Both the position numbers and the translations under genes were made by a program. A stretch of 62,826 nucleotides of DNA from positions 1 to 62,826 of the forward strand of contig JBGSMV010000034.1 in the NCBI GenBank assembly GCA_041739995.1, in the 5' to 3' direction. Below the pieces are notes generated by a model. The model had not been told where the DNA came from, made no database searches, and saw only the letters and a program-made list of their open reading frames with translations. Shown here piece after piece: positions 1 through 62,826 of the stretch (position 1 is its first letter; each line of letters starts with the position of its first letter). Source of the stretch: Bdellovibrionota bacterium (GTDB lineage Bacteria > Bdellovibrionota_C > UBA2361 > JBGSMV01).

Positions 1-68
1 AGCTACTCTCAAACCCATCAAACTTCGGAAGCAACTTCGCTCCCAGTTAAGACAGGTGCTTAAGCATG

Positions 69-134
69 CTTCGGTAACATCCAATTACGAGGCTTCAGAT
101 CAAGGCTCCTTCGGTAACACCTAATTGTGAGGCT
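69..134. repeat. Imperfect 26-bp direct repeat pair (40-bp period)
   Basis: CTTCGGTAACATCCAATTACGAGGCT (69-94) vs CTTCGGTAACACCTAATTGTGAGGCT (109-134). Confidence 0.6.
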
Positions 135-175
135 CTCCGTGCCTAGGTCTATCCTATTGAAAACGTAACGGTTTG

Positions 176-742
176 CTAGGGCACCTGAACCACTATTTGA
201 GAAACGGCGCCTCTATCATCCGTAGCGCGAAGCCGAAGCGTTTCGACGTCCTCCCCGATGTCGGGAGTCGGTAGCGGACTACCTGTTTGCGGGTCTCTGC
301 ATGCGTGCGATGAATTGAACCGAAGTAGGTCATATGAGGGTGCGTTGATTACGATCATCCCTCGCTTTCCAGGCTCCTGTTGTTGTAGCCACTGCGCAGC
401 AAGATTGATCGCGTTCTGATCTGATGGGTCGTACACAAAACGGTACATGGGAGTAATGTATTGGTGCTCAGCGGAGCCAGGGCTCCAGCCGAAGGCCAGT
501 AGTGGGTCTCGTGCCTGTACTCCGCCTTCGTTGGTATCAGATGGGGTTGCGCATCCCAGATCGTCGGGACAGTCGACAAAACTATCGGCATCGTTATCGA
601 GGCCGTCTGCGCACTGAGGCTGTGGGTTTGCATAGGTTGGAGTTACTGAAGGCGTCGGAGTGCGCGTGCTTGTTGCCGTCCCGGTGGCAGTTCTTGTTGG
701 CGTGCGCGAGGGGGTTGCTGCGCCAGAAGTTCGCTTATCCTG
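176..742 (-). pseudogene. 5'-truncated fragment of a secreted Pro/Thr-linker protein with a C-x-DGLDND-x-D acidic repeat
   Basis: The frame of ORF 176..448 stays open up to 742 (TAA at 743-745) with no ATG/GTG/TTG. It reads ...[27 protein letters not shown]...QCADGLDNDADSFVDCPDDLGCATPSDTNE...MYRFV.... Confidence 0.65.
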
Positions 743-757
743 TTACGGGCGCGAGTT

Positions 758-1687
758 TCAACGCGGTGTGGAAATTCGTTCTAAATGTCGCTGATCCTCG
801 CCTGCAGTAAGTGGATCTCCGCGCTCCATTCTAAGGGAAGCGACTTGTTCTGCGACCATGCCTAACATAAACACAATCACCGCTGAGTTAATCATGAGGT
901 GCGACATGTTGGTGAACTGCCCGAGGGTGAAATAGGTGTAGGCATAGCGCATCAGCCCGAGAAAAAACAAAAATGAACTCATCGGCATGAAGATCCTAAG
1001 CGGAGAGAAGGTCATTGCAATCTTCATTATAATTATCAGAAATTCAAAACCGTCCGAAACCAAGCGAATCTTACTTTTGCCAATGCGGTGACGGGTCTGA
1101 ATCGGAATATAGGCCAGCGAGCGGCCTGAGCGAAGAAAGGCGAGAGTAATGGTTGTCGGGTAAGAAAAACCGTTTGGCAGCATGTCGCAAAAGCGCAGCG
1201 CGTCGCGGCGACGAATGGCGCGAAAGCCGCTGGTAAGATCCTGAACCTTAAAGCTCGCCACGAATGAAGCGAGCTTGTTGTAGACGTAATTGGCGAGATC
1301 TCGATGTAGGTGAGTGTCAGATCCCTTCGAGCGCGCGCCTACTACCATGTGATATTGTCCGATCAGAGCGAGAAGTCTGGGAATGTCAGCGGGCTCGTGC
1401 TGCCCGTCCCCATCCATAAATACCAAAACTTTACCGCGGCTCTCGCGAATGCCTGTTTTGACCGCTGCGCCGTTGCCAATGTTATAGGGGTGACGAATTA
1501 CTCGTGCGCCTGCGGCCTCAGCGACCGAAGCGGTGTCATCCGAGCTCCCGTCATCAATCACGATAATCTCCGAGTTCTCAAAGGGCAGTCTCTTCAAGCG
1601 AGCTATGGTGTCACCGATAGCGCCTGCTTCATTGAAGGCAGGAATGATAATTGAGACATCGATCGAACTAGAGTCGGAAGTGTTCAT
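758..1687 (-). CDS. Glycosyltransferase family 2 (DPM-synthase-like) with C-terminal TM helices
   Basis: SIIIPAFNE, IDDGSSD, DGDGQH, DLTSGFRA motifs. Start placed at ATG 1687 after a GAGG RBS. Confidence 0.9.
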   Translation of the reverse strand: MNTSDSSSIDVSIIIPAFNEAGAIGDTIARLKRLPFENSEIIVIDDGSSDDTASVAEAAGARVIRHPYNIGNGAAVKTGIRESRGKVLVFMDGDGQHEPADIPRLLALIGQYHMVVGARSKGSDTHLHRDLANYVYNKLASFVASFKVQDLTSGFRAIRRRDALRFCDMLPNGFSYPTTITLAFLRSGRSLAYIPIQTRHRIGKSKIRLVSDGFEFLIIIMKIAMTFSPLRIFMPMSSFLFFLGLMRYAYTYFTLGQFTNMSHLMINSAVIVFMLGMVAEQVASLRMERGDPLTAGEDQRHLERISTPR

Positions 1688-2254
1688 GGTCCTCGCTACC
1701 TTTGCTTCCCGCCATGTTCCCAGGCCGATGGTGGTATGGCAAGGCATTGCGCTGGTCTGTCCGAGCTCCTGAAAGAAGCTGCGTTCTGATGGCGATGGTG
1801 CAACTATTGTGCACCGTAGTCGCCAAATATGATCCTTGAAAATTTAAGTTCGACGCAAGTTTGGAAGCACAGGCCCTATGGTCAAGGGTAAACCCAAAAA
1901 TCCCTGCACGAGGGCAGGAGAACGGCTTCTCGGGGACATTGAATGAAGCCGAGGACGGAGCGCGGTAAAATCGGAGTGATGTTTCTGATGGTCCTCGCCT
2001 GTGGGGAATGTGCCGGCGTAGCCGGGTAGTGCCGCGTGGTGGATTCGGGGAGAGCAGCTACTTAGGCCGGGAGGCGCGGCTTTTCTCAGGCGAGCAGCCT
2101 CCTGCTTGAGCGCAGATGCGAGGTAAGGGCTCAAAACCCATGGACATTTCTAACCGCAAAATACCACTAGATATATTAAATAACTCTGAGATAAGCTTAA
2201 TTATAGCAGTTTTTAAGTTTATTTATAGCCTATTTACCTTTAATACGAGGACGT

Positions 2255-3712
2255 ATGACGACTTCGCCTGATTCCCCTGTAGCCCTTCGACAGTTTCTGG
2301 AGATCCCCTATGACGAGCTCGAAGAGTTGAATTTGCAGGCGAAGGAGAGACAGCTCTCAAGGCGGAACCTCGCGGAGCACCGAGACCACTATGTGAAATA
2401 TCTTTCGGAAGAAAAGCGCTTAAAGGCGGTGACGGTAGGGTTTACCGATCTCGAGGGGCGCTTTCACATGCTGGACTACGACAAGAAATTTCTGTTGAAG
2501 TCCTACGACAATCTTACCTTCGATGGATCCTCTGTACGCGGCTTTTCAGTAGTTCGAGAATCCGATCTGCGATTGGAGCTTGATTGGGGAAGTTTCCGGT
2601 GGTTGCCGTCTGATGTTTTTGGTCCCGGAAAAGTACTGGTGTTCGGGCTTATTCGATCTCAGGACGGAACAAGTTACTCTTCTGATATGCGCGGGCGTCT
2701 CAAGACGTTCCTTGAGGAGCTTCATCAGAAAGATAGCACCACCGCGAACATCGCAGTCGAATGCGAAGGCTTCTTGTTCGAGGGACTGAATGCAGAGCAA
2801 GAGTTCTCCGAAGCAAATCAATTCAAGCTTGTGTCCTCGGGAGGTTACTATCACAGCCTTCCACGCGACCGGCTAAAACTTTTCATTGATGCACTCGCGG
2901 AGGCGCAGCGCGCGCTCGGCTTTGAAAACGAAAAAGATCATCCAGAAGTAGCGCCCTCTCAGTTTGAACTGAATTATAAGTACACCGATGCACTGCTCGC
3001 AGCCGATCAAATTCAACTCTACAAGCTCACGGCAAGGCAGATTGCTGCAAACATGGGTCTTACAGCGTCGTTTTTGCCTAAGCCTATCGCGGGAATTAAT
3101 GGCAGTGGAATGCATGTGAATTTGTCTTTGACGAAGGCGGGGAAAAATCAGTTCTGGGATCCGAAAGGCGAAGACAAGCTCTCTGAGCCTGCTTGGAATT
3201 TTGTCGACAGGCTCTTGAACAACGCTAACGATATTTGTCTCGTGCTCAATTCGAGCGTTAACGCTTATCGCAGACTAGATCCGCACTTTGAGGCACCTAA
3301 TCAGATAAAGGCTTCCGCAGTGGATCGCACCTCTATGGTACGAATTCCTCTTGGGAACGAGCAGTCTGCCCGAGTCGAGGTGCGTACGGTCGCTCCGGAC
3401 GCGAATCCCTATATGGCGCTGCTATGTATTCTTGGTACGGGCTTGAACGGGCCCATGACTGAGGCGCTGAATTCAGAGAATCGCAGAACGAGAACCAGGT
3501 TCTTGCCTGGGAATATCCACGATGCGCTTCGACTTATGAAGGGAAGTACTTTCATAGCCGAGCTTCTGGGTGAGGAGAATAAGGAGAAGTTTCTTGAGCG
3601 TAAGAGCTTCTCTGCAGACCGTTGCCCCAAGGAATTGGGAAATGCAGTGAAGGTGAGCGAAGTCATCTTTCACCATGATGTAACTAATCAATATCTGCTC
3701 TCGAAGTTTTAG
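2255..3712 (+). CDS. glnA: Glutamine synthetase family protein
   Basis: FDGSSVRGF, HPEVAPSQFE, PKPIAGINGSGMH, NAYRRL, RVEVRT..PDANPY motifs; GAGG RBS. Confidence 0.9.
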   Translation: MTTSPDSPVALRQFLEIPYDELEELNLQAKERQLSRRNLAEHRDHYVKYLSEEKRLKAVTVGFTDLEGRFHMLDYDKKFLLKSYDNLTFDGSSVRGFSVVRESDLRLELDWGSFRWLPSDVFGPGKVLVFGLIRSQDGTSYSSDMRGRLKTFLEELHQKDSTTANIAVECEGFLFEGLNAEQEFSEANQFKLVSSGGYYHSLPRDRLKLFIDALAEAQRALGFENEKDHPEVAPSQFELNYKYTDALLAADQIQLYKLTARQIAANMGLTASFLPKPIAGINGSGMHVNLSLTKAGKNQFWDPKGEDKLSEPAWNFVDRLLNNANDICLVLNSSVNAYRRLDPHFEAPNQIKASAVDRTSMVRIPLGNEQSARVEVRTVAPDANPYMALLCILGTGLNGPMTEALNSENRRTRTRFLPGNIHDALRLMKGSTFIAELLGEENKEKFLERKSFSADRCPKELGNAVKVSEVIFHHDVTNQYLLSKF

Positions 3713-3734
3713 CTCAGCTCTTTAGTGGGAGGCA

Positions 3735-3773
3735 GGGTAGGGCGGTCGGCACGAGAAGTCGCCCCGCCTACCC
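3735..3773 (+). terminator. GC-rich hairpin downstream of glnA
   Basis: GGGTAGGGCGG...CCGCCTACCC inverted repeat. No clear U-tract. Confidence 0.4.
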
Positions 3774-3904
3774 AGAACGCATTTCGCTGTCGGCTTTTGA
3801 AAAAGTCAGATTTTGCTTCGAAATCTTACCACAGCTCTGTAAAGTTAGGACGTCTTTGATGTATCTCTCACCTGCCTTTGTGGGGCGTATTCCTAGGAGT
3901 TCGT

Positions 3905-4603
3905 GTGGTAAAGCGACCAGCTACTTTCTATTTCGCTGCTGACCTGTTTAGCAGTCGTGCGCTCTTTGGAAATGCAGCACTTGCTGATGCCATTCAGCGC
4001 GCGAGCGGAACGAGTGAGCGCTATGAATTCAAAGTAATTCTCCCGCAACTTTGTGAACCAAGAACTGAGTCCGCCAGGGCAATTCGAAACGCAGATATTC
4101 GCTCGGTGGTGCAGGCTGATGCGGCTGTGTTCGTGTTCGATGGTATGGAGCTTGATAGTGGAATGATCGCTGAGTTCATGGTCGCTAAATTCTGTGATAT
4201 TCCGTCAGTTATATTGAGAACAGATTTTCGTAGTTGCGGCGAGCACCCAGAATGCCCTTGGAATGTGATGCTCGGATTCTATCCGCGTTGCTCTGTGGTG
4301 CAGCTCAACTCAATGAAAGAATATAAAGACCTGATCGCAGCTCAAGGGGAGGGTCGGGTATCTGCCCGCAACAGAGATGCGGCGCGTGACTCCATAGAGG
4401 CGCTTCAGACTTTCATGGATTCGATTGGAGCTTCGGTGGCGCAAGCGCTGGATAAAGTGATGCGCATACCTGCAACCATGCCTGAAGAATTGCGGGAGCC
4501 AGTCTATCAATGGGTTCGTCAGTTTCCTGGAGCGGAGTTTGATGCGGAACTCTCGGCGGAGGATATTTCAGAAGTTATTAAGCGACGATTCGAGGCTAAA
4601 TGA
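3905..4603 (+). CDS. Nucleoside 2-deoxyribosyltransferase / nucleotide N-hydrolase family protein
   Basis: YFAADLFS, LPQ, D..SV..AD, DSGMIAE and LRTDFR motifs. GTG 3905 follows AGGAG. Overlaps the rbsK start by 4 nt. Confidence 0.75.
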   Translation: MVKRPATFYFAADLFSSRALFGNAALADAIQRASGTSERYEFKVILPQLCEPRTESARAIRNADIRSVVQADAAVFVFDGMELDSGMIAEFMVAKFCDIPSVILRTDFRSCGEHPECPWNVMLGFYPRCSVVQLNSMKEYKDLIAAQGEGRVSARNRDAARDSIEALQTFMDSIGASVAQALDKVMRIPATMPEELREPVYQWVRQFPGAEFDAELSAEDISEVIKRRFEAK

Positions 4604-5541
4604 GTAGCGTAGTTGTCGTCGGTAGTTTTGTTCAAGACCTCGCCTTTATTACGTCGCAGTTCCCTCGCCCCGGAGAAACCCGTATCGGTAAGTTCGTTAC
4701 GGGTCCAGGCGGAAAGGGCTTTAACCAGGCAGTGGCGTGTCATCGCTTAGGCGCTGCTACGCTGTTTCTTGGTGCCGTAGGCGAGGATCTTTTTGCTCAT
4801 ACCATTCGGTCATTTTCTAAAGCTGAAGAACTTCCTATTGCGCTTGAAGTACATCCGCTTCTGCAGTCTGGAGCTGCTTCGATTGTGGTGAACGCCGAAG
4901 GTCTTAATTTGATAGTCGTAGCACTTGGTGCGAATGCGGCGCTTTCTACTGAGTTCATTCACGCGCAGGGAGCGGCTTTCGAGAAAGCTCGCGTAGTGGT
5001 CTGTCAGCTCGAGTGCAACCTGGCTGCGACTGCGTGCGCGCTTGAGTTGGGACGAGAAGCAGGCGCCAAGACGATTTTAAACCCAGCGCCGATCAATGAC
5101 AGTCTTTCTAGGGACCTTTTTGATAATGTCGATATCCTTGTGCCGAATGAAAGCGAGGCAGAGTACCTGTTGAGGCGCTTTTTTAATATTGAACTGGGCA
5201 AAGACCTTGTGACGCATTCTGATGCTGAGCTGGGAGATCTTTGCTCTAAAATGCAGGTACCGTGCGTGGTGCTGACGCTCGGCGCTCAAGGGGCGTTTCT
5301 TTTTCAAAAGGAGAGTGGTCGCTATCAACGATTTCCTGCTGCTCAAGTGAATCCGATGGACACGACCGGTGCCGGTGATTCTTTCACAGGAGCGCTCGCT
5401 GCGGGGCTTGTTCGCTTCAAAAACTCAGTTTCCGACGCAGTCGGTTTTGCGGTGCGCGCGTCCGGTCTTTCGACCGAGAAGCAAGGAACAGCGCCGTCCA
5501 TGCCAGTGCTTGCCGAAGTGTTGCAAAGATTCCCAGCCTGA
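4600..5541 (+). CDS. rbsK: Ribokinase (PfkB family)
   Basis: GGKGFNQA, NPAP, PNESE, DTTGAGDSF signatures. Confidence 0.9.
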   Translation: MSSVVVVGSFVQDLAFITSQFPRPGETRIGKFVTGPGGKGFNQAVACHRLGAATLFLGAVGEDLFAHTIRSFSKAEELPIALEVHPLLQSGAASIVVNAEGLNLIVVALGANAALSTEFIHAQGAAFEKARVVVCQLECNLAATACALELGREAGAKTILNPAPINDSLSRDLFDNVDILVPNESEAEYLLRRFFNIELGKDLVTHSDAELGDLCSKMQVPCVVLTLGAQGAFLFQKESGRYQRFPAAQVNPMDTTGAGDSFTGALAAGLVRFKNSVSDAVGFAVRASGLSTEKQGTAPSMPVLAEVLQRFPA

Positions 5542-5568
5542 GTCGGGGCGCCTGAGAGTCAGAGTCTA

Positions 5569-5666
5569 GGGCGCTCAATGCTGTTAATTCGCAGGGCGCT
5601 CAATGCTGTTGATTCGCCGGGCGCTCAATGCTGATGATTCGCCGGGCGCTCAATATCGATGATTCG
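5569..5666. repeat. 25-bp tandem repeat, about 3.9 copies, overlapping the mgsA 3' end
   Basis: GGGCGCTCAATGCTG(T/A)T(A/G)ATTCGC(A/C) at 5569, 5594 and 5619, with a degenerate copy at 5644. Confidence 0.9.
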
Positions 5667-6074
5667 ATCGTAGCGATCATGAAACAGTGCGGACGAAATA
5701 ATAAAATCCGCGGTGCTTCGATTCATTGCCACCGGAATATTGTAGAGCACCGCAATTCGTAAGAGTGCCCTTACGTCAGGATCGTGCGGCTGGGCAGTCA
5801 GGGGATCCCAGAAGAAGAACATCGCATCTATTTCGCCTTCTACTATACGCGCGCCGATCTGCTGATCGCCTCCGAGAGGTCCGGAGATAAATCGTTGGAT
5901 GTGGAGTCCTGAACGTTCCGCAATTACCTTTCCAGTTGTTCCCGTAGCGAAAAGCGAGTGCTCCTGCAAAGTGCCCTTATTGAAGAGCACCCATTCGAGC
6001 AGCTCGTCCTTGCAGTGATCGTGAGCGACTAACACCAGTCTCTTGCGGATGGGCATTTCAAGGATACGTTTCAT
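5625..6074 (-). CDS. mgsA: Methylglyoxal synthase
   Basis: [34 protein letters not shown] motifs. Confidence 0.95.
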
Positions 6075-6132
6075 AGCGGCAGTATCTTATAGCATCAGAA
6101 TTTCACCGCATCCGTTAGAAGGCGTATCGACT

Positions 6133-8949
6133 TTATGATTTTGTCTCGGCGCCATCGACTTTAGCGGGGGCCGCAGCCTTTTTCTTCTTGGGTGACTTCT
6201 TAGTGACTTTTTTAGCAGGTTTGCTGCTGCTCTTGTCGCCAGCGCTGCTCTTGTCGCCAGAGCCACCTTCGGTCGCGGCCCCTTTAACAGCTTTCCCCTT
6301 TTGGGGTGCTTTAGCTTTTGGCGTCTTTGCTTTCGGAGTTGCCTTCGCTGCGCGCTTAGCGCCTCGCTTCTTCGGTGCGGTGGCCGCGCGCACATCAATA
6401 AGTTGTATTGCCTCGGCAAGTGAGATTGCTTCAGGTAACACACCTCTTGGTAATGACGCGTTGGTAGTGCCATCGGTTACATACGGACCGTAACGACCAT
6501 CTTTGATGACAATCATTCCGTCAGAAGTTGGATGCTTACCAAGTTCCTTAAGAGTTTTAGGTTGAGAAGATGCGCGTCCACGACGCTTGGGCTGCTTAAG
6601 AAGTTCAAGCGAATACTCCAGCGTGACATCAAGAAGCGATGGGCCATCAGTGGGAATGCTGCGAGTGTCTGTTGCGCACTTGATGTAAGGACCATACCTA
6701 CCGTTCGAGACGATGATGTCCTCGTTGTTTTCTGGGTTCTTCCCTACGCTCTTAGGGAACTCAAGCAGTTTGAGGGCTGTTTCTAGGGGAACCGACTCTG
6801 GATCCATGCCGGCGAGAAGAGATGCCATCTTAGGCTTATCTCCACCTTCAACCATGTCTCCAAGCTGGATGTAAGGTCCAAAGCGACCTTTTTTCACATA
6901 GACCGGAAGGCCGCTAACTGGATCATTTCCAAGAGTGGCGGGTCCCTTTGCGGCATCGGCAAGCATGACCAGTGCGAGTTCGAGCGTCAGTTCATCTGGA
7001 CACTGCGCATCAGGGAGGCTCGCTCGCTGGGTTCCGTCTGAGAGAAAAGGCCCCCAGCGACCTACTCGGATTTCTACAGCGGTTCCGTCTTCCTTGGTGC
7101 CAAGAGGAATGCCGTTCACAAGGCGTGGATCGATTTGCTTCTCGCCCTGCTCAATCAAGGTTTTTAAGCCCGGATGACCGTTGCCGAAGTAAAAATTCTT
7201 TAGATACTTTAAATTTTCTGCTTCTCCGCGAGAGATTGAGTCGAGATCGTCTTCGAGCCGTGCAGTGAAATCGTAGTCGATCACGTCACTAAAGAACTGC
7301 TCCATTAGTTGGGTGATTGCCATCGCGAGAAAAGTAGGAACGAGGGCGGTTCCCTTCTTGAAGGCATAAGAGCGGCTCAGAACCACATCGACAATGGTTG
7401 CCCAAGTGCTGGGGCGTCCGATGCCAAGCTTTTCAAGTTCTTTGATTAAGCTTCCTTCAGTAAATCGTGCAGGTGGTTGAGTCTCGTGCGGAACGCTCTC
7501 AAGCGAAACGGTGGAGAGTGATTCGCCGACAGTGAGTATGGGAAGAATGCGTTCACGGTCAGCGAGTTCTTGCTCAGGATCATCTGACCCTTCTACGTAG
7601 GCACGCAGGTATCCAGGAAATTCAATGGTGCTTCCAGTGGCGCGGAAGTTTGTGTCGCCCACGGTGACGTCAACGCTAACGCGCTTGCCGCGTGCATCGC
7701 TCATTTGGCAGGCGACGGTTCTCTTCCAGATTAAGTCGTAGAGTTTGAACGCTTCGTCTCCAAAGCGCTCTTTCACGCTCTGTGGTGTGGCAAACTCGGT
7801 GCCCGCGGGGCGAATCGCTTCATGCGCTTCTTGAGCGTTCTTCACTTTGGTTTTGTAAATTCGCGGCTCGTGAAATAGAAAATCTTTTCCAAACTCTTTC
7901 ACGATTAGGCCACGAGCTGCATCCAGCGCTTCTTTTGAGAGAGTGGTCGAGTCAGTACGCATGTAGGTGATGACACCGTTCTCATACAGTAGCTGAGCTA
8001 CCTGCATGGTTCTGCGCGCCGCGTAGCCGAGCTTTCTACTGCCCTCTTGCTGCAAGGTGCTGGTGGTGAAAGGCGGGTAGGGCTTGGTGGTATAGGGCTT
8101 TTCTTCGACGCTCTTGACGGTTGGCGTGGAACTTTGGAGAGCTTCTTTAAGCTTGGTAGAGGTTGCGTCATCTAAGTGTACTACGTCGGACTTGGTATCG
8201 AGCTTGCCAGTGTCGGCAACGAAATCCTTTCCGGTAGCGACGCGCTTCCCATCAACATGGGTGAGTTCTGCTTCAAAGCGGTCGGGCATTGAATCAGACT
8301 TGAGTTTCCTAAAAACGCCCTTCAAGTCCCAATACTTTGCGGCTCTGAACTTAATTCGTTCGCGCTCTCTTTCGACCAACAGTCGCATCGCAACGCTTTG
8401 CACGCGTCCGGCGCTTAAGCCCGGACCGACTTTCTTCCAGAGAACGGGGCTAAGAGAGTAACCGAACAAGCGATCGATGATACGCCGGGTTTCTTGAGCC
8501 TTCACGAGGTTGAGATCTAGTTCTCGCGGATTGGCGAGAGCTTCAGCGATCGCTTCTTTGGTGATTTCATGGAAGACCATGCGTTTCACTGGGACGCTTG
8601 GGTTAAGAACTTGAATCAGATGCCAGCTGATGGATTCTCCCTCGCGGTCTTCGTCGGTTGCGAGGAATAGTTCGGGAGCATCTTTTAGTGCTTTCTTTAG
8701 TTCAGCGACGCGCTTTTTCTTGGCCTCAGGAACGATGTAGAGAGGTTCAAAGGCTTCATCGACCTTGATTCCAAGGCGGGCCCATTTTTCCTTTTTAACT
8801 GCTTCGGGAATTTCAGCAGCGTTATTGGGCAGGTCGCGCACGTGGCCATAGGAGGCCAGCACCTCAAACCCACCACTCAAGAATTTCTCGATGGTTCGGG
8901 CCTTAGTAGGTGATTCTACAATTACGAGTGGTTTCCCGTTCTTAGCCAT
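6133..8949 (-). CDS. topA: DNA topoisomerase I with C-terminal repeats and Lys/Ala-rich tail
   Basis: IVESPTKA, GHVRDLP, ATDEDREGE, SAGRVQS, ITYMRTDS, and repeated GR(F/Y/W)GP(Y/F) units. Confidence 0.97.
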   Translation of the reverse strand: MAKNGKPLVIVESPTKARTIEKFLSGGFEVLASYGHVRDLPNNAAEIPEAVKKEKWARLGIKVDEAFEPLYIVPEAKKKRVAELKKALKDAPELFLATDEDREGESISWHLIQVLNPSVPVKRMVFHEITKEAIAEALANPRELDLNLVKAQETRRIIDRLFGYSLSPVLWKKVGPGLSAGRVQSVAMRLLVERERERIKFRAAKYWDLKGVFRKLKSDSMPDRFEAELTHVDGKRVATGKDFVADTGKLDTKSDVVHLDDATSTKLKEALQSSTPTVKSVEEKPYTTKPYPPFTTSTLQQEGSRKLGYAARRTMQVAQLLYENGVITYMRTDSTTLSKEALDAARGLIVKEFGKDFLFHEPRIYKTKVKNAQEAHEAIRPAGTEFATPQSVKERFGDEAFKLYDLIWKRTVACQMSDARGKRVSVDVTVGDTNFRATGSTIEFPGYLRAYVEGSDDPEQELADRERILPILTVGESLSTVSLESVPHETQPPARFTEGSLIKELEKLGIGRPSTWATIVDVVLSRSYAFKKGTALVPTFLAMAITQLMEQFFSDVIDYDFTARLEDDLDSISRGEAENLKYLKNFYFGNGHPGLKTLIEQGEKQIDPRLVNGIPLGTKEDGTAVEIRVGRWGPFLSDGTQRASLPDAQCPDELTLELALVMLADAAKGPATLGNDPVSGLPVYVKKGRFGPYIQLGDMVEGGDKPKMASLLAGMDPESVPLETALKLLEFPKSVGKNPENNEDIIVSNGRYGPYIKCATDTRSIPTDGPSLLDVTLEYSLELLKQPKRRGRASSQPKTLKELGKHPTSDGMIVIKDGRYGPYVTDGTTNASLPRGVLPEAISLAEAIQLIDVRAATAPKKRGAKRAAKATPKAKTPKAKAPQKGKAVKGAATEGGSGDKSSAGDKSSSKPAKKVTKKSPKKKKAAAPAKVDGAETKS

Positions 8950-9496
8950 GACCTTTCACTTAGACGGCAGCGCGCGATAATACAGATGTGAGGCGCGCTT
9001 GCAAGGAAGCGCTAAAGCGATTCAATTCTCATCCCCGAGAAAGTTCCGCCGGGCAGCCGCTGAAACGCTTTCCTTATGTTTGTGCCCTGACACGCATTTA
9101 CTTAATGTACTGGCGTTTGAGAAGACGACGATTGAATAAAGCCAGGCTGAAGCAGCACTTTCTTGGTGTCTTCGGGGTTTCGCATCGTCTGCGTTGAGAC
9201 TCTTTTCGAGAAGTAAGCTGCCCCCGAGTAACTGAGATGCTGATTTGAATTGCATCAGACAGGGAGTCGGCCCCCTTTTGTAGGCGAAGCCAGCGGCAGT
9301 GGAAAGTTCTGACGAGTGCTGAATCAGCAGATAACTGATTGATAATTCAATGTAATTTTGAGGTCAGTTTGAGCTCAACGCGTTTCTCATTTGAGTAGCG
9401 GCGCAAAAAGATTAATAATCCCGACCACTTTGCGCACTATTCCACAGGCTCTGGGCCCTGAAGAAGGGGCATTCGAGATATAACTTCAGCAGATAG

Positions 9497-10957
9497 ATGA
9501 TCGAGTCAGTAAGGAATATTTTTAGTTTATTAGGTGGCAGCTCTCGCAAACGAGACATCGAAGGGGCTGCACGGTATTTGCAATTTTCAGGGGAAGAAGT
9601 GTTTTCCAGCGAATCGACAGAGGGGCAGCCCGGGGCCAAAAATTCTGTTCCTGGCCAAATGGCTGCCAGCGGAGCTGATCCGTTTACCGCTGAAACTTTT
9701 TCTTCCAAGGATCGGCCTGAACTTGAGGTGCTTCTTCGAGAGAGCCTTGGCGATCGATGCCCAATATTAAAGTCACAACTCCGTTTAGGAGAGTCAATTG
9801 GTGAGATGTTTCAGCGTGTGACCGGTAACCCGCTGATCATCACCATTGACGGATTATCGGCATATGGCAAAGGAGCGGCGGGGAAATTCTTGGCGAGCTA
9901 CTACGGGGTGCGGGAAATGAGTTCGGGCCTTGCCTACCGGGCCGGTGCTTATGTCTGTAAGCACGAATTGAAATCAATTCGGAATCGTTCATGGACTCGT
10001 CGAAGGAGTGAAGAAGCGCATTCGGAAGTACTTAGTCCGGAGGAGGCTCGCGATGTAGTTGCGGTTGTTGCGGGTGCCATCAGTGATGGAAGACTGAGAG
10101 TAGTGAACTCCGATTCAGGGACCAAGGTGTTACTCCAGTGTGGCCGGAGGGCTGTCGATATTACCCCGAAACTTCTAAGTCATGAGTTTGCGCAGGGAGC
10201 ATCGATTCTAGGAGAAATCGGCGAAGTGCGGTCAGCGCTTCTCCCGTTTTTAAGAAGTTTTGGCAGTTCTGGATGGGTTACTGACGGACGAGATATGGGA
10301 ACAGAAGTATTCCCTGATGCTTCAGTGAAGCTCTTCTTTGGGGATGCAGACGAAGAGCAGAGGCTAGAGCATGCGTACGTGCGAGGGGAGTGGCGCATGA
10401 ATCAGTGGTCAAAAAAAGATCTAGACCGTATGGAAGGTGTCCCGGCCCTTTCAGATTGGATCACCGACCCGAAAGAAATGGAGCAGTTTACTCCGGAAGA
10501 ACGGGATATGTTGCAATTTGCCAATATTCTGTCCTGGAGCACTGATAGTCTACTCAGTCGTGATGAGCACGATCTGAATCGCAAGGTTGCGCCCCTGCGT
10601 TGTCCAGATGACGCTATTTGTTTTTCTCCCATAAACAATAGGGCGCATCCACCAGAGGGAGATCGATTTTACATTCCCGAAGACGGCCGGGTTGATGAGC
10701 AGGGGCGAGCTATTCCTGAGAACAGACTCAATGGAATTTTTACCGCTACCGAGTCGGAGGTGCGAGAGCAGGTCGCTAAGCTTGTTGATGCGCGCATCGA
10801 AGAGATTCTTAAGGAGCATCTAGGCCAGAGGGGCGCCTCAGCCCTAGCAGAGGCTAAATCTCCATCGCTCAGAATCCCAGGACGGGATGCGCAAGCGGCT
10901 AAAGATCAAGAGGCCAACGATCTCCCTAATAGAAGAAGGCGCGCAGGGGGCAGTTAA
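9497..10957 (+). CDS. Divergent, enlarged cytidylate-kinase-like protein
   Basis: ITIDGLSAYGKG, SSGLAYRA, TDGRDMGTEVFPDASVKLF and RDEHDLNRKVAPL match Cmk motifs. 486 aa, with extensions and insertions. Confidence 0.7.
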   Translation: MIESVRNIFSLLGGSSRKRDIEGAARYLQFSGEEVFSSESTEGQPGAKNSVPGQMAASGADPFTAETFSSKDRPELEVLLRESLGDRCPILKSQLRLGESIGEMFQRVTGNPLIITIDGLSAYGKGAAGKFLASYYGVREMSSGLAYRAGAYVCKHELKSIRNRSWTRRRSEEAHSEVLSPEEARDVVAVVAGAISDGRLRVVNSDSGTKVLLQCGRRAVDITPKLLSHEFAQGASILGEIGEVRSALLPFLRSFGSSGWVTDGRDMGTEVFPDASVKLFFGDADEEQRLEHAYVRGEWRMNQWSKKDLDRMEGVPALSDWITDPKEMEQFTPEERDMLQFANILSWSTDSLLSRDEHDLNRKVAPLRCPDDAICFSPINNRAHPPEGDRFYIPEDGRVDEQGRAIPENRLNGIFTATESEVREQVAKLVDARIEEILKEHLGQRGASALAEAKSPSLRIPGRDAQAAKDQEANDLPNRRRRAGGS

Positions 10958-10984
10958 ATCCACTCTCGCCCAATCCGCCTGAGT

Positions 10985-12115
10985 TCACGGTAGGCGAAGC
11001 GGATATCTCGTCATTGCATCTGCGGGGATGTGTTGCAGCAGTTCAATAGGGGTTCCGGCCTTTGGCTCAAGGAATGTTGACCATGCATGGCTTCCCTTGA
11101 CCGCCAGTACCATGTGCGGAGTTTTTTTGCTGCCGTCGTGTTCTGAATCAGACGACCTCACTAAGCCAAGCTCATGTTCTTCGAGGCGTGCGATGCTGGC
11201 CTGGAACCGAACCCAGTGGGCAGCTTCTCCAATTCGCACGTATAAGAGGGACCCGAATGGGATCTCTGCCAGCGTAGGATCTTCAACTCGAATCGGCGTC
11301 TTAATGTTCATGTAGGGCTTGTCAACCCAGCCGACCACCCAGCGAGGTGCGGGAACAACACCGATGTCTGCCAGCTGTTCGGGCAGTGCACATGATTTAA
11401 TAAAATCTCTTTCGCCGGCGATAACCGATTTCATAATCCGCGGAAGAATGTCACGACTACGAAAGTCTACGTCTCTATCATCACTGTCCAGAACGAAGGC
11501 AGCTTTGATTTTATCATGAACAAACCCCAGCTCTTCTCCGTTCATGTAGGCGAATACGAGTGATTGATTTTCTAGGACTGCAAGTACCAGGCTGTCGCTA
11601 CGCTTTGCGGTGTCGTCAGTACGAATGCGGGCGGCGTTGGTAAATATTACCTGAGTCGGTGGTCGATAATGCGCTGGCGCTAGTGCGTAATGACTGACAT
11701 GTACGCCTACTTCTAGCGTGTTGTATTCCGCTACCGGAACGCTACTTAGTTCCGAATTGGGGAACTCAACTTCGAAGGCCCCATGCACTTTTCGCCAAGT
11801 AGGGCGGTCGCTATAATCCGCGATGCCCACCACCCAAAGTCTTCGCTTTTCGACATCTAGCTCGTGCCGATATCGTGCGGTTGTCTCATCAAGTATGTGG
11901 AGCGCGGTCTCGCGGATACTGGACGGGTCGACGATCGCGGGGGTTTGTAATGCAGCAAGGTTCTCTGGATCGTGGCGAGTTCTTTCGCCGGGCTGCGCTG
12001 AAACGGGTGGTGGTTTTAGAGGAAGTTTATCGCCAGGTGGGGTACCACGAACGGATTGACCTGTATCCATACAACGGAATCTCCAGAACGCTCTTACAAC
12101 TGAGTCGGTCTTCAA
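10985..12115 (-). CDS. SAM hydroxide/halide adenosyltransferase (DUF62 / fluorinase-chlorinase superfamily)-like protein
   Basis: GIADYSD, FRSRDILP and WVDKPYMNIKT resemble the (T/A)D(F/Y)G, F-x-(G/S)RD and D-x-(F/Y)GN motifs. About 90-aa N-terminal extension; start uncertain. Confidence 0.6.
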   Translation of the reverse strand: MKTDSVVRAFWRFRCMDTGQSVRGTPPGDKLPLKPPPVSAQPGERTRHDPENLAALQTPAIVDPSSIRETALHILDETTARYRHELDVEKRRLWVVGIADYSDRPTWRKVHGAFEVEFPNSELSSVPVAEYNTLEVGVHVSHYALAPAHYRPPTQVIFTNAARIRTDDTAKRSDSLVLAVLENQSLVFAYMNGEELGFVHDKIKAAFVLDSDDRDVDFRSRDILPRIMKSVIAGERDFIKSCALPEQLADIGVVPAPRWVVGWVDKPYMNIKTPIRVEDPTLAEIPFGSLLYVRIGEAAHWVRFQASIARLEEHELGLVRSSDSEHDGSKKTPHMVLAVKGSHAWSTFLEPKAGTPIELLQHIPADAMTRYPLRLP

Positions 12116-12166
12116 GTCTGCGACGGGTATAGCGGGGGTAGCCCCGAGCGTCCAGCCCTCTTCAAG

Positions 12167-12214
12167 AAGGTAGCACCTTCCTCGCTGAAGATACCAAAAG
12201 GAAGCTGCTACCTT
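12167..12214. repeat. 16-bp inverted repeat (hairpin)
   Basis: AAGGTAGCACCTTCCT...AGGAAGCTGCTACCTT, 15/16 complementary. Confidence 0.7.
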
Positions 12215-12284
12215 TTGTGGGTAGGCTTCAAGTTAGGATCTTGGAATTGTTAGAGGAAATTCTTAAGGGACGCCCATTGATCGA

Positions 12285-12321
12285 AATTCAGTCCAAGTTT
12301 GATCGATCTTTGGACTGAATT
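12285..12321. repeat. 12-bp perfect inverted repeat downstream of mnmG
   Basis: AATTCAGTCCAA...TTGGACTGAATT. Confidence 0.7.
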
Positions 12322-12416
12322 CAGACGCTTTATGGGGGTCTCGTGGATCTGTTATGCGTAATCGCTGGACGATTCGCTGAACGGATGAGGCTGACAGCTA
12401 TTATATAGACGGACGA

Positions 12417-14318
12417 CTATCTCGAAGGAGCTGCCGCGCTACGCTTAAGCTGCATAGCGAGCAGCGATATGGCACTCGGAGTAATGCCGGGGATTCTCAT
12501 TGCTTGCCCAATCGAAAAAGGACGGTGCAGAGCAAACTTCTGCCGATGCTCAGTGCGCAGACTAGGGACCTGGTCATAGCAAAAGTCGCCTGGTATCTGC
12601 TGATCTTCAAGTCGTTTTAGGCGAGCTACTTCTTCTTCTTGTTGCCTCAAATATCCGGCAAATTTTAGCTCTGTATTTAGTCGAGTGGTAATTGCTTCTG
12701 AGAAGGTTCCAAACTCGACTGCCTCCGAATCTGCAGCGAAGTGATTCACAAGAAGTTCAAGCGAAAGCTCAGGTCTGCGCACGAGCGTAGAAATCAATAC
12801 GCTGTCCTTTAGCTCAGCGCTTTCGAGAGTGTGAAGCCAGGTGTTGACGTCTTTGGTTGGCAAAACACGATAGGAATCCGACCATTTCTTTAGCTTCTCG
12901 GTCTGCGCCTGCTGCTCAGAGAATATCGCCCACTGAAGATCGTCGATTAGACCCGCCTGATGCGCCATGGGGGTTAATCGATCGGCTGCGTTGTCTTCCC
13001 GTAACAGCAGGCGATACTCGGCGCGCGAAGTAAACATGCGGTACGGCTCGTCGACGCCGGTTGTAGTCAGATCGTCGATCATCACGCCGATATACCCCTG
13101 ACCACGAGAGACCATCAGAGGCTCTTTCTCCTGAAGATGCAGCGCTGCATTCGCGCCAGCGATGAGGCCCTGTGCGGCGGCTTCTTCGTATCCAGAGGTT
13201 CCGTTAATCTGTCCTGCAAAGAAGAGTCCCTTCACCAGCTTTGTTTCTAGAGTCGGGGCGAGGCCGCGGGGGTCTACGAAGTCATACTCGACCGCGTAGC
13301 CAAGCTTTAAAATCTCAGCCTGTTCAAGCCCAGGGATAAGTTTAATGAACTGCTCTTGAACATCCGCGGGAAGACTCGTGGAGATACCGTTCGGGTAAAC
13401 AATGTCCGAGTCGCGCCCTTCGGGCTCCAAGAAAATCTGGTGACTGGTCTTGTCAGCGAAGCGAACGACTTTGTCTTCAATCGACGGGCAGTAGCGAGGA
13501 CCGCCCGATTTGATCTGCCCATTAAACATCGGGCTTCGATCCTTATTGTGCTGAATGACTTCATGAACTTGGCTGTTCGTGTAGGTAATCCAGCAGGAGA
13601 TCTGCGACTGAGTGATGGACTTGGTACGGATGGAAAATGGAGTAGGAGAGAGGTCCCCCGGTTGCTCTTCGAGCTGGCTGAAGTCGATCGAAGAACGACG
13701 CAATCGCGGTGGAGTCCCCGTTTTTAGACGCCCGAGACGAAATCCAAGTTGTTCGAGTGACGCGCTGAGTGAGGAAGCTGGTGCATCGCCTTGTCGGCCC
13801 CCGGGAGTTTGGCATGAGCCCGTGTGCATCAAACCGCGCAGGAAAGTTCCAGTGGTAAGCACTATCGCACTTGCGCTTAGGGTGACTCCGTCCGAGAGCC
13901 GCACTCCTGCTACGCGTTGCCCATCGGATGTGGACTCGGTGAGCAGCTCGGCGACTTCACCCTCGTAAACAGAGAGGTTGGGAGTAGCTTCGACAAGTTC
14001 TCGCACTCGACTCTTGTACAGATCGCGATCGGCTTGGGCTCGGCTTGACCTTACTGCAGCGCCCTTGCTGCGATTGAGTATGCGAAACTGAATGCCGGTA
14101 TCGTCGATTGCGCGTCCCATGATGCCACCCATGGCATCGACCTCTTTGACCAGCTGGCCCTTACCGAGGCCACCGATAGCTGGGTTGCAGGACATCTGCC
14201 CAATGCCCTCAGCGCGCAGAGTCAGAAGGAGGGTCTCGATCCCAAGGCGAGCGGAAGCGCAGGCGGCTTCGACACCTGCATGACCCCCACCAATAACCAG
14301 AACTCGAGAAATGTTCAT
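12417..14318 (-). CDS. mnmG: tRNA uridine-5-carboxymethylaminomethyl synthesis enzyme MnmG
   Basis: [55 protein letters not shown]. Confidence 0.98.
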
Positions 14319-14630
14319 ATAATCAATATGGTAAAACTCAACCTATTGAAATTATTTACTAAATCAGCAGAGCGCCAAGCCCTATGATATCCCAGACAAA
14401 AGATATTCTATTAAAAAATAAGCACCATTAACTTACTGAAAATACGCTTTTTGTTAACCATTTCGCAAATTTACCTAAGTTCCTCAGGATCACGAGGGGC
14501 ATCTTACAGGAGCTGGAGTGTAGTAGTCACGCTTCCTGGGGTAGGTTTACCCCAGGTCGTGGTTCGTGGGAGATGCCATCCCGCTGAGGCTGCTGGCCGT
14601 GGTTGGCCGTTTTTGGGTGCATGGGTTCTG

Positions 14631-15437
14631 ATGTCGTCGCTTGTTAACATCACTGTCGTTCAAGAACTTCCCTTGCGTGACAGGGCACGTCCTGCCTTTG
14701 ACGCTTGTCGAGGCGGTTTCGACGGCAGGGTCGCCCAGGTTGGAGTCATTGATCGTCTTGCGAGTCTCCTTCTGGCGGTTGCCATAGTGGGTATTGTTGG
14801 ATTGACGCGGCCGTCAGTTTCAGAAAACGAGGCGACTGCATCCCTAGACGCCAATCGCCATCAAGAGATCGTCCCATTTGTGCATCTAGACGAAAGCTCT
14901 CTTGAATTGGGAATTGCTCAAATCATTTCTCAAAATCACCGACGTCTCGACTCGCGCCAGTCCCGTGATTTAGCCCGTATTATAGTAGATGAAAGCCGTG
15001 CGGAGGGAGTTGATCCCCTGTTTGTCACCGCAGTTATTAAGGCAGAAAGTAGATTTTCCCACTCAGCGGTATCGAACAAAGGCGCGAAGGGCCTGATGCA
15101 ACTCTTGCCCAGTACCGGGCAGTATATCTCTCAAAAGCGTCGTTTGCAGTGGTCCGGAGTCGAGGGCCTATATGACCCCGCCTACAATATACGACTAGGC
15201 ATCGCCTATCTAAAATACCTCGAGGAAGAGTTCGGATTTACTCAGCAAGAGACGCTTATCGCCTATAACTGGGGACCTGGAAACTTGCTTTCCGCCAGAA
15301 AGCGCGGAGGATCAGCCCCTGGAGTCACTCGGCGCTATGCGGACACTATTCTTTCAGAGCACAAGAATTGGCGACAAAATCTGACAATAAAAGTGGCGAG
15401 TCTGAGCAACTCAGCGATAGCGCCGCAAGTTCTCTAG
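14631..15437 (+). CDS. Membrane-anchored lytic transglycosylase (SLT domain)
   Basis: IKAESRF, GAKGLMQL, NIRLGIAYL, AYNWGPG motifs; one TM helix. Start uncertain. Confidence 0.85.
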   Translation: MSSLVNITVVQELPLRDRARPAFDACRGGFDGRVAQVGVIDRLASLLLAVAIVGIVGLTRPSVSENEATASLDANRHQEIVPFVHLDESSLELGIAQIISQNHRRLDSRQSRDLARIIVDESRAEGVDPLFVTAVIKAESRFSHSAVSNKGAKGLMQLLPSTGQYISQKRRLQWSGVEGLYDPAYNIRLGIAYLKYLEEEFGFTQQETLIAYNWGPGNLLSARKRGGSAPGVTRRYADTILSEHKNWRQNLTIKVASLSNSAIAPQVL

Positions 15438-15643
15438 ATCCGCCTCAAAGCATTCCCTTGGATGAAGTGTGCACAAAGGTGCATCTGGAAGCATGCTTAA
15501 GGGAAGCGACGTTCTATATCGACCCACTAACCGGATTCCAGGTGACTACAGAGTTCGAGCATCTTCGAAGAGGAAAGTGCTGTCGCTCTGGCTGTAGGCA
15601 CTGCCCCTATGGCTTTCGTAAGGTCGATGAGTCGGAGGTGTAG
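15368..15643 (+). CDS. DUF5522-like small Cys-rich protein
   Basis: YIDPLTG..V.T...HLRRGKCCRSGCRHCPYG motif. True start probably near 15458. Confidence 0.75.
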   Translation: MATKSDNKSGESEQLSDSAASSLDPPQSIPLDEVCTKVHLEACLREATFYIDPLTGFQVTTEFEHLRRGKCCRSGCRHCPYGFRKVDESEV

Positions 15644-15711
15644 CCAGACCAGAATTACCTGCCATAAATCCTTATAATTAGGGACATTCGAAGGCTCTGC
15701 CAATAGTCCCC

Positions 15712-15728
15712 TTGGCATGTTTCCTGCA
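15712..15728 (+). promoter_or_regulatory. Sigma-54 (-24/-12) promoter
   Basis: TTGGCATGTTTCCTGCA, GG-N10-GC, about 30 nt upstream of the cytochrome start. Confidence 0.6.
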
Positions 15729-15760
15729 CTCTTTTTGAGGGAAATCTGTCGAGGGGCCAC

Positions 15761-16501
15761 GTGTACCGAGTGATTGTTCAAACACCTGCAATGCTAAGAC
15801 CGGCGCCACCGCGCACCGGCGTAGGCGCGCTGCTGGTGCTGTTGCTCCTGATTACGCCATCACATAGCCATGCGGCGCGTATTACTGGGCCGGTCCAAGT
15901 AGCTCCGTCCGACGTGCGAGTAACCTCAGTCACAATAAGAATTCGCAAGCAGCAAGAACAACATTCAATCTCCTGCATCGGGGCAACCGCCGGGATCGTG
16001 AGGAGCCGCAGATCTCGACTGATCTTCACGTCCTACGGCAGGCGAGCAAAGGTCTTGAATGAGCGGGGGAGCGCTGCTCTTAAGCTGACGCGATTTCGAA
16101 GATTAGCTAAGGTCGGCAATCGGGCCTGCGCCAATTTGCTGCGCACAGATCCCCCGAACGCTCCTACGCCGACACCCGCCCCAAATCTGACACCCACGGC
16201 GACCCCCCGACCCACTTCAACCCCACGTCCGCCGAACTTTGATGAAAATGGAAACGTGACTGCTCGTGGTAGGGTGGTCTTTGGTATCCCTTCGGGTCTT
16301 CCCGCAAACAGATTCACAGGAGCTGCAGTCTATCAAAATAGATGCTCTGACTGTCACGGGGGCGAACAGCGCGGGCTATTTTTTAACTTCATGCAGCTTC
16401 GAAATGCGACCTCAGGGTTCCCTATGCTCTTTAATGAGACGACTCTTCTGAATGAAGAGCTTGCACACATCACCGCATTTCTGAATCAGGGTAATCCCTA
16501 G
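15761..16501 (+). CDS. Secreted monoheme c-type cytochrome with basic N-domain and Pro/Thr linker
   Basis: Signal-peptide-like segment, PTPTP linker, CSDCH, FPM, ELAHITAFLN. GAGGGG RBS before GTG. Confidence 0.75.
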   Translation: MYRVIVQTPAMLRPAPPRTGVGALLVLLLLITPSHSHAARITGPVQVAPSDVRVTSVTIRIRKQQEQHSISCIGATAGIVRSRRSRLIFTSYGRRAKVLNERGSAALKLTRFRRLAKVGNRACANLLRTDPPNAPTPTPAPNLTPTATPRPTSTPRPPNFDENGNVTARGRVVFGIPSGLPANRFTGAAVYQNRCSDCHGGEQRGLFFNFMQLRNATSGFPMLFNETTLLNEELAHITAFLNQGNP

Positions 16502-16578
16502 CAGAGTTGTGGAAAACTCTTTTCACAACTCTGCTAGGGAGGAAAGGATGCCCGACCGCGGACTGGAGCAAAGTGCGA

Positions 16579-16634
16579 ATGCGCGAAGCGACTCAGATTT
16601 TCGCGCCGCTCGTCGCGCGAAAGAAGCTTGGAGC
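16579..16634 (+). repeat. Dispersed structured element, copy 1
   Basis: ATGCGCGAAGCGAC - hairpin (TTTCGCG...CGCGAAA) - AGCTTGGAGC. Similar element at 43185-43240. Confidence 0.45.
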
Positions 16635-16698
16635 GAGTGAAAAAGTGCCAAGGAGGGCGCTTTTTCAGGGAAAAGGAGGAACGCCGAATCCTACCCGG

Positions 16699-17121
16699 CT
16701 ACTCGCCGATTATCTTTATGAGCACGCGCTTGTCGCGACGTCCATCAAATTCTCCATAGAAAATCTGTTCCCAGGGCCCAAAATCAAGGGCGCCTTTGGT
16801 GACTGCGACTACCACTTCGCGGCCCATGATCTGGCGCTTTAGGTGGGCGTCGGCGTTGTCCTCTCCGGTTCGGTTGTGGTGGTACCGGGTCGGAGAAGGG
16901 TCATGTGGTGCCAGACACTCCAGCCACTTTTCGTAATCGTGATGCAGCCCCTTCTCCTCATCGTTGATAAACACGCTTGCAGTGATGTGCATGGCGTTTA
17001 CCAAGCACAAGCCCTCCTGAATTTCGCTTGCATCGAGGCACTCTTCTACAAGCGGAGTGATGTTCTTAAACCCAAATCGTTTGGGAATATTAAAGGTCAA
17101 ATGTTTAGTGAAGCTTTTCAT
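16699..17121 (-). CDS. yjbQ: YjbQ / UPF0047 family protein
   Basis: [34 protein letters not shown]. Confidence 0.9.
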
Positions 17122-17300
17122 GCGTGGTAGTGTACGCATGCAAGGACTCAGTGAAAATACGAGAACCGCGACACAGCGGTCGGGCGCAGTGTGAATTAAT
17201 CAATCAGCAGAGGCTAGGGCGGACTGATACCCAAGAATGATTAGGTCTGGTCCAACAAGATATGAATAGGGTTATGGAGGCGGTCAAGGAGTGGGAGCGG

Positions 17301-17612
17301 CTAGTGTCCTTCTCGGACGCTTTCGAGTCCTGCAGCGTGAAGTTTTGAATTCATACATGCAAGCCACTGCACGTTATCGTTCGAAGGGACAAGTCCTTCC
17401 CTCTCGTCGTCCCCAATAGTTCCTGCGGTCCCACCGCCGGTTTCAATAACGCATGAGGCAGTTATGACTTCGGTTTTTATAGTTCTGGAATATTGGTCGA
17501 GGACAAGCATTGAACCCAAAGCTACCCCGACTATGAGTAGGAGGTATTCAGGGATGGAGGCTCCCGCTTCGCTCCCGAAAGGCCGAACTGCGTGAACGCG
17601 ATTTCGACTCAT
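17301..17612 (-). CDS. Flp/type IVb-like prepilin with C-terminal extension
   Basis: G|ASIPEY followed by a hydrophobic helix. ATG 17612 follows an AGAGG RBS. Confidence 0.6.
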   Translation of the reverse strand: MSRNRVHAVRPFGSEAGASIPEYLLLIVGVALGSMLVLDQYSRTIKTEVITASCVIETGGGTAGTIGDDEREGLVPSNDNVQWLACMNSKLHAAGLESVREGH

Positions 17613-17725
17613 TGCCACAACCTCTACACCCATTAACCACTCACGTCCGCTTCGACGCGCCGTAACACCCTGTACACATGTCCTGGTGAACGCAGCCTTT
17701 GCTCCACTCTGGTAATGCGCGGTAA

Positions 17726-18559
17726 TTAGGAATGTTTCCACTCATCTGCGAGAGGGGTGAGAGAATGAGTGCCTACGCTTACCTTGGAGCCAGGCTGCGA
17801 GTTTTCCGTAGTGAGGCCCGGGTTGAGGTCACGGTCGAATTGAGAGAGGAAATTTCTGGCGCGGCGATGAAACTCCTTGCCCTCGTCAAGAAGCCAACGG
17901 CGAATGGTTGGAATGTAGCGAGGTTCGATGTTGTCGAACTCAGTTCGAAGGTGGAGGTTGGTGATTGGGGCTGGCTTAAAGAGGTTTTCTTCGACCGCAT
18001 AGATCAGTTCGTTGACGTCGTTTGAGAGAATGTCTAATCCGGCACTAGAAGACTCCCCTACAGGAAGCTGGCGATACAGTAGAATCAATTCTCCCTCGCG
18101 GCGTTCGACGAGAGAGCGTCTCTCCAGTTCAAAAAGCACCGTTCCTGGATTGATAGCGGCGCTCACTTTCGCGCAGAGCTTCCTAAAATCGGCATTTTTT
18201 CCGCTAATTGTAAGGGGTTTTGGCTCGCCCGCGCGTGTGCAGAATTCAGGATCATTACGCCACTGCCCGATAGCGCGCGTGAGGAAGTGACTTGAGCTAT
18301 TATCAGCCTCCTCTGGCTGTGCAGCCTTTATGCGAAGTACTTCCGCGCGACGAATTCCGGTGAGGACGCTTAATCGGCTGATGTTGATCTTGTCATCTTC
18401 CTTGCTTAGCTCCTGCTCGGCTAGTTCCACGAATAGTTCTTTGGCCACTGAGACAAAGTCCTGTAGTGCCAGCGACGATCGCAAGCAGAAGCGCACCAGA
18501 GGTCGCAACACAGAGCGAAGGGCGGCTCTACGAACGTTTTCTGAAGGCGAGCAGCTCAT
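17726..18559 (-). CDS. DUF6502-family protein
   Basis: LRPLVRFCL...FV..A...ISRLSVLTGIRR..V...IGQW..DPEF pattern. Clear paralog of 58194..59024. Confidence 0.75.
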   Translation of the reverse strand: MSCSPSENVRRAALRSVLRPLVRFCLRSSLALQDFVSVAKELFVELAEQELSKEDDKINISRLSVLTGIRRAEVLRIKAAQPEEADNSSSHFLTRAIGQWRNDPEFCTRAGEPKPLTISGKNADFRKLCAKVSAAINPGTVLFELERRSLVERREGELILLYRQLPVGESSSAGLDILSNDVNELIYAVEENLFKPAPITNLHLRTEFDNIEPRYIPTIRRWLLDEGKEFHRRARNFLSQFDRDLNPGLTTENSQPGSKVSVGTHSLTPLADEWKHS

Positions 18560-18799
18560 TTATCGCACCTAAACCTCGGTTGGGGTGTCTGAAACAGACA
18601 TTCTCTTCTTAGTAATCGGTAGAAATTGAATAATTTTGGAGAGTAGGCCACAGATTATCTTACAGTAATTTCAACTTGTTAGCTTGTTTTCGTCTCTTGA
18701 GAGGTAATATCTTTGATTTTCTGGTGAAGCAAAGGCGCTGCTCGAAACGAACATTTTATGATGCTTCATTTGAAGCTTGGTGAATAACAGTTCTTGAAT

Positions 18800-18905
18800 T
18801 TAGAAAGTGAAGGGAAATGCCCTTCCATCTAATGGGTTGGTTTTGGTGAAGGCCTGTGCGGAAACGCAAAGGCGGTTGGTTGTTAGAGGTTGGTTGTGAA
18901 GAAGG
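18800..18905 (-). ncRNA. Candidate CA-rich sRNA (look-alike of 59616-59737)
   Basis: Minus strand: ACAACCAACC x2, hairpin (18852-18873), AAAACCAACCC, then a GAAGGG/CCCTTC stem followed by ACTTTCT. No promoter identified. Confidence 0.35.
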
Positions 18906-19732
18906 TCCATTCCTTTCTGGGCGTACCCTCGTCTGTGAGTATCCATACTTCAGAGTCTGGAGGAGCCACTCTTACCCCTACAGTCCACTATAAAACCATC
19001 GGCAACATTGTCGAGACCTGCGAGGTTCAAGAACCATCGACTACATTTTGAGGGAGAAAATAGTTTTTGTTAGGGAGAGCAGTCCCTCACGGTGCCGAGC
19101 GCAGCTTTCTAACTGACCACGCACCACACAGCAAAGACGACATCGTAATGATGAGGTAATTGATTAAATTCTGCGTACTAGTGATGCAGTTGTTTGGGTA
19201 AGTCCCCACCACCACCACCCGAACAGCTCCGCAAGTAGCAAGCGCAGGATTGAAATTTAATACCTCTGGCGTACTCGTCACAAACCTCAAGCGTGAAGGC
19301 TGGCCTAGCATCACGTGGGGGACTGCTCTCTCAGACTGAAATGCTTCCTCGATTGCCCGGCACCTTGCGGGCAATTTTTTTTGGAACAAAGATCGACTGA
19401 AGTGACTTGGTGTGCGCCGATAGTCTCCATCGGCTCTGCGCAAGAACTACTTCAAAACACTTGGGGCAACCTCCGTTGGTGGTGGGATAGTAGTCCGGCA
19501 GAATCTGGGTACTCGCAGCGCCAGTTGGTGATAGATATAAGCCTAAATCACTCTCGATCTATCAATCGATCTATCAATCGCGTCCACAGCTGTCGACGAA
19601 AGCAGCCGTTCAGACTCATAAAAGCGAGAACTGGTAACCACGAGCCCATTTTAACCAAAGCTAGTAAGCCACGAGTTTTGCAGTCACGCCACACACGTGG
19701 GTGTTCTTTAACCCGAGTGGGAGGCGAGAAGA

Positions 19733-19969
19733 ATGAGTGCATTACGTGCTGAAGTGCTTGCTGCCGCCCTGACGATCACAACTATTTCCCAAATAAGCTT
19801 CGCCCAAGAGAAATTCTCAGAACCCGTCAAAGAGACTGAAACCTTCTCGCAAGTTCTTTCAAAGATCAGCACTCTCACTGGGCCGCTTGTATTCCATATC
19901 AACCTTAACGGGGTGTCGACGCTCGGGCTCTGGACTTTACTGAAGGGGAAGCGGATCTTCTCGATTTAG
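19733..19969 (+). CDS. Short hypothetical with signal-peptide-like start; possibly a degraded gene
   Basis: GGGAGG RBS and ...QISFA|QEK. Protein-like text continues in another frame to about 20058. Confidence 0.3.
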   Translation: MSALRAEVLAAALTITTISQISFAQEKFSEPVKETETFSQVLSKISTLTGPLVFHINLNGVSTLGLWTLLKGKRIFSI

Positions 19970-20444
19970 TCGATTACAAGGGCTCGTGTGTTGTCGCGAA
20001 TTCGTTCTCGCAGACCCTGCGGACGAGCATTGTGGTTGGCGTAAGTGTCGAGCTCTAAGAGGTCGGCACAGATGTCCTCTCGAAGAGCATCGCGGACCCA
20101 GCAGGAAGCGAGACTTTGACGGTAATAAGTTTCGAATGTTTGCCGATTCGTGATTCGTACGACGAGGTTGCGGGAGCTTAGTTGCGGAAATTTGAGGAAT
20201 ATCAGCAGCACTGCGGTGGAGTTCTGATTTAGGGTGTTAATGCATGCCGCTTCAGTGTCGCTCAGGCCAGGCGCCTACCCTTGCAAGGCTCGGCATACTC
20301 AGCACCCATCAAAGCAAGCATTCAAGAGAAACACGTATGTCCGGCACTGCCACAGAGCCTGAGTTATATCTGGCGAAGGCCGAACTCATTAATGCGATTA
20401 ACTTTTCCGAGGAGCCGGGCTCCAGTGGAAAAGTGGCCCCAAGT

Positions 20445-21668
20445 TTATCGAAACAGCTGCAGCCCTATGCGGTTAAATGCCTCTGGTAGTACTGGTATGG
20501 GGTCCACATCAAGGTGCTGCGCTAGAATCTGTTCAAGCACTTCGCGGAAGTCGAATTTTACGGGGACAAACGGCTGAGTGAAGTCTGCCTCAGTGTAGGC
20601 AGGGGACCGAACGCCACCTTGAACGCGAGTGCCAATCAGAACTTCAGTCGTGCCTTGACCATGGTCTGTTCCTGCCGATCCATTCTCTACGGTTCTTCCG
20701 AACTCGCTTCGCATGCTGATTAAAACATCTTCAGCGCGCCCAACCGCGGACAGATCATTCCAGAATACTCCGACTGCTTGATCGAGCTGCGTCAACAACG
20801 GCGGAAGCGCCGTCCCCTGGAAGGCATGAGTGTCGAAGCCTCCTAGGCGTATCATGATATGTTTGACGTTGATTACGTCCGACTTGAGTAGCTGAGAAGC
20901 GATGCGAAGATTGCGCCCAAGTCCAGTATTCGGATACGGCCCAAGGGTTTGACTGCCGGCGAGTACGGTAGTCAGTAAGGCGGATTGAGCTTCCATCGTG
21001 TCCCAGGCATGATTCATGCGCTGCGCATCTTCGCTCAGCAGCACGGGGCCACGTTCACGAAGAAGTCGAATTACTTCGTTCCGATAGGCGAGGTCGTATT
21101 CGGTAAGCGCCGAGCTGTCCGGCAGCCCAACTCGACCAGTCGAATCGACAGTGGTTACATCGAATGCACCGCCCGTTAACTCAGCGCCGCCCGGCCCCAC
21201 CGCAAAAAGGAGCGGTGCTTCTGCGGCATCGCAGTGATGCTGCCCATAACGCAGCATCCACCCTGATGAGACAAGAGGCGATTCTGTAGTACGTCCTAGA
21301 AAAGTTCGAGCTTCCAAATGAGACTGACTGTGATTGGGGTATCCCGCGCCATACAGCAGCGCGAGCTGTCCCTGTGCACGAATTGTATTAAAGCTAGTCA
21401 TGAGCGGATGTAGCCCGTGAATCGCATCAATGGGGATTGAGTTTGTAATTCCGAGAGTAGGATGCGCTGCAAAGTAGGATGAAGTTCCGCGCGGCACCAA
21501 GAGAGAGGGGCCATGTAGTCCGCCATCGAGAAATATCGTCACTACGGCGCGTCGATTTGCGGTACATGCGGACTGTCCCAGCGCAGATTGTAACGGTGCG
21601 GCGAGCGCATACATGCTTCCGCTTCCTAGTGCTGTGCTAAGGCCCTTCAGAAGTTGCCTTCGGTTCAT
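20445..21668 (-). CDS. DUF1501-family protein with Tat signal
   Basis: MNRRQLLKG, GYPNHSQSH, GGFDTH, SEFGRT, GTDHG. Confidence 0.9.
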   Translation of the reverse strand: MNRRQLLKGLSTALGSGSMYALAAPLQSALGQSACTANRRAVVTIFLDGGLHGPSLLVPRGTSSYFAAHPTLGITNSIPIDAIHGLHPLMTSFNTIRAQGQLALLYGAGYPNHSQSHLEARTFLGRTTESPLVSSGWMLRYGQHHCDAAEAPLLFAVGPGGAELTGGAFDVTTVDSTGRVGLPDSSALTEYDLAYRNEVIRLLRERGPVLLSEDAQRMNHAWDTMEAQSALLTTVLAGSQTLGPYPNTGLGRNLRIASQLLKSDVINVKHIMIRLGGFDTHAFQGTALPPLLTQLDQAVGVFWNDLSAVGRAEDVLISMRSEFGRTVENGSAGTDHGQGTTEVLIGTRVQGGVRSPAYTEADFTQPFVPVKFDFREVLEQILAQHLDVDPIPVLPEAFNRIGLQLFR

Positions 21669-21684
21669 AACGTTAGACTCCGTA

Positions 21685-24000
21685 TTAGTGCACCTGAAAA
21701 AACTGCGGGGTTAGTGTAATAAAATGGAACATTCTTGTGAGCTTATCCAAGAGCGCCGCATCGTTCCCAGGCCAAGGGTCTGAAATAGTGCCCGAAGCGG
21801 TACGACGAGTCTGTGCAAACGTGAGAATAAGATCGCGCTGCTGGGGTGTGAGCTCAAGAGCAAGAGTAGCGAGGAGATGATCGAGCGTTTCCGCTGCCGT
21901 TGCAGTTGGAGACGGAAGAAAGCTGCGCAGGTTGACAAGTCCCATATTCATTTCGGACCAGGCATACCCAGTGAGGACAGAATCACCACCTGTGATCATG
22001 GAGCGAAGGGATACAGCGCTGTTGAGAATCCGGCTACCTAATGGCATCTCGAGAGCTCGATCGCAGCCGAACACCGAATCTGGATCGGTCAGCACGCAAC
22101 CAAGGGATCGGTACGGGTCGCCTCCGTTGCCGTCATAGTTCACCACATTTTCCGGATCTCCGATCAAAACATTTATGGCGCGCGCTAGGTGTACCTGGCG
22201 GAGCGAAGGATGCTTAATAATTGCCAGGCGCCGCTCAGGTGCGTAAAAGTACTGAGAACTTAGCAGGCGCTCAAAAGCTGCGCGAAGATTAAAGTCCGAG
22301 CCATATATTATGCTTGCAAGTTCCGAGATTACGGCACCGTTACTATCATTACCAAAGTATTCGCGTGCCAGCCATTTTGCGAGGCTCGGTGCTGCGTTTG
22401 GATGATGATCGAAGATGTGATTCACCACATCGCGACCCGTAACCACCTGCGCCTGCCACGAAGTTCCTGCAAAGATAGTCTTAGTTCCTGGGTCAAAGCG
22501 AGCTGGAGTGAAGTATGAGTAGTACCGGAACTCGAGCGAGGTGTTGCTACCAACTTGCCATCCGGTAAACGCGCGCCCGATTTCTCGGATATCATCGAGG
22601 GTGTAGTTCGGATTCCCGTTCGAGTCCGCGGTATCAAGGGTGAAGAGCTCCATGAGTTCCCGCGCGTAATTCTGGTTTGGCGATCCCACGGTGTTGTCTA
22701 CTAGGTTTAACCACTGCATCATCAGCGGATCTTCTCCCATCTCTAGTAGGAGCGTCCGGTAGTCCAAGTCTCGCGCTCCAATTTCTCGCAGCTTTAAAAG
22801 ATGCGGCATCGACATGCGTGCATTGCCTGCATCGGAGGAGGTCGCAAGACGGTCATGCAGCACAAACCACATGAAACGCTCGTGGAACTGATTTTGAGTG
22901 CGCGCCAGAAGGGCATGCGCGTAGTAGCGAAGTCCCGAAATATTGATGGTAGAATATCCCTCATCAGGTCGCCCATCGAGCCAGTTCCGGGCGCGGCGCT
23001 CGGCATACGAGTCTTCGCGAAAGGTCATGAAAAATTGCACTAATTGCTGAATATTCCCACCAATAAACTCGTACGCCTCCGGCGGTGGAACAAAGAGTCC
23101 AGCCCGACGATATAGGTGGTTAATGTCGTCTCGCGTTACTGGCCGCGATAACGGAGCGAGATATCCTCCTGCAGGGGGCGTGGGCGTTATGGTGGGCGTA
23201 GCAGTTCGCGTTGGGGTTTGAGAGGGAGTGGGCGATACCGTACTTGTCGGCGTTCTTGTGCGAGTAGGAGACGCCGTCGCTGTTCGAGTAGCGGTGCTAG
23301 TCGGCGTTCTTGTGGGAGTGCGAGTAGCGGTACTAGTCGCAGTTATTAGTGGAGTATTTGTTCGTGTTGGAGTTCTAGTAGGAGTGGAGGTCTGTGTTGC
23401 CGTTCTTGTCGGAGTACGGGTAGGGGTGCGGGTATGCGTACTTGTCGCAGGAACAGTGCCACCCACAGTCGGAGTGCGTGTAGGTGTTCGTGAGGCTGTG
23501 GCCGTTCTTGTCGGCGTCCTGGTGGCAGTTTGCGTTGGAGTCGCACTCGAGGTTACGGGTGGAGCGGACGTGTTTGTGGCGGAGACAGTAGGGAGCATTG
23601 TTGCTGTAGGCTGCGGAGTTCCCGGCTCCGGTAAGCGAGGAGTAGGACTTGCGCCTAACGGAGCACGGTCCAGAGCGGCGCAAAGAGCTCGCGTCACCGC
23701 AAACTCTTTTTTCAATAAACGTAGTTGACGACGTGCTCGCACACGAAGCTCAGAAGGCATGCGCCGAACGGACTTCTTTCGGTTCTTTATTATGTCCAGG
23801 TAGCTTTTAAACTGTTTGCGCTTGCGCTTCACCGCTTCAAAAGCACCATTGGTGTCGCGACAGTAAAAGAGGCGTTTGCCGGCACGCACTTCAACTATTT
23901 GGTTGTTCGTGCCCGCCACGAACCCTTGCGCCACTGCTTCTCCTGGCGCACTCGCGGCACTGAGAAGAACGATAGCCAAAGACAAGAACATCTTTCGCAT
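21685..24000 (-). CDS. DUF1800-family protein with signal peptide, basic N-domain and ~160-aa Thr/Pro/Arg linker
   Basis: [31 protein letters not shown], terminal PQFFQ. Adjacent to DUF1501. Confidence 0.88.
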
Positions 24001-24004
24001 GTAG

Positions 24005-24781
24005 CTATTCTCTAAACCGATTTAAATAGGCGGTGATGTGGGCAAGCTCATTGTCTCCAAGAACAGGTGGTACGTAGTACATCGGAGGTGCGATAATAGC
24101 GGTGCGATATTGACCGAACGTACGTCCGGCGTACTCGCCATGACACTGCAGACATCGAATGTTCACACTGACGGCTCCGACGTCAATGTTGGCAGCTAGT
24201 TCATTTGGTACACCGAGCTGCTGCTTTCCGTACGTGGTTAGAGATCCTGCTGAGTCGAAGTAGCGCATGGGTTGTGGAGTCGATGTCGGAGTCGGAGTAG
24301 GTGTCACTTCTGGTGTAATCTCCGGATTCGGAGTCGGCGCAACCTCGCTGGATGGCGTCGCATCGGTCGGTACTGTTGGGGGCACTGGAGTGGGAGTAGC
24401 GACTAGTTGCGCGAGAAACATCTCACAAATAATCTGGGAAAGGTCAGCCTGGGCACGCAGCAGCCGAATCTGAGATCTTAAAATTGCTCTTTGCGCAGAG
24501 TTTCTCTCTTTGCGCCGTTTCTTGACCAGCCGCGTGATTGCTCGTGCGTAAGTGATGTATGTTTTCCTGCGCAAGATTCCGGGGGTAACAGAATTGTCAT
24601 TAGTGCGACATGCTGCACGGGCGCCACCAATGTCCGCAACTAGCCACCGACCACTCTCTGCTTTTGCAGGTACACTGAGAGCCATAAGTGCGAGTGCAAC
24701 TAAGAACACGCCCCAGGCAACGGCGATCAACGTCACGCAAAGAAAACGAAAGTTGAGTAATTCGGCGTAGCGTCGTGACAT
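24005..24781 (-). CDS. Secreted monoheme c-type cytochrome with basic N-domain and Pro/Thr linker
   Basis: [18 protein letters not shown]; paralog of 15761..16501. Start ATG 24781 lies downstream of a sigma-54 box. Confidence 0.75.
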
Positions 24782-24816
24782 GACGAGAGCGTCTCCCAAA
24801 GTATCCGAAGTTAGGA

Positions 24817-24833
24817 AGCAAGGTATATGCCAT
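24817..24833 (-). promoter_or_regulatory. Sigma-54 promoter of the cytochrome-DUF1800-DUF1501 operon
   Basis: ATGGCATATACCTTGCT on the minus strand. Confidence 0.75.
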
Positions 24834-24871
24834 GAACGAATCGCTTTGCATGGTACGATGGGAACCATATT

Positions 24872-24888
24872 TTGCGGTTTAGGCGCAA
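24872..24888. promoter_or_regulatory. TTGCG-N7-CGCAA palindrome (putative regulator site)
   Basis: TTGCGGTTTAGGCGCAA, 38 nt from the sigma-54 box. Confidence 0.7.
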
Positions 24889-25167
24889 AGATGAACAAAA
24901 ATTTGTGGACGCAGCCACTACAGACAGGGGAAGTGAGGCCGTTCTGACCTGAGCAGCTCCCAGAACCGCGCCTGCGAGCTAGAGCCCGCCGCAAAGCTAG
25001 CCGCCTAAGCCGTTGTATATTGGGCTGAGTTGTAAGGGAAACTCACTTGAATACCGTGCCTAGCGCAGCCGGTTATCCCGACTCTGGTTTTACCTGAATT
25101 GGGTAGGTCACCTAGACGGAAGAAAAAAGGGCGAAAATCTCTCGAGAGTTCGACTAAGTCCCTGAAA

Positions 25168-25184
25168 TTGCGGAGACACCGCAA
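25168..25184. promoter_or_regulatory. TTGCG-N7-CGCAA palindrome (putative regulator site)
   Basis: TTGCGGAGACACCGCAA, 36 nt from the sigma-54 box. Confidence 0.7.
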
Positions 25185-25220
25185 ACTGGTTACATAGCGC
25201 CGCTGGAGGGCGTAGGAAGT

Positions 25221-25237
25221 TGGGCATGTCTTTTGCA
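25221..25237 (+). promoter_or_regulatory. Sigma-54 promoter
   Basis: TGGGCATGTCTTTTGCA, GG-N10-GC. Confidence 0.65.
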
Positions 25238-25303
25238 CTATTCCCACGGAACACGTTGGTTTCTCGATTTGTTCCGGAACCGACATTTGTGGAGTGCGGA
25301 GTC

Positions 25304-25831
25304 ATGAATACGGGTTCAATTTTCTTTCAGTTCCAGCGGCTATTAATAATTCTAATGGCCACTGCCTTGATGCTGCCATGCGGCGAGGCGCTCGCCGCAG
25401 ATTCGAGGTCGGGTGACGGCGGTGGACTCCCTCGTATGGGGCCCGGACTAGAGGTTGCTGATGTTGAAGTGCACGGTGATACAGTGGTGATGAGCCTGGT
25501 CGTGCAAGAGCCCGAAGACCTGACGGTCAAAAGTTGTCCGCAACGTCCTGCTGTGGTTGCACTCGGCCTGACGGCAAACGGGCCGACGGGCGGAGCTGAA
25601 GCCGGATTGTTTTCATCACCATGGGTCGTTTGTGGTGATTGCATACCAGGAGCCACTCCTGTGCCTGGCACGCCTTTATGTCCGGGAACCGCTCCTACCT
25701 GCTGTGCTCAAGCGAAGTCAGAATGTACCAATTTGATCACCCCGCACTGCAATGCCTGCTGTGTAGTTGCTTGCGAAAATGAAACCTTTGCGGGGCGCAG
25801 CTGTGTAGCAAACTGCCAAGTTGCTTGTTAG
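25304..25831 (+). CDS. Secreted cysteine-rich hypothetical protein
   Basis: Signal peptide ending ALA; 13 Cys in the last ~66 aa. GGAG RBS before ATG 25304. Confidence 0.7.
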   Translation: MNTGSIFFQFQRLLIILMATALMLPCGEALAADSRSGDGGGLPRMGPGLEVADVEVHGDTVVMSLVVQEPEDLTVKSCPQRPAVVALGLTANGPTGGAEAGLFSSPWVVCGDCIPGATPVPGTPLCPGTAPTCCAQAKSECTNLITPHCNACCVVACENETFAGRSCVANCQVAC

Positions 25832-25910
25832 TGTATTGGAAATATTGGTAGGTCCTCGAGGTGAAGTCACCACATTGATAGCGAGCGTCAGAGCAACGAG
25901 AGCAACTTGA

Positions 25911-26555
25911 ATGACTTTATATCAGGACAACTCGCCCCTTGATCGGAAATCACCGACATCCTCCCCACTTCCAGATCTCGATCGCAGCGATCCGGCATCA
26001 CTGTCCCTAGAGTCCGTGTTATTTCCAAAAGGGATGAGAGGCATAGAACAAAGCTCGGTGCTATCGGGACACCAGCAGACTCACCAAGAGTCTCCGAAAC
26101 ACGAAGGTGTGTTCCATTCGATTCGAGCGCGTCGACTCCGGTTAGCGGCTTATGCGGTCATTGGCGGAGCAGTGGCCTGTGTCTCTGCTTCTACGCTTGC
26201 AACCGCGTATCAGCCGTGGCAAAGCCTCTACGAAGCGGCGGTCTTTGATCATCCGAAGAGTCTCCTGCTTGAACCGGTACGACTTTTCTCTCGAGCACTT
26301 GTCGATCTTGGAGTGAACCCTCGGTTTCTTGGTTCACTTCCCGTATTTGAATTCCTCTTGAGTACCGCCGGGGGAGCTCTCGTAGCGTGGGGAGTGCTCT
26401 CCGGCCGAAGCGCTCTCAAGCTTCAAGAAAGTGATTGCCTCGGATGTGGCTATGATCTTTCGGATGTAGTTGCTCACGGAAAGGGGTGCACCTGCCCTGA
26501 ATGTGGCAAGAATAGCGCATATATGCCGAAAGAATCCGCGAGGGGGTCGCGTTAA
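25911..26555 (+). CDS. Hypothetical 2-TM protein with C-terminal zinc ribbon
   Basis: CLGCGYDL...CPECG; disordered Ser/Pro-rich N-terminus. Confidence 0.65.
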   Translation: MTLYQDNSPLDRKSPTSSPLPDLDRSDPASLSLESVLFPKGMRGIEQSSVLSGHQQTHQESPKHEGVFHSIRARRLRLAAYAVIGGAVACVSASTLATAYQPWQSLYEAAVFDHPKSLLLEPVRLFSRALVDLGVNPRFLGSLPVFEFLLSTAGGALVAWGVLSGRSALKLQESDCLGCGYDLSDVVAHGKGCTCPECGKNSAYMPKESARGSR

Positions 26556-26644
26556 TATCCTTTGAGGGGAGCCCATGGTAGCGAGTGTCTACGAATATGC
26601 CGTTTAAGCTAGCGCTGCTGGGTAGCACTTGCAGAAAAATAAGC

Positions 26645-27739
26645 TCAGCTTCTCACTAGCGCAAATTCCGCCACCAACCCCGGACCAAATGCCATCATTA
26701 TCCATGGATAGGGAACCTGAGTACGCGCAAGCTCCTCCACGACAAACAGAATCGTGGGCGAGGACATGTTGCCGTGCCGAGTCAAAATATCACGTGATGG
26801 TTTCATGGCCAGGTCTGACAACTCCAAGGCCTTTTTTACTGAATCAAGTACCCGCGGTCCACCTGGATGAATGGCCCAGCCACCAATCGTAGAAACTGAC
26901 AACTTATGCTTTTCGAGCCAGGTTGGAAAAAGATCTATCAGTGCACGCTCGATTAAAACCGGGACCTTTGGACTCAGAGACATTTTAAATCCGTGGTCGG
27001 TAACTCTCCACTTCATCGCATCTTCTGAGTTTGGGATAACGGCCGAACCACAACCGACAATCTCTCCAATTGAAGTTTGTGAGCTGTTTTCGCTTTGGGG
27101 CCCAATTACTAGTGCTGCCGCACCGTCAGAAAAGAGTGAATTGGCGACCATCTGATCAGCGTTGGAGCCGTAGCTAAAGTGAAGTGAGCAAAGTTCAACG
27201 CATACAAGCAGCACTTTCGCGCCTTGAGCGGCGAATGCGCGGGCAACCCGCATTCCGTTTAACGCGGCATTGCAGCCCATAAAACCGACATGAGTTCGTT
27301 GAACTTCAGCAGGAAGTTTCAACGCTCTAATAAGGTTAAAATCGAAGCCTGGAGCCTCGAATCCAGTGCATGAAACCGTAACTAAATGAGTGATGTTCGT
27401 CGGCTCTAAGGACGCCTGCTTGAGAGCGCCACTGGCTACGGAACAGGCAAGCTCTGTGGCAAAATCGGTATAATGTAATAGCCGATTTGCAGTCGTTGGA
27501 TCTGCGTTCTGTGCGGTACGAGAGGGGAAGAAATCCTCTATATGCTGTGCCGTCCCGTGGTCTCCATCCGTAAGTCCAAGAACTGTATGTCGAGATTGAA
27601 TCGTGGAAAGTCGATACAACTCTCTTAGTGAGCACTCCTCGGTACCTTCAAGGTCTAACGCTTTCACCGCAAGTGAGGCGGAGTGCGCTTGAGTCAGCGT
27701 AGTGCGCGCCCCAGAGGTCGATATTCCTAAGATCCTCAC
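26645..27739 (-). CDS. Type III polyketide synthase
   Basis: Cys-His-Asn triad motifs GFMGC, IHPGG, GNMSS; VSCTG; ELCSLH; FGPGL. Confidence 0.93.
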   Translation of the reverse strand: MRILGISTSGARTTLTQAHSASLAVKALDLEGTEECSLRELYRLSTIQSRHTVLGLTDGDHGTAQHIEDFFPSRTAQNADPTTANRLLHYTDFATELACSVASGALKQASLEPTNITHLVTVSCTGFEAPGFDFNLIRALKLPAEVQRTHVGFMGCNAALNGMRVARAFAAQGAKVLLVCVELCSLHFSYGSNADQMVANSLFSDGAAALVIGPQSENSSQTSIGEIVGCGSAVIPNSEDAMKWRVTDHGFKMSLSPKVPVLIERALIDLFPTWLEKHKLSVSTIGGWAIHPGGPRVLDSVKKALELSDLAMKPSRDILTRHGNMSSPTILFVVEELARTQVPYPWIMMAFGPGLVAEFALVRS

Positions 27740-28851
27740 GTCTCTCCTGCGTGTTGCAAGGTATTAAGCAGTGGTCTGTGCAGCATTGGGACGCGCGCGA
27801 TGAGTGAAGCGGTCTGAAATGTCAAAGAATGAAGGTTGATGATCCAAGAAAGAGCGGAGCATCGCCATCTTGATGTGCGAGATAGACTGCGGTGGCGTTG
27901 GCTCCATTCCAGGTACGGAGACACTTCCTCTCCGGCACATACTTTCGTAAGCAGCGGTGCGCAAATATTAGCTTGTTGAAGTGCCATTCCTATTCCTTCA
28001 CCGGTAAAGGGTTCAGTGTATCCAGCGCTATCGCCAATCAAAAACAGTCCCGGCCAGGCAACACGGTCTGCGAAGCGTGAGAGCGGGGGGGTGCCCTTAG
28101 CGCGTTTTGACAGATTCTGTAACTTTAAACTTGAAAATAACCCATCCATTCCAACGCGAGCGATTGTTTTCGGATCAATCGCAGCCGCTAAATCAACCTG
28201 TCCATTTTCTAATTTTGTAAAACCCACGTATCCACCTTCGACCAAATGCATGTGAATCTCACCTGTATTCAATGGATACTCGCGTTCCGTGAGTAGGACT
28301 CCAATTCCCACCCGAGAGCCCGACTTTATATGAATGGCAGTGCGTACATCAGCTGGTAGAGCGGACAGAGAGAGTCCGCATGCCGCGACAACAACTTTTG
28401 CAGTTACGGTTCTAGACGACTTTGAATTGGTGAGAAGGAGCGACCGCGTGCGAGTCCTTTCGTTCCAATCTGATATCGATGCTTTCGTTAGACTTTGAAA
28501 CTCGCATCCGGCGCGTTGCGCGTGACTAACTAACCCGAGGTCGAGCTTTCCACGAGAGATCGCAGTGCCGCCACTTAAGACGAATGAAGTGCGCCGCACT
28601 CCTGCAAATAAAGTGAAAGAAGTAAGAGCCTGGACATGTTCATTTTGAATTATGTTGGCAAGCTTATGCTGGGTAAGTAACGCCTTGCCAGCACTGTTTA
28701 TGCAGCAACCACAAACCTTTTCTCTTGGAAAATTCGACTTGTCTACGAGTAATGTTTTTAGTCCACGGCGAGCAGCAAGAATCGCGCTCATCGCTCCAGC
28801 GGGGCCAGCGCCAACTATAGCGACATCAAAGTCATTGGATCCTTTACTCAT
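27736..28851 (-). CDS. FAD-dependent oxidoreductase (geranylgeranyl-reductase-like)
   Basis: GAGPAG, FPREKVCG, IGDSAG..EPFTGEGI. 4-nt stop/start overlaps with both neighbours. Confidence 0.88.
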   Translation of the reverse strand: MSKGSNDFDVAIVGAGPAGAMSAILAARRGLKTLLVDKSNFPREKVCGCCINSAGKALLTQHKLANIIQNEHVQALTSFTLFAGVRRTSFVLSGGTAISRGKLDLGLVSHAQRAGCEFQSLTKASISDWNERTRTRSLLLTNSKSSRTVTAKVVVAACGLSLSALPADVRTAIHIKSGSRVGIGVLLTEREYPLNTGEIHMHLVEGGYVGFTKLENGQVDLAAAIDPKTIARVGMDGLFSSLKLQNLSKRAKGTPPLSRFADRVAWPGLFLIGDSAGYTEPFTGEGIGMALQQANICAPLLTKVCAGEEVSPYLEWSQRHRSLSRTSRWRCSALSWIINLHSLTFQTASLIARVPMLHRPLLNTLQHAGET

Positions 28852-29564
28852 ACTCGAGTCCATTGCAGTAAGAATCTCTCTGGCCAAACCTTCTGCAATT
28901 TAAAATCAACGAGGCCTGCCTCTGACGCTAATTCCCGGATTTCCTCGATAGTGAATGCACCCTCAACAGATTTTAATGAGTCCGTGAGCACAACCGGGGA
29001 GCTGCAAAACATGCGCGTAGCCGCCCATGCTGCCACGTATCCAAGCGGTGAGCGAATCAGGTCAGTCACTAAAAAGCCTATCTTTGAGTGATCAGCCATC
29101 ATCTTCAGGAACGAGACTACTTGATGGTGTTCGAGGTGATGAAGGAAAAGGGAGCAAATAAATAGATCCGGGAGTGTGCCAGGGAATGCTTGTAATGCGT
29201 TATGTGCCTCAAAAGTACAATTTATTCCTAACGTTTCCGCTCTTGCGCGACACAAATTCAGGCTTTGCTCGTTGATATCTAACCCTAGTCCGGTGACGTC
29301 TACTCCACGGGTTGATAGCCGCCGAATCACCTCACACAGCACGTCAGCGCTACCGCATGCTACGTCGCAAATTTTGAGCGTGGTAATATTTTGCGCCTTA
29401 GCAATTTCGAATGAGGCATTGACGAACGGACGAAATGCGAAGCTAAGGCGGTTAAGAAACGCTAAGTCAGTAAGCGCAGATGAGAGCAGTCTCGGATCCA
29501 GTGAGACATCGTCCATCACCTCCTCGGTGCGATGGCGATGCTTAAGAAATTTTAGAATACTCAT
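28848..29564 (-). CDS. Class I SAM-dependent methyltransferase
   Basis: EEVMDD, DVACGSAD, SLFLHHL, DLIRS, AFT..E. Confidence 0.88.
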   Translation of the reverse strand: MSILKFLKHRHRTEEVMDDVSLDPRLLSSALTDLAFLNRLSFAFRPFVNASFEIAKAQNITTLKICDVACGSADVLCEVIRRLSTRGVDVTGLGLDINEQSLNLCRARAETLGINCTFEAHNALQAFPGTLPDLFICSLFLHHLEHHQVVSFLKMMADHSKIGFLVTDLIRSPLGYVAAWAATRMFCSSPVVLTDSLKSVEGAFTIEEIRELASEAGLVDFKLQKVWPERFLLQWTRV

Positions 29565-29793
29565 TTCGGGACTTCTAAGCATTTAGGGAAGAGAAGTAGG
29601 GTGGGTCCCAGAATGTCCTTTGCTCATAGAGTTTCATACAGCCAGAATTAGTACGCCAGGCACTCCTCCTCCTGAACGGTGCCTTGGGGACTTTTTAAAA
29701 AAATAGGAACATTTTTTCGAAACTGATCCAAAAACGCATCGTTGATGAGCGAGGGAGTATCGAGCTCATCGCCAGGAGGGTTTCTGCGGTCCA

Positions 29794-29810
29794 ATGGCCC
29801 CGTTCTTGCT
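29794..29810 (+). promoter_or_regulatory. Sigma-54 promoter
   Basis: ATGGCCCCGTTCTTGCT, GG-N10-GC. Confidence 0.6.
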
Positions 29811-29833
29811 CTCTGCTGTACAGGACCTTCAGA

Positions 29834-30964
29834 GTGCCCCCTATGGAACTGGTTGTAGATACTAAACATAAGTGCCGTCAGCTACTTGCAAAGGTAACCG
29901 CTCGGCAGCCGCTAGTCTTGGGGGTGGTCGCACTCTTCCTAGTCTGTTTCCTTACTCCTATTGGCGCTCATTGTCAGGTTTTCTTGAGAAGAAATGCCAT
30001 TCGGGTTCGCGCTGACTATCGACTCGTACGCAAGAATCGTAGAGCTTGTAAAGCAGATAAGTTGCTAATGCGATCGCGCATGTCGATGTGCGATCCAGAT
30101 CACGATCATCTTCCGAGCGTGAGGGAGTACCGCAGATACAAAACAAATTACCGCAAGCGTGACTCCGATGGAGACGGGCTCGATGACAATCTGGAAATTG
30201 CTCGATACGGAACCAAGCCACGAAAGTTCAATACAGACGGTGACGGATGCTCTGATGGTCAGGAGGTTCTCGTAACTGGTACGAATCCGCTGTTGGCCGA
30301 CTGTATTCTTGACCCTGAGAACATGCCGATTCCTGATCCCTCAAATACTCCGGTTCCAGAGCCGACTCCGTACGTGCCGCCTGCAACACCAACTCCGTAT
30401 GCGCCACCGACGCCATGCGCAGGAGGAAACTTTGATGGACAAGGCGATACGTCGGCATTTGGAATCCCAGCGCCGCTGATTGGAAACATCATGAGTGGAC
30501 AAGTTTTCTATTCACAGACTTGCGGTGCAGGCGGCTGCCACGGCAACACAGTGAGAAATCCTGGAATTCAGTTTGCTGACCTTAAGGGTAAGGTGACCAG
30601 TCCGCCCATGAGTCTTCCCGGAATTACCGACCAGTCATTCGCGCACTTAGTGGCCTATTTAAACCAGGCCAATGTAGGTGATTGTGGAATGGGAACGCCC
30701 ACACCGACTCCGACGCCCAACCCGGTACAGTATGGCGCCCAAATATTTACTTCTTCCTGCGCGCTTGGCGGCTGCCACTCGCTTAATTCTAATGGACGAC
30801 CTAACCGAATGGATCGGCACCCCTCAAGAAATTCTATTCATGAAGCCCTTTGGACTGGCCCTGATGAAATGCCACAATTTCGTCATTTTACGATTGGACG
30901 AGAGGCACCTCCTTATACCGTTCAAGAGGACGCGTTGTATCAATACCTGCAGAGTCTTCCGTAA
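29834..30964 (+). CDS. Secreted putative diheme cytochrome c with TSP3-like D-x-DGDG repeats
   Basis: DSDGDGLDD and TDGDGCSDGQE repeats, PT linkers, CGAGGCH and CALGGCH, FAHLVAYLN. Confidence 0.7.
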   Translation: MPPMELVVDTKHKCRQLLAKVTARQPLVLGVVALFLVCFLTPIGAHCQVFLRRNAIRVRADYRLVRKNRRACKADKLLMRSRMSMCDPDHDHLPSVREYRRYKTNYRKRDSDGDGLDDNLEIARYGTKPRKFNTDGDGCSDGQEVLVTGTNPLLADCILDPENMPIPDPSNTPVPEPTPYVPPATPTPYAPPTPCAGGNFDGQGDTSAFGIPAPLIGNIMSGQVFYSQTCGAGGCHGNTVRNPGIQFADLKGKVTSPPMSLPGITDQSFAHLVAYLNQANVGDCGMGTPTPTPTPNPVQYGAQIFTSSCALGGCHSLNSNGRPNRMDRHPSRNSIHEALWTGPDEMPQFRHFTIGREAPPYTVQEDALYQYLQSLP

Positions 30965-31001
30965 GAGTACTTTCGACTCCTGATTAGCTTAAAAATCTGG
31001 G

Positions 31002-31829
31002 CTACGACATGCGCAACGAGAAAAGTTTAAGCAGCTTGCGAAAGTCTTCAGGGAGAGGGGCCTGGACTGCAATTTTAAGAGCAGGAAGTTTCAGTCTCCA
31101 AGCATGCAGCATCTGCCTAGTTATCTCTCGTTCGATGCGTTGACTGCGAGCAGAAGTTCCATATTGCTTGTCGCCTGCGATAGTGATCCCTAGTACCTCC
31201 AGGTGTTTTCGAATTTGGTGCATGCGACCAGTCACTAGTGCGGCTTTGATAAGGCTTGCTTTCGGAGAGGAGTCCACAAGGGCAAATCGACTGAGCGCCG
31301 GCTTCCCGCCCAAAGCAACAGACACTTCGCCAAGCTTTCTTGGTGGAGGGCCCACCGAAATAAGCAAATATTCTTTGATGACGTGTTTCGAGGAAAACTC
31401 TTCGATAGCTTTGTTGCGCGCAGGCTCATTGCGCGCGAATAGCAAACACCCCGAAGTGTCTTTGTCGAGTCGATGCACTGCGCGAATTCCTGGCTCTCTT
31501 CTTGTCGTGCGCAACTCTGATTCTACGCTATCTGCGCCGTCTGAGACTTTGCCGACTGGTTTATCAACCACAAAAAAATCTTTAGTTTCGAGCAGTATCT
31601 TTAGTTCTACTGCCTCGTCTGTTGGTTCGGATGCTTGGACTTCGATCTGATCTCCGCGACGTACCGTGTGCTTGGCCATCCAGATACGACGCGTGTTCAC
31701 AAAGACTCTGCGCTCATCCAGCAAGCTCTTGGCGATCTTCTTGGAACACTCGAGGTGTTCCGCAAGCACGTCAATAAGCGCTTTTCCCTCATGGGCTCGT
31801 GATACGGTGAAACGTTTGGCTGAAGTCAT
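31002..31829 (-). CDS. RluA-family pseudouridine synthase
   Basis: VHRLDKDTSG, TGRMHQIRKH, QMLHA; S4-like N-terminus. Confidence 0.92.
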   Translation of the reverse strand: MTSAKRFTVSRAHEGKALIDVLAEHLECSKKIAKSLLDERRVFVNTRRIWMAKHTVRRGDQIEVQASEPTDEAVELKILLETKDFFVVDKPVGKVSDGADSVESELRTTRREPGIRAVHRLDKDTSGCLLFARNEPARNKAIEEFSSKHVIKEYLLISVGPPPRKLGEVSVALGGKPALSRFALVDSSPKASLIKAALVTGRMHQIRKHLEVLGITIAGDKQYGTSARSQRIEREITRQMLHAWRLKLPALKIAVQAPLPEDFRKLLKLFSLRMS

Positions 31830-32650
31830 GCGATGCTAATCCGACCGCGTTTGGTCTTTTGAATCAAGCGCTCTTCCACCAAGGAATCGATAATATTGGC
31901 AACATCGTAGCCTTTATTTTCAACATGACGTGAAAGCTGCCCTATGGTTAGGGGACCACTCTCTAAAAGTTGCTTGATAATCGCCCCGCGGACTTGTCTT
32001 CGGGAACCCTGAAAGCGGGTTTGCGGGCGATAGTGGGCGCTGCGGTGATGTACCGCCTGCGTGGAGCCTTTCAGTGATACTCCATAATCCATCAGCGCAT
32101 AGAACCATTTTCTTGGATTACGCCGCCATAATGTTGCTTCTACGAGAGCTAGAATCTCTTTGTCCGAAACTCTCGTGCGACGAGGAAAAAAGTGATGCAA
32201 ATATATCGTACGAATATTGGTCTCAATCATTGGTACAGCTGCGTTGAAAGCGAATGTCATGACCGCTGCGGCGGTATAAGGTCCGATGCCAGGGAGCGCT
32301 TGCAGTGCCTCCAGCGTGTCCGGCAGTTTGCCGCCATGATCTTTGACCACGACTTGTGCAAGTTGATGAAGAAACTTTGCGCGACGATTGTACCCAAGGC
32401 CCTGCCAAAGGATTAGCACCTCCCGAAGTGGCGCTCGTGCCAAAGAGGATAGAGTAGGGAATCGGCGGAGAAAGCGTTTGTAGTAGATTTCTACTCGCTG
32501 CGTTTGAGTCTGCTGAAGCATCACCTCAGAGACTAAAATTGCGTAACGATCACGGGTTTCACGCCATGGAAACTTGCGCCCCCGGCGCGCGAAGAAGCGG
32601 CGCACCAGGGCTTGGAACTGAAGGATTTGGGCTCGATTTGGTGGCGACAT
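31826..32650 (-). CDS. mutY: A/G-specific adenine glycosylase, short form
   Basis: FPWR, VSEVMLQQTQ, WQGLGYNRRA, LPGIGPYTA, ALMDYG. No Fe-S Cys motif. Confidence 0.8.
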   Translation of the reverse strand: MSPPNRAQILQFQALVRRFFARRGRKFPWRETRDRYAILVSEVMLQQTQTQRVEIYYKRFLRRFPTLSSLARAPLREVLILWQGLGYNRRAKFLHQLAQVVVKDHGGKLPDTLEALQALPGIGPYTAAAVMTFAFNAAVPMIETNIRTIYLHHFFPRRTRVSDKEILALVEATLWRRNPRKWFYALMDYGVSLKGSTQAVHHRSAHYRPQTRFQGSRRQVRGAIIKQLLESGPLTIGQLSRHVENKGYDVANIIDSLVEERLIQKTKRGRISIA

Positions 32651-32759
32651 TTGGCTTCGTAAAGGAGCGCGGCACTCACTTGGGCGCCCAGGGGGATAAT
32701 TAGCTGAGATAACACACTGTATTCTCAGTAACCATTGTGAAGGTCTTCAGGTCTCGCGC

Positions 32760-32776
32760 TAGGAACAAATCTTGCA
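32760..32776 (+). promoter_or_regulatory. Possible sigma-54 promoter
   Basis: TAGGAACAAATCTTGCA, GG-N10-GC, upstream of an Flp-like gene. Confidence 0.4.
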
Positions 32777-32813
32777 TTTTAAGGACGTTATCTTAGCTGG
32801 TCGGTGGGGTTTT

Positions 32814-33122
32814 ATGTGCGTTTCGTTTCAGTCTCGTGCCTATGGCATGAGGCGTGCGCCTGACTTTGGCGCATGCCTTGTCGAGTATCTTTTACTCATA
32901 CTATTCGCGTTTTCATTCGCGTTGGTTGTTCTTCCTGCGTTTACTGAGCGGCTTTCGTTCGCCTTAGCGGGTGGCCTCAATCCGTCGATCAATCTGATGT
33001 CGATGGAAGGGGGCGGCTCGACCTCAAATAACGGGGGCGATGCCTCGACCGGTGGCCCGTGTGGTCTCCCCGGCCAAGACCCGTGTCCCGACGAGCCTGA
33101 TGCCCCGGATCTTCCAGACTAG
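32814..33122 (+). CDS. Flp/type IVb-like prepilin with Gly/Cys/Pro-rich tail
   Basis: G|ACLVEY plus hydrophobic helix; GGGSTSNN...PCGLPGQDPCP. Confidence 0.6.
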   Translation: MCVSFQSRAYGMRRAPDFGACLVEYLLLILFAFSFALVVLPAFTERLSFALAGGLNPSINLMSMEGGGSTSNNGGDASTGGPCGLPGQDPCPDEPDAPDLPD

Positions 33123-33456
33123 AGCGAGTGTGGCTAAGTCTAGGCGGCGGTCTGTGAAGCGAGAACCAGCAGTAGCAACGCCAGGAGCGGTTCAGCGTCC
33201 GCTTGGGCCTGTTTATGGATTATGGCTGGGTGGATGACACTGGCCCTGAAATATAATACCTTTCGTCGTCCATTTAAGTACCAACTTGCTGATATGAGCC
33301 CTACAATTGGCGGGAAATATATCGCTCGCATCGAGCAGATAGTAAACCGCTATCGCGCGTTTTCTTAGGGTTCGTCACCAATTCCTTCCGTCTGGAACGC
33401 CTCCTGAACTTGCGGCACACACCTTTACAAAACGAGCGCTTATCATCTTTACCACC

Positions 33457-34116
33457 GTGATGATGGCCACCGTTCTTGCTGGCGTGTTGTTCGATTCTCT
33501 GAGGATCGGCTGGGCCTTCGGTGAAGGCGATCTCATGACTTGGACCTCGGTCTTTCTTCTCTTCATCGCCTCCTACCTGTCACATAAAATTTGGCATGTC
33601 CGGTCCGCGGGAAGACCGTTCTCTAAATTAGAGGGACACGCGCTTTGGCGGCTGCTCGGCTACGGATTCTGCTTTCTCGCGCTTGATGACTTATTCCGGA
33701 TTCACGAGACTACTGATAATACACTTCACAAGATCGCTGGTGTGAAACCCTCCGACCTCACGGACCATTTCGATGACGCGATCATAGCGATGTACGGAAT
33801 AGTAGGACTTTATTGGCTTATCAAGTATCGCCGCGAATTGTTTCAGTACCTCAATCTTTGGCGTTACCTGCTTGGGGCTGCTCTTTGCACAATTGCCACG
33901 GTAATGTTTGACTTTGTGAGCAGTAGTAAGTCTGTCTTGATGGAGGTCCTACGCGATCCAGAGCACGTGCAGTTGACGATCGCTATTACCGATGTGGTCG
34001 AAGAATTTTTTAAAATTTATGCTGAGGTCTTCTTCGTCGGCGGATTTCTTGCTCTATTTACGCGGGTGAGTATTAAGGCTCATCAACGAGCTACAACCCA
34101 AGGCGCGGCAGCATAA
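33457..34116 (+). CDS. Hypothetical multi-pass membrane protein
   Basis: About 6 hydrophobic segments; FLALDD...IHE and EEFFK motifs. Start uncertain. Confidence 0.7.
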   Translation: MMMATVLAGVLFDSLRIGWAFGEGDLMTWTSVFLLFIASYLSHKIWHVRSAGRPFSKLEGHALWRLLGYGFCFLALDDLFRIHETTDNTLHKIAGVKPSDLTDHFDDAIIAMYGIVGLYWLIKYRRELFQYLNLWRYLLGAALCTIATVMFDFVSSSKSVLMEVLRDPEHVQLTIAITDVVEEFFKIYAEVFFVGGFLALFTRVSIKAHQRATTQGAAA

Positions 34117-34169
34117 CCGAGCGCGTCCAGTCTCGTGCCCTGCATTGCGCAGATGACCTTGGGCAATTT

Positions 34170-35381
34170 TTAGAATTCAGGGGCATGGGGAGGCAGTCCC
34201 GCGATCCTGCGCGAATATAGGTCGATGCCCGATCTCGCGCTAGTTCCGTGCGCAAATATGCTCATTAGTATCGTTACGGTTGCGGCCAAGAGGATCGTTA
34301 GTTCCCCGAGCTGGTGCGCCTCGTGCAAATAAACAAGAGCGAGGACTATCGATGCCAGTCCTCGTGGCCCAAACCACCCCATAAAAAAGACAGTCGCGCG
34401 GCTCAGGCCTGTTCCCCAAAGTGCGATGGCCACGGGGAGTATGCGCACGATGGTCAGGCTCAGAACGCCGTAGACAACATGTTCCATGCTAAACTGTTCC
34501 CAGTGACGAGCTGCTACCACGCCAAATAACAGGAAAACCGACAGGTTTATAAGCTCGCCCCACTCCTCGGTAAACTCCACGCTGTGTTTCCCTGCGGGTT
34601 TGAACCTGACTTGGACGGCGAGCCCGGCGACAAAGGCTGCAATGAACATACTGGCCCCCTGATGTCTCGAGGCAAGTATGCACAGTAGCGGCAAGGCAAC
34701 CACTGCAAGCTGCTGTCGAGATGGTGCCATCCACTTTAGGTGAGATGCGAGGTGAATCAGCCAGCCGCCAAGCAGTCCAATGGCGAGCCCGATGCCAGTC
34801 CCCACAACAAGTTGCTCAACGAGATAGCGCCATAGACTTGCATGAGAATCGCCTCCACCGATTCCAGCGAGTGCCATGAAAAACAGCAGAAACGGCACAG
34901 ATAAACCGTCATTGAGCCCCGCTTCTACATTGAGCGTTTGGCGTACCCGCGTAGGCACGCGCTTGTCATTCACAATGATCTGCCCGAGTCCCGCGTCGGT
35001 CGGAGCAAGTATGGCTGCCAGTATGCCCGCTTCCCAGAATGTCATGCTTGGGAATATCAACAAGGCAGCGCCGCCACCGAGAACGATTGTCAGCAGCATG
35101 CCGAAACTTAAAAGCCTGGTCGGTAGGCTGCGAATGCTTTTAAGGAGGTTCAGATCCGTGCGACTGGCATCGGTAAACAACAACATGACGAGACCGATTT
35201 CCGCCAAGTGGAGAAATAATGAGTAGTTGCCTTGGCGGTACTCCAGTCCGGGAATCAGGATAAAGGCGAGGGCACCAACCGCCGTGAATATAATCGGAGC
35301 GGTTATAATCGTTTGAGCGAGGCGGGAAGAGACGAGGCTGTATAGAAATAAGAGAGCGACGAAAACCACTATGAGCGTCAT
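34170..35381 (-). CDS. Cation:proton antiporter (CPA1/NhaP-like)
   Basis: LAPTDAGLG, EAGLNDG, GWFGPRGLASI. Confidence 0.9.
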   Translation of the reverse strand: MTLIVVFVALLFLYSLVSSRLAQTIITAPIIFTAVGALAFILIPGLEYRQGNYSLFLHLAEIGLVMLLFTDASRTDLNLLKSIRSLPTRLLSFGMLLTIVLGGGAALLIFPSMTFWEAGILAAILAPTDAGLGQIIVNDKRVPTRVRQTLNVEAGLNDGLSVPFLLFFMALAGIGGGDSHASLWRYLVEQLVVGTGIGLAIGLLGGWLIHLASHLKWMAPSRQQLAVVALPLLCILASRHQGASMFIAAFVAGLAVQVRFKPAGKHSVEFTEEWGELINLSVFLLFGVVAARHWEQFSMEHVVYGVLSLTIVRILPVAIALWGTGLSRATVFFMGWFGPRGLASIVLALVYLHEAHQLGELTILLAATVTILMSIFAHGTSARSGIDLYSRRIAGLPPHAPEF

Positions 35382-35519
35382 GTCGCCGATATTAAGGATG
35401 CGCAGCTTAAGGCGATAGATGGTTTCTCTCGGTCTTCAGACTGGACTCAGTGGTCCTTTAGAACTCTCGGTCGCGCTGACAGAAATGGGGCTTAAGCCCC
35501 TATAATCTAGAGGCCTAAA

Positions 35520-36896
35520 CTAAATAATACGAACTTCGTAGTTTAGAATAATTCTAAAATCCTTGGTGGTGCCGACGCTGTCTTCGTGTACGAGGCCCGT
35601 TCGAAAGCGTAGCCAAAAGCTCTTAAGCAGTCCTTCCTTGATACGGTAGTCGACGTTGAAGTCTGTCTCACTCTTATCAGGAAGACTTTCCTTGCTGTCG
35701 CTTACTGCGCCATCGCCTTGGATATAATCGACGTAAGCACTTAGGCCATCGACACCGACGCCTATGAAGTCGTAGGAAAGACCAACTTTCCACGCCACTT
35801 CGCCTGCGCGGTTAAAGTCTTCTACGATGGAAGAGTTAAAGCCCGGGTATGAGCCATACGGTGCGATTAAGGTTCTGCCCTCGTCGTTCACGGTTACGGC
35901 AGCGCGTACCATGAAATTTTGAAAGCTCAATGCTTCTTGGACACCCCACATTCCGACCGATACGTCCGTGCCGCCGGTGAGGAGATCGTCCCCAATACTT
36001 CGTTGCTCAGAAAATTGTACCGCAGATTTGAGCGACCAATCGTCAGAGAACTTTAAAACATGCTCAGCGTCGGTATAGAAGAAGTTTAGATAATCGAGAC
36101 CCGCAAAGTTCACTGCGGTAATCTTTATGTCGTCTGTGGGACGAAATCTAACACCGGCCCACGGCATACCACGGTCGCCGTTTGTTACCCCTGCACCCTC
36201 TGACATGGAAACAAATGTGTCTGAGTTGCGCTTCTTGATTTTATCAATATATCCAGCGCCAAACTGGAAGCGAGGCTTATCGCCCTCGCCTAGATAGCCG
36301 TACGAATAGCTCTCAAAGGTGTTTGGCGTCATTCGATTTTCTTGACTGTTCACATACGGGAACTCATGGCGCTGACGATAAAGCGATAAGGCCTGCCCTT
36401 CATAGTCGAAGCGTGGGTTCGCTACGCCAATCACTGTGTAGCCCTCTTGTCCTGGTTCGAGCAGTAATGCCCCGTCTTTATCGTCTGGACCGTACAGTTT
36501 CTGCGAAGTGAAGAGCTCGGAGCCGATGCTGAAAACATCGTAAAGCTTTCCGGTCTTTAGTGCGGCGGATCCGCCCAATGCCCAGGAAATCTTCTCCTTG
36601 TCGTTTCCCGAATCATCTGCGCCGTCTTGGCGTGCGAAGTAGAAGCTTCGAAGGTTGAGCTTCAGGGTCGTATCTCGAATGAAAGGAGTGCTCTCAGAAA
36701 GCTCCTTTCTCCAATCCCAGGGAGCTTTTTCCGGCGTTGGCGGAAGCTCGAAGGCCTCGCTTGATGGAATTCCGAATGATTCAGCGTCCCCTGCGATTGA
36801 CTCTGCATCAAGTACTGACTCTTGAGCGACGGCAACGCTACAAAAGAAAACGAAAATCGCAACGAATAGGATCGTGCGAGAAGACCTGCGATTCAT
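35520..36896 (-). CDS. OprD-family outer-membrane porin
   Basis: Signal peptide, LRSFYF, NRMTPNTFE, FNRAGE.AW, C-terminal FRIILNY. Confidence 0.8.
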   Translation of the reverse strand: MNRRSSRTILFVAIFVFFCSVAVAQESVLDAESIAGDAESFGIPSSEAFELPPTPEKAPWDWRKELSESTPFIRDTTLKLNLRSFYFARQDGADDSGNDKEKISWALGGSAALKTGKLYDVFSIGSELFTSQKLYGPDDKDGALLLEPGQEGYTVIGVANPRFDYEGQALSLYRQRHEFPYVNSQENRMTPNTFESYSYGYLGEGDKPRFQFGAGYIDKIKKRNSDTFVSMSEGAGVTNGDRGMPWAGVRFRPTDDIKITAVNFAGLDYLNFFYTDAEHVLKFSDDWSLKSAVQFSEQRSIGDDLLTGGTDVSVGMWGVQEALSFQNFMVRAAVTVNDEGRTLIAPYGSYPGFNSSIVEDFNRAGEVAWKVGLSYDFIGVGVDGLSAYVDYIQGDGAVSDSKESLPDKSETDFNVDYRIKEGLLKSFWLRFRTGLVHEDSVGTTKDFRIILNYEVRII

Positions 36897-36905
36897 AAAC
36901 CTCCT

Positions 36906-38234
36906 CTAATAGAATATCTTTGCGATTCCCAATCCAGTGACGACTGCAACTATGGTCGCGACTAGACCAGGAAGCATGAAGCTGTGGTTCAAAACATACT
37001 TGCCGATGCCGGTAGTGCCGGTTTGGTCAAATGAAATTGCCGCGACAATCGTTCCGTATGTTGGCAGGAGGAAGTACCCGTTTACCGCGGGAAACATGGC
37101 GATCAGGAACGGTAATGGAATGCCGAGCGAAACGCCGACATGCATCAGTGCGGCAACCGTAGCAGCTTGGCTGTAAAGGAGAATCGAAAGTGCAAACAAC
37201 CCCACAGAGAAAATCCATGGTCTGGCTTCAATCACGCCTGAGATTTCAGCTACGACTTCTTTTTGGAAGGCTTCGAAGAAGGTGCTGCCAAGCCAAGCGA
37301 TTCCAAGAATAGAAATCAGAGCGACAACGCCGGCGCGCATTACCGAGCCGCCTACGATTGCGTCTGATTTTGCTCCACAGAAGAGCATCAGAAGACCAGC
37401 GCAAGTAAGCATTACGATTTCAATCGTATGCGCCATGCCAAGCTTGGCGGTCGTCTCACCCGTGACGAAGCTGGGGCGAAGCTCAGGCAGCAACCCTAAA
37501 AGTACCACGCCAACTACTGCTACTCCGAAGATCCACACTGCTCTCATTGCCCGAGCGTCAGCCGCAGGGTTCTTTTCGCATGCCCTGAGATTCAAGTCAG
37601 AAATTTTGCCGCTCTTCAAAAGTGCTTGGTACTGAGGGTCGTCGGCGAGTTCTAGTCCTTTCTTCCACACCGAGAAGGCGCCGATGCTGACCCCAAGTAA
37701 GGTTGCGGGGAGACAAATGAACAAAATATCAGCGAGTCCTAAAGTCGAATTGTTCGCTGCCAGTAGGGCTAGCATGCCGGCCGTCGCCGCTGAAATTGGA
37801 CTCGCGGTAATCGCCTGCTGCGAAGCAATAACTGAAATAGACATTGGGCGCTCAGGCCGAACTCCTGCCTTGCGCGAAACTTCGGCAATAACCGGAAGTA
37901 GTGAATAGGCGACGTGTCCGGTGCCTGCGAAGAAGGTAAAGAAGTAACTAACGATTGGGGCAACGAAGGTAATTGCCGCCGGTTTTTGCCGAATAATTTT
38001 TTCAGCCCAGACCACCAGTAGGTCTAGTCCGCCTGCTGCTTGCAACGCGGCCGCGGCGGTAATGACCGCCACGATAATGAAGATAACGTCTATGGGGAGA
38101 GCGCCGGGCGCGTTACCAAATCCGAAGATCAGTACCACCAAGCCGAGTGCGGCCATCGCTCCGAGGCCGATGCCTCCCAGACGTGCACCAAGAAAGATTG
38201 CGAACAGAACAATTGCGAGCTCTATCCAAAACAT
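36906..38234 (-). CDS. dcuA: Anaerobic C4-dicarboxylate transporter (DcuA/DcuB family)
   Basis: GARLGGIGLG, AGTGHVAYSLLPVIAEV, ITASPISAA, IGKYVLNHSFM. Follows aspA. Confidence 0.88.
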   Translation of the reverse strand: MFWIELAIVLFAIFLGARLGGIGLGAMAALGLVVLIFGFGNAPGALPIDVIFIIVAVITAAAALQAAGGLDLLVVWAEKIIRQKPAAITFVAPIVSYFFTFFAGTGHVAYSLLPVIAEVSRKAGVRPERPMSISVIASQQAITASPISAATAGMLALLAANNSTLGLADILFICLPATLLGVSIGAFSVWKKGLELADDPQYQALLKSGKISDLNLRACEKNPAADARAMRAVWIFGVAVVGVVLLGLLPELRPSFVTGETTAKLGMAHTIEIVMLTCAGLLMLFCGAKSDAIVGGSVMRAGVVALISILGIAWLGSTFFEAFQKEVVAEISGVIEARPWIFSVGLFALSILLYSQAATVAALMHVGVSLGIPLPFLIAMFPAVNGYFLLPTYGTIVAAISFDQTGTTGIGKYVLNHSFMLPGLVATIVAVVTGLGIAKIFY

Positions 38235-38387
38235 AACACCCCTAATCTTTTGCAAAACTCTTCGTGTGGTGAGGCGATTAAGGAGATATTTGGTCAGGAT
38301 AGCTAGCAACAAATAGCTTGGCGTAAACTCCTTAACAGCAGGCGGCGGATGCCGCACTAAGCAACGCGTTCATCAGCGCTAGAAAAT

Positions 38388-39836
38388 CTAGCGAGTGCCG
38401 GCCATCGTCTTCGGGTCGAGAACCTCTTTAAGCTTCTCTTCGCTCAGAAGCTTCTTCTCGCGTACGAGTTCCACGATACCTTTGCCTGTCTTTAATGCTT
38501 CGGCTGCAAGCTCTGTTGCCTTCTCGTAGCCAATTACCGGATTGAGCGCCGTCACCACTCCGATGCTGCGTTCAATATAGTGCCGGCAATTCTCTTCGTT
38601 GGCCTTAATCCCATCGATGCAGTTCGTGCGCAGACAATTCACTGCATTCATGAGCAAGGTCTGAGACTCAAGGATGCACGCTGCAATAACCGGCTCCATC
38701 ACGTTCAACTGAAGCTGTCCTGCTTCCGCGGCCATTGTAACTACTAAGTCGTTTCCAATCACTTTGAAGCAGACTTGGTTCACCACTTCTGGAATTACAG
38801 GGTTTACCTTTCCTGGCATGATTGACGATCCGGGCTGCATGGCAGGTAGATGAATCTCCAACAGGCCTGCACGAGGACCAGAGGCGAGCAGGCGTAGGTC
38901 ATTACAGATCTTAGAGAGCTTGATTGACAAGCACTTTAGGACCGACGCATACAGCACAAACGCCTGGGTATCCTGCGTCGCTTCTATCAAATTCGGCGAC
39001 AAGCGGACTTTTTTCCCAGAAATCTCAGCCAAATGACGAGTGCATTTTTCAGCATAGCCGGCTGGTGCATTTAGGCCCGTGCCGATTGCTGTGGCGCCCA
39101 TGTTCACTTCGAGAAGCGCATTCTCTACGCGTTCCAAGGCCATCTTCTCGTCCTCTATGCTGGTGGCGAACGCTTCAAACTCCTGACCCAAGGTCATGGG
39201 CACCGCGTCCTGCAGTTGTGTACGCCCCATCTTAAGAATGTGCGCAAACTCTTTTCCCTTGTTACGAAATGAACTGACCAGGTTTTTCACCTCGGATATG
39301 AGCCGTGTGTTTGAGAGTGCCATGGCGATATGTAACGAGCTTGGGTACGCGTCGTTTGTAGATTGAGAAAGATTTACATGGTCATGCGGGTCGCAATGCT
39401 TATAGTCGCCCTTTGCCTTTCCCATGTGCTCAAGCGCACGATTTGCGATCACTTCGTTTGCATTCATGTTGGTCGAAGTGCCCGCACCACCTTGAAAGAC
39501 ATCAAGCACAAACTGATCGTGGAACTGACCTTCAATCAGCTCGTTGCAGGCAGTTTCCATCGCCTTTAAGACGTCCTTCGGAAGCTGGCCTACGTCGTGG
39601 TTCGCGCGCGCAGCGGCGAGTTTCACCATTGCGAATGCACGGATCAGATCGGGGTAGTGATTAATGAGGACCCCTGAGATCTTAAAGTTCTCGATAGCAC
39701 GTGCGGTCTGTACCCCGTAGTAGGCTTCGGCGGGGATTTCCTTTTGACCAAGTAGGTCGTGCTCGGTGCGAGTAGCATTTGAATTGGCGCCTGCTTTCGT
39801 AGAACCACCTGTTTTCGTAGAACCACTGACTGCCAT
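38388..39836 (-). CDS. aspA: Aspartate ammonia-lyase
   Basis: YYGVQTARA, QGGAGTSTNMNANEV, GRTQLQDAVP, GSSIMPGKVNP. Confidence 0.95.
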   Translation of the reverse strand: MAVSGSTKTGGSTKAGANSNATRTEHDLLGQKEIPAEAYYGVQTARAIENFKISGVLINHYPDLIRAFAMVKLAAARANHDVGQLPKDVLKAMETACNELIEGQFHDQFVLDVFQGGAGTSTNMNANEVIANRALEHMGKAKGDYKHCDPHDHVNLSQSTNDAYPSSLHIAMALSNTRLISEVKNLVSSFRNKGKEFAHILKMGRTQLQDAVPMTLGQEFEAFATSIEDEKMALERVENALLEVNMGATAIGTGLNAPAGYAEKCTRHLAEISGKKVRLSPNLIEATQDTQAFVLYASVLKCLSIKLSKICNDLRLLASGPRAGLLEIHLPAMQPGSSIMPGKVNPVIPEVVNQVCFKVIGNDLVVTMAAEAGQLQLNVMEPVIAACILESQTLLMNAVNCLRTNCIDGIKANEENCRHYIERSIGVVTALNPVIGYEKATELAAEALKTGKGIVELVREKKLLSEEKLKEVLDPKTMAGTR

Positions 39837-40086
39837 AAAAGACCTCGCAAGATATGGATTTATAGGGAATTGACTGGGCTTCTTCTACTCCACCTTCCGA
39901 TGGAGTCTCAATGGTGATGCCACTTTTGAGACGACATTCTGACCATAGAATCCTGAGTGTTTTCATCAATATTGCCCCGATTCGTAGGCTGAATTCGCGC
40001 CGCTTTGCCCTGACTGAATGAAGTATGAGAGCCTCGTGCGACAGCAGCGATGCTGCCCAGAGTTCCGACACGATAAGTGAGGGTGC

Positions 40087-40644
40087 ATGGATCAGTCCAA
40101 CGAAGTTCGATCGGTTGTGGAAGAAGCAGTGGCCCCGGCCAATCCGCTCGAAGGCGAGTTTTCTGGCGCATTCCCGATTTCTCCTCTCTTCGCAGTCAAG
40201 CAGTCTCTGCCCATCTTATTTTTGATTGTTGTTCTGTTGGGGCTCTTCTTCTTTGGAGGCCCCGCGTTTTCCACTAGAGTCGACAATTTTCAAGCCTCCC
40301 TCGGAGTTGACCAGCCCGTGCTGTACTACAGTGCTTGCGGCATGCTGTTGCTTTCGGTGTTGTACTGGCTTGCCTATATCGCACGGTTTCGCTTTGGTAT
40401 TTCCCAAGACGTTTTCTACATCAAGAAGGGCGTGTTTATTCAGAGCTCATTCGATTATCCGATGCGTGCCATTGCAAACATTGCAATTAAGCGTGGTTTT
40501 TTCGACTTTTTCTTCATGCTAAGCACTTTGGTGATAATGACTGCGCATGATGAATCGGATGATCTCGCCAGCGTTCGTGGGCTGCGGTGTTCCTCGGCAG
40601 AAGAGCTGCACCGACTTTTGAGAGATGTCCTGGTAAAGAAATAG
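40087..40644 (+). CDS. Membrane protein with bacterial PH (YdbS-like) domain
   Basis: Two TM helices, then YIKKGVF...I.NI.I.RG.FD...LSTL.I.TA. Confidence 0.7.
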   Translation: MDQSNEVRSVVEEAVAPANPLEGEFSGAFPISPLFAVKQSLPILFLIVVLLGLFFFGGPAFSTRVDNFQASLGVDQPVLYYSACGMLLLSVLYWLAYIARFRFGISQDVFYIKKGVFIQSSFDYPMRAIANIAIKRGFFDFFFMLSTLVIMTAHDESDDLASVRGLRCSSAEELHRLLRDVLVKK

Positions 40645-40699
40645 TTACCTCGATTGGGCGATCAGAGAAATGTGCGACTAGGGGTTTAGGGAGTTCTTT

Positions 40700-42025
40700 A
40701 TGAGACGTTTTCAGACATGGTTCCGAGCTGCAGGGTCACTTTTGATCGCTGTCGCGTATTGCGTAAATAGCTTCAATGCAGAGCCTGCGAACGCCGTGGC
40801 TGCAGAAGCACCCGAACGCCTTTCGGTCGCCGAGCTTCAGCAGCTGGTCGATCCGATTGCGCTCTACCCCGATAAATTGCTGCAAAATATTTTAGCGGCA
40901 TCCACCTTCCCTGACCAACTGATCGATGCGGCACTGCTGATAAAAACGCAAGATGACCCCAAGATGATCGAAAAGCACAACTGGGACACCTCAGTAAAGA
41001 TTATTGCGAGCTATCCAGGCGTGCTTGGAATGATGCATAAGAAAATTGGCTGGACCACGTCGCTTGGCGAAGCGTTTATGAATCAGCATCGAGATCTCCT
41101 CGCCGCCATTCAAACACTACGTCGCCAGGCAAAGGAGAGCGGCGAGCTTGCGTCGGATGAGCATCAGAAAGTCACGGCTGAAAAAGCGGACACTGGTACT
41201 CAAGTGATCGTAATTGAGTCACAAAATCCAGAAGTAATTTACGTGCCGTCCGATCCTGTCTATGTGAGTTCAGGGGGGAGCTATAACAATAATAATGACT
41301 CGTTAGTGCCGCTTGCCACGTTTGGTCTTGGGCTTGCTTTAGGTGCTGCGATGAGTGACGACGACGATGACCACTATTACTATGGTGGCTGGGGTGGTCC
41401 CTCGTACTGGTACAATGATTCTCCCTATAACCAATGGGCGGATAATCGGCGTGAGGCTTGGGAAGATCATAATGATCGTGCTTGGGATCGACAGGATCAC
41501 CGCCAGGACCAGCAACGTGATCGACAAGATTTTCGCCAGGATCAGATCAAAGACGGAAATTGGAATCCGCCTAGCGCTGAACAGCGCAACGCCGCGAGGC
41601 AGAACGCGACGGATAGACAGGCTGTTCGTAGCAATACGAACGTGCAAGACCGAGCCAACACGGCGCGGGCGAATAACACGGGCGGACTCTCTGGTTCTAA
41701 TGGCAGTTTCTCAAGGTCCGGTTCTTCGAACGCCTATACGCGTACAGCGGCATCCAGTAGCTATTCTCGTAGCGGCCCGAAAAGCATCTATTCGGGAAGC
41801 TCCGCATCTCAGTCGCGAGGTTGGTCAACGCAATCAGCATCACGTACACAAAGTCGCTCTGCCTTTTCTGGTTATAGTTCCCGAAGCCAAGTGAGTTCAT
41901 ACGGTTCACGTGGGTTTTCAAGTCGCAGTAGCGCCGGATTTTCACGCGGTGGTGGTGGCGGGTTCTCCGGTGGCGGCGGTCGCGGTGGCGGTGGTGGTCG
42001 AGGTGGCGGCGGCGGACGTCGGTAA
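40700..42025 (+). CDS. DUF3300-family protein with Ser/Arg/Gly-rich tail
   Basis: LVDPIALYPDKLL.NILAASTFP, WDTSVK, LGEAFMNQ, PEVIYVP. Confidence 0.88.
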   Translation: MRRFQTWFRAAGSLLIAVAYCVNSFNAEPANAVAAEAPERLSVAELQQLVDPIALYPDKLLQNILAASTFPDQLIDAALLIKTQDDPKMIEKHNWDTSVKIIASYPGVLGMMHKKIGWTTSLGEAFMNQHRDLLAAIQTLRRQAKESGELASDEHQKVTAEKADTGTQVIVIESQNPEVIYVPSDPVYVSSGGSYNNNNDSLVPLATFGLGLALGAAMSDDDDDHYYYGGWGGPSYWYNDSPYNQWADNRREAWEDHNDRAWDRQDHRQDQQRDRQDFRQDQIKDGNWNPPSAEQRNAARQNATDRQAVRSNTNVQDRANTARANNTGGLSGSNGSFSRSGSSNAYTRTAASSSYSRSGPKSIYSGSSASQSRGWSTQSASRTQSRSAFSGYSSRSQVSSYGSRGFSSRSSAGFSRGGGGGFSGGGGRGGGGGRGGGGGRR

Positions 42026-42082
42026 CCCTAAACCCCATAGACCTCGATAGTATAAATATGCAGTGCGAAGGAGATGTGAGCT

Positions 42083-43042
42083 ATGAAGCGTAATGCGATT
42101 CTAGTGGGAGTGATGAGTGCTTTGTGGGTGTCGTTGGGGACCGTGCATGCGGCAATTCCCGAACCTAAGGTGTTTAGGACGCCAGAAGAAGCAGCCATAC
42201 AGCTAATCGAATCAATGGGCACCAACGATCCTGCACAATTGAAATTGATTTTTGGACCAGGGTCAGAGGATGTTATCTCGTCAGGAGACCCGGTGGCGGA
42301 TCGTGCCTCGCGCAAGATGTTCGTCGCACTCGCGGCCGAGACCTATGACGTAGAGACTGTTGAAAGCGGGAATGCCACTTTGGTACTTGGCTATCGCGAG
42401 TGGCCCTTTCCCATTCCACTCGTAAAGTCAGCCAAGGGCTGGTCGTTCGATGTGAAGCAGGGTGCAGAAGAAATTCTCGATCGTCGCGTGGGAAAGAATG
42501 AGTATAACACCATCGATTCGCTTAATGCGTTTGTTCAGGCGCAGAAAGACTATTTTGAGCTGAAGCCAAACGGTATTGCCGAGTACGCCCAGCGCCTCGG
42601 AAGCACGCCGGGTAAAAAGGACGGGCTTTTTTGGCCACGTAGTCCCAAGGAAGCAATCAGTCCACTAGGACCACTAGTCGTCGAAGCGATGGCCGCGGGC
42701 TATAAGACGCGTGAAGATGCTTTACGTGCGTTTCATGGCTACCACTATCGCATCTTAACACGCCAAGGCGCTGCAGCACCGGGTGGTGCGCTGGATTACT
42801 TGGACGCTGAGAAGCGCCTCGCCAAAGGCTTTGCGTTCTTGGCATACCCCGTAGATTGGGGCACGTCTGGAGTAATGTCATTTATCGTGAATAAGGATGG
42901 AACTATTTACGAAAAAGATCTTGGGTCGAAAACTATTGCTGTTGCTCAGGCCATGACGGAGTACGACCCAAGCAAGGGATGGAAGGCCGTAAAAATGGAC
43001 GAAGAAGAGCCTGAGATGTTTCAGTCAAAGGATGACGCTTAG
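42083..43042 (+). CDS. DUF2950-family protein
   Basis: SGDPVAD, WPFPIPLVK, RRVGKNE, DGLFW, FHGYHYRIL, SGVMSFIVN. Usual partner of DUF3300. Confidence 0.9.
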   Translation: MKRNAILVGVMSALWVSLGTVHAAIPEPKVFRTPEEAAIQLIESMGTNDPAQLKLIFGPGSEDVISSGDPVADRASRKMFVALAAETYDVETVESGNATLVLGYREWPFPIPLVKSAKGWSFDVKQGAEEILDRRVGKNEYNTIDSLNAFVQAQKDYFELKPNGIAEYAQRLGSTPGKKDGLFWPRSPKEAISPLGPLVVEAMAAGYKTREDALRAFHGYHYRILTRQGAAAPGGALDYLDAEKRLAKGFAFLAYPVDWGTSGVMSFIVNKDGTIYEKDLGSKTIAVAQAMTEYDPSKGWKAVKMDEEEPEMFQSKDDA

Positions 43043-43184
43043 GTAAAGCGCATATTCCGCTCGGTAACTTTTCTCTGTGACTTTCCTTAGCGACCTGCTG
43101 CGCACGTTGTCCCGTTGTGCAACCTCTTTGTGCAGCTCCTTCCTGTGGTACTGCCACTTAGGTCGTATTGTTGTTAGAATCTAG

Positions 43185-43240
43185 ATGCGGCGAAGCGACG
43201 CGAAGCGTGGGGTTACAGGGCCCCACGCGGAGCTTGGAGC
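43185..43240 (+). repeat. Dispersed structured element, copy 2
   Basis: ATGCGGCGAAGCGAC - hairpin GCGTGGGG/CCCCACGC - AGCTTGGAGC. Confidence 0.45.
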
Positions 43241-43564
43241 TCGTCGGGGCAGTCCAAGGACGGACTGCCCTGATCAGATAAACAAGGGACTAGTGTTCCG
43301 CCGCACCCAGCTTGTTGTCTCGGTATTTATGAATCGGAACACTAGAGCCTCAACCTCAACTGAGCTCCCCGGCCTAGAACAACAATTGTCTGCTGGCGGA
43401 AGCTACTACTGACGATTTGGAGTTGGGCCGACTAAGAAATCCGGCCATTTTGGCGGGTGTGAGGGGTGTGATTGAATTGTCTTGAATTTGCTTCAAAGTC
43501 GTTGTTGAAATGCTAATATCCCTGTTCGGCAGACAAATGTTTCTAAGAAATTGTTGCTTCGTTA

Positions 43565-43979
43565 AGGAATTCCAAATTCACATTCATAGATCGAGTTCGT
43601 CTCGATGGGATACTCGTGTGTAAGTTTACGGGAGTACTCAGTGCAGAAGCCATTAATCCACTGTTGCAGGAGTTGAGGCAGTTCGAGGAGAGAAAAAGAC
43701 GGCTTCAATCGCTTTTCGGATATGAGTGAGCTGAGCGGGATCTCGCTGACTGTCCAACAAATTCATTCGATTGCTGAGCGACGGGCACGTGAATACAGCG
43801 GCCCGCCGGTTCGCTCGGCCATGTGCGCACAAAACTCGCTCATATTTGGGATGATGAGAATTTACGCGGCGGTGGTCTGTCGAGCTCCAATAGAGGAGTC
43901 GGTGTCGTACGATATAAGCGCGTATACCAAGTGGCTCAGTATTTCGGAAGCACAGCTGAAGCAGTGGATTTCGGCCTGA
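43565..43979 (+). pseudogene. Frameshifted small hypothetical (STAS/SpoIIAA-like) gene
   Basis: NSKFTFIDRVRLDGILVCKFTGVLS...FEE joins DGFNRFSDMSELSG... across GAGAGAAAAAGAC (~43691-43700). The first segment lacks an ATG. Confidence 0.5.
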
Positions 43980-44180
43980 TTCTCTTATCGGCTCCCGGAG
44001 GAACAGTGGAAGTGCTTTGTTGTTGGAGCGCTTGTGCCTCTATTGCCTCAAGATCAGGTTTAGGTCTTTCAGTTGCGGCTCTTAGGTGCTTGCAGGCAGT
44101 CCCGGTTCAAAGATATTCATGGCGCCGCCAATTCCTTTGCTGATAAATTGATTTAACTTTTTCTAACTAACGGATTGCGC

Positions 44181-45257
44181 ATGACTACTCCCAAAACTGA
44201 GCAAGATATTACTCGCACAATGCTCTCAGTGTTGTTCATCAGCGTTCTTGCAATTGGGAGCTTCTGGGTGCTGCAGCCATTTCTTTCTGCCTTCATCTGG
44301 GCGGTTATGATTGTCATTCCAACTTGGCCACTGATGTTGCGCCTTACGAGTCGTCTCGGTGGACGCCGTGCGCTCGCCACTTTTGTCATGACCTTGGCGA
44401 TGTGCCTAGTGGTGCTTATCCCATTCTGGCTTGCTATTCGCACGGTGGTCATACACTCCGACACTATCTCTGGGTGGGCTTCTACCGTTTCTAATTTCAA
44501 ACTCTCCAGCCCTCCTGATTGGGTCTCCGAGGTTCCAGTGATCGGGGCGAGAGTTGCCAACAAGTGGAACGAATTGGCTCTTGCCGAACGGCACGATATT
44601 GAAGCGACGGTGACCCCGTATTTAGTAAGTGTGGTTAAGTGGTTTCCTGCACAGCTGGGTAATGCAGGGGGCATTTTTATCCATTTTCTTTTGACGATCG
44701 TGATAGCAGCAATTCTCTATATGCGAGGTGATGTTGGAGCTGAAAAAGTACGCGCTTTCGCACGGCGTTTAGGTGGTGAGAGAGGAGAAGCAGTCACGTT
44801 ACTCGCCGGACAAGCAATTAGAGCGGTTGCGATTGGAATTGTAGTGACCGCGCTTGTGCAGGCACTTGTCGCTGGTATTGGTCTCGCCATGGCCGGAATT
44901 CCGTTCGCATTCCTCCTGACAGCTCTGATTTTCTTGCTCAGTCTTGTGCAGATCGGAGCTGGCCCGGTTCTTATTCCAACAATCATCTGGCTCTTCTGGA
45001 CTGGCAGTACCGGCTGGGGCACGTTCATGTTGTTGTGGTCCGTTCTTGCTATGGGCCTCGATAACTTTTTAAGACCGTTTCTCATTAAGCGCGGCGCCGA
45101 TCTTCCGATGCTCCTTATCTTCGCAGGTGTGATTGGGGGTGTTCTAAGTTTTGGAATTCTCGGACTCTTTATTGGCCCGGTAATTCTTGCAGTTACCTAC
45201 ACGCTGCTCGAAGCCTGGATTGGTGCTGGGATAAAGAAGAAGGCCGCAATGATTTAG
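44181..45257 (+). CDS. ydiK: AI-2E family transporter, YdiK-like
   Basis: WAVMIVIPTWP, LAGQAIRAVAIG, DNFLRPFLIKRGADLP, GLFIGPV. Confidence 0.85.
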   Translation: MTTPKTEQDITRTMLSVLFISVLAIGSFWVLQPFLSAFIWAVMIVIPTWPLMLRLTSRLGGRRALATFVMTLAMCLVVLIPFWLAIRTVVIHSDTISGWASTVSNFKLSSPPDWVSEVPVIGARVANKWNELALAERHDIEATVTPYLVSVVKWFPAQLGNAGGIFIHFLLTIVIAAILYMRGDVGAEKVRAFARRLGGERGEAVTLLAGQAIRAVAIGIVVTALVQALVAGIGLAMAGIPFAFLLTALIFLLSLVQIGAGPVLIPTIIWLFWTGSTGWGTFMLLWSVLAMGLDNFLRPFLIKRGADLPMLLIFAGVIGGVLSFGILGLFIGPVILAVTYTLLEAWIGAGIKKKAAMI

Positions 45258-45434
45258 CGTTCGCAGAAGGCTCCTCAGTATCCCTAAGGCTGGGCACGCT
45301 TTGCGACTGGGCAATTTGCGGCCTGGAACATACGGACAGCTCCCCCTTTGCGGAGAGCGCGCTCGGTTAGCCAGAAGGAACCGAAAATTTGATTTAGGTT
45401 GGTTCCAGAGAGGAGGCTGAAACGGGCCGGTAGC

Positions 45435-45872
45435 TCAACTCCATTCAAGAACTCGGTAGCCCTTATCCTCAAGGCAAGCGTTCACGTACTGCTGAAACAC
45501 CGGATCTCGAGCACCGCGCTCATTGATGCCTTTCATGGCGCTCGCAGTAGTGCCGACCACCGCTCCCGCGGCAGCACCGCGACCAGTATTCCCCATAATT
45601 GCACCACCGACTGTTCCCAGCAGTGCGCCCTTCGCTGCACCACGGAGTCCGGCTCGTGCCCCCGAACCTGGCTGCTTCGACTGCTCCGCGTACTGACCTG
45701 CATTGCTGCTACAGCTTGCAATGTCTCTACTGGCCTGCGCCTCACCGACTTGGGAAAGGTGCTTGTTTGGGTACAACTTTGGTTTTGGATCTGAGCGCAG
45801 CTGTGCCGAAGCGTTACCGACAGCAATCGAGCCAATTAGCGCTACACAGAGCGCGATATGCACATATTTCAT
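45435..45872 (-). CDS. Secreted glycine-zipper protein
   Basis: Signal peptide, GAAKGALLGTVGGAIMG, ACLEDKGY. Confidence 0.8.
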   Translation of the reverse strand: MKYVHIALCVALIGSIAVGNASAQLRSDPKPKLYPNKHLSQVGEAQASRDIASCSSNAGQYAEQSKQPGSGARAGLRGAAKGALLGTVGGAIMGNTGRGAAAGAVVGTTASAMKGINERGARDPVFQQYVNACLEDKGYRVLEWS

Positions 45873-45884
45873 TAGTTTACCCTT

Positions 45885-46517
45885 TTAACCGTGAGATTTT
45901 TCTATGCGCTCACTGAGTAGCTTAGCCCATTCTTGGAAAACCGATTCGGTATGTCCCCACTTACTGAGGCCAGAACCGTACTCGTAGCGCTTGCCTTTAC
46001 TTGACGCCATAATCGCTGCTACTCGACGCCCAGTAATGGAGTCAATCAGATCGACTTCCATCGAAGCTCCTCCTAGTCCCCCGCCGGTAATGAGCGAGCC
46101 GGGATGAATGTTCATTAAAGGGATGCTTGGATTTGCATCGGTAATAGCAATCCGCAAAATTGCAACGCGCGGGGCCGCCGTTTTGACCATTTGGTAGCGA
46201 GAGCCTAGGTTCGTGATGATTTCTTTGCGAAAGTTTTCGGCGAGTTCGCGAAGTTCTTCGTCTTCTAACTCGCGCTCGAGTCCTTCTTCGTTAAGATAGA
46301 CTGTTACGGGTGGGACGATAAAGCTGTCGTACCCCGCGAGCGGGAAGGGTTGGCTCTTGAAAACCATTACGTCATCGATTTCTGAATCGGGCTGCATCGC
46401 ATTATAGACCCGACTGTCGCCTAAAAATCCGGAAGGTTGATTTTTTACCGTGGCGCAGCCCACGAAAAGGGTGGAGGCGACTGCAGAGAAACCAAGCAGT
46501 TTGATAAATGAGTTCAT
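45885..46517 (-). CDS. DUF3313-family lipoprotein
   Basis: FVGC lipobox, SGFLGD, LRIAITD, GGASME...DS.TG. Confidence 0.8.
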   Translation of the reverse strand: MNSFIKLLGFSAVASTLFVGCATVKNQPSGFLGDSRVYNAMQPDSEIDDVMVFKSQPFPLAGYDSFIVPPVTVYLNEEGLERELEDEELRELAENFRKEIITNLGSRYQMVKTAAPRVAILRIAITDANPSIPLMNIHPGSLITGGGLGGASMEVDLIDSITGRRVAAIMASSKGKRYEYGSGLSKWGHTESVFQEWAKLLSERIEKSHG

Positions 46518-46679
46518 AGAATGCTCCAACAAGTGCTCCACGAATGCGGGGCTTTTGAATGGCGTCAAGACTAGCGCCGCTCTGCGGGTAAGTGCAAGTC
46601 GAAACTGCCGCAGTGAATCCGTTTAGCGAGGTGGGCAGGCTGACGCGGCGCTTTGGCTTGTGCTTCCAATAGCTGGCGC

Positions 46680-48128
46680 CTAACGCAAAATCAGCATGTA
46701 AACGATAATAATGGCGGCGCCCAGCACGTCAAAGAATATTCCGGCACGGCGCATGTCTTTGGCGGGCACACGCTTGGTGCCGTATACGATGGCATTCGGC
46801 GGCGTAGAAACTGGCAACATAAAGCCAAAACTAGCGCCAAAGGTAGCTGCAAGCACAATGCTCGTCGTTACTTCCGTACTTGAGCCGCGGGCAGCGGTAG
46901 CGCCGATGATCAGGGGGATCAGGATTGAAGCCGCAGCCGTATTCGAGGCGAATTCGGACATGATGATGCTGGCGATAACCACCAGAGCGCCGATCAGTAT
47001 CGGGTGTGGCATGTGTCCGCCAAACAGAGCCATGCTTATATCCTTGGCCGCCCCGCTCGTCTCAAGCAGTACGCCCAGAGTCAAACCTCCGCCGAACAGC
47101 ATTAGGGTGCCCCACTCGAGTTGATCCGTTTCGGACCAAGAGAGATTCGGGCTTATTTTCTTACCGTCACGCACGGGCAAGAAGAACGCCATTAATCCCC
47201 CAGATAATCCCACCATACTCATCGACAGGCGCGAATTAAGCACAGTCAGAACGGAGTTGTCCGGATAAATAGTGGCGAGAATGCTAGGGAAAATCCAAAG
47301 ACAAATAGTGACCACAAAAATCGAGGCGATCTGAATCTCACCGACTTTCATCGGGCCCAATCCCTTAAGCAGTTCACGAAACTGCTTTTTAATACCTGGA
47401 AAGTTCAGCTTGCCCACTGGAAAACAAAATTCAAATACGAGGAACAGTACCACCAGCATCGCCAATGAAATGGGCAGCCCGATAAGCATCCACTCAAAGA
47501 AGCCAATATCGATGCCTTGGGCCGCCAGAAATTTAATGGCAATCAGATTTGGCGGTGAGCCGACCGGTGTGACCAGCCCGCCGATACTTGCCGAGAACGC
47601 ACAGGTCAGAAGTAAGCGCACGCCTACACGCTGGCGCGTTTCTTTGTGGGGAATTTGAGGCTCAAGGCTGGCAAGTATTCCCAAGGTAACCGCCGCAAGA
47701 ATCGCTGTGGCCGAGGTATTAGAGATCCACATGCTTAAAGTATAAGAGGACAGGGCCAGCACTAGACTAATGCTCCGAAACGACGTCCCGGGCATGCATC
47801 GGCCGAGCAGAAAGTAGGCCAAGCGTTTGTCGAAGCCGTGCTTCTCCATCGAGCGGCTCATCAAGAAGCATCCGAGAAACAGAAATAAGATATCGCTCCC
47901 GAACGATTCGAAAGCTTTGTCGGCAGGCAACACACCGTACAGAGTGGCCAGGACGGGCACCAATAGTCCGGTCACCGGCAGAGGAACCGCTTCGGTAAGC
48001 CAAAATCCAATGATCGTAAGAAATATGGAAAGGACGGCTGGATGCGCGAAGTCCAGGCTAAAGCAAAGTGCAGGGGGAACCAGGAGAAGCGCAGCGATAA
48101 GCTGAAAGCTGATCTTCGGGGCGTTCAT
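46680..48128 (-). CDS. DASS/SLC13-family sodium:anion symporter
   Basis: WISNT, TPVGSPPN, EFASNTA, LPVSTPPNAI. Confidence 0.92.
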   Translation of the reverse strand: MNAPKISFQLIAALLLVPPALCFSLDFAHPAVLSIFLTIIGFWLTEAVPLPVTGLLVPVLATLYGVLPADKAFESFGSDILFLFLGCFLMSRSMEKHGFDKRLAYFLLGRCMPGTSFRSISLVLALSSYTLSMWISNTSATAILAAVTLGILASLEPQIPHKETRQRVGVRLLLTCAFSASIGGLVTPVGSPPNLIAIKFLAAQGIDIGFFEWMLIGLPISLAMLVVLFLVFEFCFPVGKLNFPGIKKQFRELLKGLGPMKVGEIQIASIFVVTICLWIFPSILATIYPDNSVLTVLNSRLSMSMVGLSGGLMAFFLPVRDGKKISPNLSWSETDQLEWGTLMLFGGGLTLGVLLETSGAAKDISMALFGGHMPHPILIGALVVIASIIMSEFASNTAAASILIPLIIGATAARGSSTEVTTSIVLAATFGASFGFMLPVSTPPNAIVYGTKRVPAKDMRRAGIFFDVLGAAIIIVYMLILR

Positions 48129-48367
48129 ACTTTAATGCTCATGTAAAGCTAGGTTTGCTCGGCGCGAAAGACAGGTGGTTTAGTATGAGTATTAGTGCGG
48201 CGCCATGCTACTGATCGTGACTTTCTATCCTTGAGTTTTCGCTATTTGACCGGAGACAATTAGACCGAATGCCTGATTGTGAGAATAGAAAATCGAGATT
48301 TACAGCTTAATCTAATACTTCCGCGCCCTTTTCAATGCGGCGTGCACATTCTAAGGGTGGAAGCAGT

Positions 48368-49675
48368 CTATTGCAGTAGCAGCAAAGCCAGCGAAGGCTG
48401 GGTATTCGCCTGGGCTAGGATGCTCGCCCCCGCTTGCTGAAGAATGCTCTTCAATGCCAGGTTGGCAGTCTCGGCGGCCATATCGGCATCCACAATTCGA
48501 GAACGCGCCTGCAGCGATGCTTCGCGACTCCCGTTCGCTAGTTGAAGAGCGCTGAGTAGTCTGCTTTCAAGCGCCCCGTAGTTTCCCCTTAGAGCGGACA
48601 AGTCGTTGAGCCGAGACCTCACCACGCCGAGTGACGACAGTGCTCTTGAAACTGTATCCACTCCGCTGAAGTCAATCGCACTACCGTTCCCCGCGTTCGC
48701 TCCTTGGGTGAGAAAGCGCAAGCCCGTAAGGTCGAGTGAAACGCCCCATGTACCGTTCGAAACGGTGTACGTTGTGCCGTTGTATACGGAACCATCCGCG
48801 GGATTGATTAGATGGTTGCCACTGCCGCTCAGAAATTCGAACTGATTTGCCGCTGCAGAAATTGGGGTCCAGACCTCGGAACCTTCGCTGCGGTAAAAAG
48901 AGATTACACCGACGGTGTCGGCACCAGGTGCATTCCAGTACCCGTTAATGAAGCCGACTGCTACCTCGACCTGTTCTCCGGTATCGGTTGTGGTGGTGGT
49001 AAAGTACACTTGGTCTCGAAAAGCAGCTCGCAGGTCTTCCTCGGTTGGCGTTCCAGAGACGCCAAAGGATAGAAATGCGAATATGTCACCCACTGCTACC
49101 CCACCGATTCCATCCCAATCTGGTGTAGCCAAAGTGCTTCGATTGATTATTCCGCTTAAGCTTGCCGTATCCGCCGAGGTGGAGGTAATGCGAGCAGAAG
49201 AAGAACCATTAATCCCGACTTGCAGATCGAGCAGCGACAGTCCGTTGGCGCGAGTTCCACGTAGCAGTGAGAGTCCATTGAAAGTAGTGGAGTCACCCAG
49301 TCGCCCAAATTCCTTAAGTAACTGCTGATACTCAACATCAAGGCTGCGGCGTTGCGTGCTCGAGTAAGATCCATTTGCTGATTGTTCAGCGAGCTCGGCA
49401 AGGCGATTTAAAATTCCGCTCTGCTGATCGAGAACGCCATTTGCAATGCTTATCAGTGAGAATCCATCACTGATATTTCGAGCAGTAGCGGAGTAGAGGC
49501 GCGCATCCGCGCCAAGGCGCTCCGACACAGCAAGGCCCGCTGCGTCGTCGCTGGCCCGATTTATGCGCATACCGCTACTGAGTCGCTCGAACGTGCGACT
49601 TAAAGCTTCTGAGTTTTGCGCGAGAGATCGTTGCGCACCTAACGATGCAACGTTGCTCCCAATTGTAATGGGCAC
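48368..49675 (-). CDS. fliC: Flagellin (orphan)
   Basis: RLSSGMRINRASDDAAGL N-domain and SRIVDADMAAE...LAQAN C-domain. Probable GTG start at 49675. Confidence 0.9.
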   Translation of the reverse strand: MPITIGSNVASLGAQRSLAQNSEALSRTFERLSSGMRINRASDDAAGLAVSERLGADARLYSATARNISDGFSLISIANGVLDQQSGILNRLAELAEQSANGSYSSTQRRSLDVEYQQLLKEFGRLGDSTTFNGLSLLRGTRANGLSLLDLQVGINGSSSARITSTSADTASLSGIINRSTLATPDWDGIGGVAVGDIFAFLSFGVSGTPTEEDLRAAFRDQVYFTTTTTDTGEQVEVAVGFINGYWNAPGADTVGVISFYRSEGSEVWTPISAAANQFEFLSGSGNHLINPADGSVYNGTTYTVSNGTWGVSLDLTGLRFLTQGANAGNGSAIDFSGVDTVSRALSSLGVVRSRLNDLSALRGNYGALESRLLSALQLANGSREASLQARSRIVDADMAAETANLALKSILQQAGASILAQANTQPSLALLLLQ

Positions 49676-50179
49676 TGTAAAACCACACCCAATTTTGCAG
49701 CTGAGCAAAAATCGTTGCTCATCAGCCTCTTAGATCGGGTGTTCCAGGAAGTTTCTAAAGAAAGATCGGAAGCTCTAAGAGGTCTGCTTAGGAGCATCTG
49801 TTTGTTCTATCGGCGCGGAGAGTTGGGTGTAGACCAAACTTGAAGCGAAGCAGAGAAATAGGAATGGTGACTTCTCGTAGCGGCTATCATTCTCCTGATC
49901 TGAGAGTGGAACAGTGTGAGCGCTGAAGGGGATGATCGTGAGAAATGTGAGGCATGCTGGGCAGTTGGGCTATTGTCGCGCAAACATCCATGGCGCTCGT
50001 TCGGACCTCTGTCGCCCTTTCGCACTTCGCGCGGGTCCGAAAGGTGTCAGAGACCTTTGGTTTTTGCGAGGCCAAATACTCATATTCTGTCCTCAATTGT
50101 CGTTACTAGAGGCGAGAACCGCCCAAAGGAGTGGGGGATCTAGGAAGTTTTCGTAACATGGCAGTTACGCTTGGAAGCA

Positions 50180-50704
50180 ACGTGGACTGCTCGCTCAGCT
50201 TGCGTTGACTATGTCGACACCGATTAGTCTTCAGGGATTGTCTAAAAAACAGAGCTCGCGTCGCATCATACGGTTCAAGCATATATCCAATTCTTAGAGG
50301 ACAGCTTTGCACTTCGTACCTGTTACGCGCTTGATCCTGATACTGGAGCTCAGAGATTTAGGAAGCAGAAGAAGTTTTATTTTACCGATCCGATTATATA
50401 TTGGATCGCAGTTCGCATGGCGGGGCTTCCCCTCGGCACCAACTGGAAATCTAGTGTTGCCGAGATCGTAGGATTCGAAGCGTTAGCCCAGCGAGTCGAA
50501 AAAACGCATGAGCGGCTTGGATACTATAGTAGCGCTGCGGGAGAGGTAGATTACTTCTCACCGAAGCGCTGGGCGATTGAGCTAAAGTGGTCAGCGGTGG
50601 CGCACAATATGTCTCCTGCGTTTCACGCGGCGCCAGTACCTGAGAAATTTGTTTGGACTCAAAGTAATTTTTTGGACCAGCAGCCTGAGTTGCCGAGAGA
50701 CTAG
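50180..50704 (+). pseudogene. Remnant of an AAA+ ATPase/DUF4143-type protein
   Basis: ...TPISLQGLSKK / frameshift in A6 at 50244-50249 / TELASHHTVQAYIQFLEDSF...KKFYFTDP...EVDY...AIELKW. No intact N-terminus seen. Confidence 0.65.
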
Positions 50705-50772
50705 TTGTTGTTTGCCACAGCATTGGTGCGCTCGTCATTGCTGAGGGAGGGACCAACTATTTGGGCCAATCA

Positions 50773-52377
50773 CTACTCTGGAGTTGATTCGCTGGGGCAG
50801 GTAAAGGTGCGTTGATCCACATCAGCAACTTGAGCTGAGTCGATCAATCTCGGCATTGTGGCGATAATCGAGGTTTGAAATCCTCCGCCCGATATTGGTT
50901 TGATTCGAACTAGTTCGGAATCTACTGCCGCGATTCCACCAAGCACACCATCGTTATCATAGTTGCCCATATCTGCGTCCCAAATAAACGAGGCATACGG
51001 ATGATAAGACAGCAGTTGCTGGGTCCAGGTGCTACCATCTCGGCGATACAATAAGACATTGCTACGTGTGCTAACGATTAGATCTTGTTGGTTAGGCCCA
51101 GTAAGTGGCCCGACCCCTAAACCATCTACCGCTCCGATGCTCGCGCCGATGGTTGAGAGCTGCCATCCTGTGATTGAGTGATCAAGGGCAAAGAGGCTTC
51201 CAATTTGAGGATTATAGCCATTCCATGCACCTACAACAATCTCTAGTTCTGGATCGGAATCGAGGTTTGCCAACAGCATACGCTCGGCTCGCAACTGGCC
51301 ACCAATATTTGTGGCGATTAGTTCAGAGTTCCAACCAGTGAGAGACTTGGTAAAGGCTCTTATCTCCATACTCGCGGATCTATTTAACCCCGTATTCGCT
51401 ACGGCAACCACAACCGAGTTCTGCCCCGTCGCGTAGAGATCGGCGATTTGTATCATCTGCACGTCTCCCTGATACTCTGGGTTGGAGATTAATTCTTCAT
51501 TCCATCCAGCAACACCTCGCGTGTACGAGCGCAAGCGAATTTCACCAGGATAATAGCCCTCGAGTCCTGCAATAACATCAGCATTTCCGTCATTGTCAGC
51601 ATCGCCAATGGCAATAGCTTCGACGTTATTGACGATCGATTGCCCGAAAGATTCTTCGCTCCAATTCTCGGCTAAGTTGTCATATGTGAAAACGCGCACC
51701 GCACCAGAGGTGCCCTCATAATGACGCGCTAAACCAGCAGCGATAGATTTTTGACCCACGTAGATATCGCCAATGTCGATCGATTCGATTCGTACAGGGA
51801 TGTCGGCGATCATGCGGGTGGTTAACGCACCACCGGTAATATTCAAGGTGCGTAACGTACCGACTCCGCCTGACTGCAAAGCGATAACGATCTCATTGTC
51901 AGTACAGAGCGGCGAGTTCTCCTCACATTGCCCGGAGCCACCATTTGAGTCATCGCAGCCTGTGCTCAGTACTGGAACCGGCGTAGGAGTTGGCGTTACT
52001 ATTGGTGCAGGGGTTGCAGGTGGTAGTAGAGGAGATGGCACTAAAGTGCGGCAGAATCTCCCTAAGGCTCTAATGCGACTTCTTTTAACCTGCTGGTTAT
52101 TTAGCGGGTACCATATTGTACGCCGTTTTGATCTAGATCTTGTGAAAGTTCCTGGCCTAGATCCTCTGCAAACAATCTTTTTGCCGAGAGCTCTACGATT
52201 CGAAACTATAAACTGGGGGGAATTTCTGTCGGTTAACTTGACGCCTATAGGGCTCTGGGACTTAGTGCTTCGGGGCTGCGCGTATGCCGGGAGGCACAGA
52301 AAAAACGCGAAACAAATCGCACAGATAAGCGCATGAATAGCGTTTTTTTTAATACTTTGATTATCGCCCCGGCTCAT
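50773..52377 (-). CDS. Secreted FG-GAP-like repeat protein with basic N-domain and Pro/Thr linker
   Basis: Signal peptide; IGDADNDGNADV, ANLDSDPELEI and GNYDNDG repeats. Confidence 0.75.
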   Translation of the reverse strand: MSRGDNQSIKKNAIHALICAICFAFFLCLPAYAQPRSTKSQSPIGVKLTDRNSPQFIVSNRRALGKKIVCRGSRPGTFTRSRSKRRTIWYPLNNQQVKRSRIRALGRFCRTLVPSPLLPPATPAPIVTPTPTPVPVLSTGCDDSNGGSGQCEENSPLCTDNEIVIALQSGGVGTLRTLNITGGALTTRMIADIPVRIESIDIGDIYVGQKSIAAGLARHYEGTSGAVRVFTYDNLAENWSEESFGQSIVNNVEAIAIGDADNDGNADVIAGLEGYYPGEIRLRSYTRGVAGWNEELISNPEYQGDVQMIQIADLYATGQNSVVVAVANTGLNRSASMEIRAFTKSLTGWNSELIATNIGGQLRAERMLLANLDSDPELEIVVGAWNGYNPQIGSLFALDHSITGWQLSTIGASIGAVDGLGVGPLTGPNQQDLIVSTRSNVLLYRRDGSTWTQQLLSYHPYASFIWDADMGNYDNDGVLGGIAAVDSELVRIKPISGGGFQTSIIATMPRLIDSAQVADVDQRTFTCPSESTPE

Positions 52378-52388
52378 GTGCAGCTATC

Positions 52389-55019
52389 TTAACACCCCTC
52401 GAACCAGCTACTCAAGAAAGCGAAGATATCCGGCACTGCCACTTGTCCATTGCCATCGAAGTCTGCAGCCATGCTCTGCGCAAACCAAGCGGAGAGAAAT
52501 ACGAAGATGTCAGTCGTATTCGAAACTTGATTGCCGTCAAAGTCCGCCGGGCAGATGTTTTGACTCCCCTCGATTTCGTACACGGCATAGTTATGAGTAG
52601 TATCATTTTCATTAATTTCATCGAATCGCCCACCAACATGCAGCCGATCTCGGCTTGAATCAAACAACACACGTCGTACGCGGTAGTCCAAGTAGTTATT
52701 CGCATCTGTGCCAATAGCTGGGCCTACACCACTGACACTCGGACTCCAGTTGCTCGGCTCACCGCTCGTCAAGTCGACTGCCATTAGATGATTTGCGGGA
52801 TTCAATGCGGAAGAAACCGCAAGATGTCCACCAACATAAAGTCGGCTTCGCCCGTGATCCAGAGCGAGGCTGTGAATTCTCGCACTACCTGCAAGCCCGG
52901 TGTTCGGATTCCATGCCGTTACTTGCCCATTCGCGATTGAAATGGCAGCCAGTCGATTGCGCGGCTGTCCACCAATGACGGTAAAGTCTCCTCCGGCATA
53001 GAGAAGTTGGCTAAGCGGATCAATTACAAGCGCATAAACGAAAGAACTGAAGCTACTCCCTGATAAACTTGTCTGAGGATTCCAACTTAAAAGTTGGTTA
53101 GTGACGGTGTCGAATGATGCTAAACTGCTTCGCGCCTGTGCGCCCATCAGGCTAAAATTCCCGGCGACGTAAAGTTGATCGCTCGCTTCGTCGAGCGCCA
53201 TCGCGGCAACGACACTATTGGGATACCCAAAAAATTGCGTCTGATTGACTGCAGTATTGATTGATGCAAGCCGATATACTGGTCCGTTGTCGGCGTTTGA
53301 CGCAGGGATAATAGCGCTATAGGTCATTCCGACAAACAACTTTGCATGTTCATGATCAAAAATCATCGATGTGGGAGAATCCGGCTTATAGGTAGCCGGG
53401 TTTATTCCGGATCCGTTGACGATATCCAGTACAAGTGGTGTCGCAAGTCCAGTGCTCGTATGCAGAGCAGCAAGGCGTGTTCTTGCCTGTCCCCCGATGT
53501 TTGCGAATGTCCCGCCGGCATAAAGAGTATTGCCCGAGGGATCAATTGCCAATTCATAGACCACACCATCAGCATTGGGATTGAAGTCGGTGGCGCGCCC
53601 AGTGAGATTATCAATCGCGGCAATATAATTACGCCGATCTCCCTGCAAGATCATAGCTCCACCGCCGATATATATATTATCCCCTGCAGAGCTTGGAGCT
53701 ATAGAGCGAACAAATTCAAAATATTTGTTTTGTGCTGGATTCCAAGTCGACACTTCGCCAGTCAAAGTGTCGAACGCCGCAAGGTTCTCTCTGTCGAGAC
53801 GGCTCGCAGATCCATTGTCTCCGATCCAGGAGAATTTGCCGCCGACATAGAGAGTATTTGAAGCGCCAAGGGATAAAGAGTGTACCGTGCTGCCTGCGGG
53901 ACCCACATACGAGTTCCACGCCGTGGTCAGACCGGTTTGAGTATCAATGGAAGCAAGATTATGTCTTAACTGACCTCCAATTCTTGGGAAGCGTCCGCCG
54001 ACATAAAGTCGATTGTGCGTCGAATCGAATGCAAGAGTTCTTACATGGGTTCCTGGATCCATCGCTGGGTTCCAGGTGGTGACCTGTCGATTTGAGGTGT
54101 TAAGAGAACCAAGCGATTCTCGGCTTTGACCTCCAAGTGAATCAAAATCACCACCCACGTAAAGAATCTGATTTGCGCTATCAAGTGCGAGCGCCAAGAC
54201 GCTATATCCGGGAGTTTGGCTTAGATAGGAAACCTGCCCGCTCCCAATATCGACAGCAGCAAGGCAATGTCTATTGCCCGCCCCTGCATAGAGTCTGCCC
54301 CCGACAAAAAGGGAGTTGGTGGTGGCATCGAGCGCAAGGCTATAGACCGCAGATCCCGATTGCAGTAGTTGAGTCCCGGGAGTCCAAGGCAACACCTGGC
54401 CGGTAGCCGGGTTCACCGCAGCAATCCTATTTCTCGTTTGGCCTCCTACCGTGGTGAATGTGCCGCCAATATAGAGGACATTCGTTTGAGGATTGAGCGC
54501 AAGCGCATGAATTGAGCCGTTTTGATCCAGACTGAACTGAGCGTCTAAGCTACCGTTTGGCAAAATGCGCGCAATTCCGCTCCTTAGCTGCCCGCCAACT
54601 TTGGAAAAGCGCCCCGCCACAAACCAGCCGCCAACTCCGTCGGAGATGGAAACTTGAACCCGACCAGAACCTCCAGAGACCCGGGCAAAGTTTGCGGGGG
54701 GATCGCCGGCAGAAGCGCTCAACGGCACTCCGTGTCCAGCGTTTGGGCCAACAAGATTAAATGTGCCGCCAATGTAGGTTATTTCATTCGTCGGAGAGTT
54801 AACGATTGAGTACGCAGGGCCATTGGTTATCCACATGCGGTCAGATGGCAGTTGAGATAGCTCCGCTACGCTGAGAGCGGGGTCTTCTGATTCTATCCTG
54901 CTAGCTTCCAGCTTGACTGAAGTTGAATCGGTATTTCGTAGGGGGGCGCTTTCCACGCTTGATGGCGTGAGCCAGATATTAGGAGTGAGAAGTAATGCTG
55001 AAATAATCAAACGTTTCAT
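52389..55019 (-). CDS. Secreted beta-propeller repeat protein with C-terminal dockerin-like (GC-type) domain
   Basis: More than 10 repeats of LYVGG.F..IGGQ.R..LAA....TG....WNP; tail CPADFDGNQVSNTTDIFVFLSAWF...ADFDGNGQVAVPDIFAFLSSWFEGC. Confidence 0.85.
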   Translation of the reverse strand: MKRLIISALLLTPNIWLTPSSVESAPLRNTDSTSVKLEASRIESEDPALSVAELSQLPSDRMWITNGPAYSIVNSPTNEITYIGGTFNLVGPNAGHGVPLSASAGDPPANFARVSGGSGRVQVSISDGVGGWFVAGRFSKVGGQLRSGIARILPNGSLDAQFSLDQNGSIHALALNPQTNVLYIGGTFTTVGGQTRNRIAAVNPATGQVLPWTPGTQLLQSGSAVYSLALDATTNSLFVGGRLYAGAGNRHCLAAVDIGSGQVSYLSQTPGYSVLALALDSANQILYVGGDFDSLGGQSRESLGSLNTSNRQVTTWNPAMDPGTHVRTLAFDSTHNRLYVGGRFPRIGGQLRHNLASIDTQTGLTTAWNSYVGPAGSTVHSLSLGASNTLYVGGKFSWIGDNGSASRLDRENLAAFDTLTGEVSTWNPAQNKYFEFVRSIAPSSAGDNIYIGGGAMILQGDRRNYIAAIDNLTGRATDFNPNADGVVYELAIDPSGNTLYAGGTFANIGGQARTRLAALHTSTGLATPLVLDIVNGSGINPATYKPDSPTSMIFDHEHAKLFVGMTYSAIIPASNADNGPVYRLASINTAVNQTQFFGYPNSVVAAMALDEASDQLYVAGNFSLMGAQARSSLASFDTVTNQLLSWNPQTSLSGSSFSSFVYALVIDPLSQLLYAGGDFTVIGGQPRNRLAAISIANGQVTAWNPNTGLAGSARIHSLALDHGRSRLYVGGHLAVSSALNPANHLMAVDLTSGEPSNWSPSVSGVGPAIGTDANNYLDYRVRRVLFDSSRDRLHVGGRFDEINENDTTHNYAVYEIEGSQNICPADFDGNQVSNTTDIFVFLSAWFAQSMAADFDGNGQVAVPDIFAFLSSWFEGC

Positions 55020-55112
55020 AGCACCTCCAAAAAAACTCTATTCGCTCGAATCCATACGTTAGCGCTACTCTCGATTCCCAAACCGGTCATCAACTCAAGA
55101 ATATTTAGGCTG

Positions 55113-55147
55113 AGGCACTCGTATCTTTGTTAAGAGGTACGAGTGCC
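55113..55147 (-). terminator. Intercistronic hairpin
   Basis: AGGCACTCGTA...TACGAGTGCCT immediately after the stop of 55156..57282. Confidence 0.55.
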
Positions 55148-55155
55148 TGCTTTCG

Positions 55156-57282
55156 CTATCCCTGGAAGAACACCGCCAAGAAGGCAAAGATATCCGGGGG
55201 AGTTACTGCGCCGTCATGGTTAATGTCCGCCCGTTCTTCCTGAGCAAAGTATGCTGCGAGGAAAGCGAAGATGTCAGCTGGATTCACCGCGCCGTCTTGA
55301 TTGAAGTCCGCGGGATTGGCGCCAGGAGACGAGGAGGGAAGTAGTGCAATCACTTGCTCTGCTTCCATTCCTTCACGCTGAACGATAGCGAGTAAGGTTA
55401 GTTCACCCGCGTCGTTGGCGACCTTGCGCTTCAAGGTATAGGTGAACGGACCATCATAATTCTCGATAACGGCGGTGTCGCCGCTCGCAAAGCGCACGCT
55501 TGTTACTCCGCGAACCACCGGTAATGAGGCTTGACCTAAGCTGTCAATGGCGAGAATAGCAGGACGAACAGTGCCTGGACTGTCCTCAGCTGACCGCACA
55601 CTCACCATCGCAAAGCCTTTGCCATTTGGCAGCGCGAGTCCGCTAACATGATTGCTGCCACCGACTGTTACGGTGTAGCCGTCTACTATATCCCCGTCAC
55701 GAATTGCCAAAGGCGCTTGCCCTGGCACTGCGCGGATAAGAACCCGAGCGTTCGTTGCTTGGTCCTGTGCTCGTACCAACATTGAGCCATCGCGGGCTAA
55801 GCTGACCTGCTCAGGAAAAGGAAAGTTTGCAAGTCCTAGTCCCAACGATGAATGAGCAGACGAACTTTCGAGTGCAACTTCAGCAGTACCGTTGAGCTTA
55901 ATGCGAACGATAGCCCAAGCACTGCGAAGCGAGCCGTTCTCGTTGCTTAGCGACGTAAGGATGTAGAGGTCTCCATTGTCCGCAAGGAAGCTCTTGATGT
56001 AATTAATGGAGTCTCCGACCGTCCCAAAGGCGGTAGTGACTTCATTGAGAAGTCCGATTCTGAAGCGTCCCGAAGGCCCGTCAAAGAGTTTTCCGGCAGT
56101 TGCTTCGAACTTGAGGGAGCCCGTGCGGTCAGAGAAAATTGCATGACCTCCGGTGCAACTTATCCCGGCATTGAATGCGACTTTGCCTGAGCCGTTTACG
56201 TTAAGTTTCGAATACGCGCTTGAGGAAATGGCGCAGTCGGGGGTTGCTCCGTCCGCAATTTGTCCGTCTCTGGCAACAAGCTCTAGCGCACCATTTTGGT
56301 ATCGATAGAGTGCTTGGCCATTGGAACTTGTTACCCCTTCGCCTACCAGTGTCACGCCGAACGCTGCGACTCCATTGTCATTCACATTCCGTACGGTTCG
56401 AAGCGGGTAAGGAAAGGCACCGAATTGGGCTCCGCCTGTAGCAGGAGCAACCTCACCGCTACGCGCAATCTGCTCAACCCCACTTGCACTTTGATGTAGA
56501 ATTGCCGATTCGCTGGCAGAGGAGTTTAGGCTCGCGGCAATAAGTTGCTCGCCTACACGGTTCTCCGGCTCAACCGCGCTAAGGATAGAATGAAGAGGGA
56601 TAGCTCCCAAAGCGGTTTGATTTTGAGCAAGGAGGTCCGAAGATGCACCTTGTTGTACTCGAACAAGCCCGAGCTGATTGCTGGCATTTATTCCAGGTCC
56701 CGATAGGCGGCACATGGTGAGTGCTTCGCCATCCCCGGTTATGGTCGGCTTATACTGCGCGTTAGCGGTCGCAGTAACATCGGCGCTAATATTGCCACTT
56801 ACACTTTGTAGAAGATCTTGGTCGCGAAGCAGATGCTGAACCCCTTCTCCCGCACGATATCGATAGAAGTGACTTGAAAGAGCGCTGTTCGGATCTCCGT
56901 CCCACATCTGTGCGGGAAAAATCACATCGCCTTGCTGATTGATCTGCGGATAAATTCCAGTGCCGTTCCCAATGATAAGAGACAGAAGCATTTCGCCGCT
57001 GGGGCTTGCCGCAGCGATCTCTTGTGACTCTGCGATGACTTGCAGTTCAATCGGTGCAGGACCGCGCAGAACAACCTGCTGTTCTTGTACAGACCCGGGC
57101 TTCGCCCAGGCCGAGGTGGCGATACCACTAGCAAGAAGAAGGGAGAGTCCAAGCGCAAACTTGGATTTCAATTGACTTCGCTGTGGATGTGCTGCGCTGC
57201 TGCTTCGTGGCCGGCACATAAGCCTGGCGACGCTAATATTGCTGGTGTTGGATTTGGCAGATACTGACTTAGCAAACCTCAT
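55156..57282 (-). CDS. Secreted NxxGxxAF tandem-repeat protein with C-terminal dockerin-like domain
   Basis: NDNGVAAF, NGSGKVAF, NQQGDVIF repeats; tail ADFNQDGAVNPADIFAFL...ADINHDGAVTPPDIFAFL. Confidence 0.8.
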   Translation of the reverse strand: MRFAKSVSAKSNTSNISVARLMCRPRSSSAAHPQRSQLKSKFALGLSLLLASGIATSAWAKPGSVQEQQVVLRGPAPIELQVIAESQEIAAASPSGEMLLSLIIGNGTGIYPQINQQGDVIFPAQMWDGDPNSALSSHFYRYRAGEGVQHLLRDQDLLQSVSGNISADVTATANAQYKPTITGDGEALTMCRLSGPGINASNQLGLVRVQQGASSDLLAQNQTALGAIPLHSILSAVEPENRVGEQLIAASLNSSASESAILHQSASGVEQIARSGEVAPATGGAQFGAFPYPLRTVRNVNDNGVAAFGVTLVGEGVTSSNGQALYRYQNGALELVARDGQIADGATPDCAISSSAYSKLNVNGSGKVAFNAGISCTGGHAIFSDRTGSLKFEATAGKLFDGPSGRFRIGLLNEVTTAFGTVGDSINYIKSFLADNGDLYILTSLSNENGSLRSAWAIVRIKLNGTAEVALESSSAHSSLGLGLANFPFPEQVSLARDGSMLVRAQDQATNARVLIRAVPGQAPLAIRDGDIVDGYTVTVGGSNHVSGLALPNGKGFAMVSVRSAEDSPGTVRPAILAIDSLGQASLPVVRGVTSVRFASGDTAVIENYDGPFTYTLKRKVANDAGELTLLAIVQREGMEAEQVIALLPSSSPGANPADFNQDGAVNPADIFAFLAAYFAQEERADINHDGAVTPPDIFAFLAVFFQG

Positions 57283-57319
57283 AATAATCTCCTCGAAATA
57301 TTGAACCTGTGCTCAGAGG

Positions 57320-57336
57320 AGCAACTTGCGTACCAA
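57320..57336 (-). promoter_or_regulatory. Sigma-54 promoter of the dockerin-protein operon
   Basis: TTGGTACGCAAGTTGCT, near-consensus. Confidence 0.8.
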
Positions 57337-57374
57337 GGCGAAAGCAGCGTGGGGATAGGGCGAGTCACCAAATT

Positions 57375-57391
57375 TTGCGGTAACACCGCAA
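57375..57391. promoter_or_regulatory. TTGCG-N7-CGCAA palindrome (putative regulator site)
   Basis: TTGCGGTAACACCGCAA, 38 nt from the sigma-54 box. Confidence 0.75.
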
Positions 57392-57653
57392 GTGGCTCGT
57401 TTTACAGACATTCGTTGTTTTGAGCGTTTTAGTGCGAGGCGGCGCAAGAGGCGGTTTTAGTTTGAATCGGTGCATATTTGAAATTTAGGCGTGTATTAGG
57501 TGGGCGCTGTATCCCCACCGAGTGACGGGGCTGCTTCCCAGGGCTCGGTTTCCTGAAGCGAAAGCAGAGAGCAGGGATCGCAGTAGGTCTGCTGCTGGTA
57601 GTATTCCTTAATCGTAGAGTAGGCCTCTCACGCAGTGACCCAACACTCCCCAG

Positions 57654-58073
57654 CTAGGGCGTAGAGTCCGAGATGCGGTGTCTCTGGGCTCGAGTTTGAG
57701 GTCCTTTTCCCGAGCCCATAATTCCCATTCCATCGCCGGCACTTCTTGGTTTTGCCGGTAGCAGTAAAGGTGCTGCAATCAGTAGCAGACCAAGCCCGAT
57801 GGAAAGGAGAAGTAGTAGACTTCGTTGCCTTGTGGCGACCTTAACCACCCAAGACCAATTCAAAATGAGATGAAGTAGCGACAGAACAATGAAGCCTAGT
57901 GCTGCGATGAAATGCAGCTCCGACCAGTCGTGTCGCGACAGGCCTGCGATAATGACCCGTTGTGGGCCACTATCTGCGAAGCGCAGCTCGAGCGTCAGTC
58001 CCGTCCCAATCATCACACAAGACAGCAGGAAGAGGAGATAGTTTGAGATTCGCAGGAATGAAGATCTATTCAT
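57654..58073 (-). CDS. DUF4405-family membrane protein
   Basis: GLSRHDWSELH...LLHLILNWSW; GGAGG RBS. Confidence 0.8.
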   Translation of the reverse strand: MNRSSFLRISNYLLFLLSCVMIGTGLTLELRFADSGPQRVIIAGLSRHDWSELHFIAALGFIVLSLLHLILNWSWVVKVATRQRSLLLLLSIGLGLLLIAAPLLLPAKPRSAGDGMGIMGSGKGPQTRAQRHRISDSTP

Positions 58074-58193
58074 AGCAAGATCCTCCCGTATTATTAAAAA
58101 AAACCGCGCGAGCAAATCGGGGTGCGCGTCAACTAAAAGCAGACTACTCCCTGCTGGACGATGTGCGCAACGTGGTCGGAGTGGCGAAAGCCG

Positions 58194-59024
58194 CTACTTG
58201 CGGGTCTTCTCAATCTCCGGTTCGCCAGGAGTTGGTCGCGAAAGACTAAAGGCGTGAAGTATTACTTTCTCGCCGCCTTGGTCGTCTTTGGCGAGTTTTG
58301 GATTTAGATCTTTGTCGAAGCGCGCCAAGTAGCCACGCGCCTTTTTGTGGAACAGCTTGGTGTGCGCGACTAGCCAGCGCCGAATCTGAGGCAGATTCTT
58401 TGCTGATATATTGTCATACTCGGTGCGAATGTAGGCTTCTCCGATAGCATCAGGACGGGACATGTTCTGCTCAGTGGCTTGTATAAAGGCTTCGATGTCG
58501 CGAGAAAGCAGCTCTAAACTCTCATCGCTGCCGGGCTCGGTTACCGAACCACCTCTGATAAGCTTCACTCCACGTGAGGTTCTTTTTATCGCCTTGATGC
58601 GCTCAAGTGCATAGAGCACCGTGGGCGGATACACGCCTTTTCGCACTTTGCTCACAAGTTGTAAGAAGCTTGCTCCGTCACCCTCGATTGGCAGAACGCG
58701 AGGGTAGCCTTGTGCCGTATGAAATTCAGGGTCGCGCTCCCATTGCCCAATGACTGATGAAAGTAGTCCTTGCTCGGCAGTGGCCGCAGGGGCTTCTTCG
58801 TGCAGCAATTTTGCGACGTCTTCTCGATAGATGCCCGTAATCATGCTGATACGAGAGGAGTTCACTTTCTCGTCTGCGGCTCGGAGATCGTCGGCGGCGA
58901 TACTCACAAAGAGCTCGCGCAAGGTGGCAAGGGTATCCTGATATGTCACGTGTTGCTGCAAACAGAACTTGACCACCGGCTTAAGGAGGTAGCGAACCAT
59001 GCGGGCTCTAGGCTCTATTGCCAT
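58194..59024 (-). CDS. DUF6502-family protein
   Basis: LLKPVVKFCL...SRISMITGIYREDV...IGQWERDPEF...RTEYDNI; paralog of 17726..18559. Confidence 0.75.
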   Translation of the reverse strand: MAIEPRARMVRYLLKPVVKFCLQQHVTYQDTLATLRELFVSIAADDLRAADEKVNSSRISMITGIYREDVAKLLHEEAPAATAEQGLLSSVIGQWERDPEFHTAQGYPRVLPIEGDGASFLQLVSKVRKGVYPPTVLYALERIKAIKRTSRGVKLIRGGSVTEPGSDESLELLSRDIEAFIQATEQNMSRPDAIGEAYIRTEYDNISAKNLPQIRRWLVAHTKLFHKKARGYLARFDKDLNPKLAKDDQGGEKVILHAFSLSRPTPGEPEIEKTRK

Positions 59025-59533
59025 ACAAGAAACACCAAAACAGAAAGGTAAAGTTCGACAGAATAAGCGCCTTAGTCGTCGTCTACTCTAGGGGTAATTC
59101 GGCGTACTGATAAGATGCCTTAAGGGTCTAGGATCGTTTTTGCTAAATTAGCGCAATTTCCATTTTCCTGAATCAGCATAGCTGCTTGGTCCGGAGTGCG
59201 CAGGCGTAGGGAGTCTGGCTCTGAAGTGTGGTAGGAGTCTGAATTGGCGGATAACTAGTTGGAATGGCTGTCAGTTTGAGCCGATAGAGAGAGTGGGAGC
59301 GGGTTGTGTTTCTGGGCCTCCTCCAGTGGCTGCGCCTTCCTGGTTGCGTGCAAGCCGCAATAACCCCAGGGTGTTCACGGGCTACTGGAGGCCAGCAAAG
59401 CATGGCTGCGTTAGGGGCAAAGAGGCGCTAGGGCTCAGGCGTAGAGGCCTAGAATCAGTAAATACGACTAGTTAGGCGACTTGTGATGCTGCGCGGGGCC
59501 AGTTATCTCAGGCCTATTTGCCCTCAGTTTTCT

Positions 59534-59550
59534 TTGCGGTGTCACCGCAA
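59534..59550. promoter_or_regulatory. TTGCG-N7-CGCAA palindrome (putative regulator site)
   Basis: TTGCGGTGTCACCGCAA, 38 nt from the sigma-54 box. Confidence 0.75.
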
Positions 59551-59588
59551 AATATGGTTCCGCGGGTAGCTTTGGCCTTGGTTCTGAG

Positions 59589-59605
59589 TTGGCCCGCCGC
59601 TTGCT
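59589..59605 (+). promoter_or_regulatory. Sigma-54 promoter of the candidate sRNA
   Basis: TTGGCCCGCCGCTTGCT, GG-N10-GC. Confidence 0.75.
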
Positions 59606-59615
59606 ATAAACTGTC

Positions 59616-59737
59616 TTAACAACCAACCACTCCAAAGGATTGGAGCCCTAACACCACCCAGGAGGCGTTGTTGAGATAAGTGAGCGCGATGCAACAGGCC
59701 CGCATCCGACACCTCTCAACAGCGCCTCCATTTTTTT
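59616..59737 (+). ncRNA. Candidate sigma-54-dependent small RNA (~120 nt)
   Basis: Bounded by a sigma-54 promoter and a 16-bp stem plus T7. Contains AACAACCAACC and the CTCCAA-AGGA-TTGGAG hairpin. No credible ORF. Confidence 0.65.
59661..59737 (+). terminator. Intrinsic terminator-like stem with U-tract
   Basis: GGAGGCGTTGTTGAGA / TCTCAACAGCGCCTCC followed by ATTTTTTT. Confidence 0.75.
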
Positions 59738-60202
59738 GCTCAGCTTGTCGCGTTAACGGGCTCGAGGGTGTCGTTCACAACACTTCTCTACGCAAATCAC
59801 TTTCAGCGGGGGATCCCTGAGTAGGAAGGAGGCCGGCCCTAGTCCAGTGTAGTTAAATCTTGCGTAAACGACGTGTTGAGATCGTGGCAGTAGTCCTCCC
59901 CTGAATGACCGAAAATGCAGCTCGCCGGAGCAGTGCGAGTTTCCGGCCACATACGCCGGAAACTCACTTGGAGCGCTCTTATGAGAAAGAAGAACTGGTG
60001 TCCTGGTCTTATTTTATCTAGTGACTTTATGCTCGGGCACTGGAGATAGTGCGAGCGATCGCATGCCAGGGAGTATGTCGGGGAGCATGGAATGTTGAGA
60101 GATGACGCGCTGAGTTGTGAGTCGCGCGAGCGCCGTAGGACTTGCTAAGCGACCGGGAGAATATAGTGTTTTTGCCGGAAAATTATGATTTTACCGCGCT
60201 CA

Positions 60203-60652
60203 TTAGCGAATCTCTACTGCCGTATGTTCGTTAGCAAATGGGCCTGATGGTTCGCCGACTTCAAATTCAACGGATTGTAAATCTTGATGAGACCCCACAA
60301 TTCCTTTCTCGAGGTGAAACGCTGGGCAAGGTATCTCGCCTGGACCGCCGCATGGGCACAAACCTTCAAGCCAGACACCGATTGCCGCTGAAGCTTCACA
60401 GTCGTACCCGACAATACTTCCTGGGTTGTCATTGTTGGTAGAAGATCCACCGCCAAGGGCGGCCACTTCCTGTCCGGCACGACCAAAAAGCGCAGAAGAA
60501 GTTTCTCCAAGAAGCGAGGTAATTGCTATCGTGGCGAATCCTAACGTCACAAGAATAACAAGATATTCAGGGATAGAGGCGGCCTGCTCGCCTCGACGAG
60601 TGTCTAGGGACTTGTTCGCTATGGAGCGTGCTGTCGTGTTCTCTTGAGCCAT
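60203..60652 (-). CDS. Flp/type IVb-like prepilin with Gly/Cys/Pro-rich tail
   Basis: A|ASIPEY plus hydrophobic helix; GGGSSTNN...PCGGPGEIPCP; GAGGT RBS. Confidence 0.6.
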   Translation of the reverse strand: MAQENTTARSIANKSLDTRRGEQAASIPEYLVILVTLGFATIAITSLLGETSSALFGRAGQEVAALGGGSSTNNDNPGSIVGYDCEASAAIGVWLEGLCPCGGPGEIPCPAFHLEKGIVGSHQDLQSVEFEVGEPSGPFANEHTAVEIR

Positions 60653-61014
60653 AAACCTACCTCGTTTCCTTGGTCTTATAAATGAGCCGACCAAGTTCTC
60701 TAGAGATGTATCCAGGGCTGAAGCACAAGTGCTCCGTGCGACAAGGCCTAAGTCGAGGGATGGGGGCTAAAATACGCTTTGGGACTAGGAGAAACCCGTA
60801 GATATGGAGGTAACCGTCGGAAATTTCTCGTATGCCACGAGGCGGAGAGGGAAGCAACGCAGTTGTCTCACTCGTCCATCTTGGAGCGCGGGCACTAGTT
60901 TAGCCAGGGAAGCTTGCGCCAGAATTGCGTGACTTTTTGTGGACACCGGCGTCGAGTCTAAGCAGCACGTCGGCTAGTACAGTCTAATTAAGCCGATCAC
61001 CGCGTCTTTTGGTG

Positions 61015-61536
61015 TTACTTGCCCGCCGAGGTTTTGGAACCAGCCGCCTGTCGCGGTGGAATGCGCGAAGCAATTTGCACCAGCGTTAGTAGCTCAGGCG
61101 AAAGCGCTCTAAGCTTCTCTTCTATATCCTTTGGGATCTCTGGGGGCGTATAGCCTGTGGTGTCATAGGTCTCGGCTAGGTCCGCAGCAATCTGATTTAT
61201 CTCCCGAAGTTGTGAAAGCTGAGCGTCTGAGAGTTCAATTGGAGCGGACGAGGAGGAGGCAAAGTCTTCGGATGACATTGATTCCGAGTCCCATGAAGCG
61301 GGACTTGAATTAGCAACTTTCTGTGCAGCCTCTTGTCGATCGACTGACGGGGCAGGTTCTTGTGGTTTAGCGTCTAGTCGCGGAGAAGATTCACCTACTA
61401 CTCGCTCATCAGAGGGAATGGCTTTGCGAGGGCCTTTAGTCGTGGGAGCCTTTGAGTCGTCGGCTATCCAAGAGCCGAGTGCGATACCGATCACAAAGAT
61501 TAAGACCAGAGCAATAATCGAGACTAACTTGGACAT
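61015..61536 (-). CDS. Hypothetical membrane-anchored protein with Ser-rich linker
   Basis: N-terminal TM helix, low-complexity middle, helical C-terminus. Confidence 0.65.
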   Translation of the reverse strand: MSKLVSIIALVLIFVIGIALGSWIADDSKAPTTKGPRKAIPSDERVVGESSPRLDAKPQEPAPSVDRQEAAQKVANSSPASWDSESMSSEDFASSSSAPIELSDAQLSQLREINQIAADLAETYDTTGYTPPEIPKDIEEKLRALSPELLTLVQIASRIPPRQAAGSKTSAGK

Positions 61537-61785
61537 GGGGGAACTCCAAAAAGGGTTCAATCGAGGATATAGTATCTGACCTGAGCTCAGTTGGAAGTAA
61601 GTTTAATAATGGTGATTTCGGAGGAAAACCCCGACCATGAGACCATGCCAAATAACTGGGCAGGCGCGACTCAACGCCAGAGTGGAGGCCTCATGCGGGT
61701 TCTCCTGGTGAATGTATGCATTTAATGCTTCGCGCACTCTAAATGTTCGTCTATTGTTTGTGAGAATTGCTGGCCTTTCTGGTCA

Positions 61786-62472
61786 GTGATGAGGAGGTGG
61801 GGTATGCGCTGGGCACAAAGACACGTAGAAAATAGAGACAGATATCGAAGTGCCAAGTTCTTGGGCCGTTTGCTCTGTGTGCTTGCTTTAATCCTGCTAG
61901 TCGCCAACCCTGCTTTAAGTCAACAGAGTAGCCGTTCGGGGTCGAAAACCTTGTATACCTGGGAAGACGAGCGCGGTGTTCAACACTTTACCTCTTCAAA
62001 GCAAGAGGCAGTCGCCAAGGGCGCGGAGGTAAAAAAGGCGGATCTTGCGCCCATAATGCGTGGAGAGTTGAAGATTCCAGCCACTCAAGCAGTTAGCTGT
62101 GTCCCCCATGGCGGCATTGACTGTGCCGCAGGCTCGGATGCCGATGGTTCCGTGCTGTGCGTTGATGGGTTTAGAGACGCCTCCCCGAGGTTTCGCTTTA
62201 GCTGCTCGGCCGTTCATCTTGAGGTGGCCGACATTACGGTAGATGAAGATCAGAACATAGTGACAGTGTTTATTCGCAATCGCTCTCAAATCTCCGCTGA
62301 GCAAGTGCGGATTTCTCTTCGAGGAAAGGAAGCGAACCTTGCGCTCGTAGGTCCTGAAACAATCGAAGGTTTCGGACTTGAGCGCTATGAAGCTACCGCG
62401 CCGGAAGGACACCGTGCGTCGGTTGCGTCGAAGAGCTCTGTGAAAGTCGCGTGCGTGAACTGTGGAGCATAG
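61786..62472 (+). CDS. Secreted DUF4124-domain protein
   Basis: Signal peptide then LYTWEDERGVQHFTS; Cys-containing C-terminal region. Confidence 0.75.
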   Translation: MMRRWGMRWAQRHVENRDRYRSAKFLGRLLCVLALILLVANPALSQQSSRSGSKTLYTWEDERGVQHFTSSKQEAVAKGAEVKKADLAPIMRGELKIPATQAVSCVPHGGIDCAAGSDADGSVLCVDGFRDASPRFRFSCSAVHLEVADITVDEDQNIVTVFIRNRSQISAEQVRISLRGKEANLALVGPETIEGFGLERYEATAPEGHRASVASKSSVKVACVNCGA

Positions 62473-62826
62473 CTTCGAAATTCTCGCAGTTGGATTAATT
62501 TAGCCCTCTAAAAGACCCGTTTTACATAGTTTCGGCTAAGGGACGGGCGACCTGGGCGTCTTAATTTGTCGCGGCATAATTCTTGTACTTCCAAACCATT
62601 GGTGGTGCCAGCGGGCTGGATTCTGTGGCCCCAGTTCCTCTCTTGAGGATCCTCTGGGGCAGGCTTTTGGTGGTGGTAGCAATGAATAGCTGGTGTTTAA
62701 ATCTTTCTCGTGGTTTGCGTCGTGGTCGGCACAGTAGCGGTACGTCGGTCATTGAATATACGCTTCTATTGGCGAGCATCTGTCTTTTTGCCCCTCTAGC
62801 GCTCAATAGCGTTTCCAACACCGTTT

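Follow-up and report, generated by a model that had tools for sequence, protein, structure and literature searches.

The window, a contig of 62,826 nucleotides (C28) from a Bdellovibrionota genome of 3.81 Mb in 81 contigs that is 91% complete, carries a flagellin gene and, close to it, two genes whose products end in GC-type dockerin domains (Table 1). Relatives of MnmG reach no more than 56% identity and belong to various phyla. A short segment in the middle of the flagellin resembles one repeat of these domains, and it is this resemblance, its age and its probable meaning that we examine here.

Table 1. Features of the flagellin locus and its dockerin-bearing neighbours, in window coordinates
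Feature	Position	Strand	Basis or context
Flagellin gene, 446 aa from TTG	48368..49708	(-)	Pfam, AF2 model, PDB fold matches
Outer (variable) domain, residues 165-355 as searched	48644..49216	(-)	Lineage-restricted family
Single dockerin-type repeat, P196-S214	49067..49123	(-)	Translation, half-repeat HMM, hhalign
FG-GAP repeat protein, 534 aa	50773..52377	(-)	Pfam FG-GAP_3, 31.5 bits; between dockerin proteins and flagellin
GC-type dockerin domain, two repeats, ends ...FEGC	52392..52553	(-)	C-terminus of 876-aa beta-propeller protein 52389..55019
GC-type dockerin domain	55159..55314	(-)	C-terminus of 708-aa DUF7453 / NxxGxxAF-repeat protein 55156..57282

The flagellin matches Pfam Flagellin_N (PF00669) at residues 17-152 (E 1.1e-32, 113.4 bits against a cut-off of 26.6) and Flagellin_C (PF00700) at residues 361-445 (E 1.2e-13, 51.7 bits against a cut-off of 23), and has the helical N- and C-terminal D0/D1 regions of a FliC-type flagellin. 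Translation may in fact begin with the GTG at 49675, the point at which homologues open with xITIGSN. A fold search with the whole predicted model returned solved flagellar filaments (for example, 9ygu, Z 20.9, and 8jmv, Z 20.5), matches that cover the D0/D1 core and are uninformative on the fold of the outer domain. We propose that the gene product is a normal filament-forming flagellin whose outer domain, of about 190 residues, comes from a rare, lineage-restricted family. The genome holds 24 flagellin loci. One paralogue, on contig C54, has an FG-GAP Ca-loop motif (22.0 bits against a cut-off of 22.1); because this motif is of a different kind from the one described below, it seems that Ca-loop motifs serve as general building blocks for the outer domains of this genome. 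A sigma-28-like -10 box, GCCGATAG, lies at 49807-49814 (-); the window contains 6 copies of the sigma-28-like pattern where 3.9 are expected, which is no enrichment.

Both dockerin-bearing neighbours are well above the cut-off of 29 bits for the NCBIfam GC-type dockerin model, NF041540. The tail of 52389..55019, a protein with Pfam Rax2, DUF5122 and PQQ_2 propeller repeats whose gene lies 2.7 kb from the flagellin, scores 43.3 bits with hmmscan and 48.8 bits in the genome search. The tail of 55156..57282 scores 41.5 bits, together with 66.8 bits for TIGR05002; this protein matches Pfam DUF7453, contains two DIFAFL repeats and reaches 19.7 bits with Dockerin_1, which is under the cut-off of that model. 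No dockerin tail and no NCBIfam match was found in the FG-GAP repeat protein. Across the genome, NF041540 gives 11 matches over its cut-off. In an alignment of 17 tails, GC-dockerins are C-terminal and consist of two repeats, mostly with a Cys ahead of the first repeat and a terminal Gly-Cys. In total, 495 GC-dockerin proteins were recovered at E<=1e-3, and their sources include Phycisphaerales and Bdellovibrionales/Deltaproteobacteria metagenome-assembled genomes; among the best 120 of these 495, the passenger domains are peptidases, multicopper oxidases, propellers, FG-GAP and Ig domains and others. In the PDB, the GC-dockerin profile finds EF-hand proteins and cellulosomal dockerins (E values of 1e-4 to 1e-3), and this motif class can thus be tied to calcium binding.

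The flagellin segment, PDWDGIGGVAVGDIFAFLS, spans residues 196-214 and, because it falls between Flagellin_N and Flagellin_C, belongs to the variable, outer region of the protein. It comprises a 12-residue Asp/Gly loop, D197-x-D199-G-x-G-x-V-x-V-x-D208, followed by the helix IFAFLSF. An EF-hand-like loop has acidic ligands at positions 1, 3, 5 and 12 and a Gly at position 6, and position 5 is normally D or N. In the flagellin, D197 (position 1), D199 (position 3), G202 (position 6) and D208 (position 12) are present, and position 5 is Ile (Val in the flagellin paralogue). A GC-dockerin from elsewhere, P0010, also has Val at loop position 5, so bona fide GC-dockerin repeats tolerate Val there. 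The motif is internal to the flagellin, with no Cys nearby, and it has diverged less between the two flagellin paralogues (dN 0.10) than has the remainder of the domain (dN 0.19).

The first-pass annotation, made from the DNA alone, had placed this motif in the flagellin variable region, had aligned it with the tail of 52389..55019 and had likened it to the DIFAFL repeats of 55156..57282. These observations are borne out by the translation, by the Pfam positions and by the NF041540 matches of both neighbours: when set against DFDGNGQVAVPDIFAFLS, which forms repeat 2 of the C-terminal tail of 52389..55019 (-), PDWDGIGGVAVGDIFAFLS is identical at 14/18 positions and differs at positions 2, 5, 7 and 11. 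Across 24,788 six-frame open reading frames of at least 60 amino acids from the whole genome, the pattern DIF[AV]FL occurs 11 times, in ten cases within dockerin-type C-terminal tails and in the remaining case in the flagellin. When 14 dockerin half-repeats of the genome are combined into an HMM, the flagellin scores 16.8 bits (E 0.0024 over the same 24,788 frames), which makes it the top match outside dockerin tails; the flagellin paralogue follows at 14.8 bits, and the remaining non-dockerin frames reach at most 10.2 bits. This HMM matches the flagellin once (residues 204-221 of the stop-to-stop frame), whereas true dockerin tails give two matches. An HMM derived only from the dockerins of other genomes still gives 9.5 bits for the flagellin of the window, as well as 14.1 bits for P0011 and 9.3 bits for P0004.

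Comparisons that start from the flagellin family lead to the same relatives. Aligning nine sequences of the flagellin domain family with the 17 GC-dockerin tails in hhalign yields 21 columns at a probability of 89% (P 2.3e-6), and places the flagellin segment on the second repeat of the GC-dockerin. An exhaustive HMMER search of 1.84 billion representative proteins with the outer-domain profile returns nine matches at E<=1e-3. Eight are flagellins, and the ninth is P0010, a 116-amino-acid GC-dockerin fragment (E 5.1e-4) that is matched at both of its repeats, each of which reads DFNGVGG.TVADIFAFL. Because the pattern counts, the half-repeat HMM, the hhalign result and the match to P0010 agree, we regard the resemblance, as judged by these comparisons, as real and specific and beyond chance; one repeat in the flagellin matches the GC-dockerin repeat profile, which upholds the earlier description of the motif as dockerin-like.

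This similarity appears to be old, not a recent graft. In DNA, the motif matches the two most similar dockerin repeats at 34-38 of 60 nucleotides, and identical codons are used at only 4-5 of the 14 positions at which the amino acid is identical. Recent DNA transfer or gene conversion from a dockerin gene can be ruled out from these nucleotide and codon identities, since synonymous sites are scrambled.

The curated models do not recognise the flagellin. NF041540 gives no match at E<=1 on the whole protein and none at the flagellin motif in the whole-genome search, and among nine central domains of the flagellin family it matches one (E 0.098). Pfam Dockerin_1 (PF00404; gathering threshold 22.9 bits) likewise gives no match to the flagellin at E<=1, and it matches one of 36 family members (E 0.081). 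A dockerin scan of the flagellin therefore has a divided outcome: positive with the half-repeat HMM, and below threshold with NF041540 and Dockerin_1.

Whole-genome profile searches place the outer-domain family, frequently as multiple copies, in 9 of the 91 genomes of the order and in 10 of the 124 of the phylum. Among 5.8 billion proteins, a word-indexed search recovered no more than the flagellin itself and its paralogue (2 among 1861 candidates), the same kind of search with the family alignment found four proteins, and an alignment query for related loci in genome contigs found no relative. No solved relative of the domain was found by sequence, the best PDB match having an E value of 0.59. 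In the nine-sequence alignment, G200 (loop position 4) and D208 (position 12) do not vary, and most sequences have D or N at positions 1 and 3. Many of the 30-odd members have, at the identical site, a loop of the DxNGDG type that leads into a helix, as in ADWNGIGGISVQDNFDYIAFA (G079) and GDYNGDGRVSPGDLGILGSLIG (G081). Loop length differs by at least one residue in some relatives, which is unusual for a strict EF-type loop. Members without the acidic loop still show a helix-like stretch at the motif site; because it is kept in members that have lost the Asp loop, the helix would be a structural element of the domain. In a quick maximum-likelihood tree (IQ-TREE), the most dockerin-like motifs fall into two well-supported subclades and loop-bearing members are widely spread. 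Given this recurrence and this spread, we read the loop-helix as an old feature of the outer domain.

Could an Asp-rich turn and a hydrophobic helix have come to mimic a dockerin repeat by convergence, with neither calcium binding nor common ancestry? Such an origin would sit easily with the silence of the two curated models, with a loop that lacks a canonical ligand at position 5 and varies in length among relatives, and with an aligned stretch of only about 21 residues. It accounts poorly for the identity that extends past the ligand positions (V-A-V-x-D-I-F-A-F-L-S), for the strength of the genome-wide HMM and profile-profile matches, for the independent retrieval of a GC-dockerin from among 1.84 billion proteins and for the recurrence of the pattern in two well-supported flagellin subclades. 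We therefore consider convergence unlikely, although it fares better than the other alternatives that we weigh below.

The loop-helix conformation that had been anticipated for the motif is recovered in structure prediction. With a four-sequence alignment, AF2 modelled the outer domain at a mean pLDDT of 45, and we used a 36-sequence alignment instead, for which the flagellin model has a mean pLDDT of 85 and a pTM of 0.74. In this model a loop (residues 190-205) leads into a helix (residues 206-218, VGDIFAFLSFGVS), a second helix (residues 223-229) and then beta strands, with pLDDT values of 84-92 across the region and of 84-86 for the loop and first helix. The motif segment is thus predicted to be a loop-helix of the kind seen in a dockerin or EF-hand repeat. 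Because AF2 places it confidently within the monomer, it would need no partner for its placement. The helix is almost wholly hydrophobic (I209, F210, F212, L213 and F215), and from this and the pLDDT values it is probably buried.

At the level of sequence, then, the flagellin segment is a single dockerin-type repeat and not a complete dockerin. GC-dockerins have two tandem repeats at the C-terminus, within a Cys...GC frame in most cases, whereas the flagellin has one internal repeat without the Cys frame. This difference bears on the function that the first-pass annotation had suggested: a half-dockerin on the filament would pair with dockerin-tagged secreted proteins or share their receptor, turning the flagellum into a scaffold or an adhesin. 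In favour of display, the outer domain is exposed on the surface of a flagellar filament; the motif is closest to the GC-dockerin repeats of its own genome, including those of a near neighbour; and its dN between the paralogues is lower than that of the rest of the domain. Against display stand the single repeat and the missing frame, together with a helix of almost wholly hydrophobic residues that AF2 places with confidence in the monomer. No flagellin domain occurs among the best 120 of the 495 GC-dockerin proteins. Cohesin (PF00963), the partner of dockerin in the cellulosomal system, gave 0 matches at E<=1 in this 91%-complete genome, a search that divergent or non-cohesin receptors would escape. 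A complex prediction for the outer domain and the dockerin tail of the neighbour, run without controls, returned a score of 0.02 (mark, 0.32), which speaks neither for nor against docking.

The distribution of the two families across genomes speaks on both sides. Within the order, GC-dockerins exceed the cut-off in 5 of the 9 genomes with the flagellin domain and in 1 of the 82 genomes without it (Fisher P 1.6e-5), and at the family level the counts are 3/5 versus 1/16 (P 0.028); related genomes in these counts are not independent. Two genomes, G000 and G079, have both the most dockerin-like flagellin motifs and the most GC-dockerin matches (12 and 14, respectively). In the genome of the window, there is a flagellin locus within 20 kb of four of the six dockerin gene clusters, against an expectation of 1.0 (permutation P 0.009), and within 5 kb of two of them (P 0.048). 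Co-occurrence and proximity would also fit a functional connection between the flagellin domain and the GC-dockerin families. However, G034, which belongs to the same genus, has nine matches to the flagellin domain and no GC-dockerin; G014, G030 and G081 likewise have the flagellin domain without GC-dockerins; and G088 has five matches to the GC-dockerin and none to the flagellin domain. The flagellin and dockerin genes are not adjacent in G025, G026, G027 and G079, being on separate contigs or, where they share a contig, over 500 kb from each other. The expectation that other flagellins of the lineage would carry the motif in a similar gene neighbourhood is hence supported for the motif, which recurs in relatives, and fails for the neighbourhood in these four genomes. 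None of the computable outcomes that the first-pass annotation had named as refuting its idea was seen, since the motif recurs in related flagellins and AF2 models it as a loop-helix. The proposed docking, display or adhesion function nevertheless finds no support here: with one repeat, no Cys...GC frame, no cohesin found, a congeneric genome that has no GC-dockerin and a helix that outlasts the loop, we regard display of a half-dockerin as improbable.

Still less probable is that the half-dockerins of adjacent subunits pair on the filament in a Ca-dependent dimerisation of outer domains that stiffens or sheathes it, for although the dockerin fold needs two loop-helix repeats and each flagellin brings one, outer-domain dimerisation is documented for other flagellins (PMC8931119) and mixed filaments are conceivable because there are 24 flagellin loci, AF2 places the loop-helix confidently within the monomer and the helix is kept in members without the loop.

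The explanation to which we incline, with a confidence somewhat better than even, is that the motif is a structural Ca-binding loop-helix, integral to the outer domain and stabilising it, that is related by descent to the repeats of GC-dockerins. The first helix of the outer domain would be preceded by a 12-residue Asp/Gly-rich loop, the two together making up one EF-hand- or dockerin-type unit that most likely shares descent with GC-dockerin repeats. One Ca2+ would be bound by D197, D199 and D208, and the outer domain would be stabilised as a result. Flagellin is exported unfolded, and on this model its outer domain must fold outside the cell; there, the hydrophobic helix (I209, F210, F212, L213 and F215) would pack into the core of the domain. 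The motif would accordingly be a structural half-dockerin and not a functional docking module.

We did not find an earlier description of a flagellin outer domain with a dockerin- or EF-hand-type loop. A full-text search of the literature found no mention of 'GC-type dockerin', a search for flagellin outer domains together with calcium binding found no literature, and in the literature on flagellin and dockerin no native flagellin dockerin was found, as judged by the titles among the matches listed. In its main text, a survey of 682 flagellin outer-domain clusters (PMC11532411) never uses the terms dockerin, calcium, EF-hand or Ca2+. The present case offers a rare outer-domain family, with no solved relative by sequence, that has a recognisable dockerin- or EF-hand-type calcium loop, a putative Ca site. 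Through the motif, flagellins are also connected with the GC-type dockerin, which is widespread as a C-terminal module. Should the loop bind Ca2+, it would suggest in simple terms how calcium could help a flagellin domain to fold outside the cell.

Docking, if true, would amount to flagellar display of a new kind. In its boldest form, to which we assign only a slight chance, the filament would be a docking platform, on which the exposed repeat completes a dockerin-like unit with the GC-dockerin tails or competes for their Ca-dependent receptor. Each filament would offer thousands of sites that recruit the anchored exoproteome of the cell or mimic it, and the carriers of the tails concerned would be secreted propellers, peptidases and adhesin-like proteins. 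This would also give a first functional handle on the uncharacterised GC-type dockerin.

Among known systems, the closest likeness is to the GC-type dockerin (NF041540), with which the flagellin motif shares a 12-residue loop, D-x-[DN]-G-x-G-x-V-x-V-x-D, followed by [IL]F.FL. Cellulosomal type I dockerins (PF00404; for example, 1ohz_B and 2ccl_B) and EF-hand loops have the same loop-helix architecture, putatively Ca-binding in the flagellin. Cellulosomal dockerins are duplicated pairs that bind a cohesin, and the cellulosomal pairing of dockerin with cohesin differs from the present genome, in which a cohesin was not found. It is through the outer domains of their flagellins that filaments gain additional functions (adhesion, enzymatic activity or stiffness, for example); proteolytic flagellins, in which the outer domain is an enzyme, were reportedly described by Eckhard et al. 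in 2017. The outer domains of proteolytic and dimerising flagellins are enzymes or self-associating beta domains and in this respect differ from the domain described here. The overall plan is nonetheless the one that flagellins with specialised outer domains have in common: the D0/D1 core is conserved, and between Flagellin_N and Flagellin_C sits a surface domain that is specific to the lineage.

Gene clusters encoding GC-dockerins (NCBIfam NF041540, a C-terminal domain of two repeats) lie close to flagellin genes in the source genome more often than predicted by chance: four of the six clusters are within 20 kb of a flagellin locus, compared with 1.0 expected (permutation P = 0.009). The contigs concerned are C10, C67, C68 and C28, the last being the window itself. 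The flagellin family of this genome is unusually large. A tblastn search with the window flagellin as the query identified 24 separate loci in 3.81 Mb, many of which match at the N or C terminus alone.

On C68, a flagellin paralogue with an open frame that lacks the N terminus occurs 2.1 kb from a GC-dockerin open reading frame. At the loop of its outer domain equivalent to the one that carries the dockerin-type motif in the window flagellin, we found a weak match to NF041540 (GSDGSIDNNDQIIYLDYIF; E = 0.65).

A second paralogue, on C41, is truncated. It lacks the N-terminal D0/D1 region, with the open reading frame of an AAA-type ATPase ending immediately upstream, and a TAA stop removes its last approximately 23 residues. 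Its outer domain is intact, is 74% identical to that of the window flagellin and carries the motif PDWDGVGGVAVADIFAFIS. Between the two genes dN is 0.19 and dS is saturated; the copies therefore diverged long ago, under purifying selection. Possible interpretations of the C41 paralogue are a pseudogene and a silent cassette.

The outer domain of a third paralogue, on C54, contains an FG-GAP-like Ca-loop repeat (DFNNDGFDDLLV) and scores 22.0 bits against the Pfam FG-GAP model (cut-off of 22.1); an in-frame TGA separates this domain from the C-terminal helices.

Approximately 100 nt upstream of the start of the window flagellin is a box, GCCGATAG, that resembles the −10 element of sigma-28 promoters. 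The window contains 6 occurrences of the pattern of this box, compared with 3.9 expected, and so shows no enrichment for it.

Coordinates of the features described (G000, source genome; L001, L003 and L004, stretches of its contigs)
Feature	Location	Strand	Score
Flagellin paralogue	C68:3291-4493 (within L001 = G000:C68:1-8000)	-	
GC-dockerin ORF	C68:1043-1189		28.9 bits
Truncated paralogue of window flagellin	L003 4119-5042 = G000:C41:84118-85041	+	
Flagellin paralogue with FG-GAP-like Ca-loop repeat	L004 about 3132-4496 = G000:C54:9131-10495	-	
GCCGATAG box, sigma-28 -10 element-like	window 49807-49814	-	
DUF1501/DUF1800 gene pair	window 20445-24000	-	
DUF3300/DUF2950 gene pair	window 40700-43042	+	

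We aligned the GC-dockerin tails encoded at 52392-52577 and 55159-55344 of the window with 15 other tails. The 708-amino-acid window protein ends in ...FFQG, without Gly-Cys. Because most tails have a cysteine directly preceding repeat 1 and a terminal Gly-Cys, the aligned sequences suggest a disulfide clasp that would close the domain.

Follow-up and report, generated by a model that had tools for sequence, protein, structure and literature searches.

The predicted small RNA (sRNA) gene described here lies on the + strand, at positions 59616-59737 of the window, by which we mean the whole 62,826-nt stretch of DNA that was analyzed. Its upstream neighbor is a divergent DUF6502 gene, and there is no + strand gene upstream. 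The next substantial + strand open reading frame (ORF) downstream starts at 61786, and a convergent gene for a small protein that we call Flp-like (about 60203..60694, - strand) ends at 60203, 466 nt from the sRNA terminator. In order, the unit consists of a palindrome, a -24/-12 promoter box, a 5' end rich in C and A, a small hairpin whose loop reads AGGA, a strong hairpin, and a run of seven U residues (U7). We infer that transcription starts 12 nt after the GC of the -12 element, giving the following unit beside its divergent neighbor:

58194..59024, - strand: DUF6502 gene
59616..59737, + strand: predicted sRNA, ~122 nt
59616..59629, + strand: unpaired C/A-rich 5' end UUAACAACCAACCA, candidate seed
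59630..59645, + strand: hairpin 1, a 6-bp stem (CUCCAA/UUGGAG) with an AGGA loop
59646..59660, + strand: unpaired C-rich linker CCCUAACACCACCCA, second candidate pairing region
59661..59737, + strand: intrinsic terminator, a 16-bp basal stem with an inner extension, then U7

The probable transcription unit and its terminator

The first 45 nt of the sRNA are G-poor, with A or C at 34 of the 45 positions (76%), and are unpaired apart from the weak hairpin 1. The sequences AACAACCAACC (59618-59628) and CUAACACCACCC (59648-59659) lie within the unit on the + strand. The basal stem of the terminator pairs 59661-59676 with 59714-59729 (16 bp, including one G-U pair) and encloses a GAUGC/GCAUC hairpin (59688-59692 and 59702-59706); U7 occupies 59731-59737. 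The minimum free energy calculated by RNAfold for 59612-59740 (+ strand) was -47.3 kcal/mol (z = -6.35), and none of 200 shuffled sequences folded as well. The predicted structure contained the same elements that were read from the sequence. All of the elements listed in the initial annotation (the palindrome, the sigma-54 box, the CUCCAA-AGGA-UUGGAG hairpin, the stem with GAUGC/GCAUC, and U7) are therefore present and agree with the calculated fold. That annotation placed the beginning of the unit at 59589; the palindrome at 59534-59550 sits upstream of this coordinate.

The fold signal comes mostly from the terminator. When the 5' 45 nt were folded alone, the energy was -6.6 kcal/mol (z = -1.84), equaled by 10 of 200 shuffles. 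The - strand of the unit also folds well (z = -3.55), so the assignment of the strand rests on the promoter and the U-tract.

We ranked terminators by locating all T-runs of at least 6 on both strands of the window and scoring the preceding hairpin with our own script. This ranking was used in place of a hairpin-terminator scan with a loop limit of 3-8 nt, which misses the sRNA terminator. Among the 35 T-runs on both strands, the sRNA terminator hairpin was the most stable (-40.7 kcal/mol), and the next best had an energy of -24.7 kcal/mol. There were no copies of the hairpin elsewhere in the window or in 44 related loci.

The properties of the terminator bear on whether the transcript could be longer or act in cis, reading through as an antisense to the Flp-like gene (60203..60694, - strand), with transcriptional interference or an antisense RNA as the outcome and the hairpin as an attenuator. 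The unit is convergent with that gene, and the 466 nt between them are non-coding and include a hairpin at 59937-59965. However, a stem of -40.7 kcal/mol with U7 immediately after it should be an efficient terminator, the + strand offers no ORF for attenuation to act on, and no riboswitch or leader family matched. We consider read-through quite unlikely. The element at 59937-59965, between the sRNA and the convergent gene, is a perfect 11-bp inverted repeat (GAGTTTCCGGC-N7-GCCGGAAACTC) and has no U-tract on either strand.

We found no protein gene in the unit. There were no Pfam matches for the ORFs overlapping it, and a 56-aa overlapping ORF had no homologue among 5.8 billion clusters. A 46-aa overlapping ORF had two phmmer matches only, both giant repeat proteins, and these were rejected as repeat artefacts (BLASTP E = 15). 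If the transcript encoded a small protein, for example from the 46-codon GTG ORF at 59680..59820, the AGGAGG at 59660-59665 could serve it, and open frames are present. However, the terminator stem sequesters both the AGGAGG and the start codons, 14 nt separate AGGAGG from GTG, and the GTG ORF passes through U7 to 59820. Together with the missing Pfam match and the absence of a real homologue in these searches, this makes a small-protein gene extremely unlikely. The fold, the terminator and the absence of a gene are direct readings of the sequence.

A sigma-54 promoter module and its recurrence

Upstream of the predicted start is a sigma-54 box preceded by two palindromes. Palindromes paired with a box were also found at other positions in the window:

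59344..59360: distal palindrome TTGCGTGCAAGCCGCAA, centered at ~-264 relative to the start assumed here; a probable second activator site
59534..59550: proximal palindrome TTGCGGTGTCACCGCAA, perfect over 17 bp, centered at ~-74; putative enhancer-binding-protein site (UAS)
59551..59563, + strand: extension AATATGGTTCCGC (motif CCGCAAAATATGGTTCC), from the alignment of promoter copies
59590..59605, + strand: sigma-54 box TGGCCCGCCGCTTGCT (TGGCCC-GCCGC-TTGCT), with GG-N10-GC spacing
57320..57391, - strand: same module, with box TGGTACGCAAGTTGCT, before the 708-aa DUF7453/dockerin-like gene 55156..57282
24817..24888, - strand: same module, before the operon 24781 to 20445 (unknown protein, DUF1800, DUF1501)
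25168..25237, + strand: fourth palindrome (25168-25184) and a weaker box GGGCATGTCTTTTGCA, with 37-nt spacing

The distal palindrome is 190 nt upstream of the proximal one. The CCGCAAAATATGGTTCC extension is common to the sRNA promoter and the promoter at 24888, and is partly shared by that at 57391; it is possibly an A-tract bend. The box at 59590-59605 fits 10 of the 11 specified positions of the sigma-54 consensus. A second, weaker GG-N10-GC box (TGGTTCTGAGTTGGCC, 59579-59594, + strand) overlaps the main box from 11 nt upstream, so that the same bases serve as its -12 element and as the -24 element of the main box.

The second palindrome copy, at 57391 (- strand), came from an nhmmer search of the window against itself, and a systematic scan gave the fixed architecture. 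The bare -24/-12 box is not rare: TGGC-N7-TTGCW occurs 3 times in the window versus 1.29 expected, and 14 of 100 shuffles reached 3. The palindrome pattern TTGCG-N6-CCGCAA by itself occurs at five distinct sites in the window versus 0.04 expected, and all five are intergenic. The composite pattern, in which TTGCG-N6-CCGCAA is followed after exactly 39 nt by TGG-N8-TTGCT, occurs 3 times in the window versus 0.00 expected, and none of 100 shuffles reached 3. Of the four boxes in the window with a score of at least 10, three have a palindrome at the module spacing. The two modules that precede protein genes lie 25-27 nt before an ATG with a Shine-Dalgarno sequence, and the sRNA copy is without such an ORF. 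The palindrome and weaker box at 25168..25237 could act as a distal site of the 24817 promoter or else as the promoter of gene 25220.

Both the promoter module and the fact that it recurs can be read directly from the DNA. Because the module recurs before two protein units, the sRNA promoter looks real, as part of a local sigma-54 regulon driven by a bacterial enhancer-binding protein (bEBP) that is predicted to bind the palindrome. No bEBP gene is encoded in the window, and the TTGCGG-N5-CCGCAA palindrome is not assignable to any bEBP known to us. In Desulfovibrio vulgaris, sigma-54 promoters (in an unstated proportion) lie no more than 100 nt from their nearest EBP binding site (PMC4641369). 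By analogy with such promoters, the 39-nt gap between site and promoter is in known ranges.

These counts also bear on whether there is any gene here at all. The box and the hairpin could be unrelated, with the palindromes serving DUF6502 and the hairpin being structural or a terminator of the convergent gene. The frequency of the bare -24/-12 pattern is high enough for a chance occurrence, and the distal palindrome is 320 nt from the DUF6502 start. However, palindrome and box are coupled at a constant 39 nt in three places, which is not a chance pattern, the stem on the - strand is followed by UGGGUGGUGUUAGGG rather than a U-tract, and no further copy of the hairpin was present in the window or loci. 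The initial annotation had named one such outcome, that the stem is merely the terminator of the convergent Flp-like gene; with U7 on the + side only and the gene 466 nt away, this is unlikely. We regard the absence of a gene as a rather improbable explanation.

We conclude that a sigma-54-dependent non-coding transcription unit at 59616-59737 is very probably real. The proposal that this is a complete orphan non-coding unit with a sigma-54 promoter and an intrinsic terminator is supported by the composite module, the rank of the terminator, and the lack of ORF homology.

Several other observations concern sigma-54 boxes and genes in and beyond the putative regulon. The 708-aa protein (55156-57282, - strand) carries a signal-like segment at its N-terminus, a DUF7453 domain, and a C-terminal pair of dockerin/EF-hand-like repeats of the NQDGAVNPADIFAFLAAYF type. 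A good sigma-54 box (TGGCCCCGTTCTTGCT, 29795-29810, + strand) is 24 nt before a gene for a protein with TSP3 repeats and a cytochrome-c domain (29834..30964). This box has no palindrome and is therefore probably under the control of another activator. We dismissed a further sigma-54-like box, at 49661 (- strand), as it is within the flagellin coding sequence. In a locus from a related MAG (L023, 3941-8091), a sigma-54 box (TGGCCCATGTTTTGCA) precedes a DUF1800/DUF1501/cytochrome-like gene set, and the upstream inverted repeat there (CGGTAACCG) differs from the palindrome in the window. Judging from these sequences, sigma-54 control of the DUF1800/DUF1501 gene set may be conserved despite the differing activator site.

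The kind of RNA

A search of the whole window with Rfam at gathering thresholds gave no matches. A permissive search (E up to 10) of 59000-60300 gave four weak snoRNA-type matches, none of which overlapped the unit. On sequence grounds the sRNA is outside every named family, in keeping with the earlier statement that its family could not be named.

The closest parallels are trans-acting sRNAs that depend on RpoN and a bEBP: NrsZ of Pseudomonas, GlnZ of enterobacteria, Qrr1-4 of Vibrio, and four non-coding RNAs of Desulfovibrio vulgaris. Like these, the sRNA described here is preceded by a -24/-12 promoter and, farther upstream, a palindrome; its body is short and non-coding, it ends at an intrinsic terminator, and it is apparently co-regulated with protein genes of a regulon. 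It differs in having no sequence or structure match in Rfam and in its host, an uncultured Bdellovibrionota/Oligoflexia-like bacterium. The Rfam model for Qrr, in particular, had no match to the sRNA even with E up to 10 in 59000-60300. Published studies describe the RpoN-dependent GlnZ and NrsZ as a non-coding arm of the regulon (PMC9731577) and list four non-coding RNAs in the sigma-54 regulome of Desulfovibrio vulgaris (PMC4641369).

Two groups of protein-titrating RNAs are similar in part. The CbrB/sigma-54-dependent Hfq/Crc decoys CrcZ and CrcY of Pseudomonas share with the sRNA a sigma-54 promoter and C/A-rich single-stranded stretches. However, CrcZ is ~400 nt long and has several AAnAAnAA motifs, and the sRNA here is 122 nt, has none of these motifs, and gave no Rfam match. 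CsrB and RsmX/Y/Z carry many GGA loops and depend on GacA/UvrY. The sRNA shares with them one GGA in a hairpin loop, but this is its only loop GGA, GGA is not enriched in it, the promoter is of the sigma-54 type, and there was no Rfam match.

These likenesses suggest that the RNA might be a decoy, in which the AGGA loop binds CsrA, or motifs of the ACAACCAACC type bind an RNA-binding protein, following the logic of CsrB/RsmZ or CrcZ. The one loop GGA lies in a tetraloop with an A-U closing pair. According to one report (PMC13443453), Bdellovibrionota have a functional CsrA. In addition, ACAACCAACC recurs in front of the window's second DUF6502 gene, and sharing of a motif with an mRNA leader is expected of a decoy. 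The composition and arrangement of the motifs argue against this. There are 3 GGA in 122 nt versus an average of 1.36 in shuffles, of which 12.5% have at least 3; one GGA is in the loop, one is in the stem of hairpin 1, and one is in the terminator stem. One site cannot sequester a dimeric protein in bulk. AAnAAnAA does not occur, there is no run of three ARN triplets, and the CsrB, Rsm and CrcZ models gave no match. The look-up of csrA and hfq proposed in the initial annotation found neither gene in the 63-kb window, which is a small part of the genome. We therefore set aside the protein-sponge analogies (CsrA, CrcZ) of the initial annotation, since GGA is not enriched and neither AAnAAnAA nor a three-ARN run is present, and we consider a decoy unlikely. 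Its remark that a single clear GGA loop does not make a classic CsrB/RsmZ was accurate, as 1 of the 3 GGA is in a loop.

A C/A-rich 5' seed followed by a terminator and a U-tail is most likely the layout of a base-pairing sRNA, by analogy with such RNAs. Our preferred reading is that of an independent sigma-54 sRNA gene of ~122 nt whose product acts in trans by base pairing, and we put the probability of this reading as a whole at about 0.5. The activator, pairing as the way in which the RNA acts, and the targets are parts of this reading that we infer. A sigma-54 activator (bEBP) encoded outside the window would bind the TTGCGG-N5-CCGCAA sites at ~-74 and ~-264 and open sigma-54 RNA polymerase at TGGCCC-N5-TTGCT. 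The transcript would begin near 59616 and end at the hairpin and U7, at 59737. The same signal would turn on at least two protein operons, one for the secreted DUF7453/dockerin-like protein and one for the unknown protein, DUF1800 and DUF1501. The RNA would act through its unstructured, C/A-rich 5' 45 nt (UUAACAACCAACCA, CUCC and CCCUAACACCACCC), pairing with G/U-rich or Shine-Dalgarno-like stretches of mRNAs. The sRNA might thus be the repressing, non-coding arm of an otherwise activator-only regulon; because sigma-54 activators can only activate, we suppose that the sRNA would supply the repression, a concept that has been put forward for GlnZ and NrsZ (PMC9731577).

Candidate targets, DUF6502 genes and relatives

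We compared the seed with the 47 translation-initiation regions of the window, and none was beyond the 1% background quantile. Use of the whole 46-nt region as the query in RNAduplex gave duplexes with long loops that were uninterpretable, and runs with the seed only gave no outlier. The neighboring mRNAs were unremarkable except for a 10-nt match at 32921, inside the coding region of a Flp-like ORF.

A motif of the sRNA did lead to a second locus. There were four matches to ACAACCAACC versus 0.83 expected, and 1 of 100 shuffles reached four. On the - strand, the motif is found in tandem at 18874 (exact) and 18888 (one mismatch), in front of the second DUF6502 gene (17726..18559, - strand). 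This gene is also preceded by a sigma-70-like promoter (10 of 12 matches) at 19014..18987 (- strand). With transcription of the - strand there, two RNAs would have the motif in common; with transcription of the + strand, the RNA would bear three GGUUGGUU sites complementary to the sRNA seed. We view the ACAACCAACC link to the second DUF6502 gene as a lead, to which folding and alignment of the region added no support.

The region upstream of the second DUF6502 gene was also considered as a paralogous sRNA, and this was rejected: its folds were unremarkable (z = -0.71 and -0.79), and in local alignment 112 of 300 shuffles scored as high as the real sequence. Within 18560-19384, the - strand also has CCAAAACCAACCC, and the + strand has, near 19204, a CCCCACCACCACCACCC run. 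At 19351-19384 (+ strand), GATTGCCCGG...CGGGCAAT and a T8 directly after it form a strong terminator without a gene, the second-best in the window. The interval 18560-19384 could represent a further non-coding unit or else a long leader.

It is conceivable that the sRNA, under sigma-54 control, is a decoy or a sibling regulator with a tie to the multi-copy DUF6502 genes. Its 5' motif UCUUAACAACCAACC is found twice more ahead of the second DUF6502 gene; the sRNA would compete with that leader for a factor that binds the CA motif, by a CrcZ-like logic with a new motif and a new protein, or would pair with a + strand RNA from there that bears GGUUGGUUGU. We give this idea very little credence. 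If it were true, the DUF6502-linked decoy or pairing would be the first riboregulatory circuit described in an uncultured Bdellovibrionota-like lineage.

Relatives were gathered by means of the flanking DUF6502 protein, which yielded 44 loci (657 kb) with a best identity of 43%. These loci are probably paralogous. Neither nhmmer nor a single-sequence covariance model found an sRNA homologue in the 44 loci (anchor identity ≤43%), and therefore there is no covariation support. The palindrome pattern and the seed motif were likewise absent from these loci (≤43% identity), and by tblastn none of the 44 was syntenic with the neighborhood of the sRNA. CA-motif counts upstream of DUF6502 genes in the relatives were at the background level. 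Searches of plasmid and phage collections gave no match.

Closer relatives of the DUF6502 protein, 79%, 74% and 64% identical, exist as protein sequences, and those homologues that have names belong to MAGs of Bdellovibrionales, Oligoflexia and Bdellovibrionota. For MnmG, the best match has 71% identity, and the named matches are Oligoflexia or Deltaproteobacteria MAGs. On this basis, no close relative is known. DUF6502 genes are multi-copy: two are in the window, and 8 of the 44 loci are from one MAG.

Genes for sRNAs that are divergent from a regulator gene are familiar from oxyS/oxyR, gcvB/gcvA, sgrS/sgrR and qrr1/luxO. The sRNA here is likewise divergent from DUF6502, and the AlphaFold model of the DUF6502 protein (pLDDT 78.6, pTM 0.37) has helix-turn-helix-like and winged-helix-like segments. 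DUF6502 has no AAA+ sigma-54 activator domain, and comparison of the model with PDB folds gave no match at E ≤0.001, the weak top matches being transcription factors (HetR, BusR and LexA). A role as regulator of the sRNA is not indicated.

Three small proteins in the window (32814-33122, + strand; 60203-60652, - strand; and 62583-62825, + strand, running off the end) have an N-terminus consisting of EY plus a hydrophobic helix. This resembles the Flp-pilin motif, and we use the name Flp-like from the motif alone. Two of the three have Gly/Ser/Asn-rich and Cys/Pro-rich tails. The ORFs at 32814-33122 and 60203-60652 had no Pfam match at E ≤0.01.

We found no report of a sigma-54 sRNA in Bdellovibrio in the open-access full-text literature, which is not proof of absence in print. 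If transcribed, the sRNA would be a riboregulator in a Bdellovibrionota/Oligoflexia-like lineage known only from metagenome bins. The regulon signature, consisting of the 17-bp palindrome, the fixed 39 nt and the -24/-12 box, links the RNA to genes for secreted or surface proteins. This signature is the more useful product of the analysis, as it provides a search pattern for the whole regulon and its activator in the full genome or in closer relatives.
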